A DNA stretch of 64,000 nucleotides. Origin: Perna viridis (taxonomy: Eukaryota). How positions within the stretch are numbered: the first letter of the stretch is position 1; the number at the start of each line of letters is the position of its first letter. The position numbers were made by a program, and so were the translations under genes. The notes below the pieces were generated by a model, which worked only from the letters and a program-made list of their open reading frames with translations, did no database searches and was not told the DNA's origin. Shown here piece by piece: positions 1 through 64,000 of this stretch. Location: the NCBI GenBank assembly GCA_037379345.1, contig CM074520.1:2294001-2358000 (forward strand). The letters run 5' to 3'.

Positions 1-1397
1 TTTATGTATCCCATGAGATAGACCATCTAACAATTATACATTTGAAGCCTTGGTAATTCCTTCAATATATCTACTCATCAGATGCCCCTGTGATGTAATG
101 AGATTTAGGGTTTTACACAGTAAATATACACTGTAAAAGGACCTACACATTTTTTTGTTAATGAATGATAGTTAATGTTATAGGTGTAAAGAAAGATGAT
201 TTAAAACATGTAGATGGCCTGAATGGACTTTCTTAGCATACGATTAAGAATCAAACATATGATCTTAGTGGTGATGATAGTGCAAGCTCCAAAACAGTGT
301 CTGATGTTCCAAATTTACTTTAGACACTGCAGTCAGCCCTTTAAGAAATTGCAAGCATCTTGGAAAGTCAGGAAAATGTGAAAGATTTTTATCCAATTTT
401 CAAACGAAATATGACTTGAATAATGTCAGAGAACTTCGAAATGTCTGTCTGCAGTGGTTAGTAAGAGACAAATCTATCAACTGCCCTAGAGTAGAGCTTG
501 GTGGTAGTGGTCCAGCTGCAACGCATGTGTGCAAATTTTATGCAGTTATATAAAAATTAGTGGCAGCATTTTGATTTACTGTGTGAAGTGAGAACCACAG
601 AGTCAGATAGAAGGATGAATGGACACTAGTATTAAAATGCACAAAAAAAAAAAAACAAAAAAAAAACAGCTGCATAAAGATCAGCTAATCATCAATATGC
701 AAGCACTAGGAGAAAACATCTAGCAATGAGAAATATTTGTGAAATTTTCAAAGTCAAGCACTCATCATTTCATATCAAATCTGTTTAGCAAATACAAAGT
801 TATACAACAGCTGCAGCTTTTTTTGTAACCCTTCAAGATCCATATTCTTATAATCTGATCTACAGTGTACGTGTACATGCACTGTAAGCCAGTAAGATCT
901 GTAATTCAACCACATATGTATACATGTACATGTATTACTTAGGTACAGAATGTTGTATTTACAAAAAAATGATCTAAAATGGCTACTGTCGTACCTGCTC
1001 TTCCAGAACATGTGCCCCTGAAATCACTTGCTAAGAATATAGTACATATACATAATATACATGTACATGTACATGTAATTCCACATACAGAATATTTTTT
1101 CTGATTCTGAAATCGGTCTTCAACCTGATAAACCATGCAGATTCCATGAACATTTTATAGTGTTACAAAAATACCAGAATCGGGCAACACTAATTAATTG
1201 TTGAACTGCATTTTATTCAACTTCCCTAACAAACCCCAATTTATAGGGCACTGAACTTTCCGAGTTGCGTCCCTTTGTGTAGAATATATTTTTGCTTAGT
1301 TCTATTTAAGACATTTATACATTCAGGAAGCATACATTTGCAAAATAAGTACTAATTAATTATTTTTTATACGTGAACCGCGATAAAATTTACTCAC

Positions 1398-1595
1398 AAG
1401 TCGACAAATCGGGCATGGAAACTGAGTGCTTCCCTGGTTACTGGTTCCAGCATATTTCTCTGCGTAGTCCTCGATGCAACCTCTACAGAATGTATGTAAA
1501 CACGGCAAGGCCTTAGGCTGGTTGTAGCATTGTAGACATATAGAACATGTCAGGAATGTATCCTCTATGTGTTCGACAACACTCGAACTTGTCAT
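1398..1595 (-). CDS. First coding exon of a RING-finger (TRIM-like) E3 ubiquitin ligase; gene continues past the left window edge
   Basis: MTSSSVVEHIEDTFLTCSICL...PKALPCLHTFCRGCI...FPCPICRL is a C3HC4 RING typical of TRIM N-termini; phase-0 donor CTT|GTGAGT at 1398/1397. Confidence 0.88.
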
Positions 1596-1663
1596 GTTTG
1601 GAATTTCATCCCGATTACAACGAAACAGGTGCCCGAATTAGACAGACATGTTCAACAACAAAA

Positions 1664-1673
1664 GTCACGTGAC
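1664..1673. promoter_or_regulatory. Perfect GTCACGTGAC palindrome (extended E-box/CLEAR-type site) ~70 bp upstream of the RING gene ATG
   Basis: Sequence match inside a locally CpG-richer segment; function not shown. Confidence 0.45.
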
Positions 1674-2070
1674 GAGGACCAATTAAGGGCGACGACTATT
1701 CTTAGACCGTTTTGTATAGCGACAGTGGGGTTCGTGACAATAGGTATATATTCTGCAACATTGTGGAAATGTACACATGTATAATATGTTTTAGTTTACA
1801 GTCATATGCTTGGCAATTACAGTATTTCTTCTTTCGTGAGAATAAAACACCAAAAAGAAGGGAAAGATAGAAAAAAAATGTTATAGAGGTAAAAAAATCA
1901 TTTACCACAAGAAAGAGCAGTCTGGTTACAACTATTATGATTTTCAAATACAAAATGAAATAAATAAATAAATAAATAAAAATCTGATATGTTTTTTACG
2001 GACCACTTTAATTTCTGGACTATAGTTTATCCACCCCCACAAAAAAATATATCTCGAAGTAATTTTTGTA

Positions 2071-2318
2071 AATCTCTTACAGTTTGATAAAATTCACCAT
2101 TCTACGGTGGTACATTTAGGACACACAATATTTTAATTTCCCGTAAATAAGCCGAGCGCTCGACTTGTTAAACAAAATCAAAAATGAAGAAACAAAGGCG
2201 TTTTATTTTTCTTCTGAAAATTAAGTCGAGCGCCAACTTTTTTACGGGAAATTTAAATCATTGTGCGTCTTAAGTGTACCACCGTAGAATGGTGAATTTA
2301 ATCAAACTGTAAGAGATT
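2071..2318. mobile_element. Hairpin MITE (long inverted repeat)
   Basis: ~95-bp arms AATCTCTTACAGTTTGAT...GCGCTCGACTT (2071-2166) and near-complement (2223-2318). Confidence 0.75.
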
Positions 2319-2488
2319 AAAAAAAAACATACGTTTGAAGTCAATCTGGTTTCTTCCCTTTAATCTTGTTCTTCATTTTGCAATTTTATGATTATTTGAG
2401 GAGTAAAAATTCAAACAATTGGTAGAAATTGATAAACTAGTACTTTAATTGATTTTAAATTACTTTGAGATATTTTTTGTTTAGTATA

Positions 2489-2960
2489 CCTTTTCTTTGC
2501 TTAGATATTACACTAGAAAATGGCAACATTTATGATAAAAGAGACGGTTTTTGATTTTTTTTCTTGTCAATTTCCATTTTCTAGATGGTGATATTCCTGA
2601 AGCACCCCGTATGGTATTTATACATTTCACAATAGGTCAACGACTTTTCGCTTGTTTTTGTATTTTTTAAAGAACGCAATAAATCACAGCAAAGGTATTG
2701 CACCTTGGGCATCGACATCACTAACTTCTCAAAACAATTACTAAGTTTTTTTTCACTGTTACAAACTTTGATACAGAAATATATGTAGCATTTGCAGGTT
2801 CGTAATTCCTCACCTAATTATTTACAGGAATGAAATATACATTGTAGTCTTAATTTCAAATAAAATTCGATGGGTTTATCAGCTGCCTTTGATAGATTTA
2901 TTGGTGAAGGATACGATTTTCAAAATATTTTCTATTCTCTGAACCTTTTTTTCACAAATA
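2489..2960 (+). mobile_element. Decayed Penelope-like retroelement, RT C-terminal fragment
   Basis: Frameshifted translation PFLCLDITLENGNIYDKRDGF-DFFLVNFHFLDGDIPEAP-YGIY-ISQ...FKERN-TAKVLHLGHRHH-LLKTITKFF resembles the YDKRDDFNF..VNFPFL..D.P...YGVYISQ signature. Confidence 0.7.
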
Positions 2961-3096
2961 GATGTATTCGACCACTTACTGCACCCATACGTAAGTCATG
3001 TTTGTGCATTACACTACATCGAATCTTGCCTACTTGACGTTACTACTCCGAATCCAGTCCCTGGAACTGTTGTGAGTGATTATTTGATGCTGTGGT

Positions 3097-3217
3097 CCTT
3101 TTCACAAATAATCGTAAGTGTAAAATTAGTCGTAAGTTATGACGTCACAATATTTTGATTTACTCTGACGTCATAACTTACGACTAATTTTACACTTACG
3201 ATTTTTGTGTGAAAAGG
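3097..3217. mobile_element. Short palindromic MITE
   Basis: ~50-bp near-perfect arms CCTTTTCACA...TTATGACGTCA / TGACGTCATAA...TGTGAAAAGG. Confidence 0.75.
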
Positions 3218-3248
3218 AAAACTGGTGGTTTTGATGGTATTGTCATTA

Positions 3249-4561
3249 TGTGGCGGATACCGTCTTTAATTTGCATTCATTTTTAATAAATAACTTCAAA
3301 AGAGGTTTCCAAGATCATTATACCTTATATTTGAGTGATATTTGGGTTTAATTTGGTCTTTTGTCTCTTTTACTTTGTGCCCCGTGCAGGTCCGGGTGTT
3401 AAAAGAATAGGTCTGCAACAGCGCTAAGCTTGTCGTAAAACCTGACCGCAAACCATAGTGGTGCACCGTGTTGGGAAAGATGCCACGTTCCTCGCATGTT
3501 AAAGAACCCTACTGTGGTATTCTCCCGGAGTAGGAACCATAGGGCTCCGCCACAGGAGGCTAAAGTGCCCAACCCTACCCACCTCTCCCTATTTCCAGTG
3601 GCAATCAAAATTTGTCGACCCCATTGTCCTTGTGTCCCATCCCCTTTTCATTTCATCATCATTTCATGTTCATTTTATCATTAATTTCATGTTCATCGTC
3701 TGAATATAGCTGAAATATTGCTGCTCGGACGTTAAACCTCAACAAACAAACAAACAAAACTTTTACTTCGTTAGGCCCTTTATGGTTGTCCGCGAACTAA
3801 TTAAGTTCAGAATGAAGATTTACCCTCGGGTTTTTAGTATTGGGTGCGTTCATGGTTAATGCATGAGTACTATTCTCATTTTAGGGTAGAGCAATTTTAT
3901 TTAAATTTTTATTTGAATACTTTTCATAAATGTATTAAACAAGTTATTTGGATATTCCTTTTATGGAAGTGAACTTTGTTTAACCTTTTTTCAGTAGTAT
4001 ATAAGCTCGTGAGATTCTCACTTAAGGGCTTTTTCCTCACAAGAGCCAGTAGTGTCTGTACAAGACTAAGGTAGATTCCTTTAGCAGGACGTTGTGCTAC
4101 CTTGCAGTTGTAGCCAGTACCGATCATCGATTGTGTATTTTTGGCTCTTGCGTACCTTTCCAATATTTGGCATTTTTCTAAATTAGTAGGATCTTCCACG
4201 TCTGGTCTTGTTTCGGTAATTTGACTTAACTTTAATTAGGAATGTAGGTTTTTTTTTAAATGTAGATTTTATGAGCAGGGTTTTATTAGTGAGTTATTCG
4301 CATAGATTGATCCATTAAACTATGTTAAACTTTGTAACTTATTAAATAATTGTCACTTACTATATAACAAATACACTGTTGTTAATATTTAGACATTTTT
4401 TACCTATTAAATATGTAAAACTTTCTTGCCTTTTACTTCGTAAACCAGGAGGAGACAGAAACTCAGGTCCCTGTGTTCGAACCGGAATAAAAATGCTATT
4501 GATTGAAAATAAGACTGAACAACTACATTGTAACATCTAAAATTCACTAGCTCCGGTTACA
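3249..4561 (+). repeat. 5' LTR (TG...CA), containing a SINE insertion
   Basis: Starts TGTGGCGG, ends CCGGTTACA just before the PBS; first ~155 bp (excluding the SINE) match 12738-12891 with ~8 substitutions and one 2-bp indel. Confidence 0.88.
3376..3759 (+). mobile_element. SINE-like retroposon (Meta-core-like) inserted in the 5' LTR
   Basis: Absent from the 3' LTR; 9-bp TSD CTTTTACTT (3367-3375 and 3760-3768); GCATGTTAAAGAACCC core-like motif; tail TAGCTGAAATATTGCT...CGTTAAAC followed by (CAAA)n. Confidence 0.8.
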
Positions 4562-4564
4562 ATT

Positions 4565-4580
4565 TGGTGGCCAGTGTGGG
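4565..4580 (+). promoter_or_regulatory. Primer binding site, probably tRNA-Ile(AAU)
   Basis: TGGTGGCCAGTGTGGG a few nt after the LTR end; close to the complement of the tRNA-Ile 3' end (TGGTGGCCAGTACGGG). Confidence 0.75.
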
Positions 4581-4673
4581 AACCTGTTGTGAAAAATCTG
4601 CCACCTCTTGTTTATTTTTTTTAGTTTACAAGTTTAACATTGAATATTAAATTAAATTAATACGGATAGTAAA

Positions 4674-7150
4674 ATGGCCCAAGGACAGGACCTAGAAAAC
4701 TTTAAAAGAACTTTTCAGCAGGCAATGAGTCAGTTACAAGTCCAAATAGATAATATACCAACAGTTAAGGATGAAAATTATCAGTCAGATCTATCTTTAT
4801 TTAGCCCGTTAGGCACGCAAACTAGAATTTCAAACTTTGAAGAAGAATTTGATCAAGTTGAACCGAGCCGTATGTTTGAGGTAAGGTCAAATGCATTTCA
4901 TAAAGACGATGAAAACGAGGATGATTCAGAATCGGAATTACCAGGATACTCCACAGTCTTGTATTACACAAGCCATAGCACACCGTCTGGGGATGCGAGT
5001 GACAGTTGATGATTATACCAACAGTAGTGCCACACCCCAAGTTACACCGCATGAATCACAGTTTAGCAATCGTATATTAGCTTCCTCTATGCGATCACCG
5101 GTACAACACAAATCCATAATTAGTTCATCCAAAAGTCATATATCAAACGCGGCGAAAGTCTCAACTGCAGTAGGTACACTAAAACAAGTAAGCTTCAATT
5201 ACAGGAAACCACCGTTAGCTAAACGTGAATGTGAACCTGATACATTTGACGGGAAAACTATAGATTAGCAAGATTACATTGTTCACTTTGAACAAGTTAC
5301 GGATTGGACAGGTTGGAATCCACGAGAATGTGCACAAATGTTATGTATGAGTTTACGTGGAACCGCACAGAAGTTACTAGGGGATGCGGAGCCAGAGGTT
5401 CTAGGCAACTATTTGTTATTGACCGATATGTTAAGCCGACGGTTCCCGCCAAAGGAACGAATTACCGCTTATCAGTGCGAATTCAACTCACGAACAATCC
5501 TGAAGAGTCTGTAAACTCTCTCATCTTACAGTTGTGTGATATATATACTAACAATAGCTTCAAATAAATCAAAACCAAATATAAAAGCCATAAAGCGACG
5601 GAAACAAAAACGCTCTTGGTCACCTGTCATCAAACAGGCATGTCAAGAGAATAAGTTATACTTCTGGATATGGAAGGAGAATGGTAGACCAGTGGACCCA
5701 TATAATGAACACTTTAAACTCATGAAAGAAGCCAAAAAGAACCTCCGTAAATTACAACGTCAGTACGAGGCAAGTAAAAGGAGATCAACATATGAAAATA
5801 TTATGGCAGCTCATGAGGGAGATCAAACTATCTTGTACAAACTCATAGGCGAGCAGAGAAAAGATGGAAATAGGGGAACTACCTACCTCACTGTAAATGA
5901 CCAAAATCTTACAACTAATGATGAGATTTGTGAGGGGTGGGCAGAATATTTCAAAGATCTAGCTACGCCAAATAGCTCCGATTGCTCCGATGATTCATAC
6001 AACCCCCGAGTCGAACTTGATCGTCTACTACTGGAAGATATATGTAAAAATAATAAAGATATCACACCAATATTTCTGGAATCTGAGGTGCAAGATATAA
6101 TCTCCTCAATGAAAAATCGCAAGTCCCCAGATAGTCTAGGAGTAATGACAGAACATTTTAAGTATGGCGGATATAAATTACTGGCGTTCTTAACAAAACT
6201 GATAAATCAAATCTTTGACAAAGGTCTGGTACCAGATCAGTTTCGAACTGGAACTGTGACACCTGTATTCAAGAATAAGGGGAAACCGTTACATGATCCT
6301 AATAGTTATCGCAAGATCACAGTAGATAGTATTGCTGGTATACTGGTGGAGAAACTACATCTCAATTTATTAACAGCTAAGATTGTCTTTGAACAATCTA
6401 AACTCCAACGTGGTTTCACAAATGGTGTATCACCATCTAGGGCGGCATTAATAGTAACAGAGCTCAGAGCAGAGGCAAGAGATAATCGATCTCCCGTATT
6501 TTTTTGATTCCTAGATGCGGCCAAGGCCTTCGACAAAGTCTGGCATGGATCAATGCTAAAAAAATGATTTTCCTCGACTGGGGAAACAGGGTATATAGCT
6601 TGGATGGTTGGCTGAGTCTCACCAGGGACTAGAGTTACCGTCTAGTATATTGTAGTTATATTATAAATTTTACCGAACCCAAACTATAGATAGGGATTTA
6701 TGCAGATCCGTTGGATATAAGCACCGGATCTGCAGTTCTCCAGAAAGTGGAGAAATATACGTAACAACAACAACAGGAGGCAGAACGTATCATTAGCTGA
6801 TTACGGTTACGCATTGAGGCGTTTAGTTAAATTAGCGTATCCTGATGTAGATAAAACTGAAGACTCAGCCATAGATCAATTCATTAATGGATTGAATGAT
6901 TTTGAAGTTCAGAAAAGGGTGCAATTTTCACATCCAAAAAACGTTAGAACGTGCTATCGCTGTAGCAATTGAGTATGACGCTATTCCTCCTTTTTATACA
7001 AAATACAAAAGATATGGTCATCATATAGAGGGATGTACAACACCAATCTGTTTTAAGTGCAAAAAAATGGTCATATGTCTAGATTTTGTAAACAGAATAC
7101 AAATAGTCAAATAGGAGACATGAAAACTCAGATGCTGGTCATAATTTTAA
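4674..7150 (+). pseudogene. gag: Gypsy gag, frameshifted and split by a LINE insertion
   Basis: EPDTFDGKTID*QDYIVHFEQV; CAQMLCMSLRGTAQKLL; RFPPKERITAYQCEFNSR, resuming after the LINE as RRQNVSLADYGYALRRLVKLAYPD; frameshifted CCHC knuckle CFKCKK-GHMSRFC ~7047-7090. Confidence 0.85.
5494..6775 (+). mobile_element. Non-LTR retrotransposon (LINE, RTE-X-like) fragment, 5'-truncated and internally deleted
   Basis: ORF 5536-6507 with WSPVIKQA..FWIWKENGRP, KSPDSLGV, PVFKNKGKP..DPNSYRKIT, LQRGF; then FLDAAKAFDKVWH after a frameshift; 3' UTR stem-loop TGCAGATCCG/CGGATCTGCA (6701-6734) and (AAC)n tail. Confidence 0.88.
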
Positions 7151-7712
7151 TAACAACAGCCTGCGTTCAGGGCCAGAGACACAGGCTCTTTAAATGATAG
7201 GCCCACTGTTGACATAAATCCTATAAAAAAAAACGGGCTTTTTGCTCCTGCTAAAATGGGACATCAGAAATTCAATCTTTTAATAGATACTGGTTCTATT
7301 GTTAGTTGTATTTCAAAATCAAAACTTGATGAAATGGCAACATGGAGAAATGTTCAAAACTGTTCAACTTCTTTAGTTAGTGCAGGTTGTTTAGACCTTT
7401 GAGTTCGTGGCAAAGATTTTGTTATTCATGATATCCCATTTAAACAAGATTTTGTAGTAATTTTAGGGATAGATTTTCTGGAGGCAAACCAAGCATTAGT
7501 AAATGTTTATAAAGCTTTACTAGTTATGCCAGATATGAGCACAATAAAGTTGAATAAACTTAAAAATTCACACTGTGCACTGATCAGACTAAAGGATAGG
7601 CTAGTGTTACCTGCAAATACAGAGTCATTGGTTCAAATTAAAATTCCTAAAAATGTTATGAGCGACGATATGATAGTTGAGCCAAATGTCACCCTTACAA
7701 AACAAGGTGTAC

Positions 7713-7827
7713 TGATTTATTTACTTTATGTTCTTTGTTGTGTATGTCTGTTTTCCATGTCTGGTCTTTGTCCCTGGATTATATTCTTTTGATTACCGCT
7801 ATAACCTTGATTCCCTTGATTACTCTT
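7713..7827 (+). mobile_element. Short Penelope-like 3' tail inserted in pol
   Basis: Interrupts KQGVLI|SSTL; related sequence at 16720-16950(-) and 59776-59941(-). Confidence 0.7.
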
Positions 7828-7928
7828 TCAAGTACTTTAGGTAATACTAAGAGTAGGGAAGTTATTATTTCTGCAATAAATTGTAGGGATTTTGATTTAA
7901 GAAAGAACAAAGTTGTAGGGAGTATTCA

Positions 7929-8317
7929 GAAATGATCTCAGACCCAGTAGAGATAAAGCAAACAGTACTAACTTCTGAAATGATCTCTGACCCAGTAGAG
8001 GTAAAGCAAACAGTACTAACTTCTGAAATGATCTCAGACCCAGTAGAGATAAAGCAAACAGTACTAACTTCTGAAATGATCTCTGACCAGTAGAGGTAAA
8101 GCAAACAGTACTAACTTATGAAATGATCTCAGACCCAGTAGAGGTAAAGCAAACAGTACTAACTTCTGAAATGATCTCTGACCCAGTAGAGGTAAAGCAA
8201 ACAGTACTAACTTCTGAAATGATCTCAGACCCAGTAGAGGTAAAGCAAACAGTACTAACTTCTGAAATGATCTCAGACCCAGTAGCGATAAAGCAAACAG
8301 TACTAACTTCTGAAATG
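7929..8317 (+). repeat. 48-bp tandem repeat x8 inside pol (EMISDPVEVKQTVLTS)
   Basis: Unit GAAATGATCTCAGACCCAGTAGAGGTAAAGCAAACAGTACTAACTTCT; the 4th copy lacks 1 nt. Confidence 0.95.
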
Positions 8318-11300
8318 CCAGAACATTTATAATGTTTAACGGATAAGATCTCTGATAAACTTACTGAGAGTCAAAAAGAAGAAATTGAGGAACTGGTCAT
8401 TAAATTTCAAGATATTTTGTTAGGTCCAGATGGGAAGTTAGGCAGAACAGACCTAGTGAAGCATACTATTGACACAGGCAATACCAAACCAATAAAAAAT
8501 ACCCCCTATAAGAACTCCAATAAAATTGAGGGAGGTTATTGATCAGGAAGTTGATAATATGCTACAACAGGGAGTAATTGAACCTAGTAGTAGTCCCTGG
8601 AGTGCCCCTGTCATCCTATGTCTTAAAAAGGATAAAACTTGGAGATTTTGCATTGATTATCGCCTTCTTAATGCTGCTACTTTAAAAGATTCATACCCCC
8701 TCCCAAAAATTGATACTTCTCTTGATTCATTAGGAGGTAAGTGGTTCAGTACCATTGATTTAGCATCTGGTTATTGGCAGGTTATGGTAGATGAAAAGGA
8801 CAGGCCCAAAACAGCTTTTGCATGTCAAAAAGGTTTATACCAGTTTAGGGTGATGCCATTCGGGTTGTGCAATGCTCCTAGCAGTTTTGAAAGATTAATG
8901 GATATAGTATTAAAGGGTTACCAATGGGAAAGGTGTTTATATTACCTGGATGATGTGATAATTTTTGGTCCAACTTTTGAGAAAGCTATGGAAAATTTGG
9001 AACTTGTATTTGATAGGTTTAGGGGTGCAAATTTAAAGTTAAAACCCCAAAAGTGTTTCCTTTTTCAACACCAAGTTCTTTATTTAGGTCATGTTGTGTC
9101 AGATGAAGGAATCAGTTGTAATCCTGATAACGTTAAGGCTCCAAGTGAATGGCCTGCTCCTAGAAATGTAAATGAGGTCCGGAGTTATCTTGGCTTAGCT
9201 GGTTACTACCGTCGCTTTATTCAATTTTTCAGAAGTTGCCTCTCCTTTGACAAATTTAACTAAACAGGTGTGAAGTTTGCATGGGATGAAAGTTGTCAAA
9301 ATGCATTTGTTCATTTGAAGGAAAAACTTACTTCAGCTCCCGACCTCAGTTATCCAATGGGTGAGGGTCAGTTTATTTTAGATACTGATGCTAGTGGACA
9401 TGCTATAGTTGCAGTCATATCACAAGTTCAAGGGTCAGAGGAAAAAGTAATTGCTTATGTTAGTCGCATGTTAACCGAGTCTCAGATGAAGTATTGTACA
9501 ACTCATAGAGAACTTTCGGCTGTGGTTATATTTGTAAAATATTTTTGCCTTTATTTGTTTGGTCGTCAGTTCAAAATACGTACAGATCACGCTTCTTTCA
9601 TTTGGTTAAAAAGATTTAAACAGCCTGAAGGAATGGTTGCTCGATGGATTTCTGTTCTAGATACTTATGATTATTTAATAGAGCATAGGAAGGGTAGTCA
9701 ACATACAAATGCAGATGTATTATCTCGAAAACCCTATAGGTAATGCAAAAGGAAAGATTGTCCTGGCTGTGATAAGGTTGATGGTAGTTTAACTTTGGAA
9801 AATGGTGACGGTAATGTCATAGCTCCTTTAAGGTTTGAAGGTCTGTCTTGATAACACCATTCCTTATGAGGAAGAGGAAGGTGCAGCAGAGAATAATATT
9901 GATTTACCACAAATGTCTAATTGGTTGAGAATTTGGTCAAATGGAGACATTTTAAGCTGGCAAGAAAATAATCCTGATACAGCTAAAGTTGTCGAAATGT
10001 TGAATCAATATGATCAAAAACCAGAGAGAGATATTGTGACAGGTAGTAGTTAGGAACCTTTGGAGTACTTGGGAGTCATTAACCCTAGTGAATGGTATTC
10101 TTTATCTCAAGTATTATCAAGGTGAAAATGAAAGTCTTTTTTTTTAGTTCTACTCAAGGAGATTCGTAGTCAATTCATGTTATTGCAGGTCATTTAGGTA
10201 GGGATCATACAATAAAAGCAATTAAACATAGATTTTATTGGCCTGGTATGACATCTGATATCAGTGCATGGGTTCGAGAATGTTCAGTTTGTGCCCGAGC
10301 TAAGCCTGGTCCAGGAGTAGGCAGATTTCCACTTCAGCAGTCCTCAGTAGGATGTCCTTTTGATAGGATAGGTGTAGACATAGTAGGCCCAATTCCTGTA
10401 ACAGAATACAGGAATGAATATTTGATTGTAGTACAAGACTACTTAACCAAATGGGTTGAAGCTTTTGCTGTCCCAAATCATAATGCATTAACAGAAGCTG
10501 ACAAATTAGTTACAGAAATACTTTGTAGATTTGGTATGCCTAGTCAAATTCATAGTGATCAGGGTAGGATATTTGAGTCTGAACTGTTTAAATCTGTGTG
10601 TGATATATTGGGAATTGATAAAACTAGAACTGCCCCTTACCGCCCACAAAGCGATGGCCTTGTGGAGAGATTCAATCAAACTTTACAGAGGATGTTATCA
10701 ATGTTTGTCAATAAATTTAGAAATAACTTGGATGACCTGTTAACTTTTGTATTAATGGCAAACAGAGCCACAGAAAATGACTCTACTGGAATAAGTCCTC
10801 ATAAAATGTTAACATGTAGGGAAATGTCTTATCCTCTTGACATTATGGTAGGAAACCCTAAAGATAAAGAAGTTTGTTGTCCCATAGAATATGTTCAATC
10901 GATAGGTTATTCTTTTGAGAAAATGTTCAATTTTGTAAGGCAGAATTTAGCTGCAAATAGACAGAAAAAGAACTATGATAGGTGTATTAAACCTAGACAA
11001 TGGCTATGGTATCCACCAACAGCTGGTATTAAGTTAGGTTTAGGATGGAGAGGTCCCTATAAAGTTTTAACTAAACTTACTGAAGTTACTTACAGAGTAC
11101 AAGAAGTTCCAAATTCTAGGCCCATAGTGCTTCATGTAGATCATCTAAAGCCATATCTAGGTTCAGTTCCAGAAGCTTGGCGTCAGCCTGCAATAGAGGA
11201 TTCAGAGTCAGATGAAACTGACATAGAACCACCTGTCTTTGATAACTTTTTCCATTCATCTTTTTCTGATAATAGTGCTCATCTTGATGATGAACCTATT

Positions 11301-11967
11301 CCTCATACACCTACCCAAAACAGAACTAGATGTGGAAGAGTTGTTAGAAAGCCTACTAAATATTCACCTTGTATATAGCTTTATGTGTTATATAAATATA
11401 TTTACGCTTAGTACAAATGTACCTAAATTAGGTACTCAAATCATATACATGAGTATAGTTTGAATGGTATGGTAAAATGGTAAACAGTTGGTAAGGAAGT
11501 AATGAGTTGATTTCATAATTGATATGTATTCCTTTAATTGAGTAAATTAGTGGGAGAAGTTAGAATTTATTCTATAGAGGGGTTTAATATTTATTCAGAT
11601 CCTACATGTACAGTGTATACAAATATCAAGCATTATCATAGATATTAAGTAGTTTGTTGATATGACAAAATACTACTGATAAGAATATTATATGATCACT
11701 TCGTAGACCTATTTAAAACTCTCAGTGAGAATCAGAAGAGTTTGTATACTTGATTTGATATGTTTTCTTTATCTCAAAAAAAAAAAAGATTGTCCTTAAA
11801 ACCTGACAAGAAACGTGTTGAAATATTTCCGGTACTATTGTCTTTACTTAATACAAAGTATGTCACCCACATACCTATATCTTTGATATTTACAAAATGT
11901 ATGCTTGACTATATGCACATTGTGAATACCCAGAGTATTTTCTTTACTTACCCTGTTATTTTACAGT

Positions 11968-12636
11968 ATGTCTGATAGACCAGTTTTCACAGATAATTAC
12001 ATGTGCCCTGTGGCAGACTGTGGGAAAGGACATTTCCATGCCTATCGTCAGTATCAGAGGCACTGGCACAGGCATCATGTGAGACAATGTTTGAATGTTT
12101 GGGTTGTCCAGAACGGTTCTGTAGATCAAGTGAGGGAAATTTTCATCTTGTTAGGCGCCATAATTTCACACACAATCATGCATCTCAGGCGCGTAGCTGC
12201 CGTTAGGCAAAAAAGCTTTTGCCTGCACTTAATTTTGTCATTTTTTTAATAGATAAAATACATCCAGGAGAGGCATAAATGATGCTCTAAAACGCTATCT
12301 CCGCGGAGCTTGGGGGGGGGGGGCTTCGCCTCCTGTATCCCCTGCCGTAATTTTGCCTACACTTCAATTTGGCCTCAGCTACGCGCCTGCGTCTTCAGCA
12401 GTGGTGTTAATGAAGGGAATGATGGTGGATAATCCGTGGTATATCAATTCGTTGGAATGTCTCCCTCCTAGAAAAAAGGAGAAACTGTGGAGGTACGAGA
12501 AGACATTGTGGAGGTTATTGAACAAGAGTATTTACCAGTGGGAGCGTCTGTACATCGAGACATGGATTATAACTTAGTATACAGAAAAGGAAAGATTGTC
12601 ATGAAATTGATACATAAAGATGACTTTGATATATAA
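11968..12636 (+). pseudogene. Third Gypsy ORF: two-C2H2 zinc-finger protein (~153 aa reconstructed), disrupted by two 1-nt frameshifts and a MITE
   Basis: CPVADC-x13-HWHRHH and CLGC-PERF-x8-HLVRRH; splice acceptor TTACTTACCCTGTTATTTTACAG directly before tATG; removing the MITE restores the frame. Confidence 0.7.
12186..12389. mobile_element. MITE inserted in Gypsy ORF3
   Basis: 14-bp TIRs CAGGCGCGTAGCTG / CAGCTACGCGCCTG; imperfect 5-bp TSD CATCT/CGTCT. Confidence 0.85.
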
Positions 12637-12726
12637 TTATGTTTTATTTGTTCATTTGTTTATTGAGTTTCATGTATTTGTTTTATGTAGACCATTTTCA
12701 ATATTTTGTTATTTTTTAATGGTCTA

Positions 12727-12737
12727 GGTAGTGGGAA
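12727..12737 (+). promoter_or_regulatory. Polypurine tract
   Basis: GGTAGTGGGAA immediately before the 3' LTR. Confidence 0.6.
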
Positions 12738-12891
12738 TGTGGCGGATAGCGTCTTTAATTTGCATTCATTTTTAATAAATAACTTCAACAGAGGTTTCCA
12801 AAATCATTATATCTTATGTTTGAGTGATATTTGGGTTTAATTTGGTCTTTTGTCTCTTACTTCGTTAGGTCCATTATGGTTGTCCGTGAAC
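12738..12891 (+). repeat. 3' LTR, truncated
   Basis: ~95% identical to the start of the 5' LTR; similarity stops at 12891, where the MULE-like element begins. Confidence 0.9.
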
Positions 12892-14493
12892 CGGTCTCAA
12901 TAATTACCGACAAAGATCTCCAAGAAGCGACAAGAAATCGATTTCGCGACAAGAAGCGACAAGAAGTTTGAATTAGCGACAAGAAACTAAAAACTGCCGA
13001 CAAGAGGAGAGAGACTATATTTATTTGCTGTTTGAATTATAAAAAGAAAAAATAGAAATAATTGTAAGTAGTTATAAATCTGGTTATATTTAAAAAAAAT
13101 GTACATGCAAAGTTGATAAAAACAGAGACATTGATACACATTTGTGTCTCTGGTAAATATTTGCCATATAAGGTTTAAAAGTTCGAGAAACTAATATTAA
13201 TCAAATTTATCATTTTCAATGACATTTTAAAATATACTACTGAAATAAATTGAAAAGGGCGAAAAATAACGTAATTTGCAAAAAGATTTGAGTTTTAAAA
13301 TGCTATGTTTTTATCAAAAGATTAAGGTATATGTTATCTATTTCTTTGATGTTGTATGCTATTTTTATTTTTAAAAATATTTGAAATAATTCTTAAAGAA
13401 TGCAGATATGCCAGGATACTAGATCATTCTAAGTTCCGATAGATTTTTATATTTACGCATATCACTCAGCCAATCGGATCAATTAAGTTATGACATTCAT
13501 CCACGCGCCAGTCAACCAGGTGTTAATCACTGACTTACGGTAGCACGTGGGCTTTTAAAAGAAGCAAAAGTATCTAATGCATAAAAATGATAATCCTTCA
13601 AACAAACAGAATGTGGCTGACGATATGCAAAGCGTTATTAGCATGAATTCTGCCAAACATCCTTTTATAAAAGAGATAGTTCAGACCTCCGGCAAGCCTC
13701 CAAATGTTATTTGCTATATTGATTTTCAAATGAAGCATTTTGCCAGTGCCTGCAGGTCTTCTATCATTGGTGTTGACAGAACATTTAACCTTGGTGCTTG
13801 TTATGTCACGACAACTGCGTTTCAAGAAAACACACTCTGTACACGATACTTGAGCGAAAATGTGTCAAGGCATTTAAGAAACAAGGTGTGAATGAGAAAG
13901 TCTCCTAGCAAATAATAACAGACATATTTGGAGCTCAAGGTTTTATAGAGACCAACTGTCGACTTTACATCGCAAGCGGCAGAAATCGAACGCAAATGCG
14001 AAGACCTAATTGGTCCTTACTTAACGGGCAATATTATTCCTACTATCAAGGAATATGTTTATAAAGCTCGAAAAACGGAATCTAGAATTCCTCTGCAATG
14101 GAAAATGAATCTATTAATCACATCTTGAATTAAATTAGGAGTGGAAGCCAGAAAAGCTGCCAGAGTTGATCAACAAAATCCATAAAGAGATTACACTGCA
14201 AGGAAGCTTAATACATGGTACACTTTAAGCACGCGGAGACTATGAGTTGTCTCGTGTTACCAGTCACTTGCAGTGTACAAAATCACTCTGGCAGAGCAAA
14301 TCTGAAAAAAAAAAATGACTCTGTCGCAAAAATTGATGTGCTCTGGCGGAAAGGGTGTTAAGACATCAAGCAATGTTATAACATCTACTGATAGGGAACT
14401 GGTGATTCCCAAAACAAGTGATTGTGCCAGAAAGCCTGGCCAGAGCATAAGGTCGGCAAAAACACACTCAGCTAAGAAGCAAAAGCTTCATTA
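12892..14493 (+). mobile_element. MULE/Mutator-like DNA transposon: left end plus decayed transposase
   Basis: End CGGTCTCAATAATTACCGAC with GCGACAAGAA subterminal repeats; SIIGVDRTFNLGACYVTTT (13577-13891) and ESINHIL (~14107) catalytic-type motifs. Confidence 0.72.
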
Positions 14494-14732
14494 GTACGAG
14501 AAAATGGATGCGGCAAATACAACTCCTGTACCCTTCAACACAGTCAGTTAATGTTGTATAAATGTTTATATGTAAATATTAATAAAAATAATAATAATAA
14601 AAAAAAATAAATAAAAAATCGCATGACAAAAGAAAAATATACAAAATTTAGAAAATTCATAAATGATATCCGCAAATTTTAACATAAAAATGATTTGAGT
14701 AAATTTCAACGCTTATCTTTATTAGTATTTTG

Positions 14733-15020
14733 TTTTATACCTATTTTGTGTTTATTTAGGTTACTAGTATGCGCTGGTGTTTATTACGTTTTACACCTAT
14801 TTTGTGTTTATTTAGGTTACTAGTATGCGCTGGTGTTTATTACGTTTTATACCTATTTTGTGTTTATTTAGGTTACCAGTATGCGCTGGTGTTTATTTAG
14901 GTTACTAGTATGCGCTGGTGTTTATTTAGGTTACTAGTATGCGCTGGTGTTTAGTTAGGTTACCAGTATGCGCTGGTGTTTATTTAGGTTACTAGTATGC
15001 GCTGGTGTTTATTACGTTTT
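14733..15020. repeat. Compound minisatellite (29-bp unit within a 56-bp unit)
   Basis: TTATTTAGGTTACTAGTATGCGCTGGTGT repeated, some copies with a 27-bp spacer. Confidence 0.9.
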
Positions 15021-15646
15021 ACCATATCCTTAACATCAATGTAACATTTAATTGTAGACAACTCGAATTGAAATGAACAACGGACCCTGATAAGAGGTTG
15101 GATGTCAATTATTTTTAATTGGATCTTTGTTCATTCAAACCAAATTGATCAGCATTTTTTAGTTCGTAGTAAAAGTTGTTTATTGTCGTAAATAACGTAG
15201 AGTTAAACTTGATATCTTATAAATAACTATAAAAAGGACCTAATTCTTTGCATTTGAAGCTAAACGGGGTATGCCAATTATAGAACTTTTGTCCTGCGGC
15301 GGTTTCACTTGTAAGAGAAAGTTGCAGATGCCAACAGGCTTCACAAATCCTCTGTCGTCTGTTATATGTACCTATTCTGATTTTCGAAAGAAACAAAATG
15401 GACATCGCATCAATAAAAGTTCCAGCCAATATTCCTGCTGTAGTTAACCAAGGACTACATAATAATATAACACTAACAGTTAATATAAAGTCCAATATTC
15501 TGGCAGTTTACAAAGAAAAGTTCTAATTTTGCAGTAAAGTGTGAAGTTGTTTTAGATTCGAACAGTACATGTATCAAAATCTAAATAATTAGTTTTAAAG
15601 ATATCTTTTAAAATCCTTAAAATAATATCTAAAAGTGATAGTTAAG

Positions 15647-16024
15647 AAAGCTAAGATACCATATAAATGTTCTGTATCATACAACAGCTAAGATACCATA
15701 TAAATGTTCTGTATCATACAAAAGCTAAGATACCATATAAATGTTCTGTATCATACAAAAGCTAAGATACCATATAAATGTTCTGTATCATACAAAAGCT
15801 AAGATACCATATAAATGTTCTGTATCATACAAAAGCTAAGATACCATATAAATGTTCTGTATCATACAAAAAGCTAAGATACCATATAAATGTTCTGTAT
15901 CATACAAAAGCTAAGATACCATATAAATGTTCTGTATCATACAAAAGCTAAGATACCATATAAATGTTCTGTATCATACAAAAGCTAAGATACCATATAA
16001 ATGTTCTGTATCATACAAAAAGCT
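15647..16024. repeat. 37-bp tandem repeat, ~10 near-identical copies
   Basis: AAGCTAAGATACCATATAAATGTTCTGTATCATACAA. Confidence 0.95.
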
Positions 16025-16538
16025 GGTTTAAACTTCATTATTAAACAATGGCAATAATAGGGGATAGAGAAGAAAATCAGAAATTCTGCAAATTCTCCTT
16101 TTTACGACTTTATTATAACTTTTTACTGCAGCATAAATACTCTTGGGTTTTTGGTTATTTAGTGATACCTATATATGTTTGTTTACTTATATAAAGAAGC
16201 CAGATTATTAATAAGAATAATAAAAACAAAAACAAAACAAATATCGTAATTTTGCCTCAGAGGAGAAAAAAGTGAATAGAAAAAAAATGGTTCAGCGACA
16301 AAATGATTCATCACTGAGAGGTATAAGGGTACCTGAAAATCATGTTTTGGTTAATGACTGTGGGGGTACACGGGGGGAGGGGGGAGGGGGGCGGTGGGTA
16401 GGTGGGTATCTCTGTCCACGCACTAAAATAACAAAAAAATAATAAAACAAACAAACAAACAGGCAGTCAAACAAAATACCCAACCAACCGAATTTGACTA
16501 CAAATAAGAAGTTTCAACAATTGTGTAAACTTTGTTTA

Positions 16539-16950
16539 AAGAGTAATCTAGGGTCTGAGATCATTTCGATTGTTTGAATACTCTCTACAACTTTGTTCTT
16601 TCTTAATGTTACATCAAAATCCCTACAATTTATTGCAGAAATAATAACTTCCCTACTCTTAATATTAACTAAAGTACTTGAAAGAGTGATCAAGGGAATC
16701 AAGGTTATAGCGGTAATCAAAGAGTAATCAAGGGAATCAAGGTTATAGCGGTAATCAAAAGAATGCAATCCAGGGACAAAGACCAGACATGGGAAACGGA
16801 CATACACAACAAAGAACATAAAGTAACTAAAATCATACATACAAAGTAACAAAAGTAAATGAGCAACTCGGACTCCACTAAAAACTGGGAGCATATGGAC
16901 CAGGTGCACCGGTAGGGTAAGCGTTCTCTGCTTTTCTAGAAACAGACATG
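16539..16950 (-). mobile_element. Penelope-like 3' tail fused to a copy of Gypsy pol sequence
   Basis: Tail AGCAGAGAACGCTTACCCTACCGG...GATTACTCTT (16950-16720), 38-bp duplication (16682-16719), pol copy 16549-16681 matching 7828-7945, then GATTACTCTT again. Confidence 0.8.
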
Positions 16951-17499
16951 TCCCTTAAAAGAAGGAACAATATCGATTTTGTGATTATTTTTATCTTAGC
17001 AAATCCTCTGAGATTAATATGTGTAAATTTTGTTAATTAACGTTTAGTTTTCTCTTTGTTTATTTGCGTTTACTTGTGTGTGTGTGTGTGATATCTTGCT
17101 GAATTGCAATCCGTTTGCAGTTTTTATTACCGTTCAGCGTGTGTGTGTGTGTTTAGATGTAGTTATTTCACGTTTATTTTTCTGTTTATTTTTGTTGATT
17201 TTTTGCATGTTTTTTTTTGCTGATTCACTTTTAGTTTTATGTGTATTGTTTAGCTTATTTGTGCATATCTCTTTTTTCAATGTTTGAGTATATAAAGGGA
17301 ATTTTTCAGAAATTCAGATTTTTAAAACATTTTTCCATTTCACATTGTCCCCAAATATCATGGTATAAATATGACTGTGAACATATTTACTTAAATTGGT
17401 AAGTCTTTCAGCTTATGAATAAGCACATGTGATGAGTATCGGTAATTGACACACCTATACCATTTTTATCATTTTACAATTATCATCAATCTGCTTTCA

Positions 17500-18225
17500 T
17501 TTCTTAGTAATGTGTAAAACCGGATAAAAAAAAATACACTTCCGAGAACCATAACTCCAAGAAAGGTCAACAGATTTTTCCGAAATTAGCACCACTAATA
17601 GATACTGAAGACCAATTTACATTAATCATCAAAACACTTTTCTAAATAATAGGCAAAAGCTGCCAAAAAGGGTAAAGTTAGCAAAAAAAGTGCAATAACT
17701 CCAATATAAGTCAATTATCTTGAAATTTTCAGGGAAGATAGATCTCCTCAAGCCAAAAAGCTAAGACATCTCGGATTTCTTCTATCTTATGGTTTTTGAG
17801 ATATAAACAAAAATAAGGATTATAATTTTGGGAGTAAACATGCCCAGGATGTTTGTCACCAAGTTTTATCAAATTTTATTTAGTGGATTCAGAGGAGATT
17901 TTTAAGGAGGTAGACCTAGAGGGAGGGATGCAACTCTTAGAAATTATTGGAATGTTTGTATTCATAATTTTACATCAATCTCATGTAAGCATCAAAGTAG
18001 CTTGAACTTGATTTCATTCTGTTTCAAATGGATGCTTGATGGGCTTTGGTGAAATTGAATATAATACAAACTATCACTGATTTCAAGACTTATGTCCCTT
18101 ACCCAAAGTCTACCACCTTAAAGTAAGTTAATGAAGGACAACAGACCACTCAGATGCCCATGACAATGACAGATGCCAAGTGATGATAAAAGCTCACAAG
18201 GCCTTTTTGGCTAGGTGAGCTAAGA
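17500..18225 (+). repeat. Decayed interspersed repeat with a 3' hairpin (Helentron/HINE-like); boundaries approximate
   Basis: Ends GATGCCAAGTGATGATAAAAGCTCACAAGGCCTTTTTGGCTAGGTGAGCT with an AGCTCAC/GTGAGCT hairpin; a possibly related 5' end occurs at 40945. Confidence 0.45.
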
Positions 18226-21200
18226 AAAGTTGATTTTTTTTGGGTGCGGCCAAATTTTGTACCCCTTTAACTAATAAAAAAAAGGTAAAAGATAAGCCTA
18301 CCTTGTCAAACAAATTCAAAACAGTGTTTCAAAAGGAACAGAATGACATCTGAATCATAAAAATCTTGTTAACCATTAGCTTTTTCTTTGATAACACCTA
18401 TTTTCACACTATTAGCCCCTTATTTTCAAAAGGGGTGGAGCAAAAACCTAAAAAAAAACTAGGGTCCTCCATGTTGTCCCTAGGAACAATGGCTGACAAT
18501 TTCAAAGAGACTGGATAAGTTTTACTCAAGTTTTTGTAAATAAACTAAAATTGATGGTTGCTAATGACGACAGGGTGATACCATTATACGACTGAAAATT
18601 TGTATGCAGTCATATAAAAAGCAAGTATACCTCTACTGAGGAGAATATTTCATGGACCTAACCATCATAATATTTTGGTTGTCAGACATGTCCCTTTGAT
18701 GTCTGTCTAATCAGTAACACCAATTTCTGTTACTAGTAGCATCTAAATTCATTTCTTGCTTGCACATAAATATGGACCTTCTTGGATCAGAAAACAATTT
18801 AAGGTGAGTTGAAAAAGTCAAATTTTGTTTCTATATATATTTTATTTTTTTCATGTACATTTTAGAAATAAAAATGCTTCATTTTTTGCAACAATACAAT
18901 ATGACTTCATGACAATGATCTACATGAAAATCATAAAAAAATATGACACATGCATGGAGTTACCTCCCATTACTTACAGACACAGGAATTACCTCCCCTT
19001 AATAATTTGCATATCATGATGAGGAATGAATCAATAACATGCTTTTTAATATAGGTATGGTACAAAATGGAGGCAACTCTACGAACTTAAGGAAAAGAAG
19101 AAAAATTAATTTGATTGTCAAAAATATACGCAATAAATATAATCCAAATCAGGCCTAGATCAAGTCATAGATTTTAATTATATGGGGAAACACCATGTGT
19201 GAATAATGAACCAAATGAGCAAAAATTCTAATTAAGTTAATAAAATTTGAAGATATTTAGATAGTTCTACCAACACTATATTGCACTGAACAAAATGCTG
19301 AAGTAGTTATATTGCATAGATATCAAAAAAATAAAAAGTAAAATACTAAAAACTAAGGATAGAAAAAGTACCCAAGCAATGTGCAATTGTTTTATTTGAG
19401 TATTAAAAAAGTGGTGAAAAAGGAAAATAAAAAGCAATGAAATAGATGTTGTTTGATCTGAGAACTCTTCCTAAAGACATGCATATTAAATTCTCCATTA
19501 AGTTTACAGTATTCCCCCAATAAAACTGTTCAATTTTGATTTTTCAACATTTGAAACCATGATAAAATCTAGTCCTTTTTATCGAGAGTCGAGATCCTTC
19601 TTTACTTAAATACATAAAAAGAGAATGAATGCCGGACTTATAGAGAAACTCATTTCATAAACCAAATATTATCTTGAAACCACATTTTGTACAGAACTAA
19701 GCAAATAAAATAAGCCTGATGTAAATTCCTTGCAAAAATTAATCACAGAAAAATATCCAAGAATTCAACCTTCCAGATTCTGAACCACTGCTATAAAATA
19801 TGAATTACAAAATATAGCATTAATATTTTAGACCTGCATTACTTAAAAAATGGCGAAACTTAGAAATTCTACACTGGTGAATTTGTAAATAAACCTAAAA
19901 TTTGAATAGAATTTCAGTTAAAACATAGATGACTTCCAAATTGTTTTACAATACTGTACTTTACTGTACTTATAAAGTATCAACTGTACTGTCATCAGAG
20001 GTACCACTATTAATTCAGACAAAAATTATTGCAATGTCCATAATATCATTGCAAAAAATGTGCCTGACTTTAAAATCCCAATAATTAAAAATGATATAGT
20101 GGAATTTTCAACAAACATTTTCTTACTGTGTTATTTTTTTTTGCAAAAATTCTTATTTTTGACTTACATGACAAAGTCGCAATAATTAGTGCACACAATA
20201 ATTTCTGAATTTACAGTGTTACAATACAAAGGGACTAGCATGAAACTTATTGCAATAATAACAATGACATCATAATATATTTGGCACAATACACAAAATA
20301 TATATCAGCTCACTTACACACATACAACCTTACACACAACCATGTCATCTAGCATTGATACATGTAGCTCGTACAGTCACATATTTTAAGTTTTTTTAAT
20401 TAAAATCTACTTGTTTTAATACAAAATATCTGACCATTGATAGGTTTCTTTATTATCAAATTCAACAATGAAAACAATGTAATATAATTAAACTTTGGTT
20501 TCTCATCAATCTAAATCGAGTATACACAACTGGATTTTGTATTGGCAGTGGGGTATTTAGACATTCCATTAGAATATCTTCAAAGCATAACTTAGCTAGA
20601 CAGCAGCTGATATAGGCACTAACACATGTTTCAGAATGAACCAATGAACTATCAACCTTTATTTATAGTAGGGTTCTGTGCTCCCAGTATACATGTAAGT
20701 ATTGTCACCTATTTAAGACAGCTTTAGCTTTGTGACCTAAATTGTGGAACAAATTAACATGGAACTTTATTAACATGAAATTTGATAACAAGAACAACCT
20801 TTAACAAAACTTAGCACTATTGTTGAATAATGTTTATATAAAAGATTATGAAGAAAAGTTCATTAACCAAATTTTTTCCCAGTTAAAAGAACTTAACTGG
20901 GTAAAATGAGTATGGTATAGATAAGTTTTTTTCCATGTTCCAATTTGGTTTGTGAGTCAAGTAAATTGTTTATGGCAATGTAATATCCACATCTCATCAA
21001 TTCACACATTTTCATCCAGTAAAGAAGCAAGAAAAGCTATATTCAACATATGTTTCTAGCTTAGCTTTTAACAGACCTGTATAATCGAACTTAAAGTTCT
21101 AAAAATGTCATCATCACATTTATTATGTATTTCAACAAGTTCACAGCACATAATTTACATATTTACATGTAATTACATGAAAATACAATAAATAATTACA

Positions 21201-21809
21201 TCTTTGTCACACATATATAATTTACCATCACTGAATAAACAATGGTTTTGATTTTACAAACACTAAATGTATATATGATATTGCATTGTAAATTTGAACC
21301 AGAGAGGGGAGGTAACTTACGCAAATCCTCAACCAGAGTTAACGATGAGTGCATTTATGTCATGTTGCAGAAATACAACACAATATTTCATATTAGTCAG
21401 ACTCTGTTCTGCTATAAACTGAGTAAAAGTTTCTATAGAGTAAAGATTTGTTTAGATTGTGAGGAAGAAATATTTATGATTGAAATATAGGAACTGAGAG
21501 GCATCAAAGTTTAATTGAGGCTCCAGTTACATTACAATGTAAGTAAAACACTTTTAAGAGCTACAAATCTGGTTCAAATTTTCAATGTCAATTTAATCAC
21601 ACATAGCACCAACATCCATTTAATTCATAATGATTTACCCTCTAAACTATATCAATAATGGTCTACCCTTTAAACATTTCTTGTTCTCAGGGATCTACAG
21701 CTCATTTAACATGGTGTAACTTGAGCAAACTAATCTCACTATTTTCAGCATTACTCAACAAAATAATTGCAAAATTATTAGCACTTGCCCAAAATGAATC
21801 CAAAATATG

Positions 21810-22678
21810 TTATCTACCCCCTTTACTTTTTGTAAATCTTATATTATTACAATCATCTGACAGTTCCGGGTATTGGTCTGTCCTTCGAATAACATGTCCC
21901 TCATATCCATGAGCACTACCTAAGTTAATAATACTCTGTTTTTCCTCCTCGTTCCACCTATAATTAGATTTCAGATTATTTTTCAGCATCCATTTTTCTC
22001 TAGCCCAGGCATGTTTCACTGCCCTGTCTTTTGCATGTCTGAAGAGTCTCTTTCTCTCCTTTTCTACTGTAGTCCCATATCTAATATTAATCACAGTATG
22101 CTTGCCATGTAGGCGAATATCTGTCTCTGGGTTTGGGTTCTGTCTGAATGCATCAATATGTTTGTTACGATGAACTGTCACATTAATATCATTCTCAAAC
22201 TGAGCCAAGTCACTTGTAATCCCAAGAGCATTAAGATCATTTCTGGCTTGTCCAGGATCAGTTTTGATTAAATGGTGAATATCCTTGCCTTTTATATTGT
22301 ATCTAAGATTTACTAGATGTGATGAATTCACAAAAATTTTTGCTAATTGTTTAGCCCACATTGGAGCATCATCACTTGTAGAAACAACAGCTTTACCGTC
22401 ATGATAAGACAATGTAACACCATCACCAAATATAAATGGGAGCGGTGATGGCTCTAAACCAGGAGTTTTTTGTAGTGGAGACACTTTTGATTTAGGAACA
22501 TTAGTCATTGAAATGAGATTGTCCATGTCTCGTAAAAAGGTGCACTTGAATGCTGAGGACATTGGCAGCAGTACATGAGGATTGTCCAGTTCCTTTGGAC
22601 GAACTTCGCCACTGTATGATATATCTGGTGCTAAACTACGGATATCATATCCAAGCATCAGCAGCCATTCACTTATTG
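21810..22678 (-). CDS. Ten-m: Teneurin last exon (ABD, Tox-GHH, TCAP)
   Basis: Acceptor ttccag; ...AWAREK...GYEGH...QYPELSDDCNNIRF..GGR*. Confidence 0.95.
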
Positions 22679-23377
22679 CTGGAATGAAATAAAAATTTAG
22701 TATTGTAGTTGTACAATGCAATCATAAACAAACTTGGCATTGTTTGAACAGATAAGAATCAATTGTCCCTTAAATAGAACAAGTTGTATACTAGTACAAT
22801 GTTTTACTGAAAGATTCTGGAAGACACTGACACCTTTACACACACACACATATATATATGCTCATACTAACAGAATAAGTATCCTTTTTGCCTCGTAATT
22901 AATAATTTTGACGGTATCAGACGGCATACAAAGTAACTCGTTGTGGTTTGGAGTCAACAGAACTTCAATTACTTTCAATAGCTTTAATTAACATCTATTT
23001 TACTAGGGCATAAGGCTACAGGCAGACAGACCAATGTGTGTAGAGCTTGATGATAATCTATCACAGTACATACTGTAGATCACAGACAATGCAAACAACT
23101 TAATGTTTGAAGATATTACATCATAATTCAAAACTAAAACTATGTTTAGTAAAACTCACTTAAGGTAACCGCTGTGCCCCACCTGTAGAAATCATATTAA
23201 CAACATTTGAACAGTTGTCAAATAACAAGTTGATGTGGCTATAGTCTGAAATATTTGAAGCTGCTGTTGCAGAGAATACTGTGACAAAACAAACAAATGG
23301 ACACAATGATCATTTTTTACCCCTCACTTCAAAGCAGGGGTATCAGTAATAAGAATTTGAGACATTAAATTACTTAC

Positions 23378-24995
23378 ATAAAATAGGTAAATTCTGCCTT
23401 TTCACATTGTTATTAATCAAATCAGGGAACCTGTAGTTATTGGTCATCATTGGGTTGTTGGCTATATCTTTGAGATTCCGTAAAACATTGTTGTACTGTG
23501 GAGATATCCAATTCCCATTGAATGTATCATAGACTCTTCCATCAAATATAACTAATTCTGTTATAGGATTATAGATGCCACCTTGGAAACCAAATACAAA
23601 CTGAAAACCGGGGTTTGAATCCAATTTACGTTTGCCAAAGGGGTCATAGATCATTTTTTTAATGATCTTGCCCTCTTTGTTGAAGATAATAAGTGGTGAG
23701 CCCATGGGATCAGTAGCAATATAGTAGAAAATTCCATTACGTTCCATGCCAAGCAGTTTTCCATCAGGATGGTACAAATATTGAGATAGTTCATTATTAG
23801 AATGGTTAAATGAATGTGTTATTTGATGTGGCTTCTCAACATTTGTATAGAAGAACTGCAAAATGCCACCAAAGTTATTGTCCAAACACTCCTCAATGAC
23901 AAGACGACCTTTAGTGTCATAGTAGTATAATATTCGGAATTCTGATTTTTTGGAGATCTTAACAAACTGTCCATTAGAATTAAATGAAACTTGCTGGTTG
24001 TGGCGAAGCACCAGAAAACCATCTTGGTCGTAAATATAACGTAGTTGTCCAGATTGTAATAGCCTATCACCACTATCATATTTCAGATTTCTGTTGACCT
24101 GATTACGCTCTGTTATTTTGTTTATATTTCCATTGTTGTCATAGCTATACCGCCATGTTGGTTGTCCATCTATAAATATATCAACTAGATTCCCATTGAT
24201 ATCATAAACATATTGATAATCTCGCTGTTCTTCAATACGCATACTCCAGTGGTGAATACGATTCATGGTGTCGTAGCCAATACTGAATTCTAAGACCTCC
24301 TTCTCACCAAACTTGTACTTCTTTGCATGAAGTCGGCTATAATCATCATATTCAGATGTAATGGTCATGTGACTATCACTTATTCTTTCAGAGTCAACCA
24401 ATGGCCAATCTATTTTAAAGTTTTTCAGTTTTATTAACCTTCCAGTATTAGTATCATACTCTCGATTACAAGTTGTTGTAAAGTTTTTACCAAACTGAGT
24501 TTTCATCTCTGTCAATCTGAAACTGTTATCATACATGTAAGAAGTGACAGCAGCTGTCAAGCGACTGTCCCTAGCAAAGTCTATGCGATATTCTTTGGTC
24601 AAAGTTCCCATATAGCGGAAATGTTCCATCGCACTGTATGCATTGTTCCTAATCTCACCACTTTTCAATCGTGAAATATGATCATCATACTCAAACTGAA
24701 TATTAGTTTCATCGAAAAATATTTCTTTTGGTTGAGCATACATGTTGTACTTGTACACAACTTTCCTTTGCTCACTAGGATAAAGTACCTGTAATAACTT
24801 CCCATTACCATCATACTCCTCGATATACGGAAATTCCAGTTCTGGAATATGGTAAAGATAGCGCTGAACTCCTAGAGTAGTTATCTTACTGAAGTAGTGT
24901 TTACCAAGACCTGGAGTACGGAGGAATCTGATGTTGCCTTGGTTATCATAGTCAAGTAGATACTGCAGACCACTAGGCATCAAAATGTCAGTTGG
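23378..24995 (-). CDS. Ten-m: Teneurin exon (YD repeats/RHS core)
   Basis: YYIATDPMGSP, FGFQGGIY; ctgcag acceptor, T|GTAAGT donor. Confidence 0.95.
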
Positions 24996-25308
24996 CTGCA
25001 GAAAATAAAGTAATATAAACCACATGTCCCATTAATTCATACTTAATGGTAAATACTAGCACATTAAATAACAGATCCCACAGGAACAACTTGTAAAACC
25101 TCAAAATCTTTGTGGATTTTAATCAAATCACTTAGAATGATTCTGAATTGTTGTGAATTTTACAAACTTTTACAACCCAGAAAGTTAAAATAACAAAATC
25201 ACAATTAAATTATTACTTTCCAAACAAAAAACAAAAATCCCCCGCCCAAACAAATTTCAGGTAAAAATGTCAACAATTTTCAAATCTTCATATTAATACT
25301 GCACTTAC

Positions 25309-25611
25309 CCTACTGCCATATCTGTAACGGAAGACATACTTAGCAGCTGACGATGACACACGTTCCTGCAGCAGTCCTTTACCTGTATAACTTCTCTGCT
25401 CTTTGATCTCACCATACTGCCACGTAGCGATTTGACCATCCTGTCTGTAGGAAATGTTTAATGCATGATGTCCATTGGCTGGTTGGAAGCTTAATGGGAG
25501 GCCAGAGTTGTCATAGTGGATTTTAATGATTTCTTGAAGGTCACGCTTCATGATAGTCTCAACATGTGATTCAAGGTCATATTGAACAGTCAGTAGATTT
25601 TCACCATTAAT
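25309..25611 (-). CDS. Ten-m: Teneurin exon (YD shell)
   Basis: INGENLLTVQYD...YRYGSR; phase 0-0. Confidence 0.93.
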
Positions 25612-27562
25612 CTGCAAGGGGAACAACTCAAATTTAAAAGTGGGGAGATGATAATTTAGTCTCCCAACCTAGACTTATCATTCCTTGAAATAGTTTGATT
25701 TTTTTTTTTACATTTTTTAAATGATATTTAAGCACTAAATTTCTTAAATAATTCTGATTTTTGACAAGAGATGTTAACATTTTAGACAAATCTTCAGCAC
25801 ATTAATTGTATGAAAATAAAACCACAAGTTTCTTAAAAGTTTATTAGATATTAAATGATAAACTAGTAAAGCAGAAACTAAAATAAAAAAAAATATTCTA
25901 CTTTCAAAAGTGTTAATCCCACATTAAATCATATTGAAAAATAGTTTTGGTTTCCATGCTTAACAGTGGGGTAAACTTCAAATGTATTAAAACCTGAAAA
26001 AATGAACACAATTTAATTATTAAACAGTAATTCCAAAAAATGTCACATGCTTAATATGAACAATATATAACTTGGGAAGATATATATATAGATGGCTAAA
26101 TTTGAATATCTACTTTAGATCAATGTTATGCAACATAAAATATAATTCTACATGAATAAAATAATAATAAAACATAGATTTGAAAAAAAATTCATGCATA
26201 CAAACTTAATGGTTTCAAAATATCACTCTGTTGCCATAGTTACCAAGAACAGCAGTGCTCTAGTGAAAAATCTAAAATTGGGTCACTTTCAGAGAATGAC
26301 ATTATTGTATAGTAACTGAATTTGTGGTGAAAGCAGAGAGTGATAGCTAGCTCAGCCATTACATTAGGAAAGGATGACAGTATGTTTTATGACAAACTGT
26401 TAAGGAATTATACCACATCTTTAACTATTCCTGTCAAGGTAGAATTCTGCCTTACAATATAGGTCTGATTTCTTGATTATTGAGCACCAATGTGTTTTTT
26501 TTGTTTGTTGTTGACCGAATAAAACAGGTATTCCATAATAAACAATGTTATTATGTAGGGCAGAATATTACCTGGAGCACTGTGACTGATTAGTATATCA
26601 CAAGTACATTGTACAACTCTCTTTTCAATTTGCCATCAGCATGGATCTGCTTAATATAATATCCTGATATGGATAAAGTGATGAGCTTCAGAGAGTAAGC
26701 ATAATTTAAAGAAGGGTGAAGCAATAGGTGGTACAGATTGACTGACATTCTTGTCAATATATCCCCAAAGTATCAATACAGACTATAGAGTTACTGATTG
26801 TAAGAGGACGAATATGCAGCTGTGAAGCTAGTAGTCTTGAATGTTCATTACAAGACATGAGGAACAAGTCAAATTTTATCGAGCATAATGCAGTGCTCAG
26901 ATAATATAAGTCTTTTAATATGAAGGAATATAAGGCAGTATAATAAGGATAAAATTGTGTCACATGATAAAATGATTTGTCTGCATTCCAGATATACAAC
27001 CAATCAGTTCTTGGCAAGTGCTCAAGATATAAAGTTGGCCAGACAAAACTTACTACAAATATCATGTTGATCATCTAAGTAAAAATGTCACTACTAAGAA
27101 AAATTAACTATTACATTGGAACACATACATGTAGAAAGATCCTGATAAAATTGCATGTACATCAGAAAATAAATGCTGGTAAAATGATCAAGAAATACTA
27201 ACTATATCCACAAGAGGAAAACCTTTTCCCTTACTGTATTCCTATTCAAAAATTCATGAACTGGACAAAAATACTAATGCTACCCAACTCCAAAGTATAC
27301 TGAGGAAAAAATCTGCCAGAAGTATTTCTAAATATATCCTCTCTAACATAAACAAACAGATATATACACAGCATGTGATATACATAATGATCAATCTATA
27401 TATAGACAATAAAAGCTCAGAGGGAATCTACTGGAGCAGATGACTGTTGTCATGGTTACAGGCGGGAAGGACATGTAAATAACGTACCAGGAGGGCTTTT
27501 CCTTTCGCAGCGTCTCCATGCGTGTCATGCATACTTGCATGCCGTGAGAAGGAGTCTCCTAC

Positions 27563-27810
27563 CCGCATCCTGTTGCCTATGCGTTCTGGTTTGCGTGGAC
27601 GAGATCGTCCTTTAGAAGAACGCTTATAGAACCTCCACTCCAGTTTGTGGACAAGTTTACCAGGCATGATGACTTTCCTTTTGAAATGCATCCTGTGTTG
27701 GTTGTCAAGGATTGGATGTTCACCTGATTCCACAGAGATGGACATGTTGCTAGGGAACACCACTACTACAGTGCCATCTGGTAGATATGTAACCTTGGTT
27801 TCAGCAGGAC
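27563..27810 (-). CDS. Ten-m: Teneurin exon (YD shell)
   Basis: PAETKVTYLPDG...HKLEWRFY...IGNRMR; phase 1-0. Confidence 0.92.
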
Positions 27811-29379
27811 CTGGAATAAAAACAAAGAATATTTAAAAGTTTTTCAGGATTTTGATGGTTTAACTTTGACTTCCAAACATATCAATGATTGAACATTTTA
27901 TACTTTATACTGAATCATTCAAAACATTACAAATTTTGCTCTGTTTTCTCTATCTATAACAACAATTTTCTTTATCAAATATAAATACATTTTAAGTTGA
28001 ACAAAATAAAGTGAATGCTCCAGTTACTTGATTGTACCAACTGTCCTGAAATATAAAATCTAGCATCATCTACACAGCTACAAAACTTCTACTCAGAAAG
28101 AAAAAAAAACAAAAAAAAAACAGATTTTTATATTTTTATGACTGGATTTCAGGAAATATTACACCAAAAAAACCCATTTAACAAAAATACAAATTCTTAC
28201 TTAACCCTCCAATACCAATCAAAATGTATATTCCACATGCAATTTAATAAGAAGAGTTATTGGCCTTTTCCCAAATTTTATCTCATTAGTTGACTATGTC
28301 ATGCTATACATTTTTTCAAATTCCAAGGATTAGACCATACATTTTGGAACTCTAATGCATCAAGAAGTCATTTAATTTGAAATAAAAAACTTAGGTAAAA
28401 TAAAGCTATTTAGAATAAATTTTTGTGCATTAAAATATCGATAGTGCAGTTATTTCTAATACATTAAGCAATCACTCTAAGGAAATGAGAGTTCCAGGAT
28501 GGGTAAAATATTCTTGATAAGAAGGCAGCCATGAAGCATTTCAGATACTGGTAGTTGCTTAGTACTGATGCAAAAACCAGAGTACATGTAAACTTTTTAT
28601 AACATCTTTTTTTACCCTTCAATCATTATCAAATACACACAGAAGATAGAATATAGAAAGGTCAAGTACAAGGGGACAACGACAAATTCTGTTGTCAGAA
28701 ATTAAGTTGACTGAAAAATAAAGATACTGCACAAAGAAGCGAAATACTCTAGCAGTTTTCATTAGTATACTGAGCGACAAAAAAGCATCTAGGAGTATAT
28801 ATAAATGATAAACCAATATTACTACTGAACTAAACAGTTACCGTTTTGTGTGAAAACTGAAAAGGGAGGAAAAATATAAATTGATTGTATCATCTATATA
28901 GGTTCAATTTAGAGTTAGCAGAACATGATTGATTTTGAAGGCCATAATATTCTGTTTCAATTTTATAGATCAGTTTATGAACCAATCATTTGTATGTACA
29001 TGTATTGATAAAATTGTTTTCAAAGCTTAGGTAATCAACCTAAAGAAATGTTATATCTGACTATTGAAGAGAAAATCCTACTTAAATGTAAGCCTTCCAA
29101 ATGAACTACCATATCAGCTAACTTCTTAATTAAACCTTTGCTATGTTATTATAGGAGCCTTTAAAGACTAACTTCAAATTGGAACAAAAATTCTATCAAC
29201 TGCTACAGGTGTATTGTGTATTTGCAAGGTTATAATGAAAGCATGAAAAGCCTAAAATTTGCAATATTTTGCTGATGTCCTATAATTAACAGTCTTATAG
29301 GATATATATATGTACAAAGATTATCATATGTAGCAAAAATTGAAAATAAGGAATAAAAAACTTGGTGATTAAGTTTTAC

Positions 29380-30451
29380 CATGCATGACAGACTGGACAC
29401 TGCCATAAGTTGCCATGGCAACAGCATCAGTTCCATCAGTGGTGATGTGGATAATTGAACCAGTTGTGTTTACATCTGTAGTAATCTGAGTTACCTCCCC
29501 TGTTGGCTGCTGAATTTCCTGTACTCTGCCCATGTCATTATAAGAATAGATGTAAGTTCTATTAGCTAAGAACTTTGATGTGAGAAGTTCTGATGTCTCT
29601 TCATATTTAAATACAGCTGTATTGTTACCAGGGGATATAAATTTCTGAAGATTATTCATATTATCCATAGAAACCTCACACCTAGAGTTGTCAGGTGACC
29701 ATATTTCATTGGCAGACATCTTGTAGTTATATTTAACTTCAATTTTGTTTCCAGCATCATCCAAAATGTTTTCCAGTTTGCCATGGAATGAATTAACATT
29801 ATATGTGAAGTTGTACAAGAATTGATTTGTCATAATGTTGACTGTGTGCTTATGCTGTCCAAAATGGTTGAAGACATAAATTTCTTCAGTTTCAGGGGAG
29901 ACGACTACATACTCCCCAATGTTGTTCTGTGATGGAAGTTTTGACATGATCGAAAAGACTCGTAAGTTTCCAGCATCTCCAATGTGTACAATTCCATCTG
30001 GTGTCACTGTGATAGAAGTCAGTTCTTTAAACAGGGCCTGGGCTGCTAATGTTTCCTCAGGCTTATAACATTTACACCTCTCGTTTTGGCAATCACACTT
30101 GGATTTCATACCAGCAAAGTGATGAATCATACCATCTGAGGTCACCACACGTACACGGTTAATATGGTGAGTATCACTCTCAATCACATACAGTTCTCCT
30201 TGGTTACCAAAAGCAATGCTCTGAGGGTTGACCAGGGTAATATCAGTTGCTATGCCAGATGCCTGGTCATTGTCAGGTAGCACTCCTGATGGAAGAAACT
30301 CCTGTGCATTGACTGGACAATTAATGGAACGGCCAGCAATTGTAATGAGGTTGTGATCCTTTGTCATCTTCATGATGACGTTTTTGTCAAGGATGTGAAG
30401 TGTGTCATCGAGTGGGTCAATGGCAAGGTCAGTTGGCCACTGTAACCTAAC
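29380..30451 (-). CDS. Ten-m: Teneurin exon (NHL end, YD shell start)
   Basis: VRLQWPTDLAIDPLDDTL...SKCDC...SVMH; phase 0-1. Confidence 0.95.
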
Positions 30452-31105
30452 CTGAAAAGGTCAAAGATCCAAGATTAAGTGTATAGTCAAAAATGATCAG
30501 TAATATTTTCATGGCCAAGGAACTATAACACTATATACATGTAGCATATTATCATGAACTGAGTGCACAGAACACAATGTAATGAAACTTACAATTTATA
30601 ATGAAATTAGAAAACCATAACCTATGAAATCGGTTTTACATACTGAATATCTGTGCTTATTGATTTGTGTTAGAAAACAGGGGTTCTGAAATAGTGCAGG
30701 AAGAAACACTTTTGTGCTTAAACAACATTTGATACACATCATCTGAGTGTATAGATATTTCAAAAGTATGTGCTGTTTAGAAAGGGAAATATGCAGTGAA
30801 TTACTTACTTCTGAATGTAACTAAAATAATGAGTTCCTCATGTATAAAAGCATTTAGAATATTTGTGTCCAATTACCAAGATCTAATAATTCATTGAACT
30901 TATTTTATCATTATTTTCACTATCAGCTATCATACAAAAATGAATATTACAGATTAAAGAGGTAAGTATTTAAGGCTTTTATTGATTTTAATTTTTTTTT
31001 GTACATAATATTGCAATTACACCTTATGTAAAAATGGTACTTATTTAAACACAACCAAATATTTGAGGATTTTTAATGTAATGGATGGTTCATTTTCTTA
31101 AATAC

Positions 31106-31263
31106 CTTATCAGCTGACTGACTGGTTCCACAGTCCATGGGCTCCCATGCCATAGACTGGGCCTCTGAATTGATCAGAGTGTGGATCTTCCCATCTGGTG
31201 TAATCTGTCGAATGTTTAAGTTGTCAGCTACATATATAATACCATCCTTACTGATAGCTATCC
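31106..31263 (-). CDS. Ten-m: Teneurin exon (NHL)
   Basis: IAISKDGIIYVADNLNIRQITPDG...PMDC; phase 1-0. Confidence 0.93.
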
Positions 31264-31650
31264 CTGTAAATATTGTGTAGATTAAATCTTCAAGAAGGTC
31301 ACTTTGTGAAGGTATTTAAAATTGTTTTTTTCATGGGTTCTGGAATTCTGGAATGGGAATTAAACAACCAAGCAGAGTGATCTCTCTTTGCACAGTCTCT
31401 GTTAAAGTTGTTTGATATTTCATTCGTGTATGAAGTACTGTAAATCAATCATTCTTAAAGATACTTATTTTAACATTTCAATTCATTTTTTCATAATGTA
31501 TACTTTGTGTAACATGTTCTTCATAATGAAAGAAATTGTTCTCAGTGATTTATTTTTGAGGTATGTTCCTGCTCGAGAAATAAATTTAGTCGCAAATGAA
31601 AATAAGTTCTTTTTTCATTATACCCTAATTTGTTATAAGAAAATATTTAC

Positions 31651-31886
31651 CTTTAGGCCGAACCAGTCTAGCATTCTTAGCTAACTGACTATCTCCACAC
31701 TTGTCTAGGGACATAGGAGGACACTCCTCCCCAGTTCCTGCAACCACTTCAAAGTTACTTTTTAGGTCTTTGACTGGACCCATTGTAGCAATCCTGATGA
31801 TACGATACTTCATGTAGTCAGAGATGTATAGACGACCATCAACAGGACTTACTGTCATGTAGGGTTTGTGAGAGGTGGAAATGGAA
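31651..31886 (-). CDS. Ten-m: Teneurin exon (NHL)
   Basis: SHKPYMTVSPVDGRLYISD...VAGTGEEC...PK; phase 2-1. Confidence 0.93.
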
Positions 31887-32875
31887 CTATCAAGAAAGAG
31901 GTAAATTGTCAGGTATTAGAATTTAAATATTGTAAAAAAAGGATTGCTAGTTTTAACTGTGAATGCATTTTCTCTTTTCATACTACATTTTACTACATGT
32001 AACAACATAATGACACTATAATGATCCTTGAACTGTGTTAAAAGTATTTTTAATATTTCAAGGCATTATTTATCATCTGTAAAACATGAATCTATAGACA
32101 ACTATGTACATTTATATCCTGACAGTGGCACACACTCATATCACCACCAGTAGAAGGTCTGTACACAACAGTTTCAATGTGACAACAGTAGTTGTACATA
32201 TACTTATCATTTATGGACTTTTTACAAAGTCAATACGTTATATATGAACCTGTTCAGATTATATAGACCAAGGACAAAGTCTGAGGTCAATATAATCTAA
32301 CAAGTTCATATAAAATGTATTGACTGAGTGAAAGTCCTTCATTTATATATTACATATGTAGATAATGTATTTTCATTTTGTCTGCTTTGTTTGCAGTGCT
32401 TCCGTCATGATTGGCTGAGAGTAATTATGAAACTGAATGGTTTATATCTGGATCTAAATTTAGAAGTATAGCCTCAATATACATATAAATAGAAACAAAG
32501 CCTCAATATATTTAAAAATAAAAACTAGGCTTCAGGTACATTGAATACCCTTTGAATCGCATGATCATGATAACCAAGGAAAAAAGAAGAATGTTACACC
32601 CTATGTAATATTGTAATATATTAATATGTACTGTGCTGTGGGGATTTTTATGTATTTTAGCAGTCTGTCTAAAAACACAAAAAATAATTCTGCATAATAA
32701 AGACTTTTGGCTTCAGAACTTAGTGTACCACTAAGCATCTGCAAAAATTAGAATCCCTAAAATTTGTTTATACCTTTTATCCTCAAAATTGTCAATTTTT
32801 TCATCTGCCTTTCAGCATTATCTTTGATATATTTTGCTTAAGAAAAAGATGCTGATCAGTTTTGGAATAAAATAC

Positions 32876-33128
32876 CTAGTTTCAAGTATACTGGCAATAT
32901 CATCTCTGCCTGGAGTAACCTTTCTGATAAAGTTATGATCCCAAACATACAGGCTTCCATCACGACCACTGGCCATCGCTATTGGCAACAACAAGCTGTT
33001 GTCAAGGGCTCTACCATTACATGTACTACAGTCAGGTTTCCGTTGGAGGCCATTGCCAAGTATGTTCACCAGTTCTTGAGGTTTCTCTTTTAGGTATATA
33101 TTAGTACCATCTCCTTTGTGCAGGATAC
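32876..33128 (-). CDS. Ten-m: Teneurin exon (NHL start)
   Basis: ILHKGDGTNIYLK...DGSLYVWDHNFIRKV; phase 1-2. Confidence 0.93.
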
Positions 33129-33717
33129 CTACAATGGCATATTACAGAATATACTAAAAATACTAATTAAATTGGAATCATGACACTGATAATTGATCTT
33201 TACCATTTTAGAAACAAAATCCATTTTTTAATATAATTCACATTGCGCAAGACTGTATATCAAAATGGCTGAAATATTGCAGACAAACAATATAATGCCA
33301 GTTTTTAACAACTTGAAAGAACACTCGCCCTTTTGATCTCATCGTTATATTTTGCATTATTCTGTTTTTAAGTTAGTGTCATTGGTACTACCACCAGTAT
33401 ATTCATGCTGCAATGGAAGAGGGAGGTTTGGTGCGTTGTAAAGCCTAGATTTCACCCACCATTTCATCTGAAATTTATCTACCAAGTAAGGACCAGTGTG
33501 GTACTCCAGTAATGTAATATATATTTTGTCAGATACAATTTGGGTTTGATTATGGATCTGATGAGTGTTAAATTATTTTGTTGTTACCCTTATTCAAAAG
33601 TATAAAACTCTGTTTCTCCTTATGTTTTTCAATTCTGTCAGTTTTTATCAATCAAAACTTATATTCCTATACTTAAAGAAAAACAACATCTTTCTCCCAT
33701 AATACAATTTAACGAAC

Positions 33718-33858
33718 CTTCCTGGAAGTTATATGTATGGTGGATATCCAAGTTCCATCCACCAATGCCTGATGAGGTCATATCAAATCCACTCATGGTT
33801 GTACTTCGGCTCTCCCAGAAAATATAATCACATCCAGTGTACTGGTACCCAACATTAA
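33718..33858 (-). CDS. Ten-m: Teneurin exon (FN-plug)
   Basis: VGYQYTGC...GGWNLDIHHTYNFQE; phase 1-1. Confidence 0.93.
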
Positions 33859-34127
33859 CTGCAAGAAAAATAGCATATTTCAACAGTCTTTATGAAATAT
33901 TATAAGTAAGTTGAGAATTTTGGTATAGAAGAAAAGATTTGGGGAAAATTTGCTTGATGGAATAACAGTTTAATACACACAGTTCAACTGATAAAAGTGA
34001 GACCAGAAAATATATACTTCATAAATAAAGAGCTAAATATACAATTTGATATACATTAGTACAGCAAGTGTACATTTGAATTTTCAACTTTAGATCTTTT
34101 AAACATAAAGAAGTAGAGAATTCCTAC

Positions 34128-34395
34128 CTCTAGCTGGAACGATTCCATAAACCTTCTGGTTATAGGCATTTTTCCTATCCCAAGAAAATGTGTACTTCAG
34201 TTCAGGATCAGCCTCAAACATCTTCTGCATAGAGTTACCCTCAACAGAAACCTTAAGATGGACAAGGGCTAGGTTAGAGGGAATGGTATCAGGGGTCATC
34301 TGGATGAGAATGACTGATTTATAACCTATGGCATCACTGGAGTGGTAGACAAGGTGAACATCGGTACCGGGAATCTCTATACTCTCTTGTAAAAC
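34128..34395 (-). CDS. Ten-m: Teneurin exon (FN-plug)
   Basis: VLQESIEIPGT...WDRKNAYNQKVYG; phase 0-1. Confidence 0.93.
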
Positions 34396-34931
34396 CTGAA
34401 ATTTGGAGATTTATAAGAGACTAGATGCATTCTTCTGAAAATTATCAAATTGTGTGAGTCATTTCAATAGCATGGAAAGATAAATGTAATAGATCATAAG
34501 TTTAGAGGACAAAAAAAAAGCTTCATCATGGCACCAGTCAACATCAACAAAACACTGACCATTAGAAATTTACTTAACAAGACAAGTTTATCTCTTTAAT
34601 CATTATATTGATCTCCCAAGTAACATGGAAAATGAAATCAGGAAGTTTTATGCCTAATGAAACTATTCTCAAAAAGGTTAATTAATTTTGAACATAATAG
34701 AAACTTTCATTACAGAAGAAATCTTCATTAGTCTTTGAATCTATTGATTACAATGGAATGTAAAATAATTCAAAACTTGAAGGATACCATTGTCCATTAA
34801 TTTTTTCACGAAAAAAATATTGATTCACCATAAACTAATATAACTTTTTTTCACTATTTTAATATTAATTTTCAATTGGTTCTTTGCTAACAATTTCCAT
34901 GACAAGGTTCCTTTTAACTTCTCTTATATAC

Positions 34932-35217
34932 CTGGGATTCTGGAATCAGTGTGCTTTTCTCTGGGCATGCTCCAAGCTGTGTGTGTTGCCATGTCGACAG
35001 AACAACTGGTTTAAGGTTGTAGTAATCATGGATGACTCCACAAAGTTTTGGATCTGGGATGAAGGTGTTGCTAAGTTGAGAGGTCAGATGCATAACAACT
35101 GACTCCATGGTAACAACCTGATTCCAGGGAACCAGAACACTGATCTTCTTGGTAATGAAGGGTAAACGGGTGAATTCCAAGGTGACTGAACCTCCTCCGT
35201 TAACAAGAATATCAAAC
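34932..35217 (-). CDS. Ten-m: Teneurin exon (TTR/Ig-like)
   Basis: FDILVNGGGSVTLEF...VPWN...IPESQ; phase 2-0. Confidence 0.92.
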
Positions 35218-35618
35218 CTTGAAACAGAAATATAATTGAATACAGTAAGGGTTTTCTGTAGCAAAAATTCTTTTAAAAATCTAAATGCTTCAAAAAATTT
35301 ATCTATAAAACACTTCTTCACCAACAGCTTCGATTTTTCACCTAAGAACGGCCATAATATTCTTATGACTTTATAAGTATTTATAAAACTGCCGGTTCAG
35401 TGTTTGTATTAGCATGAAAAAATGATGGAATGATAAAAATATGACATAGATAAAACTACTTTGTGGACTGAATAAGAATAATAATACTCTCTTTTTCCTA
35501 CTTCAATAAATGAAATAAAATGAAAGTTAGGTTTTAAGGTAAAATATCTTGTTTTAAAGGCTGATACACATTATGCTGTATAAGAGTTGCCTCCCCTTTC
35601 TTTAATCTATTCACTTAC

Positions 35619-35738
35619 TGTCCACCTCTTCTAGTCATAGTGTGTCCGTACAGGGGTTGTCGAGTGACTGTTACCCTGACACCCAGTAGTGGTGTACCAT
35701 CTCTAGTGAAGACAGAACCTCTGATCACTGAAACTTGA
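35619..35738 (-). CDS. Ten-m: Teneurin exon (TTR/Ig-like)
   Basis: QVSVIRGSVFTRDGTPLLGVRV...YGHTMTRRGG; phase 2-2. Confidence 0.92.
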
Positions 35739-35869
35739 CTGAAAAATACAAAATATTAAAGTTAAAGGACAGAGACCATCTGAAGAAACATATTTATGTA
35801 CATGGATTGATTTACTGTATGACAGATAGTTCATGCATTAGAAAAGAATATTTAATAAATCCAACAGTT

Positions 35870-36100
35870 TCCTTCTTTTATCACTCCAATGTTACTGAGC
35901 TGAATGTTAGTCTTTTAGCAGACAGAAGTGACAGCCCACGGGAAGGTGTGTCAACTCTCTCAGACAATAATTTTGACTCTTAGCCATCTTGTCATCATAT
36001 GCTGTATGTAACAGTGACTACAAATTTCAGACTTTCAATGACTGGCTGAAGTTTGAACCGACAGTAGACCCATGACCTCCTATACTCCACTGTAAAACCA
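35870..36100 (-). mobile_element. Degenerate V-domain-like SINE
   Basis: B-box-like GGTTCAAAC followed by GGCTAAGAGTCAAAATTATTGTCTGAGAGAGTTGACACACCTTCCCGTGGGCTG, resembling a V-SINE core. Confidence 0.5.
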
Positions 36101-36135
36101 CTGAGGTAATATTAACACATTATAACTGGTCTTGT

Positions 36136-36470
36136 CTGTAGTACTGATAGATTTACTTGGTTTCTGTAGTCCTGACCGATTTGCTTGGTTTCTGTAGTAC
36201 TGATAGATTTACTTGATTTCTGTAGTACTGACCAATTTGCTTGGTTTCTGTAGTACTGACAGATTTGCTTGGTTTCTGTCGTACTGATAGATTTGCTTGG
36301 TTTCTCTTGTATCAATAGATTTGCTTGGTTTCTGTCATACTGACTGATTTGCTTGGTTTCTGTCGTACTGATAGATTTGCTTGGTTTCTGGAGTACTGAC
36401 AGATTTGCTTGGTTTCTGTTGTACTGATAGATTTGCTTGGTTTCTGTAGTACTGATAGATTTAATTGGTT
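36136..36470. repeat. 28-bp minisatellite, ~12 copies
   Basis: TGATAGATTTGCTTGGTTTCTGTAGTAC. Confidence 0.92.
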
Positions 36471-37551
36471 AAGACATTGGATTTAACAAATTAATATAAT
36501 AAAGGACGTTAAAATGCATCGAAATCAAACAGATTCTGAATTCAATCAGGATTTATAGGAGTTTAAGACGACATTTACTTCCATTTTGGCAAAGCAAGGT
36601 CAATTGGGGACAACAGATAGAAGATCTGAGACTATTACTGATCATGTTTTCTTCAAGTCCAAAATTCTTTATGTTTCAAATACAAAATCATAGACATGTT
36701 TACACCAGATTCCATATACAAGTAAAGGGCAATTGTGAAAGTCATCTATTATCTCAGTCAGCAGATCTGACTATAAACTTGTATGATTAAAGTTGAATAT
36801 CCCACTTTTCTAAAACAAAAGAATACAGAGACAAATTGAATATCAATCCTCCCACTCAGCAGCTGCTTTTAACTTTCTTGTACCTACAAGTTACATGATT
36901 AAAACCGTCTCATCTACTGATCGTAGACAATAAAATTAAGTCTACGCTGCTGAGAACAATATTATACAATTACACAATGTACAGTATTTCAATCAGCATT
37001 TATCTCCTCACCAGAAACAAAGAAAATCATTGACAACATAAACAGCGATAAAATGTACATACAGTTTGTGTTTTATTCATCATTAATGACAATAGATAAT
37101 AGTTTCTATCTACATAGTCTGTGTATTTAATTAAATTCCCGCTAACTCTAACAACAGGAATAGACAATAAGAACATTTCTGTTCCTAATTCAATCACATG
37201 GAGATCGAAAAAAGAGGGAAAATGACACTTGTAGGATGTGTGACAAAGAACTGAGGCACCCCTTCGGCAGATTTTAGATACTATCATCAAATGAGAATGG
37301 AATTGAATTCAGCTGTACTTTTATCAACATGAAATTTTTTTTCCAAAGAAGGCAAAAAGCCGTCATGCCTTGAGATTTTATCAAACCTCCAGATTATATC
37401 TCTCTGTGAAAAAAAAATCCATTTGTAGGACGACAAAAGAAGAATTCTAAATTAATATACATATATATATCATGTTAGTATTTTGTTTTGAGACCCAAAA
37501 ACTTGAGAAAAAGTAAAGGTTCCAAATTGATAGAGGTTTCAATTTTAAGGA

Positions 37552-37828
37552 GGCCCAGGTTTCAATAAAAATATCAAATTGAGATTTCCCTCATTCTCAG
37601 ATTTTTTAAAGTGATCTGATTGGTCAAATTAGAATTGAGAAAAAAATTGAGGAAAAATTTTCATTTGACATATGAAACTGAGCCCTGGGCTGGTTTCATG
37701 AAAAAAAATCTCCAAATGAGATTTTCCTCAAATCTTAAATTTTAAGTGATATTACATTGTATTAGTTGAAATTTAAGTTGAAGAAGGATTTGAGGAAAAT
37801 CTCAAAGATTTTTTATGACATCAGGCCC
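37552..37828. mobile_element. Two adjacent degenerate palindromic MITEs
   Basis: GGCCCAGGTTTCA...TGAAACTGAGCCC and GGGCTGGTTTCATGAAA...TTTATGACATCAGGCCC, each with internal arms. Confidence 0.6.
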
Positions 37829-39180
37829 AGGTACTCAGAGGGGCACAGAATTAAGGCTGCTAATATAAATACCAAGTCTGAATATGTCTATGTTTCAATA
37901 TCACAGAGACACACCCAACTGAATCTAAAGCAAGTAACAGATCTAGCAGTTTTACATGGACATACTTTTAGTGTAAGCTGAATACTGAATGTATTTTAAT
38001 AGTCATTTCATAAAAAAAATCAGATTATTAGTCCCACATCAAAATTACTCAAGGGTTACTATCAACTTTATACTACATCAATACATATCTGTTTTGTTAT
38101 GTGTGCAGTTTTTGGTGTGTTGTATGTTTGGTCTTTGTCTGTTGTCCATTTTGGGTTGTTTTATCCAAGGATTTCCCCTACACCCTCAGTACCATTCTGT
38201 ACTTCAGGTGTTTAAAGTGTACTTCTTGCCCTACAATGACGCATGCTTTGTATATAACTTCCCTTTTTAACTTCTGTTTACAATTGATAGAAACAATTAT
38301 AAAATGGACCATAAAGCATTCCATTAGTAAGAAGAATACAAACAAGTAATCCCTGAAATCAAAGCCAAGGACATAATGGATAGAACTAACATATCATCTT
38401 CATAATTCCATAATTCTAAATGTCTATCAAGATATACGGTAACCAATTTCCTTGATGTAGTGGAGGAATTAATCCATATATACCTCTGTGGTTTCTGATG
38501 TAATGTAATTTATCAAAAATCCTTTCTCAAACAAACTTTGATCAATCTTAGATGCTCTATACATTATCGTCCATTGCAAAACCAGGCCTACATTGTCTAG
38601 CAAATAAGATGCTTCTGTATGAACAATTTACTTTTATTACAATAAATATACTCAGGATATCATTTTGTTCATCTGGTAAATCACAACCAATCTATGTAAT
38701 ATATCCTCAATCCATTAACCGATTTATGCTCCAATTTCTTGGAAATGACAAAACATCTTCAAGTCATTTCATTTGCTTTTGAGAAATAGTCTATAAATTT
38801 GTATAAGTTATGAAATATGAGATGGTCTTCAGCAAGAAGTGTCATATTTACTGAGACCCAGAAGATAGTACTCTAGGGCTAACAGCTATTAACAGTCACC
38901 ATCCCAAAGGTGAATATCAAACTATTTGTCAGTTTGAGCACTTTTCTGAATTAAAAACTTAAGAGTATTCTCAAATGTACAATAAATATATCAAGTCAGC
39001 CTACATGATGGCATTGGTGATTTATTTTCCCAGATATGATGTATGATGACATTCCAAACATGAAAACTCCAAGGACCATACAAACTCATGAAAAATGATA
39101 TTAACAGAGATGATACTGTTACAAAGTCAACAAGTGTACTACTAAGACATGGGCTGACTTGTGAGAGGATTGACATAGGT

Positions 39181-39615
39181 GAATGTAGGGTGCAAACATG
39201 CAGAAGGCCTGACAAAGGAGAATGTAGGCAGCAAACATATAGAAGGCCTGACAAAGGAGAATGTAGGGTGCAAACATGCTGAAGGCTTGACAAATGTGAA
39301 TGTAGGGAGCAAACATGCAGAAGGCCTGACAAAGGAGAATGTAGGGAGCAAACATGCTGAAGGCCTGACGAAGGAGAATGTAGGGAGCAAACATGCTGAA
39401 GGCCTGACGAAGGAGAATGTAGGCAGCAAACATGTAGAAGGCCTGACAAAGGAGAATGTAGGGTGCAAACATGCTGAAGGCTTGACAAATGTGAATGTAG
39501 GGAGCAAACATGCAGAAGGCTTGACAAAGGAGAATGTAGGGAGCAAACATGCTGAAGGCCTGACGAAGGAGAATGTAGGGAGCAAACATGCAGAAGGCTT
39601 GACAAAGGAGAATGC
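39181..39615. repeat. 39-bp minisatellite, ~11 copies
   Basis: GAATGTAGGGAGCAAACATGCTGAAGGCCTGACAAAGGA. Confidence 0.95.
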
Positions 39616-40657
39616 ACAGCAGTTAAATTCATGAGGCAATGTTTAGAATATCTAACATTTTCTAAAGATGAGTTTATAAAAATTATAAGAAAAAAAATTC
39701 AGAAAAGAAATACAGAGGACACTCTAGTCAATCCCTGGTCCTTGGTCACTATAAACAAAAGAATTAATAAAAACATTGTAATCTAAAAACACATTAACAA
39801 AACAACTGATAATAACAAAATAACAACTTCCTTAATGTTTAACATGTTGTTTTAATGATCTATAATTACCAATAGTGATCAGAAACAGACCAAGTGCCAA
39901 CTCCAATTTTTCGTTTAGACCATGACCTGCCAATATTTATACATGCTTGGAGAAAATTTCATCTTATTTCCATTGTTTTTTGACATTAGCTACACTGTTG
40001 TGTAATTAGATGGGGAGATTTATTTCCCCAGCGAACGATTTAATTTCGTTTTATTTTGGTCTGATGAAAGAGCAATGCACATGCACCTTTTGCAAAAATC
40101 GATAACTCTATGTTGTATACAAAATATAATATAAGCAGAAAGATTGCTTTAATCTTTTATTTCTGATCTGGAAATCCCTCGACATAATTCAGTTAATTTA
40201 ATTCGTAGATTGCCAGAATTATTGACAAAAAGACATTCTTCACAATCTCCCAATCTATACTTCATTTTCCTTTTTTCTGATTAGTTGGTTAAAATATGAA
40301 ATCGTTGTGAAAATTCTATCAATTCTTCGTAGCAGGCTGTTTGTCTTAACTTCAAATGTGACATTTTCAATTTGATTGCAATTTATGGAAACCTGTGGTG
40401 TTGTTACGTAAAATCTAATCTGGACCAAGATCGAACATGTAACAAACTAATTAAGTTGACTTAAATTGACAATTTCTGAGGATGGGATAGTTTTACATGT
40501 ATTATTCTCAATCAATTGCTTTTGAGGTTCTAAGATGTGGTTCCAAACCTTTCAGTTAGAAAGGGTGTTGAGATAATACCTAAAATTGCCATCTAAGCAC
40601 AGCAAGATATAAAACTTCAAAATATTCTCTACGGACTATTTAAAAATTCAAAATTAC

Positions 40658-40865
40658 CTTTCATTGAAAGCATTCCTAGAAGTCCCAACTTGTACACTGT
40701 TCTCCTCGATCAAAAACTTCATCCTATCATAAAATGAGGCTGACGGATATGGTGAATGTTTCGTCAGTAGAATGTCCAGGGGGTCAGGTGACATCTGACA
40801 GAATGCATCTCCTAGACAGGAGGTTGTCATACAGCAATCTGGATCCTGGCAATCTTTCAGTCCAT
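40658..40865 (-). CDS. Ten-m: Teneurin exon (cysteine-rich region)
   Basis: GLKDCQDPDCC...ASFYDRMKFLIEENSVQ; phase 1-2. Confidence 0.93.
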
Positions 40866-41390
40866 CTAAAACATCATTGTCAAAATAGTTACATTTGGTT
40901 TCTTAAATGAAAATTCAATAAGGGGTACCATGCAAGAAAATGAAACCAGAGGCTCCCAGGAGCCTAAATTGCCCACCTGGTTGAATTTTGCCTTTCAAAG
41001 GCAATACATTTAACAAGAAGTTGTCCAACAGTTTTGACTCAAGAAGTCTTTGGTAGGGCTTATCATAAGGACCATTTCAACAACTGAAAGTTTCTTTTAA
41101 TTTATCATAGTTTTCAAGATATTGACTGAAAACTGTTAAAAAAAAGTCATTTTCCCCTTTCAAGGGCAATAGCTCTTACAAGAAGCTATCTGACAACTTT
41201 TATCCTGAAGACTTTTGTAGTCCTAGTAATAAGGATCATTTCAGCTATGGAAAGAATTTGACTGAACCTAACGGTTTTGGAGATATATGCAAAAAACTAC
41301 TGTCTGACCACTATGTTCTATTTTTAGTAACAGCTGCCATGTTTTTGACGGATCAAAAATCCCCACAACAGTTCTATGCAGGATACCCCA

Positions 41391-41695
41391 TCACTATCAC
41401 ACAGACTGAACTTAAAACCTATCACTACCATGCAGACTGAACTTAAAACCTACCACTATCAAGAAAACTGAACTTAAAACCTACCGCTATCAAGAAGACT
41501 GAACTTAAAACCTATTACTATCAAGCAGAAGGAACTTAAAACCTATTACTATCAAGCAGAAGGAACTTAAAACCTATTACTATCAAGCAGAAGGAACTTA
41601 AAACCTATTACTATCAAGCAGACTGAACTTAAAACCTATTACTATCAAGCAGAAGGAACTTAAAACCTATCACTATCAAGCAGACTGAACTTAAA
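41391..41695. repeat. 31-bp minisatellite, ~10 copies
   Basis: GACTGAACTTAAAACCTATTACTATCAAGCA. Confidence 0.92.
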
Positions 41696-42107
41696 TTATA
41701 CTTCTAAATGTTGATTTAATTGCACTTTGAAATTGTGCATAATGAAAATACAACTTGTACAAAAAATTGTTAATTTAAATGTTCATTTGTCTATGCATTT
41801 ATAATCACCAATTCCCTTTTAATTGTAACAAGCCATAAATATGTCATAAAAGAGTTGAACAGTAATGCTGACAATGATGGAATATGTAGAAACAACTATT
41901 ACACTGTACATGGAATTTTGCCAGATTTCAAATATGTAAGATTTTACCTTCTAGGGCAAATTTTGAGGACCAAAATCCATTAAACTATTGTGTAACCCTA
42001 AATATATCATATATTTGGTTACCAAACCCCATCCCTCCCCCCAAAATATGAGAAATATGTCGTACAAGAAGAGTTTTGACTGAATAGGATTTACACATCA
42101 AACAAAC

Positions 42108-42257
42108 CTCTATCATTATCCTCCATGTCATTACAGACCATCTCCATGGCAACATCACATCCCTTCCCTGTCCAACCACTATGACAGGCACACTTCCAAC
42201 CGTCGGAGGAAAACAACCGACATTCACCATGTTTGTTACATCCATTAGGACATCCAT
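42108..42257 (-). CDS. Ten-m: Teneurin exon (EGF8)
   Basis: GCPNGCNKHGEC...WKCACHSGWTGKGCDVAME; phase 1-1. Confidence 0.93.
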
Positions 42258-42340
42258 CTATAAATTTTAATAAATTTTCATAAAAAAGTTAAATTGAGAA
42301 TTTCTATTCAATTCAGTTCAAAAGAAATTAAGGGACTTAC

Positions 42341-42370
42341 CATGCAAAATTCTTAAAGTATGGCAAAAGA
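42341..42370 (-). CDS. Ten-m: Candidate alternative 30-nt microexon (VFCHTLRILH) between EGF7 and EGF8
   Basis: ttttattatctttcag|...CATG|GTAAGT; phase 1-1, open frame. Confidence 0.65.
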
Positions 42371-42779
42371 CTGAAAGATAATAAAATATGACACAACTGT
42401 AAAATAGATAATGTTCAGTCATCAAAAAGAAATTCACATTGAAAATAATACAACACTGAATACTGTGTTACACCCCAAACAGTTAGCGTGAATTATAGTT
42501 CTAAAAGCCAAATTACCAACACCTTGCTAAAATGTATTCATAATGTTATACTTCTTCTAAGCTAAAGCGTAATTATAGTCTCGCCCTTTCATAACTGTAA
42601 TAGCCTATCCTCATTTCAGCCGTAACACTGCTACTTGTGTCACTTCTTGAACATGGATCAACTTCACAAGAAGAATTAACAGTATTTTTTTTAGGCTTAA
42701 ATTTTCATCAGCTGATCAATATCTTTTCTGGCAAGGATAGAATTGGTTTCAAAAGTTGCCATAGATCATGACCATTTAC

Positions 42780-42965
42780 CTAATGTGCAGTGTTTTCCAT
42801 TCCAGCCTTTACGACATACACAAGTTCCATTTTCACACTTTCCTTTGAAATCATCACACCTTGGGTCACATGATAACTGGTCACAAAGAGCTCCACCCCA
42901 TCCAGAAGCACAGACACATTTCTGATTTTGGCACTGGCCACGATAACAACCAAGTCGGCAATTTT
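42780..42965 (-). CDS. Ten-m: Teneurin exon (EGF6-7)
   Basis: NCRLGC...CDPRC...GWNGKHCTL; phase 1-1. Confidence 0.93.
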
Positions 42966-43345
42966 CTAAGGGTAAAATGTCAAAGGTCATGGTCAAGGTC
43001 AAAATAATTGTTCATTTTTGCAACTTAAATACTGTTAAAATGATGTATTTATGACATAAGGAAAATAAAATTGTTAACGTTTATTTATAACACTTGTAAA
43101 ACTAGAAAAACTTCCTGTTGGAAAATAAAGATTGCTTATTTTCAACTAGAAAGAAAAGACGGAAGAATATTGATGTATAAGAATAATAAATATAGGTCAC
43201 AACAGGAAAACATTACAACACTCATATTGGTGGATACTGAGTGGTGAGATGGTAATTCCATTCTATCACAACCTTAAGACTTACATTGTTTTCATTATAA
43301 TATTAGGTACTTATTTCCATACTAGCATCTTTTTAAACATTTTCT

Positions 43346-45992
43346 ATTTTATATTAATTTTGTACATTGTACTTACCACATTAACAATAAAATAAATACA
43401 GAATATGTTTGCGTTATTAGTGTGTCTCCATCGCAATCTTTGAGATGATCTAAATTAGAGATTTGTTTGCCATGTCAACCAAGTCTTTGGATTTGGTGGG
43501 TCGAAATGGTGCTTTTATGCATATAATTCACTGCAAAGCAGCTGCTGAAGTTTCTAGTTTATCATCTTTAAAGGACAAAAGATCTAAGTGGTAGAACTTG
43601 CCTCACACAGGAGATGGGGTATTTGGTTCTAATTTAGGCAGTTTCCTTAAAAAGCGTAAGAATCAGAAGAATGTTTCTGATTTGTTCCCGAATGTTCCAG
43701 AAAAAGGAAAACTGACTTTGAACCAAAGGATTCTTCTGCCAGTAAAGTGGCAAAAGTAAGCAATAATAGTGGTAACAATACTGTTCATGAGAACGGTAAC
43801 AACAGTAGGTTTCAGAAAGGCCAGACTGATTTTAAAGCTGGTAACAATTCTTCAGGTGGAAGTAATGACTTCAAAAAGAATGACCACAAACCAGTTGGTA
43901 AAGGCTCATGGGGATCATTTCGGATTCCAAAAAAACACAGTAGCTGACTCAGAAGTAAGTATAATGATGTGTCCACAATTACCAGTAGGGGGTCGAAAAA
44001 TAACAAAGGACAAATGGGTACTGTCAACTTTGAAAGAGGGATACAAATTGGAGTCTCTAGAAAAGCCTTTTTGGATCTTAATCCCAATGCTCGTGTTCAC
44101 ATGAGACCTATTCAACTTCATCTGTTGAGTTTTTGGAAATCCATATCCAAGGATACAACACAATTTGTTCCATTTACTCAGCACCTGAGATTGCATCTGA
44201 TGTGGTGGTTAAGTTCAGCCAACATGCAGAAAGGCCGATCTTTAGTATCTCCCAGCAGCAGTGTTCCAGTCACGACAGATGCTTCCAAAAAAGGTTTTGG
44301 GGTTATATTAGGACTCAGATTTTCCAAAGGGAATGGAATTCAGATCAAAAACAATGGCACATAAACTGTTTAGAAATGAAGGCAGTGTTTTTGACATTGA
44401 AACATTTTCTGAGTCTAGTGAAAGACAGGTATGTATTGATACGGAGCAACAACACCAGTGTTGCAAAATACATCAACCATCAAGGGGGAACAAAGTCACC
44501 AAGTCTGTGTTATTTGACTTGGGAACTTTGGCAGTTGGCCGTTCAAAATGGAATAGTTATAAAAGCAGCACACATAGTAGGCAAGAAAAATTTGTTAGCC
44601 AACCAGCTGAGTCGGGTGAAGATTAGCCCAACAGAATGGACATTGAACAGGTCAATTGTCAGTCAAATTTTTCATTTATGGGGGGTTCCATTGATAGATC
44701 TCTTTGTTTCATCGGAGAACGGACAGACAGAAGTGTTTTGTTCATGGATTCCAGATCACAATGCATTAGCTCTGGATGCATTGACAATTTCATGGAAGAA
44801 CATGTTTGCTTATGCATTCCCTCCAATTTGTCTGATTCCGAAAGTATTAAAATATATGAAGCAATTCAATTGCAGGATCATACTAATAGCTCCTTGATGG
44901 CCAAGGAGACATTGGTATCCACAGTTACTGGAGTTACTGATAGATCATCCAATTCAGTTACCGATTCAAGAAAATCTACTGAATCAGCTGAGGAAAAGGA
45001 TATATCATCCCAATCCTCAAATGTTAAATCTGACAGCATGGCTCCTCTCGACAGAAACTTTGAAACAAAAGGGTTTTCTGAGTCAGGTCGAAAATTGCTC
45101 ACAGCATCATGGCGGAAGGGCACTCAGAGAGATTATGTTAAGAAATTCGAGAAATTTTTTTGGCTCTTACAGAACCCCATAAACCAGTTGCATCAACAAC
45201 AACTTCTAGTTGGTTAGTGAAAATTGTTCAGACAGCCTATTCAGATGAGAGTATGAGAGTCAATACACATTCAACTAGGGCAATAGCAGCAAGTTGGGCT
45301 TTATACAAAGGGGCTTCAATAAAAACAATTATTGAAGCAGCTGATTGGGCATCTGAATAAATTCTATTTAAGAGATTTGGATTCTCATAAATATCTTACA
45401 TAAATGATCATTAACATATTTTTCAGTGTAAATAGTAATTGTTTTTAACCTGGTGGAAGTGTTTTAATTGTACAGAATTTTAAAGATAGTCGATGGTTTG
45501 TTTTTTCGTTGAGAAAGAAATTTATCTCCTGGAGAATACTGCTTATAAATCAGTAAGTATTCTATATTTATTTTATTGTTAATGTGGTAAGTTTAACGTA
45601 CAAAATTAATATAAAATTGATATTTTTGGATCTCAAGAAGAGATTTTATATTAATTTAAATGTACATTATACATACCACAAGCTGCCACCACTCCTTCAT
45701 AAATTCCTTTCGTTAGGATGAAGGATTTGTAATTACTTGTGCCAAAATTTTAGACTGGTGCGAGTTTACTACACGTATATTGATTACGTATTACAGGTAA
45801 TATGGTTATATGATTGTAGTACGTATCATTGAGATGATGACATCACGTGATGTTTAAATTTAGATCATCTCAAAGATTGTGATGGAGACACTAATAACAC
45901 GAACATATTCTATATTTATTTTATTGTTAATGTCGCAAGCATAATGCACATTTAAATTAATATAAAATCACTTCTCGAGATTCAAAAATATC
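43346..45992 (+). mobile_element. DIRS1-like tyrosine-recombinase retrotransposon, internally deleted, antisense within a teneurin intron
   Basis: ITRs 43346-43455 and 45857-45968 plus right extension; ICR ~45558-45680 complementary to both ends; RNase H (TTDAS, HINCLEMKAV) and Dam-like methyltransferase (YAFPP) in 44133-44897; YR fragment HSTRAIAASWA..GASI..II.AADW. Confidence 0.92.
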
Positions 45993-46962
45993 CATTTTTT
46001 ATGGCAAGGGAGACAACTACAATTTGCCATGCTTTGAGCAGGAAATTGGCAGTAAAAATTGAATAAGAATGCTAGTAACCAATTTTTATTTCAGTTAATT
46101 GTAAAAAAAGACGAAAAAAAAAGGTGAATATATATATAAATCATTATGATTTTATATTCAATAGGAAACATCCAATTATAGATAAATACACAACAAAATA
46201 AAAAATCCTAATCTAAACAACATGCAGAAAACATACAATGGTTAGTACCTATTTTTGGATGAACTGTATTGTCAAATATATCTGAAATACATGTTGAGAT
46301 ACCTTATATCAAAGATATAATTATTCCTGAACACAAACAAAAAGAATAACTGAACTGAAAATGTGTAAAAAACACATAAGCTATAACTTAAATCAGTGAA
46401 GTTAGAAAAAAACAGCATGCAGACATAGTAATAATTGGCATGCAAGTATATACCACTCATTTTATAAGAGTGAGATAATGAAAAGAAAAAAAATATGCCA
46501 GCTAGGGTATTTGTGATCCATCTTCTTAGTTTGCCTGCATGGAGATAAACAGTACATTAAGAGGTAAATTTTAAGCTTGGTGGCTATCAGAAAATACTAT
46601 GCCATAGTTGCAAGTTCTGTCTAGGATAACTTTCAAAAAGGTTTTCCTAGACAGTAAATGGAAAAGGAGGTGGGGGTGGGGTTGGGTTCCTCTTCTTGTC
46701 AATCAATATTGATTCAAGACCAAGAATAATTTCACAAGACAACCCATCTACTAACCAGGGCATTGCTAGAGTTAAATGCATATACTTTATTACTTAAAAT
46801 AACTAATTTTTATAAACAATGATGTTAATATGTCAGCTTCCTAGGTTAACATGCAACTACTGTTTATAACTGTTAAATGGGAGATAACTCTTCAAATAAC
46901 AGGGGAGATAATAAACTCAATGCAGTTAACAAAGGGAGGCAACTCATTCAGCATCCAATTAC

Positions 46963-47178
46963 CTGTTTCACAATTGGGTCCTGTGAAGAACCTATCACAT
47001 ATACATTTTCCCAGTTCAGCATCATACTTCCCGTTCTTAGAACAATCTCGTGCACACAAGTGTGTGACATTTAGTTTATCGGGAGTGCGACAGTCAGGGC
47101 CTTTGAAACCCTTGAAGCAGACACACTTTCCAAGGTGACAAACCCCGTTACCAGAGCAATTTGGGAGAAGACAGTCAA
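46963..47178 (-). CDS. Ten-m: Teneurin exon (EGF4-5)
   Basis: DCLLPNCSGNGVC...CARDCSKNGKY...GPNCET; phase 1-1. Confidence 0.93.
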
Positions 47179-48794
47179 CTGTTGAGTGAAGGAAAAAAAG
47201 AAAACTAAGATTAAATCAACAACATATTGAGCCATTCACATACATGCCATGCTTAATTTGTGCTCATTTGATAAATACTGTGCTTAGGTGCAGATTTTAC
47301 TTCCAGCATATTTTGTCAAAAATCAAAAGTCTATATACCTGATTGCTAGCATTAACATACATGCCAAAGTTTCATGCATAAAGAATTTAAGATGAAATTT
47401 TACTTGCTGAATACATTTGATATGCAGTAAAACATGCTGACTATATAAATAATTTTGAAGTCATTAATGAAATAAAATAAAAGCACATTCCAGGATAAAA
47501 TATAAATGGCTCAACAGTCTAATTAGTAACACAGCTATATAAAGCAAATTAAACCAATATTAGTAAAGCTCCAAACAGAAAAAAAAGCATCAGAAATAGT
47601 ACTAAAATATCATGTTATAATTAATATATAGTCTACTACATGTACTGAAGTGAAATTAATTAAAATACAAATAAGGAAAAAAGGGCAGGGTTCTAAAATC
47701 CTACAGTCATATATCAGGTCTACATTGCACATTAAGAACACATCTGTACATGTATGTTTAAGAATATTCTCATAACCTCCTCAACTGTAATATTGACCGA
47801 CTGGAACATGGAAGAAAATTTTATTGAAATGTTTCAGGTAATCATCCCATATTCCTAATTCTCCAAAATCCTACCTCATCTTTTCCTATTCTTTGCAATT
47901 TTCCTCATCCCATTCTAAATTTAATTTACTTCAAAGCTCAAATTCACAAAACACAATGCCCCTCCCCCTTTTTGTCTGTTATTCTTTAGCCTGTCCATTC
48001 AATAAAGTATGCTAAAGTTCATGAATTAAATTCTAATTAATATCTCTGCTCTATAATTTAGTCTAGAATTTAAAAGAAGGCAGAGAAAAAAGTTCATAAA
48101 TCTAATATATCTTCATCTTCAAGTAACATGTTTTTTCCTGTTTCATGAATCATGAAATAAAACAAAATATATTTTTATTCCTAACTTGATTGTAAATTTG
48201 TATGAGTTTGATTTACAGTAAAAATACAATGAAGTTTTAATCACTTCTGCCATAGAGGCACCAGAATAGAAAATTAAGTTTCAAAATCGAAAGAATTATT
48301 CAGTAAAAACGAGTAAAGAGAAATAAATCATGTATAAGATGATAGTATAATAGTTAGTTAAGAATACATCTATATAATAGTTTCAAGGCTCATTAGATTT
48401 TTTCTACTGGCTATGATGTAAAAATTCAATTTAAGTTCTCTACAAATCCTATGTCTATCCAGTGAGAATTGATTAAACCTATAGAGGTTCTCTCATGGAA
48501 ATAAAACTGTGTCTCTTATGTTCAATAGTAACTCCATCATGATGTCATCAATATTCATTGTTAAGTTATATAATTGTGCCTGTCTAAAGCGTACTCGCGG
48601 TCACCAATAAAAGATTTTAAAAAACAGATGTCTCTATAACAATTCAATTGATTTTGGATAGAAAAATTTGAACTTGAATCATATGATATCAAAGTAACTC
48701 TGAGAGAAGACTTGGAATTTTCCTATAATTCTTTCTTTAAGAAAAACATAAAATGATGATTTAACAGCACAAGCATGGTGATGCTTGGTAAGCA

Positions 48795-49684
48795 CAGACC
48801 CATCAAAACCTGCCGGACCGTCGGACCTGTCCGATAAAATTGTCCCGGGTCCGGTAAATACACGTTGCTTGTCGGCCCGGGTGTCCGATGTTTTTTTCTT
48901 ACGTTAAAAAAGATTTTCTCAAAACTGAAGTGGTTTTTGTGAATAATAAAACTAGAACGTTTTAATAATTACTTGAATTAGTCTACAGTCTAGCAAGATA
49001 GTCAATCAATTTGATTGTAAACAATAATATGTAACTTCCGGTTCATTCGCTACACGTCATTTCGTCCTTTGATATATCATCCCTTCCGTTGTCTCGCTAC
49101 TCGTTTACATGTGAAACATGCGGTCATTATATTGTCAAAATAATAATGAAAAAAATAATAAAGTATATTTCTTTTACATCGAAATTGATAAAGATTAATA
49201 ATTGAACATCTGATAAAACAAATTTTCATTTGACAATGATGATGATTATGAAGACAGTGAATGTTTTGACTATCAAGATGAAATGTTGAATTTTGAAATG
49301 ATTATGTTTTATGCCAGAGATTGAGAATAGATTTTATAATTTAATAACAATACTTTATTTCAAATTTAAAAAATCAACAATATATAATACAAAGAACTAA
49401 AAACAAAGTACACATGTTTCGTTTATGAAGACTCATCAGATACACTCTAGCCAAAATGAATAATGGTGACAAATTAACAAATTCAAGAGCCCATACCCAG
49501 TAGTTTTAAAATCAGCTTGATAATAAAATGTACTTGGAGATTCCCACCCCCCATCAAAAATGTTAGCGTGTCGATAAATTGTTCAGAGTTTTTTCGGTCA
49601 GACAAATTGTCATTCGGTCAGACAAGTCATCACCTTGTGTCTGACTGAATGTCAGATGTGCTTAAAAAAATTTCGATGGGTCTG
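48795..49684. mobile_element. Non-autonomous hAT-like DNA transposon
   Basis: TIRs CAGACCCATCAAAA / TTTCGATGGGTCTG; flanking duplication TAAGCA; subterminal GTCCGA/TCGGTCAGAC repeats. Confidence 0.75.
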
Positions 49685-49953
49685 TAAGCATGTTTACATT
49701 TCCTACACATCCTTCAAGTTACAAGAAAACCTAACAAAAAATGAAGTCTGTATCCGGGCAATGACAGAGAGGACAGATAGATAGACTGACAGACAGACGA
49801 TCAGTCATAACCATTGTATCCTCCACATTTTTGTTGTGTGGATTGTGCTTTTATATAACAATAAGTTGTGTTATTCTTTTTTCCAACCACCCACTGTTAA
49901 TGTGTCAGTCAACCTCAGAACATCCAAAGATAAATAAATAATTGACATCTTAC

Positions 49954-50148
49954 CGATTCCACAGTGTGGTCCTTTGAATCCACTGTAGCACTTGCACTCC
50001 CCGTTGATACATCGGCCATTTCCATTACAGTCTGGTACAGCGCACTCATTCTCTGGAATGTTACATTCTTGTCCCTTCCAGCCTTGTATACATTGGCAAG
50101 CTCCAGCTAAGTACTGCCCATTACCACTACACACAACGGGACACTCAC
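49954..50148 (-). CDS. Ten-m: Teneurin exon (EGF2-3)
   Basis: [12 protein letters not shown]...GWKGQEC...GFKGPHC; phase 1-1. Confidence 0.94.
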
Positions 50149-53100
50149 CTAAACCAAACAAATTGCAACAATGTCATAGAAATATTTAAACTTGTAACAT
50201 TTTTAATTTGTTTTGATAATAAATTGTCTTATAGTTAAAAAACAATTTAAAATGACATTGTTCATTTGATGCCACAAAGTCATCAGGAGTCTTTTCCTGG
50301 GTTACTAGGCATTTAGAAAGACTAATATGTCAACAATTGTTCATTCAGTGACAAAAACATGAACAATTAAATCTGGATATTGAAATTTTTTTTTATCAAA
50401 GTAGAGTACACAATTTTACTTGCTCATCAAGTTATAAAGTAAGTAGACAACATTTTACTGTACTCATTATTGAACAAGAAGAACATCCTAAAAGGCTGAA
50501 GTCGAATACAGACAAGTCAGCCTACAGAATCTGTTTTATCACTTATATTTTCCCGTTTTTACTTAGAGCATATTGAGGGACCAAATATCTAATGTCTCCC
50601 ATAGGGTGAAGCACAACTTTTCTCCACTATCTATGGAAATTTCTAGGAGAGGAATAAAAATATTAATATTTTTATTATCATTAAACCTATTTTTGACTTT
50701 TGACGATACTTGATCTTAACATGGAAAATGTACATGCCAGTGAAAAGCTGATGGTTAATACGATTTGTAAATTATTGAGGCAGTTTGCTGTAAGGATTAG
50801 ATTAAGTGTCTAAAAATCAATAAACTTTCATTCATTTACAACTGATAGATGACACCCTAGTGAATTCTGTTCAGAAAAACAATTGTTGCTTTGTGATATC
50901 GGAAAACCATTGTCCCCAATGTTTGAATATTGTATTTATACCAATTGGTGTCTTAGAATGGAATTACCACGTCCCATAACTGTAATGTCAATTTTGTATG
51001 TGATTTAAAAAAAATCAAAGAAAGTCAATGGGTTTAAAGATGGATTGCGTCGCAGGGGTTGCATTCACATCAAAAACTGAATTTACTGTACAAAGAGTTC
51101 AGTCTTGACTTGTCCTTATAAATAAGAATATAGAGATGTTCTCACATAAAATTGATATGAAGGGAAAATAAGATTTTCTTATGCTCATTAGGGATCGCTA
51201 TTTTGAATGTGATAATGTCTACTTAACCCTCAAAACAAGTATTATTTAATAAGGTGGGCAATAAATACAAAACTGAGAAATAAATATGTTGCTTTCTTAA
51301 AGTTTAGTGTCTTTGATATCCAAGTTTTCCTGCAGCATTCCTTTCAGAATTTCAAATACTCCTTTTCATTTTAAAATGAGAGAATAGAAAAATTTAAGTT
51401 ATAGAGAGTCTCAGCACTTTTCTTTTAACCACATAATTACATTTTGGGCTATTTACTGCTAGCTGGCCCGTTCTGTCACAATATTCCACTCACTAACCAC
51501 CTTATATGGAAAAATTACAGAACACAATTCTAAAAAAAACATCTGTTCAATTCATATAACAGAATTACTACAAATGGAAACTTGTCAAATTCAATTTCAA
51601 ATTGTGATAAATGGTCAGAAAAACTGGAATTCTGTCAACTGAAAAAGACATTACAGATACCAATTACAATCAGAATCAATGTTCAGGCAGGGTAAATAGA
51701 CAAATTAATTACTGTCGCTCTGAAACTAAGTGCAGAATACAACTGCATGAATTGTTAATATAATGTGCTGCAATTTTTGCAATTAAGCACTTTACACTGG
51801 TGTCTTGATTTTAATTCAAAAATCAGTTTGAAATGATTTGAAAGCCTACTACAAACTCTATCAGAACTTCATGGTTCCAAAAACTTCTATTAGTTAATAG
51901 AAATCCACTATTTCATTCAGGGATCTTCTTTTAAAGTTTAATCATTAATGAAAAATAAACATTCAATAAATAATAACATTTTGTAGTTAGCCAAATAGTT
52001 AAAATGGACACCCTGTGACGAATTAGAACTTTCTCAACAATTTACTTAATATCATATAATATATTCAGTATAGAAACATGTCATTAAAATGCATCAGAAA
52101 TCAAAATATACCAATGAAACACCTGATAAATGCTCCTGTTAATGGCTATGATGGAAATGCACAAGAACAGTTCCAATATCAACCGATTAGCAATTTTCTG
52201 ATGCAAACAAGATCCAATCTTGGGCATAAGTCACAGGCAAAAACAAATCATACTGTCCTTTTTAAGATTAATGACCTCATTTCATCAGGGACATTGCAAA
52301 TGATCAATCTTGTACGACAATCCAAAGACATTCTACGGAACTCGACTAGAGTCGTTTTTCATCAAATTTCTAATTCGACACAGATTATATTACAGCACTT
52401 AAAATAAACTACACCAATTACGGGAAAAACTTTCCAAGATTTCACGTTCCATTTCCTGTCATGTCACGGCTAATCTCAACCCATCAGTACTTCAGACCAA
52501 TCAAATAAAATAAACCCATTACATTATGGTTTTAAAATGTACAACTTCTCCAAACAGGGACAATAGTTAGGACACTGCACTGTTTTATGTTTCAACATAA
52601 TAAAATAAACATTAAATTAGGTTTTGAGAATTATTTCACGAAAATCTTTCAATTTATACGTCCCAACAGTGGGGTTTTAGTGATGACTAACTAAAATTTA
52701 ATTTCTCTGAGTCATAATAAAGGACATTTTCCAGATAAAATTGTCTCTGATTTTGATAGAGTTCATCCAATTCTTTACGATATGGCTCATTTCTCACCAA
52801 TTATTACATGGCATGATAGACAGAATCAATTCAGCTAAGAACTCCGCTCTCCCTTGCATCATAAAAGATGCCCATACAAAAGTTAATATTCCTCCGCTAG
52901 TATATTATCTGTGAGTCGCTTCATAGCAGATGATTTTATTTGTAGTAATTTATACAGCAGGATTCAGATCAAGATTCTACAACAATTTTAATTGTTTTCC
53001 GAACAAAATACAACTACGATTACTTTCCTGCTTAAATGACTATGTTTGTATAGTTAGGGTAAATAAAACACTACTACAGCAATAAAAAGTCTCTCCAAAC

Positions 53101-53771
53101 CTTTTAATTAAGCAATCCCCCTTTAGAAGTGAAAGTGACATCAGCTCCAATATTATCTATGATCTATTGTTGTGTATAATTACTTGGATCCAGAAGATTT
53201 TTCAAAAAACAGCAAATTAAACCTTGATTTTAAATGATGTTTGAGATCTGACATTTAACTTCAGCCTTTAAATTAAAGTAATGAAGTTTCCAAAACAAGA
53301 GGGAATTTCTGGAAAATTGGTTCTATTTATTTCCTTGGAATTTAAAGATAAGGTTTTTAATTGACACTGTATAATTGAGATTGCTTCGACCTAAATTGTG
53401 TGGGAAGTTAGTAATCCGTTATTCTCCATGCCACTGATGCATTATGGGTAGTTATTTAATATTATAGCATGTTTAACTTTCTAAAAGTCCTGATGCACTT
53501 TGAAAAATGCTTTTTTTTATCATAAAATTGAAGAAGCTTTTATTGAGGTAATGAAAGTTGACTGAAATTCAAACAGAACTCAATCTGTACAGCTGGCCTA
53601 AAAGCATTATACACAGGTACAGGGACTTAGTTTGTACCATTCTTTTCTATTGAGAATTTATTTTTATGACATCTACTAAGACATTCAAGTTATTTTTTTG
53701 GCTATATTACAATGATCTACCATAAAGAAAAAAAAAGAAGTCTGTTTACATTCTGGTTGAAGAACACTTAC

Positions 53772-53876
53772 GATCATTACAGTCCCATCCATCAAAGCCT
53801 GCATAACAAAAACATTTCCCCTGGATACAGTCACCATGGCCTGAACAGTCGTTTGGACAGTCACTCACTACATTAA
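53772..53876 (-). CDS. Ten-m: Teneurin exon (EGF1)
   Basis: CPNDCSGHGDCIQGKCFCYAGFDGWDC; phase 1-1. Confidence 0.93.
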
Positions 53877-54383
53877 CTGTAATTATATGCAAACATATAT
53901 ACCCTAAACATGAACACAGCATTAAAAGATCTGTTACATTCTTTTTTTTAAAACAGACATGGCTAATATGATTATCTACTTCAGTCTTTTAAGTACTTTC
54001 AAGAGGTTAGAATATTTATGTACAATAATCAAAATATCCACATCTGGAAGACAATTAAACTATTATTCCACATTGAGTTTTTTTATCTTTTGAATTGTTC
54101 TGCCCAGGACAATAACTCTCATGATAGACAAGTATCCAACTTACAACAGATAAATCTATTTTCTTTTCTAATTTACCTCCTAAGAGTAAAATTTAACACT
54201 ATCAACTGGATGTTGTAGATTTTTTTGTCAATTCTAAAAAGTGAACACTTGTACACTACAATATAAACTGATAAGATGAGGAAAATCCACTTAGAGTAAA
54301 ATGACAACTTATAAATTATCATTTTTTTTTATTTTTCATATTAGAGAACGGACCAAATTTGCAGCAACTCATAATATTTAGTA

Positions 54384-54557
54384 AAACCAGTCATAACCAA
54401 AGCATGTATGGAATGGAAACCAGTCATAACCAAAGCATGTATGGAATGGAAACCAGTCATAACCAAAGAATGTATGAAATGGAAACCAGTCTTTACCAAA
54501 GCATGTATGAAATGGAAACCAGCCATAACCAAAGAATGTATGGAATGGAAACCAGTC
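54384..54557. repeat. 33-bp minisatellite, ~5 copies
   Basis: AAACCAGTCATAACCAAAGCATGTATGGAATGG. Confidence 0.92.
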
Positions 54558-54586
54558 TAAACAACATATTGTCTTGAGTTTTTTTT

Positions 54587-54985
54587 GTACTGTTTGGACA
54601 ACCCCATAGCTCAAACTGGTACTGTTTGGACAACCCTATTGCTCAAACTGGTACTGTTTGGACAACCCCATTGCTCAAACTGGTACTGTTTGGACAACCC
54701 CATAGCTCAAAGTGGTACTGTTTGGACAACCCCACTGCTCAAACTGGTACTGTTTGGACAATCCCATTGCTCAAAGTGGTACTGTTTGGACAACCCCATA
54801 GCTCAAAGTGGTATTGTTTAGACAACCCCATTGCTCAAAGTGATTCTGTTTGGACAACCCTATTGCTCAAAGTGGTACTGTTAGGACAACCTCATTGCGC
54901 AAACTGGTACCATTGGGACAACCCCATTGCTCAAACTGGTACCATTTGGACAACCCTATTGCTCAAACTGGTATCATTTGGACAA
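54587..54985. repeat. 32-bp minisatellite, ~12 copies
   Basis: GTACTGTTTGGACAACCCCATTGCTCAAACTG. Confidence 0.93.
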
Positions 54986-55009
54986 GTTTCCCTTTTACAA
55001 TAGACTTAC

Positions 55010-55139
55010 AATCCTCTCCTGTTTTGAATGTGATGTACTGTGGAAAGTTCCTGTCATTGTAGATATTAATATACCATTTCCCTCGCTTCAGGTTCTGGAC
55101 AAATCCTGTCTCTTTACCATAGTAATAACTCCTTCTATC
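55010..55139 (-). CDS. Ten-m: Teneurin exon (juxtamembrane ectodomain)
   Basis: ETGFVQNLKRGKWYINIYND; phase 0-1. Confidence 0.92.
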
Positions 55140-56218
55140 CTAAAACAACAATATAAGTTTTAAGTACATATGTACTCAGTTGAAAACTTTGAAGCAAAGA
55201 CATGTTACAGTTAAGGTTACTATCCCTTTTGTTCAGTACAGTTTTAGAATGTGGAAAAGAAAACTACACTTCAACAATGCTTTCAGATAAGTTATGAATG
55301 ATGTCAGTTACTGTAACTGTTTAGAAAGTGCACTGGCACATGATCATAAGAAACCAATTGGATATAATGATAACCCCTTTTGAATTACTTCAAATAAGAT
55401 GTCTAGGAAGTTTACTGCTTAATACTCAGAATAGATTTAAAAATAGAAATCCCCAACCCCAGTAGGACTGTAAACATGTTTATCCACTGGTTCCATTATC
55501 TTTATTTCCAAGAATCTCGACATCTTCTTGGTTCATCATGCAAATCTATATATTTATATGAAAACTACTTTCATATAAAAATTCCTTAAAATCAATTAAA
55601 TCTTTAATGAGATGTTATACTAACACCATATATGGATGGAGGGGCGGACAGACAAAGCGATTATCCCCTCCCTCCAGCTTTGTTTGTGGATTTATGATCA
55701 AAATATTCAATAACACTCATATCTATTCTATTTCACACTTTGAAGCATCCATAATTCTATGAGTTTTCATCATTTATTTCAACTCCCCTAAGAAACCCAA
55801 ATGACATTTCAAAGGACTGTTCTTTTATAGATGAAAATTACATTTTTGCTTTTTCTTTAAACTAGTCTGAAGTATGTCATTTCAATAATCCATTTAGACA
55901 ATAATTCCTCTACCTTTCTGACATGCTAATCTATTTGTGGAGTTTAAATTAGTTACATAAAGTGATGTGAAAGATGTGTTTTATTTCTGATAACTTTATT
56001 GTATTTTTATGGCATTCTGTACATCTGCACTAATCTTATTTAATGTAAGATATTAGAACTTCTCAAACTGAACTTTCTAATTTCTTATCCTGACTCTATT
56101 TTCAGAGATTTATATAAGGGATTGGGGTGGTTTGTTCCAGAAAATTATAAAAGGGGAGGGGGGTTAAGCTGACATCTGTTCATATTGCCCTCTAACCGCG
56201 CCTGATCCTTTTTCTTAC

Positions 56219-56475
56219 CCTATTGACAGATCTGGTTTTCCTTACTGGTATTCTGCTTCCATCTAATACCTCAAAGAAGTCATACTGTACTATGGATGGT
56301 TTCATTCCCCTGCGTCCATAAACCCCAATGATAGCACTACTTGGAATGGTAAAATTGAATTTGACACGTTTATCTGTGTCTTGGTCAAAATTCAAAGACC
56401 AGAAAGACTTAGGTGGAATTTGTTGTTTGGTATTAATATCCCCTATCTGAAAATATGTGGGACCAACAGTTGAAC
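56219..56475 (-). CDS. Ten-m: Teneurin exon (juxtamembrane ectodomain, furin site RKTR)
   Basis: QIPPKSFW...GVYGRRGMKPSIVQYDFFEVLDG; phase 1-0. Confidence 0.93.
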
Positions 56476-56701
56476 CTGAAAAAGAACAAGGGATTTCATG
56501 AATACCAATTAATCGAAGTCAAGTAGAAACTTAATAAAAGCTTAGATATGAAATCTAATAAAAAAAACTCCATACCTAGGAGATGAAACATTTGATTCAC
56601 CAAGAAATAATTAAGAAAATATCATGTATCATGACAAGCAACTCCAAATTAAAGGTGAAAAAAAAATTAAAAACACTTCCCAGTTTCAAGACTATATTTA
56701 C

Positions 56702-56767
56702 CTAAAGGACTAGAAGTATTCAAGGCAACAGCTGTCACTGGGTCTTTTTCTTTGAACACCATGGCAG
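56702..56767 (-). CDS. Ten-m: Teneurin 66-nt exon after the TM helix
   Basis: tttgtttcag|..AMVFKEKDPVTAVALNTSSPL G|GTAAAT; phase 1-1. Confidence 0.75.
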
Positions 56768-57446
56768 CTGAAACAAAAAGTACCACTTTTTTTTAACATT
56801 ATTAGTTTTGAAAGATTTCTTTTTGTCCCTTCACTTTCGCTAAACAAGCAATTGAAGGGTAAAAGAAAACATCTAATAGTTGTATAATATAAAACAAAGG
56901 CATGTCTATCCTGATATTTCACATACTGAGATTAAAACCTAATAGTTTACCAATCTCTCAACATCAATAAAAACTCTGATGAAGTTGGATTAACTTTGAT
57001 CATTAAAATTATTAGGAATAAGTAAATAGATAATTATTTAGGTTTAAAATGAGCTTTTCTTAATACAGTAAGCATTAATAAGTTATATTTAAAAAGACTT
57101 TTTAGATTTACTTGTGGATTATTTTCATTGTTTTTTTACAATTGTTATGTATGTCTATAACTTAAAGGGTTACAAGCAATCAGAAGGTGGATCACAGGCT
57201 GAAGTAAATTGTTAATATTTGACCACATTTCAGATTTTACATTTATTGGATGAACTGCTGGAATTAAGTGTTATTTGCACTGCACTACTGTCAATACCAA
57301 ACCCATAGTACATGTACATGTACCCACTTAGAAACTAATATTTGTAATTTGGTTTTTCTAGCAGAGTGCATAGAAATTCAAAACCATAAAAAATAAATAT
57401 GCTTTCTAACTACAATCATATAATCTATCTAAAACTTATACCATAC

Positions 57447-57658
57447 CTGCAAAATACAATGTACATGCTAACAATATCACACAGACAGCTACGAGAATAA
57501 GTGCTGTGCAGCGCCAAGAGCATCCTCTTGATAGTTTCTTCATGTGTTTTCCCGTACAATTAAACTTTGAATAATAATAGTCGTCCACCAGGGGAGGAGG
57601 ATATCCACTCATTAAATGTTGTTGTTGGCACGTGAATCCAGGGTGAGTGAAGGCATGT
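57447..57658 (-). CDS. Ten-m: Teneurin transmembrane exon
   Basis: RGCSWRCTALILVAVCVILLACTLYFA; phase 2-1. Confidence 0.93.
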
Positions 57659-59775
57659 CTAAAAAAATATTTAATTGACATTATACTTCCTGGTTGATAA
57701 AGCAAGATCTTGGAAGCTCAACTTTTCATTCTTATCTTCAACAAAAGGGTTTCAGTAAAATGTCAACAGTAATGTTTCCAAGAACAAGAGTTTCACCTTA
57801 AAGTAATTTATTCCAGGGAAGTTCCATGCAATAAATCACCTACCAAGAAACTGCAGGAAAGTTTTACTGCTGAAATGGCACTGTGAAAGAATTGCTCTTA
57901 TCAAAACATTGTGCATCTCACAGTTTAAAGTTTCTGAAATGAATCGGGCTACAAACGTCTTAGTAGCTAAGTGTCACTGATGAAACTCAACCTGTCAAAG
58001 GCTGGTACATCACTAGTGACACCAACCAATTAAAATCCTGTTAAGTCTTACGCAATTAAAATCCCAATCTCCATCAGATTCACAAGTTACAATCATCAAA
58101 TTAAAACAAAATTGTCTCTTGGTTCTCAGCACAATATCACTGATGCTTTATTGGACCTCTCGCTGACTTGAAAAAGTTTATGATTCAAAAACTCAAAGAT
58201 GACGCAAGAAAAAAGTCAGTAAAATAACATCAAGAGCAAATAACATAGCTAGACAGTCATAATAAATTGGCAGGAAACATTCCTCTACGAAATTTTCTGT
58301 TTAAAATACCACTAGTTGCAGTTTTGACTGCGACCGTAACAACCCTGTGACAATATCGATAAACACCGTGAACTAATCATCTATATTGTTCGCTTCCTTT
58401 GGATTATTGCTTTTAAAAACCCTAATTAAAGCATCCCTGGTGAATAACGCTCTGTGGAAAGTAATCGGCAATGATACATTGCTGGCTACGAAATCTTTAC
58501 ACCACTGCTTTAGTCATTTAATTCATTTTCCTTACTATTGTCAACTTCAATTATGTATTGTAACTACAATGGACGAATGTCACCAACATTGCACGACTGC
58601 ATGGGACATGCACATTACATTCTCAATGGATTGAGATGAGAGAGACAGAGGTATCAATAGCATCTTTTTAATGCACTTAGGGAAAACATAGTCACAGGGA
58701 TAAAGTGGAATGGGAGAAAAACTGTCAATCTATCGGATCAATTTACTTAATTAGAATATGGGCATTAATAATTTCACTAATAATTCATCATTTTTACACT
58801 TAGTTTTTCATCCATTTATCACCATTAAGAAGTAAAATGTTAATATAGTGATAAATTTCTTAACTATTGAGGGCTTATTTGATATTTTGAAATTTTTTTT
58901 AGCTAATGGCGTTTTCGTCCTAAAAATTTATGACTACATCAAGACTTCAGAATTTCAGAACAATTACCCATAAATCTTCATTGTTATGCAGTTATTCTGA
59001 AAGATATCCATTTCACATTATTAGACTTTCATTAATTTGTTATTTTAAAGTCATAACTTAGCTTTAGGAAATCAGTCACTGGCTTAGACCTGCAATGGCC
59101 ATGTTTATGACTGTAAACTTAATAAATCTAAATATATGCCACTTTATAAAAAGTTTCAGTGAAATTGGAGATATAATTCTACAAAATATAAACAAATTTG
59201 GTTGGGAAGAGGAAATTGGTTTCTAATGTTACATGATGCTCATGTTTTTCTACGGAAATTAATGGGATGGCTATGATCAGGTTTCTATGTAAGGATAGGA
59301 GGAATGATCCATATATAAATGTGAGATCTCTATTTCATTCTGAATTCAGATAAAGGAAAAATTATTGCTACTTAACAGTTTTTTTTTATTTTGTTTTCAT
59401 TACCTTGAAAGACTCGAGGTTATTTCTATAAAATATGAAGACAAAAAACATTGCTGGAAGCCTATAAAATTGTAACATCATCCTCCATGATCACAGTTCC
59501 GTTGATTTCCGTGTTCACTTACCATCAATTAGTGGGCACCGTAAAATACATCACATCTCTTGTCAAAGTAATGGAATAAGACAATATTATAGTGACAGAG
59601 AACTGATAGAAATGGTCAATGTCTATTGGTCATTTAAAGGATGATTATTCATACCGTACTGGGTTAGGTCTATTATCACAGGTTTACTACTGGGAGTACA
59701 GTATAGTGTAAGTTCTACTCCCTATTTAGGGTTATGTAGTGAATGCTATCAGAGTTGCCACTTTTTGAGTTGTTG

Positions 59776-59941
59776 AAGAGTAATCAAGGGAACAAGGTTT
59801 CAGTGGTAATGAAAAGAATGCAATCCAGGGACAAAGACCAGACATGGAAAACAGACATACACTACAAAGAACAACAAAGAACATAAATCATACATACAAA
59901 GTAACAAAAGCAAATGAGCAACTCCGACTCCACTAAAAACT
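59776..59941 (-). mobile_element. Penelope-like 3' tail fragment
   Basis: Homologous to 16720-16887 and 7713-7827, with the same GATTACTCTT end. Confidence 0.7.
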
Positions 59942-62295
59942 GAAGACATTTTCTACATATCTACCTATGGAGGGCTTAAACAGGGAACATCATAGAAAGG
60001 CCCTTTAACTTCTTCTAGTCCAAATTGTTTTGTGGCAATCTATCAAAGTTATGTTTATTTTTTATCTGAAGGGACAAAATGAGTAAAAGAACTGACATAA
60101 AACACTAAAAATCAATACATAAATTCCAATAAAAACAAATACTCTCATTTCCTGCATTCATTTACCTTCAATTAGTGGCATAAGACATGAGGTCTCATGT
60201 TACGATAATGTTATCAGACAACTCCAAAATGACAAAAGCATGGAAAACTGATGAAAATGACCAATGTCTACAGAAAATTGATAGGAGACGAAGTAAGACT
60301 GTAATGAAAATGGTCAAAGACTTGGCAATGATGAATCTAAAAAATACAATGTACTTATCTGGGCAAATAAAATAAGAAATTTGTCTCTCAATGATATATC
60401 AGGAAAACAGACCATGACATATTCTTGTTATGAGAAAAGATGAACAGTACAGAACCCACTCATAGATAAAAGGGCTATCAATAAACTATCACGTAATTGG
60501 TAACAGCATGGGTCCGTAATGTAGGCTGGTTTAATCATTGGTATACCTGATAGATAGGTCTAGTAATTGTATATAGTTGTATACTTAGTGCTAAAAGGAC
60601 AGGAAGCAACAGATCTTTTATAATTAGAAAATGAACACAAAAAAAAAAAAAAAAAAAAAATGTTTCCTAATAAGCACATCTTTATTTGTAAACAACAGAT
60701 ATTTTAAATGACAAAAAAAAATAAAAAAATCCAAATGGATATAGCAATGAAAGCAACCTTTACACATCAAATAGGTTCTTCTGATAATTTAATTAAACGA
60801 AAAAAAAAAAGGTCAATATTAAGGAACAAGACATCTAGTTTACATAGGTCATTGTATAGTATTTTTTTATTCTTTTGCCTTCTTCCATGAATATCAAAGA
60901 GGATGAAATGCATTTCTTTACTTTTTATAAACCAGAAAAGGTTTGCATATACATTCTCCAGCTAAGAAAAAAAATGTGCTGTTTTGTTTTTATTAGATCT
61001 ATACTGCATGACAAAAAGGAATGAATTAATTTACAAATGATAAAATAAGAGTCGAAGAACAGGTAATTATTTTCAGTTGGCCTTAATGATGAAAGAACCT
61101 TTCTGCACTAATAACAGAGATTCTAAATTTAATATGAAGAAAAAAAAACTAGAAATTATTTATAGTAGACCTTAATGGCAAAATAACCTTTCTGCACCAA
61201 TAATCAGGATTCTTAATGAAAGATCAAGAAGGACAAGAACTTAGAAATTATTTTAGTTGGCCTCAATGATAAAGTACTGACAAGAGAGCTCTTGTAATAT
61301 ACTGATACAAGACTATGTTCAGAAGATAACTGAAACTGAAATGGAGAACCAAAAATACAGATCTTATCATAACACAAATAGAAACTGTTTCAAATGTTGA
61401 TACCAATCTGTTTTCGTTTGGATAATAGATGCCTCATTTTCAATAACAATTTCTATTCTTTAAGCTACAGATCTTATCATTAAATCTAGACATAACAATC
61501 ATTATAAACTAAACACTTTACTGTCTCAAGATAATTCTGATATCATTTCAGAACTCATTTTTCCATAATCTTTGTTTTTCGGCTTTAGGTGCCATTCATT
61601 CATACCAAAATTGCATGTGTATCCATCTTATTTTTGTCATGTTTTGACATGATATCCCATTTCATTTATATATTGTTTGATAACCCAATTTTCTGTATCT
61701 TAACCCTCTGACCTCAGTGGTCCCTTATTTAATACTCCAAGATTTATTACATGTTCCCAGAGCAGTAGCCATCATACAAAGTTTCAAAATGATCTATCGA
61801 AAAATGACAATAGCAATTTTCTCCTATCTTCAAATAATAGTTCCATCCCATAAAACATTATAATCTGATAAAACATCAATAAAACTCATCCTAGAGCTAT
61901 TTCTAAGATATGCTGTTTGTTTTATAGTCATAATGCTACTTGTTTTTAGGATAATAGTGAGATAGCTTGCTAGCTATCAGGTGAATGACTTATAAGGGCA
62001 AATATCTGTAAATGGAATTACTATCAGTCAGTCACTATGGTTGATCAGCTTACAATAAACATTGCATGAAAAAAGAGAGATGTGATTCAGAATTAAAATG
62101 TTTCATTTAAACTCTGCTTTACCATCATAATTATTCACTACAAGTATCTTAACTACAGACAGACTGACAGACAGACAGACAACTATAACTATTCCCTGTA
62201 TAGGGCCATTTAAGGCCAATGATTTGTACAGCAGGTGCTTTGTTGATTTTTTTGTATTATTAGCCATAAGTGTGGACAGACAGACAGACATTTAC

Positions 62296-62425
62296 CTGTT
62301 ATCTAAATCATGACCATTTAGACAATGATTTGGTACTGTATTTGATGATCGTGTTTGGGGACTGGGTTTGTCCTGATTACAGGATCCTGAGCGGGGCACT
62401 GTTCTGGGAAAACGTGGTTGTCCAT
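62296..62425 (-). CDS. Ten-m: Teneurin intracellular-domain exon
   Basis: GQPRFPRTVPRSGS...HDLDN; phase 1-2 fits both neighbours. Confidence 0.85.
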
Positions 62426-62825
62426 CTAAAAAGAGACACAGTGATTAAAGATTTGTGAAGAACACAAAAAATGAAAGTTGTGTTTGAAAGAATAATTTAA
62501 TGAGGTAATTTTTAATGATGGAAATATATACAAGTACAGACAATACACAATGTATCACTGTACATTCAAATTAATCAGCAGAAGCAAGCATTTTGAAAGT
62601 GGATTTTATTTTTACTTTCCAGTGTCTGGTCAACTTTTATGTATCAGAAATAGTTTTTATTCATTCTATTCCCTGTCATTTTTCAAAGTTTCACATTGAT
62701 CTGTTTACCCAATTAAGATTTTCGACTTTTGTTATGAATGTATTATGTCAAACAGAGAGTAGAGGTATGCATAACAAAAACATGACATAACAAGAAATAA
62801 ATGTTTTCACTTAGTGGTACTTTAC

Positions 62826-63137
62826 CTGGGATATAAACATTTCCTGAGGCAGTTTGCTCTAAATAATGAGGTTCAAAATCACTTATCTCCCCTTCTGAGT
62901 ATGGACATTGCCGTGCCCGTGAGGAAGTATCCATGTCTGAGTAATGGCCCCTATGATAATGAGCGCTATATGAATCACCATACTGTCTGTGACACACACA
63001 AGTCTCTGCATCAGAATATGTCCCTCGATTAGAATTATGTCCGAGTGATCGCTGTTTCTGTAAGGGGGCCCGTCCTGGAATGTCTTCTATCGGGGGTGGT
63101 GGAGGAGGGGGAAGATATGGGAACGCAGGCGCTGTAG
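62826..63137 (-). CDS. Ten-m: Teneurin intracellular-domain exon (polyproline)
   Basis: YLPPPPPPP...DFEPHYLEQTASGNVYIP; phase 1-1. Confidence 0.9.
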
Positions 63138-63799
63138 CTAAAAATAGAAGAAAAGAACAAAATGCAAGATTTTAAAATTCGTTCAAATTTCTAGATTGCT
63201 TTGCTGTATTATGCTTTCTTTTCTAGTACAAATATTTGGTCTTTTAGAAACAATATATCTTCTTATTTGACAAGAATTACCTTCAAGATTCTTACTTTTA
63301 TTCTTTTAAACTTCTGTTATTCTTTGAAAAAGTCCTTCTTGAAAAAAATCACAACCTCTCATATAAATACATTTGTACTTTCTTTTCCACCTTCAGTTAT
63401 TTTTTTTTAAATTCCTTTCACAGTTCTTACAAAATTATAAAACACCAATTTTAAAGTCAGTGACAATATTTTTGGTTACAATAACAAATCACAGTAACTT
63501 GATATCTGCCAAAAAATATTCATGTGAAGAAAATGACACTTTAAATTATGGATAATTAACATAGTGAAGTTTTACTTTGTGACCTTGTTCACTGTGCAGA
63601 AAAATTCTGTGTATTATATAATAAATATTTTCTGCCTTGAACTGGGGTAATAATAATTGTTTTAAAACCTCCTTTCCTATAGAGGTATATTTGGTGTCAT
63701 TGCAATTTAAAATGAACATTTCTACCTGTTTTTTTTTTCTTTACAATTAATTTCAAAATTTGTGTAAAATATACATTATTAAGTCATGACTCCATCAAG

Positions 63800-64000
63800 T
63801 TTTGCCTACCTCCTCTGGAAGGACATTTTGCCTACCCCCTCTGGAAGGAGATTTGGCCTACCCCCTATGGAAGAAGATTTTGCCTACCCCCTCTGGAAGG
63901 AGATTTGGCCTACCCCCTATGGAAGAAGATTTTGCCTACCCCCTATGGAAGGAGATTTTGCCTACCCCCTCTGGAAGGAGATTTCGCCTACTCCCTCTGG
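63800..64000. repeat. 26-bp minisatellite running off the right edge
   Basis: ATTTTGCCTACCCCCTCTGGAAGGAG, ~8 copies. Confidence 0.92.

Follow-up and report, generated by a model that had tools for sequence, protein, structure and literature searches.

A two-finger third reading frame behind pol in a clade of Gypsy retrotransposons of Perna viridis

The reading frame and the element that carries it

What does a Gypsy retrotransposon do with a small zinc-finger protein encoded behind pol, in the place where errantiviruses carry their envelope gene, and does such a gene belong to the element at all? The question is raised by a 64,000-nucleotide stretch of Perna viridis DNA (GCA_037379345.1, contig CM074520.1, positions 2,294,001 to 2,358,000, forward strand), referred to below as the window. 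It holds a Ty3/Gypsy LTR retrotransposon from 3249 to about 12891, with both LTRs, a primer-binding site (PBS) and a polypurine tract, and with the Gypsy pol order of protease, reverse transcriptase (RT), RNase H and integrase according to Pfam, the protease match being weak (E=0.02-0.03).

3249..4561, + strand: 5' LTR (TG...CA), a two-piece match to 12738-12891, with an unrelated insertion at about 3378-3768
4565..4581, + strand: primer-binding site, by sequence comparison with sister elements
4674..7111, + strand: gag, broken, with a foreign fragment at about 5515-6720
7154..11378, + strand: pol, broken; protease, RT 8496-9263, RNase H 9264-9743, integrase 10170-11378
12726..12737, + strand: polypurine tract
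12738..12891, + strand: 3' LTR, shortened, by alignment to the 5' LTR

The other Pfam matches on pol were RVT_1 (5e-34), RT_RNaseH_2 (3e-28), rve (6e-11) and Integrase_p58_C (5e-12), and the stop codon that a sequence-only reading of the window had placed at 11378 is there. The first 11 letters of the PBS are identical in three sister elements, with one change in a fourth, and the gag pieces at 5269-5511 and 6721-6969 match sister elements at 30-55%. The two LTRs differ at 5 positions in 121 nt; since the 3' LTR is shortened, the target-site duplication of this copy is unreadable. With gag and pol broken and later insertions inside, the element is dead. The insertion at 3378-3768 in the 5' LTR is flanked by two copies of an 8-nt word, and similar sequence also interrupts L059, L073 and L126, so that it is a mobile short element. 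The piece at 5515-6720 inside gag has a 330-codon frame and no Pfam match, and is presumably a fragment of a non-LTR retrotransposon, which it resembles. A 48-nt tandem repeat, in frame, occupies 7881-8375 between protease and RT, and a second acceptor-like tract lies at 4608-4624, between the PBS and the gag ATG.

The third open reading frame (ORF3) consists of four pieces around an insertion:

11944..11966, + strand: splice acceptor (pyrimidine tract and CAG), 1 nt 5' of the ORF3 ATG
11968..12078, + strand: piece 1, start and finger 1 (43% identity to protein P0114, E=1e-11)
12081..12185, + strand: piece 2, finger 2, in a different frame (30% identity to P0114, E=8e-5)
12186..12389, no strand assigned: high-copy non-autonomous DNA transposon with 14-bp terminal inverted repeats
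12395..12472, + strand: piece 3, region of the N..Y-x-x-P strand, by position and motif
12475..12636, + strand: piece 4, C-terminal part and stop (37% identity to P0114, 36% to P0149)

The pieces were not joined; each was compared separately with open natural proteins, and the E-values of pieces 1, 2 and 4 refer to a search among 43 short proteins. P0114 (open, 164 aa) aligns to pieces 1, 2 and 4 in order and P0149 to pieces 1 and 4 (for piece 4, E=2e-5 and 5e-5, respectively), while piece 3 alone had no match at E<=0.05 among these 43 proteins. A profile built without the window matches piece 1 at E=6e-7. The acceptor stands as the sequence-only reading had described it, with its AG at 11965-66 followed by a T and the ATG at 11968. 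Piece 1 contains the motif C-x4-C-x13-H-x4-H and piece 2 the motif C-x2-C-x12-H-x4-H. Pfam finds no C2H2 family in the window pieces, so that the two C2H2 fingers proposed earlier are borne out by homologues and predicted fold and not by Pfam.

The spacer that separates the last His of finger 1 from the first Cys of finger 2 is 17 nt long in the window and exactly 8 residues long in 40 of 41 short homologues; the first break, earlier taken for a 1-nt frameshift at about 12080, is therefore probably larger than a simple 1-nt shift. The insertion had been called a MITE with a target-site duplication: the terminal inverted repeats agree with this, and the flanking duplication is 5 bp long and imperfect, with one mismatch. 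It has very high read depth in run X4. An assembled contig of the same family from another organism's run (X1), which covers piece 3, is without exactly 209 nt at the insertion site, and thus the insertion arrived later. Broken in three places, the window copy of ORF3 can, from its sequence, no longer work. We found no close copies of it besides the window itself in searches of the 723-Mb genome.

The env genes of errantiviruses, which encode membrane fusion glycoproteins with a signal peptide and a transmembrane segment, are expressed by splicing; the ORF3 protein has at most a third of an envelope's length. That it is no envelope, as had been proposed, agrees with the highest 19-residue Kyte-Doolittle mean, 0.67 over the four window pieces and 0.58 in three open homologues, with no hydrophobic segment, and with the lack of any envelope family in Pfam scans of the window pieces and homologues. 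The earlier comparison with errantivirus env thus holds for the position of a third ORF between pol and the 3' LTR, as described in passages of PMC3383448 and PMC13524379, and for nothing beyond position, since ORF3 has no hydrophobic segment and a zinc-finger fold.

Occurrence in the clade and selection

One may also consider that a single capture brought a piece of a host zinc-finger gene into the element, which has kept it since as a functionless passenger. The same module does occur in tandem in mollusc host proteins, and the few RNA reads available revealed no expression (see below). We looked at 40 of the 41 best other integrase matches in the genome (one tandem duplicate excluded; 150 matches scored of 702 candidates), reading about 5.5 kb downstream of each. 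In a tree of integrases from the Perna viridis genome only, the window and 16 others fall in one clade (support 100/99). Contrary to one outcome that the sequence-only reading had named against itself, that intact relatives lack the ORF, a profile search found the finger ORF in all 17 clade elements, downstream of pol and in sense orientation, although their integrases are only 40-58% identical to that of the window; these rows represent about seven families, not 17 independent cases. The profile was partly derived from clade loci, leaving out the window, L054 and the L041 group; four near-identical copies score 3e-3 plus 4e-2, and the other 13 score at E<1e-3. In the 24 sister-clade rows no score reached 1e-3, and no antisense match was seen in the downstream stretches.

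The ORF was to be looked for between integrase and 3' LTR, and six whole clade elements with both LTRs mapped have it there (L034, L035, L037, L039, L047 and L133), L042 and L134 agreeing with this order on shorter LTR matches. Of 23 genome matches to P0114, 21 fall in element loci already mapped, the other two being weak, which goes against a second outcome named earlier, a host gene captured in one copy. L135 and five weak genome matches were rejected as relatives, being ordinary host-type C2H2 genes. Two families have two finger ORFs in tandem; in L034-L038, L047 and L133 the pair lies 0.8-2.1 kb after integrase, each ORF with its own acceptor, and combines an acidic-start type of about 120 aa with a longer type that has a basic helix and a C-terminal hairpin motif.

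The third such outcome was an absence of purifying selection. Between families the ORF3 dN/dS was 0.15, 0.33 and 0.39 where computable, values that are rough because dS is near saturation and the protein-guided alignment favours low dN; two more pairs had saturated dS. A deficit of replacements was present in all five between-family pairs (P<=0.01), and integrase gave 0.07-0.15 in the same kind of comparison. ORF3 is thus, on these codon comparisons, under purifying selection between families. Close copies look different: in 12 pairs dN/dS ranged from 0.50 to 1.45, none significant, a point in favour of the passenger. Integrase, however, is equally near-neutral in close copies (0.47-0.78, one of four significant), as expected of decay after insertion. 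At least 24 differences from the X1 contig were listed, 8 synonymous and 16 not.

Six positions in the protein are moreover invariant, and the acceptors are conserved although the spacer has diverged. A functionless passenger is accordingly very improbable and already largely refuted. ORF3 is not a one-off host capture; it is almost certainly a real gene borne by the element and, as had been proposed, an accessory gene constrained between families.

Splicing and expression

When 7 or more pyrimidines in 10 are asked for, a YAG acceptor lies no more than 15 nt upstream of eight of nine clade ORF starts and of 223 of 2800 background ATGs (P=1.6e-8); a stricter demand of 8 leaves 4 of 9 and 91 of 2800 (P=1.4e-4). 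The count was made without L054, L125 and L128, which have acceptor-like tracts and starts that are decayed or less clear. The distance from AG to ATG varies from 0 to 14 nt, so that there is no fixed-frame fusion of ORF3 to an upstream exon.

The genome also holds a DNA record of the splice. L130 is a 1.9-kb mini-element (6968-8914, G000:C7) with both LTRs (98.9% alike), PBS and polypurine tract, which keeps 39 codons from the start of gag and has ORF3 open. Compared with its one full-length sister element, L039, it is without bases 5237-10797 of the merged stretch, and what is missing starts with GTAAGT and ends with TTTTGTAG, exactly a GT-AG intron leading from gag to ORF3. Target duplications of 4 bp flank L130, L039 and L047. 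L130 is a reverse-transcribed spliced RNA, representing one event in one family (L039/L130). Copying of this kind requires that the splice lie downstream of the PBS, so the RNA behind L130 need not be the main mRNA. Expression of ORF3 through splicing in the clade is very probable. For the window's own copy the proposed splicing is putative, by way of an acceptor homologous to the one used in this sister family and of a candidate donor that had been suggested:

4878..4888, + strand: candidate splice donor, 207 nt downstream of the gag ATG

It would cut at 4880/4881 and is placed similarly to the proven L039/L130 donor, 118 nt after the gag ATG; no other strong GT site lies within the first 500 nt of gag. 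In L130 the ORF3 ATG lies 119 nt after the gag ATG, leaving the gag AUG upstream and out of frame; the window's candidate is also out of frame with ORF3, and in neither is an N-terminus shared in frame with Gag. The gag frame ends 16 nt after the ORF3 ATG in L130 and 5 nt after it in the window with the candidate donor. Coupling of that stop to the ORF3 start was dropped as a translation route, L039 being without that stop in the 30 nt examined.

RNA coverage was very low. On the sister element L133 no junction was seen in 61 reads (10 + 30 + 21, from a fifth to a quarter of three runs). In two RNA runs aligned to window positions 8400-12736, which do not include the candidate donor, depth was almost only on the high-copy insertion, no read fell on ORF3 outside it and no junction appeared. 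No RNA dataset is listed with the window stretch. The X1 contig, which may be DNA, runs across the acceptor without a splice. No further spliced copy turned up in 18 loci from two families of the sister clade. L059:2440-2500 and L131:7650-7720, on different contigs, have a common deletion that opens early in the first ORF and closes exactly at the acceptor of the second ORF; it starts with GG, not GT, and may be a splice or a micro-homology deletion.

The finger module and its possible roles

The ORF3 proteins of the clade are 120-190 aa long, with six invariant positions in alignment A2 (His-Trp, His, Cys, His, His). The AlphaFold model of the L130 protein, a check proposed earlier, has two predicted beta-beta-alpha fingers (mean pLDDT 85, pTM 0.57), a linker strand, one more strand past finger 2 and, at the C-terminus, a helix of 29 residues. 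With Cys2His2 ligands and this predicted fold the module classes as C2H2, and in the model the linker strand may pair with the C-terminal strand and so hold the fingers together. Foldseek gave no match to the model at E<=0.001; the best rows were Tramtrack (2drp, E=0.017) and AFV1p06 (2lvh, E=0.08; TM 0.79 on the target, rmsd 1.2 A). With both, the ORF3 model shares predicted beta-beta-alpha fingers, an extra strand and Cys2His2 ligands (for AFV1p06, PMC3541406). Unlike classical C2H2 fingers, ORF3 has His-Trp-x3-His in finger 1, a fixed 8-residue linker and a conserved N..Y-x-x-P tail; the TGEKP linker occurs in 0 of 43 short proteins. Pfam C2H2 matches on open homologues are weak and, with one exception, below cut-off, and Pfam has no family of its own for the module of about 100 residues. 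The ESM Atlas returned generic C2H2 clusters only (0.76 for a short piece), which we do not count as support.

Word-index protein searches gave one match each and the full profile search far more, 12,887 proteins at E<=0.001, many of which are probably generic C2H2 arrays. Of the best 150, 27 are short proteins with a single module, two of these being all but identical to Perna viridis copies, and all named relatives are from molluscs. Mollusc host proteins hold the same module in tandem, in up to 21 copies. P0003-P0025, P0056 and P0088 are long proteins with 2-21 tandem modules, the named ones being from Sinanodonta, Gigantopelta (with a G-patch) and Haliotis (with an RRM); Pfam found an RRM in 2 and a G-patch in 1 of 14 long matches. 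In the module tree (104 columns) 37 of 63 forks are open, so that the module may have passed from host to element or the other way.

We tentatively propose, as a reading that could well prove wrong, that this small two-finger protein is a putative nuclear DNA-binding regulator that raises transcription of its own element. A donor in the leader or early gag would be joined to the acceptor just 5' of the ORF3 ATG, and the resulting short RNA would yield ORF3 protein without a Gag fusion. Its fingers would bind the LTR, or LTR chromatin, in the nucleus, and transcription or chromatin factors of the host would be recruited by way of the second ORF or, in some members, of the acidic N-terminus. In the fold search the top rows are DNA-binding fingers, and 8-9 of the first 30 residues of L130 and L035a are acidic. 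The profile's PDB matches are mostly transcription-factor fingers, but any C2H2 fold would give such matches, since transcription factors supply most of the solved fingers. Two fingers read only a short DNA site. Other points also weigh against a regulator: fold matches remain above the E<=0.001 threshold, the TGEKP linker is absent, the translation route past the out-of-frame gag AUG of L130 is unexplained, dN/dS in close copies is not significantly below 1, and there are the RNA reads described above, none on the window ORF3 and 61 without a junction in a sister family.

The RRM and G-patch found beside the module in host proteins point to RNA, and thus to a different reading: a Rev- or CERV-like factor, made from the spliced RNA, that would bind a structure in the unspliced genomic RNA for export or protection, so that this RNA leaves the nucleus or is shielded from splicing and decay. 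TFIIIA, which binds DNA and RNA, is the best PDB sequence match of the profile; the missing TGEKP linker and the predicted Arg/Lys-rich C-terminal helix also suit an RNA factor, and an element with working splice sites must export intron-bearing RNA. CERV of the C. elegans element Cer1, a product of spliced mRNA, does so according to the parts of PMC10309623 consulted. However, the N-terminus of CERV is common to Gag, whereas the L130 splice is out of frame with gag, and the best fold matches bind DNA. We consider an RNA factor rather unlikely, although the evidence does little to tell it from the DNA-binding regulator.

Most of the 24 sister-clade rows have a different ORF after pol, often with Cys/His fingers first and an acceptor, and with a C-terminal end of BTB, TatD or coiled-coil type; none was seen in L053, L055 and L056. 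L046, L048-L050, L061, L069, L071 and L073 have two Cys/His fingers, a charged middle and a KCTD-type BTB, with both ends not visible in every copy; Pfam BTB_2 is significant in L049 and L069 (8e-16, 6e-12), weak in L046 and absent from L048. In L065, L068 and L070 a TatD nuclease-like domain follows pol (Pfam significant in L068 and L070, 5e-17), L070 having a finger pair in frame with integrase and L068 a PHD-like Cys motif after it. L060, L063, L064 and L066 have an ORF3 of about 260 aa behind an acceptor, with two fingers and a long coiled coil, a type of which nine copies were found. L052, L058, L067 and L072 form one more type, with a short conserved motif near the end, and L057 and L062 another; starting fingers are visible in L052, L072 and L057.

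Oligomeric regulators join fingers to BTB or coiled-coil ends, and so do these ORFs, in line with the transcriptional reading. The KCTD-type BTB is also a known cullin-3 adaptor fold, and it, like TatD, would suit a third reading, in which the paired fingers would serve to bind protein and so to block or degrade a silencing factor of the host, from the piRNA or the chromatin pathway, in the manner of a viral counter-defence. Fast divergence with fixed zinc ligands, and duplication into two different ORFs, are consistent with this. Yet the window's clade is without a BTB or enzyme domain, no partner is known, and the sister-clade fingers (0 of 24 against the clade profile) may be unrelated acquisitions; we hold a counter-defence role to be quite improbable.

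Accessory regulators are a hallmark of complex retroviruses. To our knowledge, few of those in animal LTR retrotransposons have been worked out (CERV, the MDG1-group sORFs and the rotifer ORF3s). In the parts of the sources consulted, CERV is an accessory protein from a spliced mRNA, needed for expression of its element; it is like ORF3 in being a Cys-rich, spliced accessory product (for ORF3, in the sister family) of a Gypsy-type element, and unlike it in having 517 aa, several exons, sequence shared with Gag and a possible C4 finger in a ring-forming domain (PMC10309623), where ORF3 has 120-190 aa, two C2H2-type fingers and, in L130, a start out of frame with gag. LTR elements of bdelloid rotifers also have family-specific non-env ORF3s, including a nuclease type, but these are GDSL esterases and DEDDy exonucleases, the sister-clade nuclease being TatD, and the abstract and section 3.3 of PMC5408684 mention no zinc-finger ORF3. 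The Drosophila MDG1 group has two small accessory ORFs under constraint, of which sORF1 is nuclear with a possible helix-turn-helix; unlike ORF3, they lie upstream of gag and are unspliced, and sORF2 is a membrane protein (PMC11952523, in part). By analogy, ORF3 would work like the accessory genes of Cer1, of the rotifer elements and of the MDG1 group, without belonging to any of these. The words 'ORF' and 'zinc' are absent from the main text of the mollusc LTR survey by Thomas-Bulle (2018, PMC6238403), as is 'zinc' from what was consulted of PMC13524379. No description of ORF3 appears in the titles, abstracts and passages covered (including PMC8220671 and PMC2774666), a scope outside which Repbase, GyDB, subscription journals and supplements lie.

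A whole mollusc Gypsy clade, then, keeps a spliced zinc-finger gene. Its open natural homologues, among them the Mytilus coruscus protein P0002, make it testable whether retrotransposons encode their own transcription or RNA-export factors, and a module without a Pfam family, common to elements and mollusc hosts, bears on the origin of lineage-specific zinc-finger genes. Among the small 'hypothetical C2H2 proteins' annotated in bivalves, many may be genes of such elements. It is conceivable, if on balance doubtful, that these elements form a complex-retrotransposon lineage of molluscs with its own spliced, LTR-controlling fingers, with swaps of effector (BTB, TatD, coiled coil) and with exchange of the module between element and host; if so, the finger module shared between them would have seeded the mollusc proteins that now hold up to 21 tandem copies.

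What the first reader, a model, noticed from the sequence alone, without database searches (positions are those of the whole stretch)
42341..42370. Cys-containing 30-nt microexon at the teneurin EGF7/EGF8 splice position
Seen: consensus sites ttttattatctttcag and G|GTAAGT flank 30 nt in phase 1-1, inserting VFCHTLRILH between EGF7 and EGF8. Known: vertebrate teneurins have a short alternatively spliced insert between EGF7 and EGF8 that affects dimer geometry and adhesion. Inference: the switch is either ancestral to bilaterians or convergent in molluscs. The extra unpaired Cys could add a third inter-chain disulfide to those from EGF2 and EGF5.
Basis: partly seen in the sequence, partly recalled or inferred. 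Interest (0 to 1): 0.76.

Follow-up and report, generated by a model that had tools for sequence, protein, structure and literature searches.

The report
Unused mini-exon look-alike in mussel teneurin
A 30-base stretch in a mussel teneurin gene looks like a tiny optional exon at the same spot where vertebrate teneurins have one, but the RNA data examined skip it, so it is most likely an unused look-alike.

Summary
On the minus strand, 42370..42341 is a 30-nt open stretch between a strong acceptor and a perfect G|GTAAGT donor. Read in phase 1-1 it gives VFCHTLRILH. It lies in the 522-nt intron whose ends (42780, 42257) RNA reads confirm. That intron sits exactly at vertebrate teneurin splice site A (mouse Ten3 insert AHYLDKIVK).

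Use of the stretch is not supported. In one raw RNA-seq run, all 15 listed junction reads join 42780 directly to 42257. Two roughly 9.2-kb transcript contigs from two other runs do the same. Depth over the 30 nt is zero in all three.

Other points against:
- GC content is 0.30, the same as the intron; neighbouring exons are 0.44-0.46.
- The motif pattern described for eMIC-dependent neural microexons is absent.
- The peptide is hydrophobic and carries an unpaired Cys.

A point for: a candidate this good is rare by chance, about 0.003 expected for this intron and about 0.19 over all the gene's introns.

The tissues of the runs are unknown, and I could not fetch the matching introns of other bivalves. 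My estimate is about 0.6 unused pseudo-exon and about 0.28 tissue-restricted real cassette.

The parts
42341..42370 (-). Candidate 30-nt cassette. In phase 1-1 it would insert VFCHTLRILH. GC 0.30. It contains UGCAUG at its 3' end.
   Evidence: RNA depth is zero in X21, X1 and X2.
42371..42396 (-). Acceptor-like region: 12 of 16 pyrimidines at -20..-5, then CAG. The AG exclusion zone is only 24 nt. No UGC, UCUC or CUAAY within 100 nt upstream.
42335..42340 (-). Donor-like GTAAGT directly after the exon-final G, a 7 of 7 match to GGTAAGT.
42258..42779 (-). The real 522-nt phase-1 intron between the EGF7 and EGF8 exons. It is removed as one piece in all RNA examined and is single copy in the genome.
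   Evidence: joint 42257->42780: 15 reads from 12 starts in X21; contigs of depth 34 and 45.6 in X1 and X2..
42780..42965 (-). EGF6-EGF7 exon, ending ...GWNGKHCTL plus the phase-1 G.
   Evidence: The 5' end is read from the AG at 42967-42966 and from contig ends at 42966-42968.
42108..42257 (-). EGF8 exon (150 nt, phase 1-1), DGCPNGCNKHGEC...DNDR.
   Evidence: joints 42257->42780 and 40865->42108.
40658..40865 (-). Next exon, the start of the Cys-rich region, joined to the EGF8 exon in RNA.
   Evidence: joint 40865->42108; contig pieces of X1 and X2.

Best explanation
The 30 nt is an unused pseudo-exon. It is ordinary AT-rich intron sequence that happens to carry a good acceptor, an open frame and a perfect donor, inside the intron that corresponds to vertebrate teneurin splice site A. 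Shown: the splicing machinery removes the whole 522-nt intron in one step in every informative RNA data set examined. Inferred: at 30 nt the stretch is too short for both splice sites to be recognised together without dedicated enhancers, and the motifs reported for such enhancer-dependent microexons are absent upstream. Strong sites alone therefore do not make it an exon.
For:: in X21 (raw RNA-seq, about 19% of the run read), all 15 listed junction reads (12 starts) join 42780 to 42257 with no letters between. Depth is zero in bins 42280-42363 and 42364-42447, against exon depths of about 16-27. In X1 and X2, single contigs of 9193 and 9190 nt (depth 34 and 45.6) pass EGF7->EGF8->next exon without a break or branch, and no contig lies on the 30 nt. 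GC is 0.30, equal to the intron (0.30) and unlike the three neighbouring exons (0.44-0.46). The AG exclusion zone is 24 nt, shorter than at the two real acceptors nearby (44 and 34 nt). There is no UGC, UCUC/CUCU or CUAAY in the 100 nt upstream; these are the features PMC8797185 (section 10 passage) reports for eMIC-dependent microexons in flies and mammals. The peptide has six hydrophobic residues and an unpaired Cys in an extracellular inter-EGF linker; the two vertebrate inserts I saw (AHYLDKIVK in PMC11058771; EYQVHDALT in P0034) have no Cys; about 0.19 such candidates are expected by chance over this gene's introns.
Against: A candidate of this quality in this particular intron has an empirical chance of about 0.003, and the intron is one of only two known alternative sites in vertebrate teneurin ectodomains. 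Its length (30 nt) is close to the vertebrate 27 nt. Both splice-like sites are stronger than the real flanking ones. Strong sites with default skipping are also what a neuron-restricted microexon would show. The RNA test is thin: three informative runs of unknown tissue. With 0 of 15 reads the inclusion level in X21 is only bounded below about 18% (my arithmetic). 65 joints and 51 'letters between' rows were not shown. Contigs drop rare variants. Conservation in other bivalves could not be tested.
Confidence: 0.6

Rival explanations
1. It is a real cassette microexon restricted to certain tissues or stages. In some neurons or stages the 30 nt is included and lengthens the EGF7-EGF8 linker by ten residues. 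By analogy with Ten3 insert A, this would loosen EGF6-7 from the YD shell and change how the dimer packs. In the sampled tissues it is skipped by default.
For: The position and phase match vertebrate site A exactly. The size is similar: 30 nt against 27 nt. Chance expectation for this intron is about 0.003. It is the only pair in 128 kb of window strand sequence that meets the strict or medium criteria with at least 10 pyrimidines. The sites are stronger than the real flanking sites. UGCAUG lies at the exon's 3' end. The residue pattern is loosely helix-like and shares H-x-L...I with AHYLDKIVK; that is my reading of two short peptides and is weak.
Against: No inclusion in X21, X1 or X2. Composition is intronic and the reported eMIC motif pattern is absent. 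It has an unpaired Cys. No counterpart was found in other invertebrate loci with the same intron. No hit was found for the intronic reading frame in the protein collection (a blank there says little).
Confidence: 0.28
2. It is a young, lineage-specific exon or splicing noise. The sites are used now and then at a very low level with no conserved function, as raw material for a future exon.
For: Strong sites in a short intron could be used occasionally. The upper bound on inclusion in X21 is only about 18% (my arithmetic). The composition is still intronic, as expected for a recent origin.
Against: No read or contig shows any use at all. This reading is hard to tell from the best explanation without much deeper data.
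Confidence: 0.1

Closest known systems
Vertebrate teneurin splice insert A (between EGF7 and EGF8; AHYLDKIVK in mouse Ten3; a short insert in chicken Ten2)
   Same: Same intron, with the same position and phase. The PDB chains of Ten3 and Ten2 with and without the insert differ by 9 residues exactly where the window's EGF6-7 exon ends and its EGF8 exon begins. The candidate is of similar length (10 against 9 residues) and is in frame.
   Different: The vertebrate insert is seen in cDNA and protein (passages of PMC11058771 and PMC3278476), whereas the mussel stretch was not seen in any RNA examined. Its sequence is not recognisably related. It carries a Cys and is more hydrophobic.
eMIC (SRRM3/4-type) dependent neural microexons of bilaterians
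   Same: Very short, in frame, in a neuronal adhesion gene, and skipped by default.
   Different: The upstream pattern reported for this class is absent: a long AG exclusion zone, UGC near the 3' splice site, a UCUC-rich tract and a strong CUAAY branch point (PMC8797185, passage of section 10; tested). Neural inclusion could not be tested.
Silent splice-site look-alikes in introns (pseudo-exons or decoy exons)
   Same: Consensus sites and an open frame but no use in RNA. Two other microexon-like findings in this genome were reported silent by earlier follow-ups (not checked by me).
   Different: Those two were tandem copies of a real splice junction. This one is a single, non-repeated stretch at a position with a known vertebrate counterpart.
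Arthropod teneurin TTR-domain insert (SIFWNYFNA)
   Same: A 9-residue hydrophobic alternative insert in an invertebrate teneurin (PMC10240212, passage). It shows that invertebrate teneurins do have short hydrophobic cassettes.
   Different: It lies in a different domain (TTR, not the EGF7-EGF8 linker) and a different phylum, and it is documented in transcripts.

Membership tests
Teneurin gene | Type II membrane protein with eight EGF repeats (EGF2 and EGF5 with five Cys), a Cys-rich region, NHL, a YD shell and a C-terminal Tox-GHH | tested here: met
   The minus-strand exon translations show a TM segment, EGF1-8, the Cys-rich region and long YD exons. Searches match Ten2/Ten3 at EGF6-8. In one search the 553-aa exon carries PF05593 and PF25023 and is 71% identical to a Mytilus coruscus protein that also has PF15636. 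There is one EGF8 match in the whole genome, in line with a singleton teneurin in non-arthropod protostomes (PMC6428715, passage).
Teneurin splice-site-A cassette | Lies in the phase-1 intron between the EGF7 exon and the EGF8 exon | tested here: met
Teneurin splice-site-A cassette | Short, in frame, with no stop (27 nt / 9 aa in mouse Ten3) | tested here: met
   30 nt, phase 1-1, open frame.
Teneurin splice-site-A cassette | Present in a fraction of mature transcripts | tested here: not met
   0 of 15 listed junction reads in X21, zero depth over the 30 nt in X21, X1 and X2, and both 9.2-kb contigs skip it. The tissues are unknown and only 3 informative runs were laid.
Teneurin splice-site-A cassette | Conserved in orthologous introns of related species | not testable with these tools
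No bivalve genomic locus could be fetched. The two closest protein fragments (P0002, P0005) carry no DNA. In more distant, unidentified invertebrate loci there was no counterpart.
Teneurin splice-site-A cassette | Peptide related to the vertebrate inserts | tested here: inconclusive
   It shares only H-x-L and one I with AHYLDKIVK, by eye. The vertebrate inserts themselves differ from each other (AHYLDKIVK against EYQVHDALT in P0034), so sequence is not a usable criterion.
eMIC-dependent neural microexon | UGC close to the 3' splice site, a long AG exclusion zone, a UCUC-rich tract and a strong CUAAY branch point | tested here: not met
   none of UGC, UCUC/CUCU or CUAAY occurs in the 100 nt upstream, and the AG exclusion zone is 24 nt. 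The feature list comes from a passage of PMC8797185 on flies and mammals; whether it holds in molluscs is not known to me.
eMIC-dependent neural microexon | Inclusion restricted to neurons | not testable with these tools
   Run identities and tissues are coded, and read laying allowed one call.

The most novel reading that the evidence does not exclude
A mussel teneurin has a neuron- or stage-restricted 30-nt cassette at exactly the EGF7/EGF8 site where all studied vertebrate teneurins have their insert A. The linker-length switch that reshapes teneurin dimers would then be either older than vertebrates or reinvented at the same intron in molluscs, here with an extra free Cys that could alter covalent dimerisation.
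Probability: 0.25. Interest if true: 0.65.

Novelty: not a real feature. Interest (0 to 1): 0.3.

Why it matters
If the stretch were used, it would be the first sign I know of that the EGF7/EGF8 splice switch of teneurins exists outside vertebrates. My literature searches and the passages I read describe site A only in vertebrates, and they describe the propeller site as vertebrate-only. That would make the origin of splice-coded teneurin recognition testable in a lophotrochozoan. As the evidence stands, it mainly shows that a textbook-perfect splice-site pair in the right intron can still go unused, so RNA evidence is needed before such microexons are called.

Tried and rejected
Things that led nowhere:

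The metagenome scan returned only loci 34-63% identical in EGF8, from unidentified invertebrates. The scan of bacterial and archaeal genomes gave one irrelevant MAG hit.

2. Full-length mollusc teneurin isoforms, to look for an annotated insert.
- The big representative search with the EGF8 exon returned mostly short ORFs called on genomic DNA and no full-length teneurin among the best 150.
- The word search with the 553-aa exon gave 18 hits, all 374-951 aa and none reaching the EGF region. I therefore gave up on climbing to longer proteins step by step.
- The word search with EGF8 gave only P0002 and P0005.

3. The intronic reading frame that holds the 30 nt found no candidate. That says little.

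4. TE or repeat origin is rejected: the intron is single copy.

5. A structured RNA is rejected: there was no Rfam match in 40600-43100 at E up to 1.

6. No paralogue is available for comparison: there is only one EGF8 match in the genome.

7. Run X5 was uninformative. It showed only unspliced intron contigs (41772-42095 and 42331-42758) and no exon contigs.

8. I did not search or fold the spliced EGF7-cassette-EGF8 model. The helix/spacer idea is therefore untested. Supplementary files of papers were closed. Lists of conserved microexons in the supplements of the eMIC papers might bear on whether a teneurin site-A exon is known outside vertebrates.

Full report
**What is there**

The window carries a teneurin gene on the minus strand, from about 63.1 kb down to 21.8 kb. 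The translations show:
- an intracellular proline-rich exon and a TM exon;
- EGF1 (about 53.8 kb), EGF2-3 (about 50.0 kb), EGF4-5 (about 47.0 kb), EGF6-7 (42965..42780) and EGF8 (42257..42108);
- a Cys-rich exon (40865..40658), NHL exons and long YD exons.

The 553-aa YD exon is 71% identical to a Mytilus coruscus protein with a Tox-GHH domain, so the host is a mussel relative. The genome (723 Mb, 46 contigs) has a single EGF8 match. That fits the single teneurin reported for non-arthropod protostomes (PMC6428715, passages).

**The observation**

Searches confirm every letter of the finding:
- the acceptor context is ...catattttattatctttcag;
- the 30 nt at 42370..42341 follow;
- the donor is G|gtaagt;
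- in phase 1-1 the reading is VFCHTLRILH, followed by the D that normally begins EGF8.

PDB sequence searches show that the EGF6-7 exon ends at the residue matching Ten3 chain residue 429 / Ten2 chain residue 432 (CT[IL]). They also show that EGF8 starts at chain residue 430 in the A0 Ten3 chain and at 439 in the A1B1 chains, and at 433 against 442 in Ten2 chains. The mussel intron is therefore the exact counterpart of vertebrate splice site A. PMC11058771 (passages) gives the mouse Ten3 insert as AHYLDKIVK, predicted to be a 9-residue helix that acts as a spacer and frees EGF6 from the YD shell. PMC3278476 (passage) reports a short insert at the same place in chicken Ten2.

**Is it more than chance?**

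The candidate is the only AG...GT pair in both strands of the window that meets the strict or medium criteria with at least 10 pyrimidines.

Order-3 Markov simulations of the window give 0.047 open candidates per 64 kb at the candidate's own stringency. Under looser criteria they give 2.9 per 64 kb.

A null from real sequence used 20 x 10 kb of the same chromosome, both strands (400 kb). It gives 3 pairs with a composite score of 26 or more, of which 2.0 are open in a given phase. That is 0.0026 per 522-nt intron and 0.19 per roughly 38 kb of this gene's introns.

The score was designed after seeing the candidate, so these numbers flatter it. The other top scorer in the gene (15 nt, score 27) is another candidate that the same reader flagged. 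Even so, landing in the site-A intron is a real coincidence.

**RNA**

The look-up of sequencing runs listed 14 probable RNA runs that hold 0.23-0.28 of the stretch's words, roughly the exon share, plus one raw RNA-seq run. I laid X21 (raw), X1, X2 and X5 on 40600-43100.

- X21: about 19% of the run was read. 15 reads from 12 starts join 42257 to 42780 cleanly. Depth is 0 in both bins covering the 30 nt, against about 16-27 on the exons.
- X1 and X2: single contigs of 9193 and 9190 nt run next exon - EGF8 - EGF6-7 with the direct joint, at depth 34 and 45.6. No contig lies on the 30 nt. X2 has a small piece near 42401, but its depth is 0 in the bin that holds 23 of the 30 bases.
- X5: it gave only unspliced intron contigs, so it says nothing about the junction.

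No joint at 42341 or 42370 was listed, but 65 joints were not shown. With 0 of 15 reads, the inclusion level in X21 is bounded only below about 18% (my arithmetic). The tissues are coded and unknown. The test therefore rules out constitutive or common use, but not a neuron-restricted exon.

**Sequence character**

- GC content is 0.30, identical to the intron and unlike the neighbouring exons (0.44-0.46).
- The AG exclusion zone upstream is 24 nt. The two real acceptors nearby have 44 and 34 nt.
- No UGC, UCUC/CUCU or CUAAY occurs in the 100 nt upstream. A passage of PMC8797185 reports these features, plus long AG exclusion zones, for eMIC-dependent microexons in flies and mammals.
- UGCAUG sits at the 3' end of the stretch. 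This is one hexamer, at a background rate of 0.44 per kb on this strand, so it is weak evidence.
- The peptide is hydrophobic and adds an unpaired Cys to an extracellular linker between disulfide-rich domains. The two vertebrate inserts I saw have no Cys (AHYLDKIVK, and EYQVHDALT in fragment P0034).

**Relatives**

The metagenome scan gave 32 loci from unidentified invertebrates, 34-63% identical in EGF8. Of these, 19 held both exons. 18 have the same phase-1 intron, with 136-1612 nt between the exon matches; one more (L033) has about 62 nt. L031 has no intron.

In these introns the best look-alike scored 23. Alignments of two groups (9 and 5 loci) showed no conserved internal island: the best was 0.63 and 0.80 mean column identity, against 0.93-0.97 for the exon edges. 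The intron is therefore old, but I found no sign of an old cassette in it. This is weak evidence, because the taxa are unknown and the intron alignments are poor.

Arthropod-like fragments have EGF7 and EGF8 contiguous.

**Weighing**

The positional coincidence and the site strength raise the odds of a real cassette well above the base rate for such flags. The absence from three transcript sets, the intronic composition, the missing enhancer-type motifs and the awkward peptide pull the odds down again. My estimates are:
- about 0.6 for an unused pseudo-exon;
- about 0.28 for a tissue-restricted real cassette;
- about 0.1 for rare or noisy use.

The third-disulfide idea rests wholly on the exon being real and was not testable.

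**Limits**

- Only one read-laying run was allowed, and run identities were coded.
- Supplements of papers were closed.
- My statement that I saw no description of site A outside vertebrates rests on searches. It also rests on passages, not whole texts, of PMC11058771, PMC10240212, PMC6428715, PMC3278476, PMC6422961 and PMC8797185.

Noticed in passing
window 40936-41390 (intron between the EGF8 exon and the next exon): An interspersed repeat of about 450 bp. There were at least 6888 first-look candidates in the genome, and the 40 scored copies are 90-94% identical over nearly full length. It is very abundant in RNA (bin depth up to about 1770 in X21, tens of thousands in contig word depth), mostly in one orientation and with many variant letters. 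It looks like a young, transcribed non-autonomous element. No Rfam match.
   Followed up: partly
window about 41487-41687: Short tandem units next to that repeat match its last 50 bases or so several times over (last rows).
   Followed up: no
window 28842-28856 (minus strand): The 15-nt candidate that the same reader flagged (VFTQN) has the highest composite splice-site score in the window (27). Its use in RNA was not examined here.
   Followed up: no
window 42939-43100 and 42966-42968: Both long transcript contigs (X1, X2) end exactly at the 5' edge of the EGF6-7 exon. Separate low-depth contigs read from the exon into the upstream intron. This suggests some retained intron or pre-mRNA, or another splice choice upstream of EGF6.
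   Followed up: no
window about 4656-11375 (plus strand): Long ORFs with translations that look like gag, protease, reverse transcriptase and integrase, i.e. an LTR retrotransposon downstream of the teneurin gene.
   Followed up: no
window 1359-1637 (minus strand): An open stretch with a Cys/His pattern like a RING finger (CSICLQCY...CLHTFCRGC), possibly an exon of a neighbouring gene. The RING reading is from memory and was not scanned.
   Followed up: no
window 39000-39700, 36115-36480, 7868-8370, 54300-55000: Periodic translations in several frames point to minisatellite-type tandem repeats in introns and intergenic DNA.
   Followed up: no
P0034; loci L003-L033: A vertebrate-like teneurin fragment carries a different 9-residue insert (EYQVHDALT) at site A, so the insert sequence is not conserved among teneurins. 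The phase-1 EGF7/EGF8 intron is shared by the mussel, vertebrates and most of the unidentified invertebrate loci, but it is missing in L031 and in arthropod-like fragments.
   Followed up: partly
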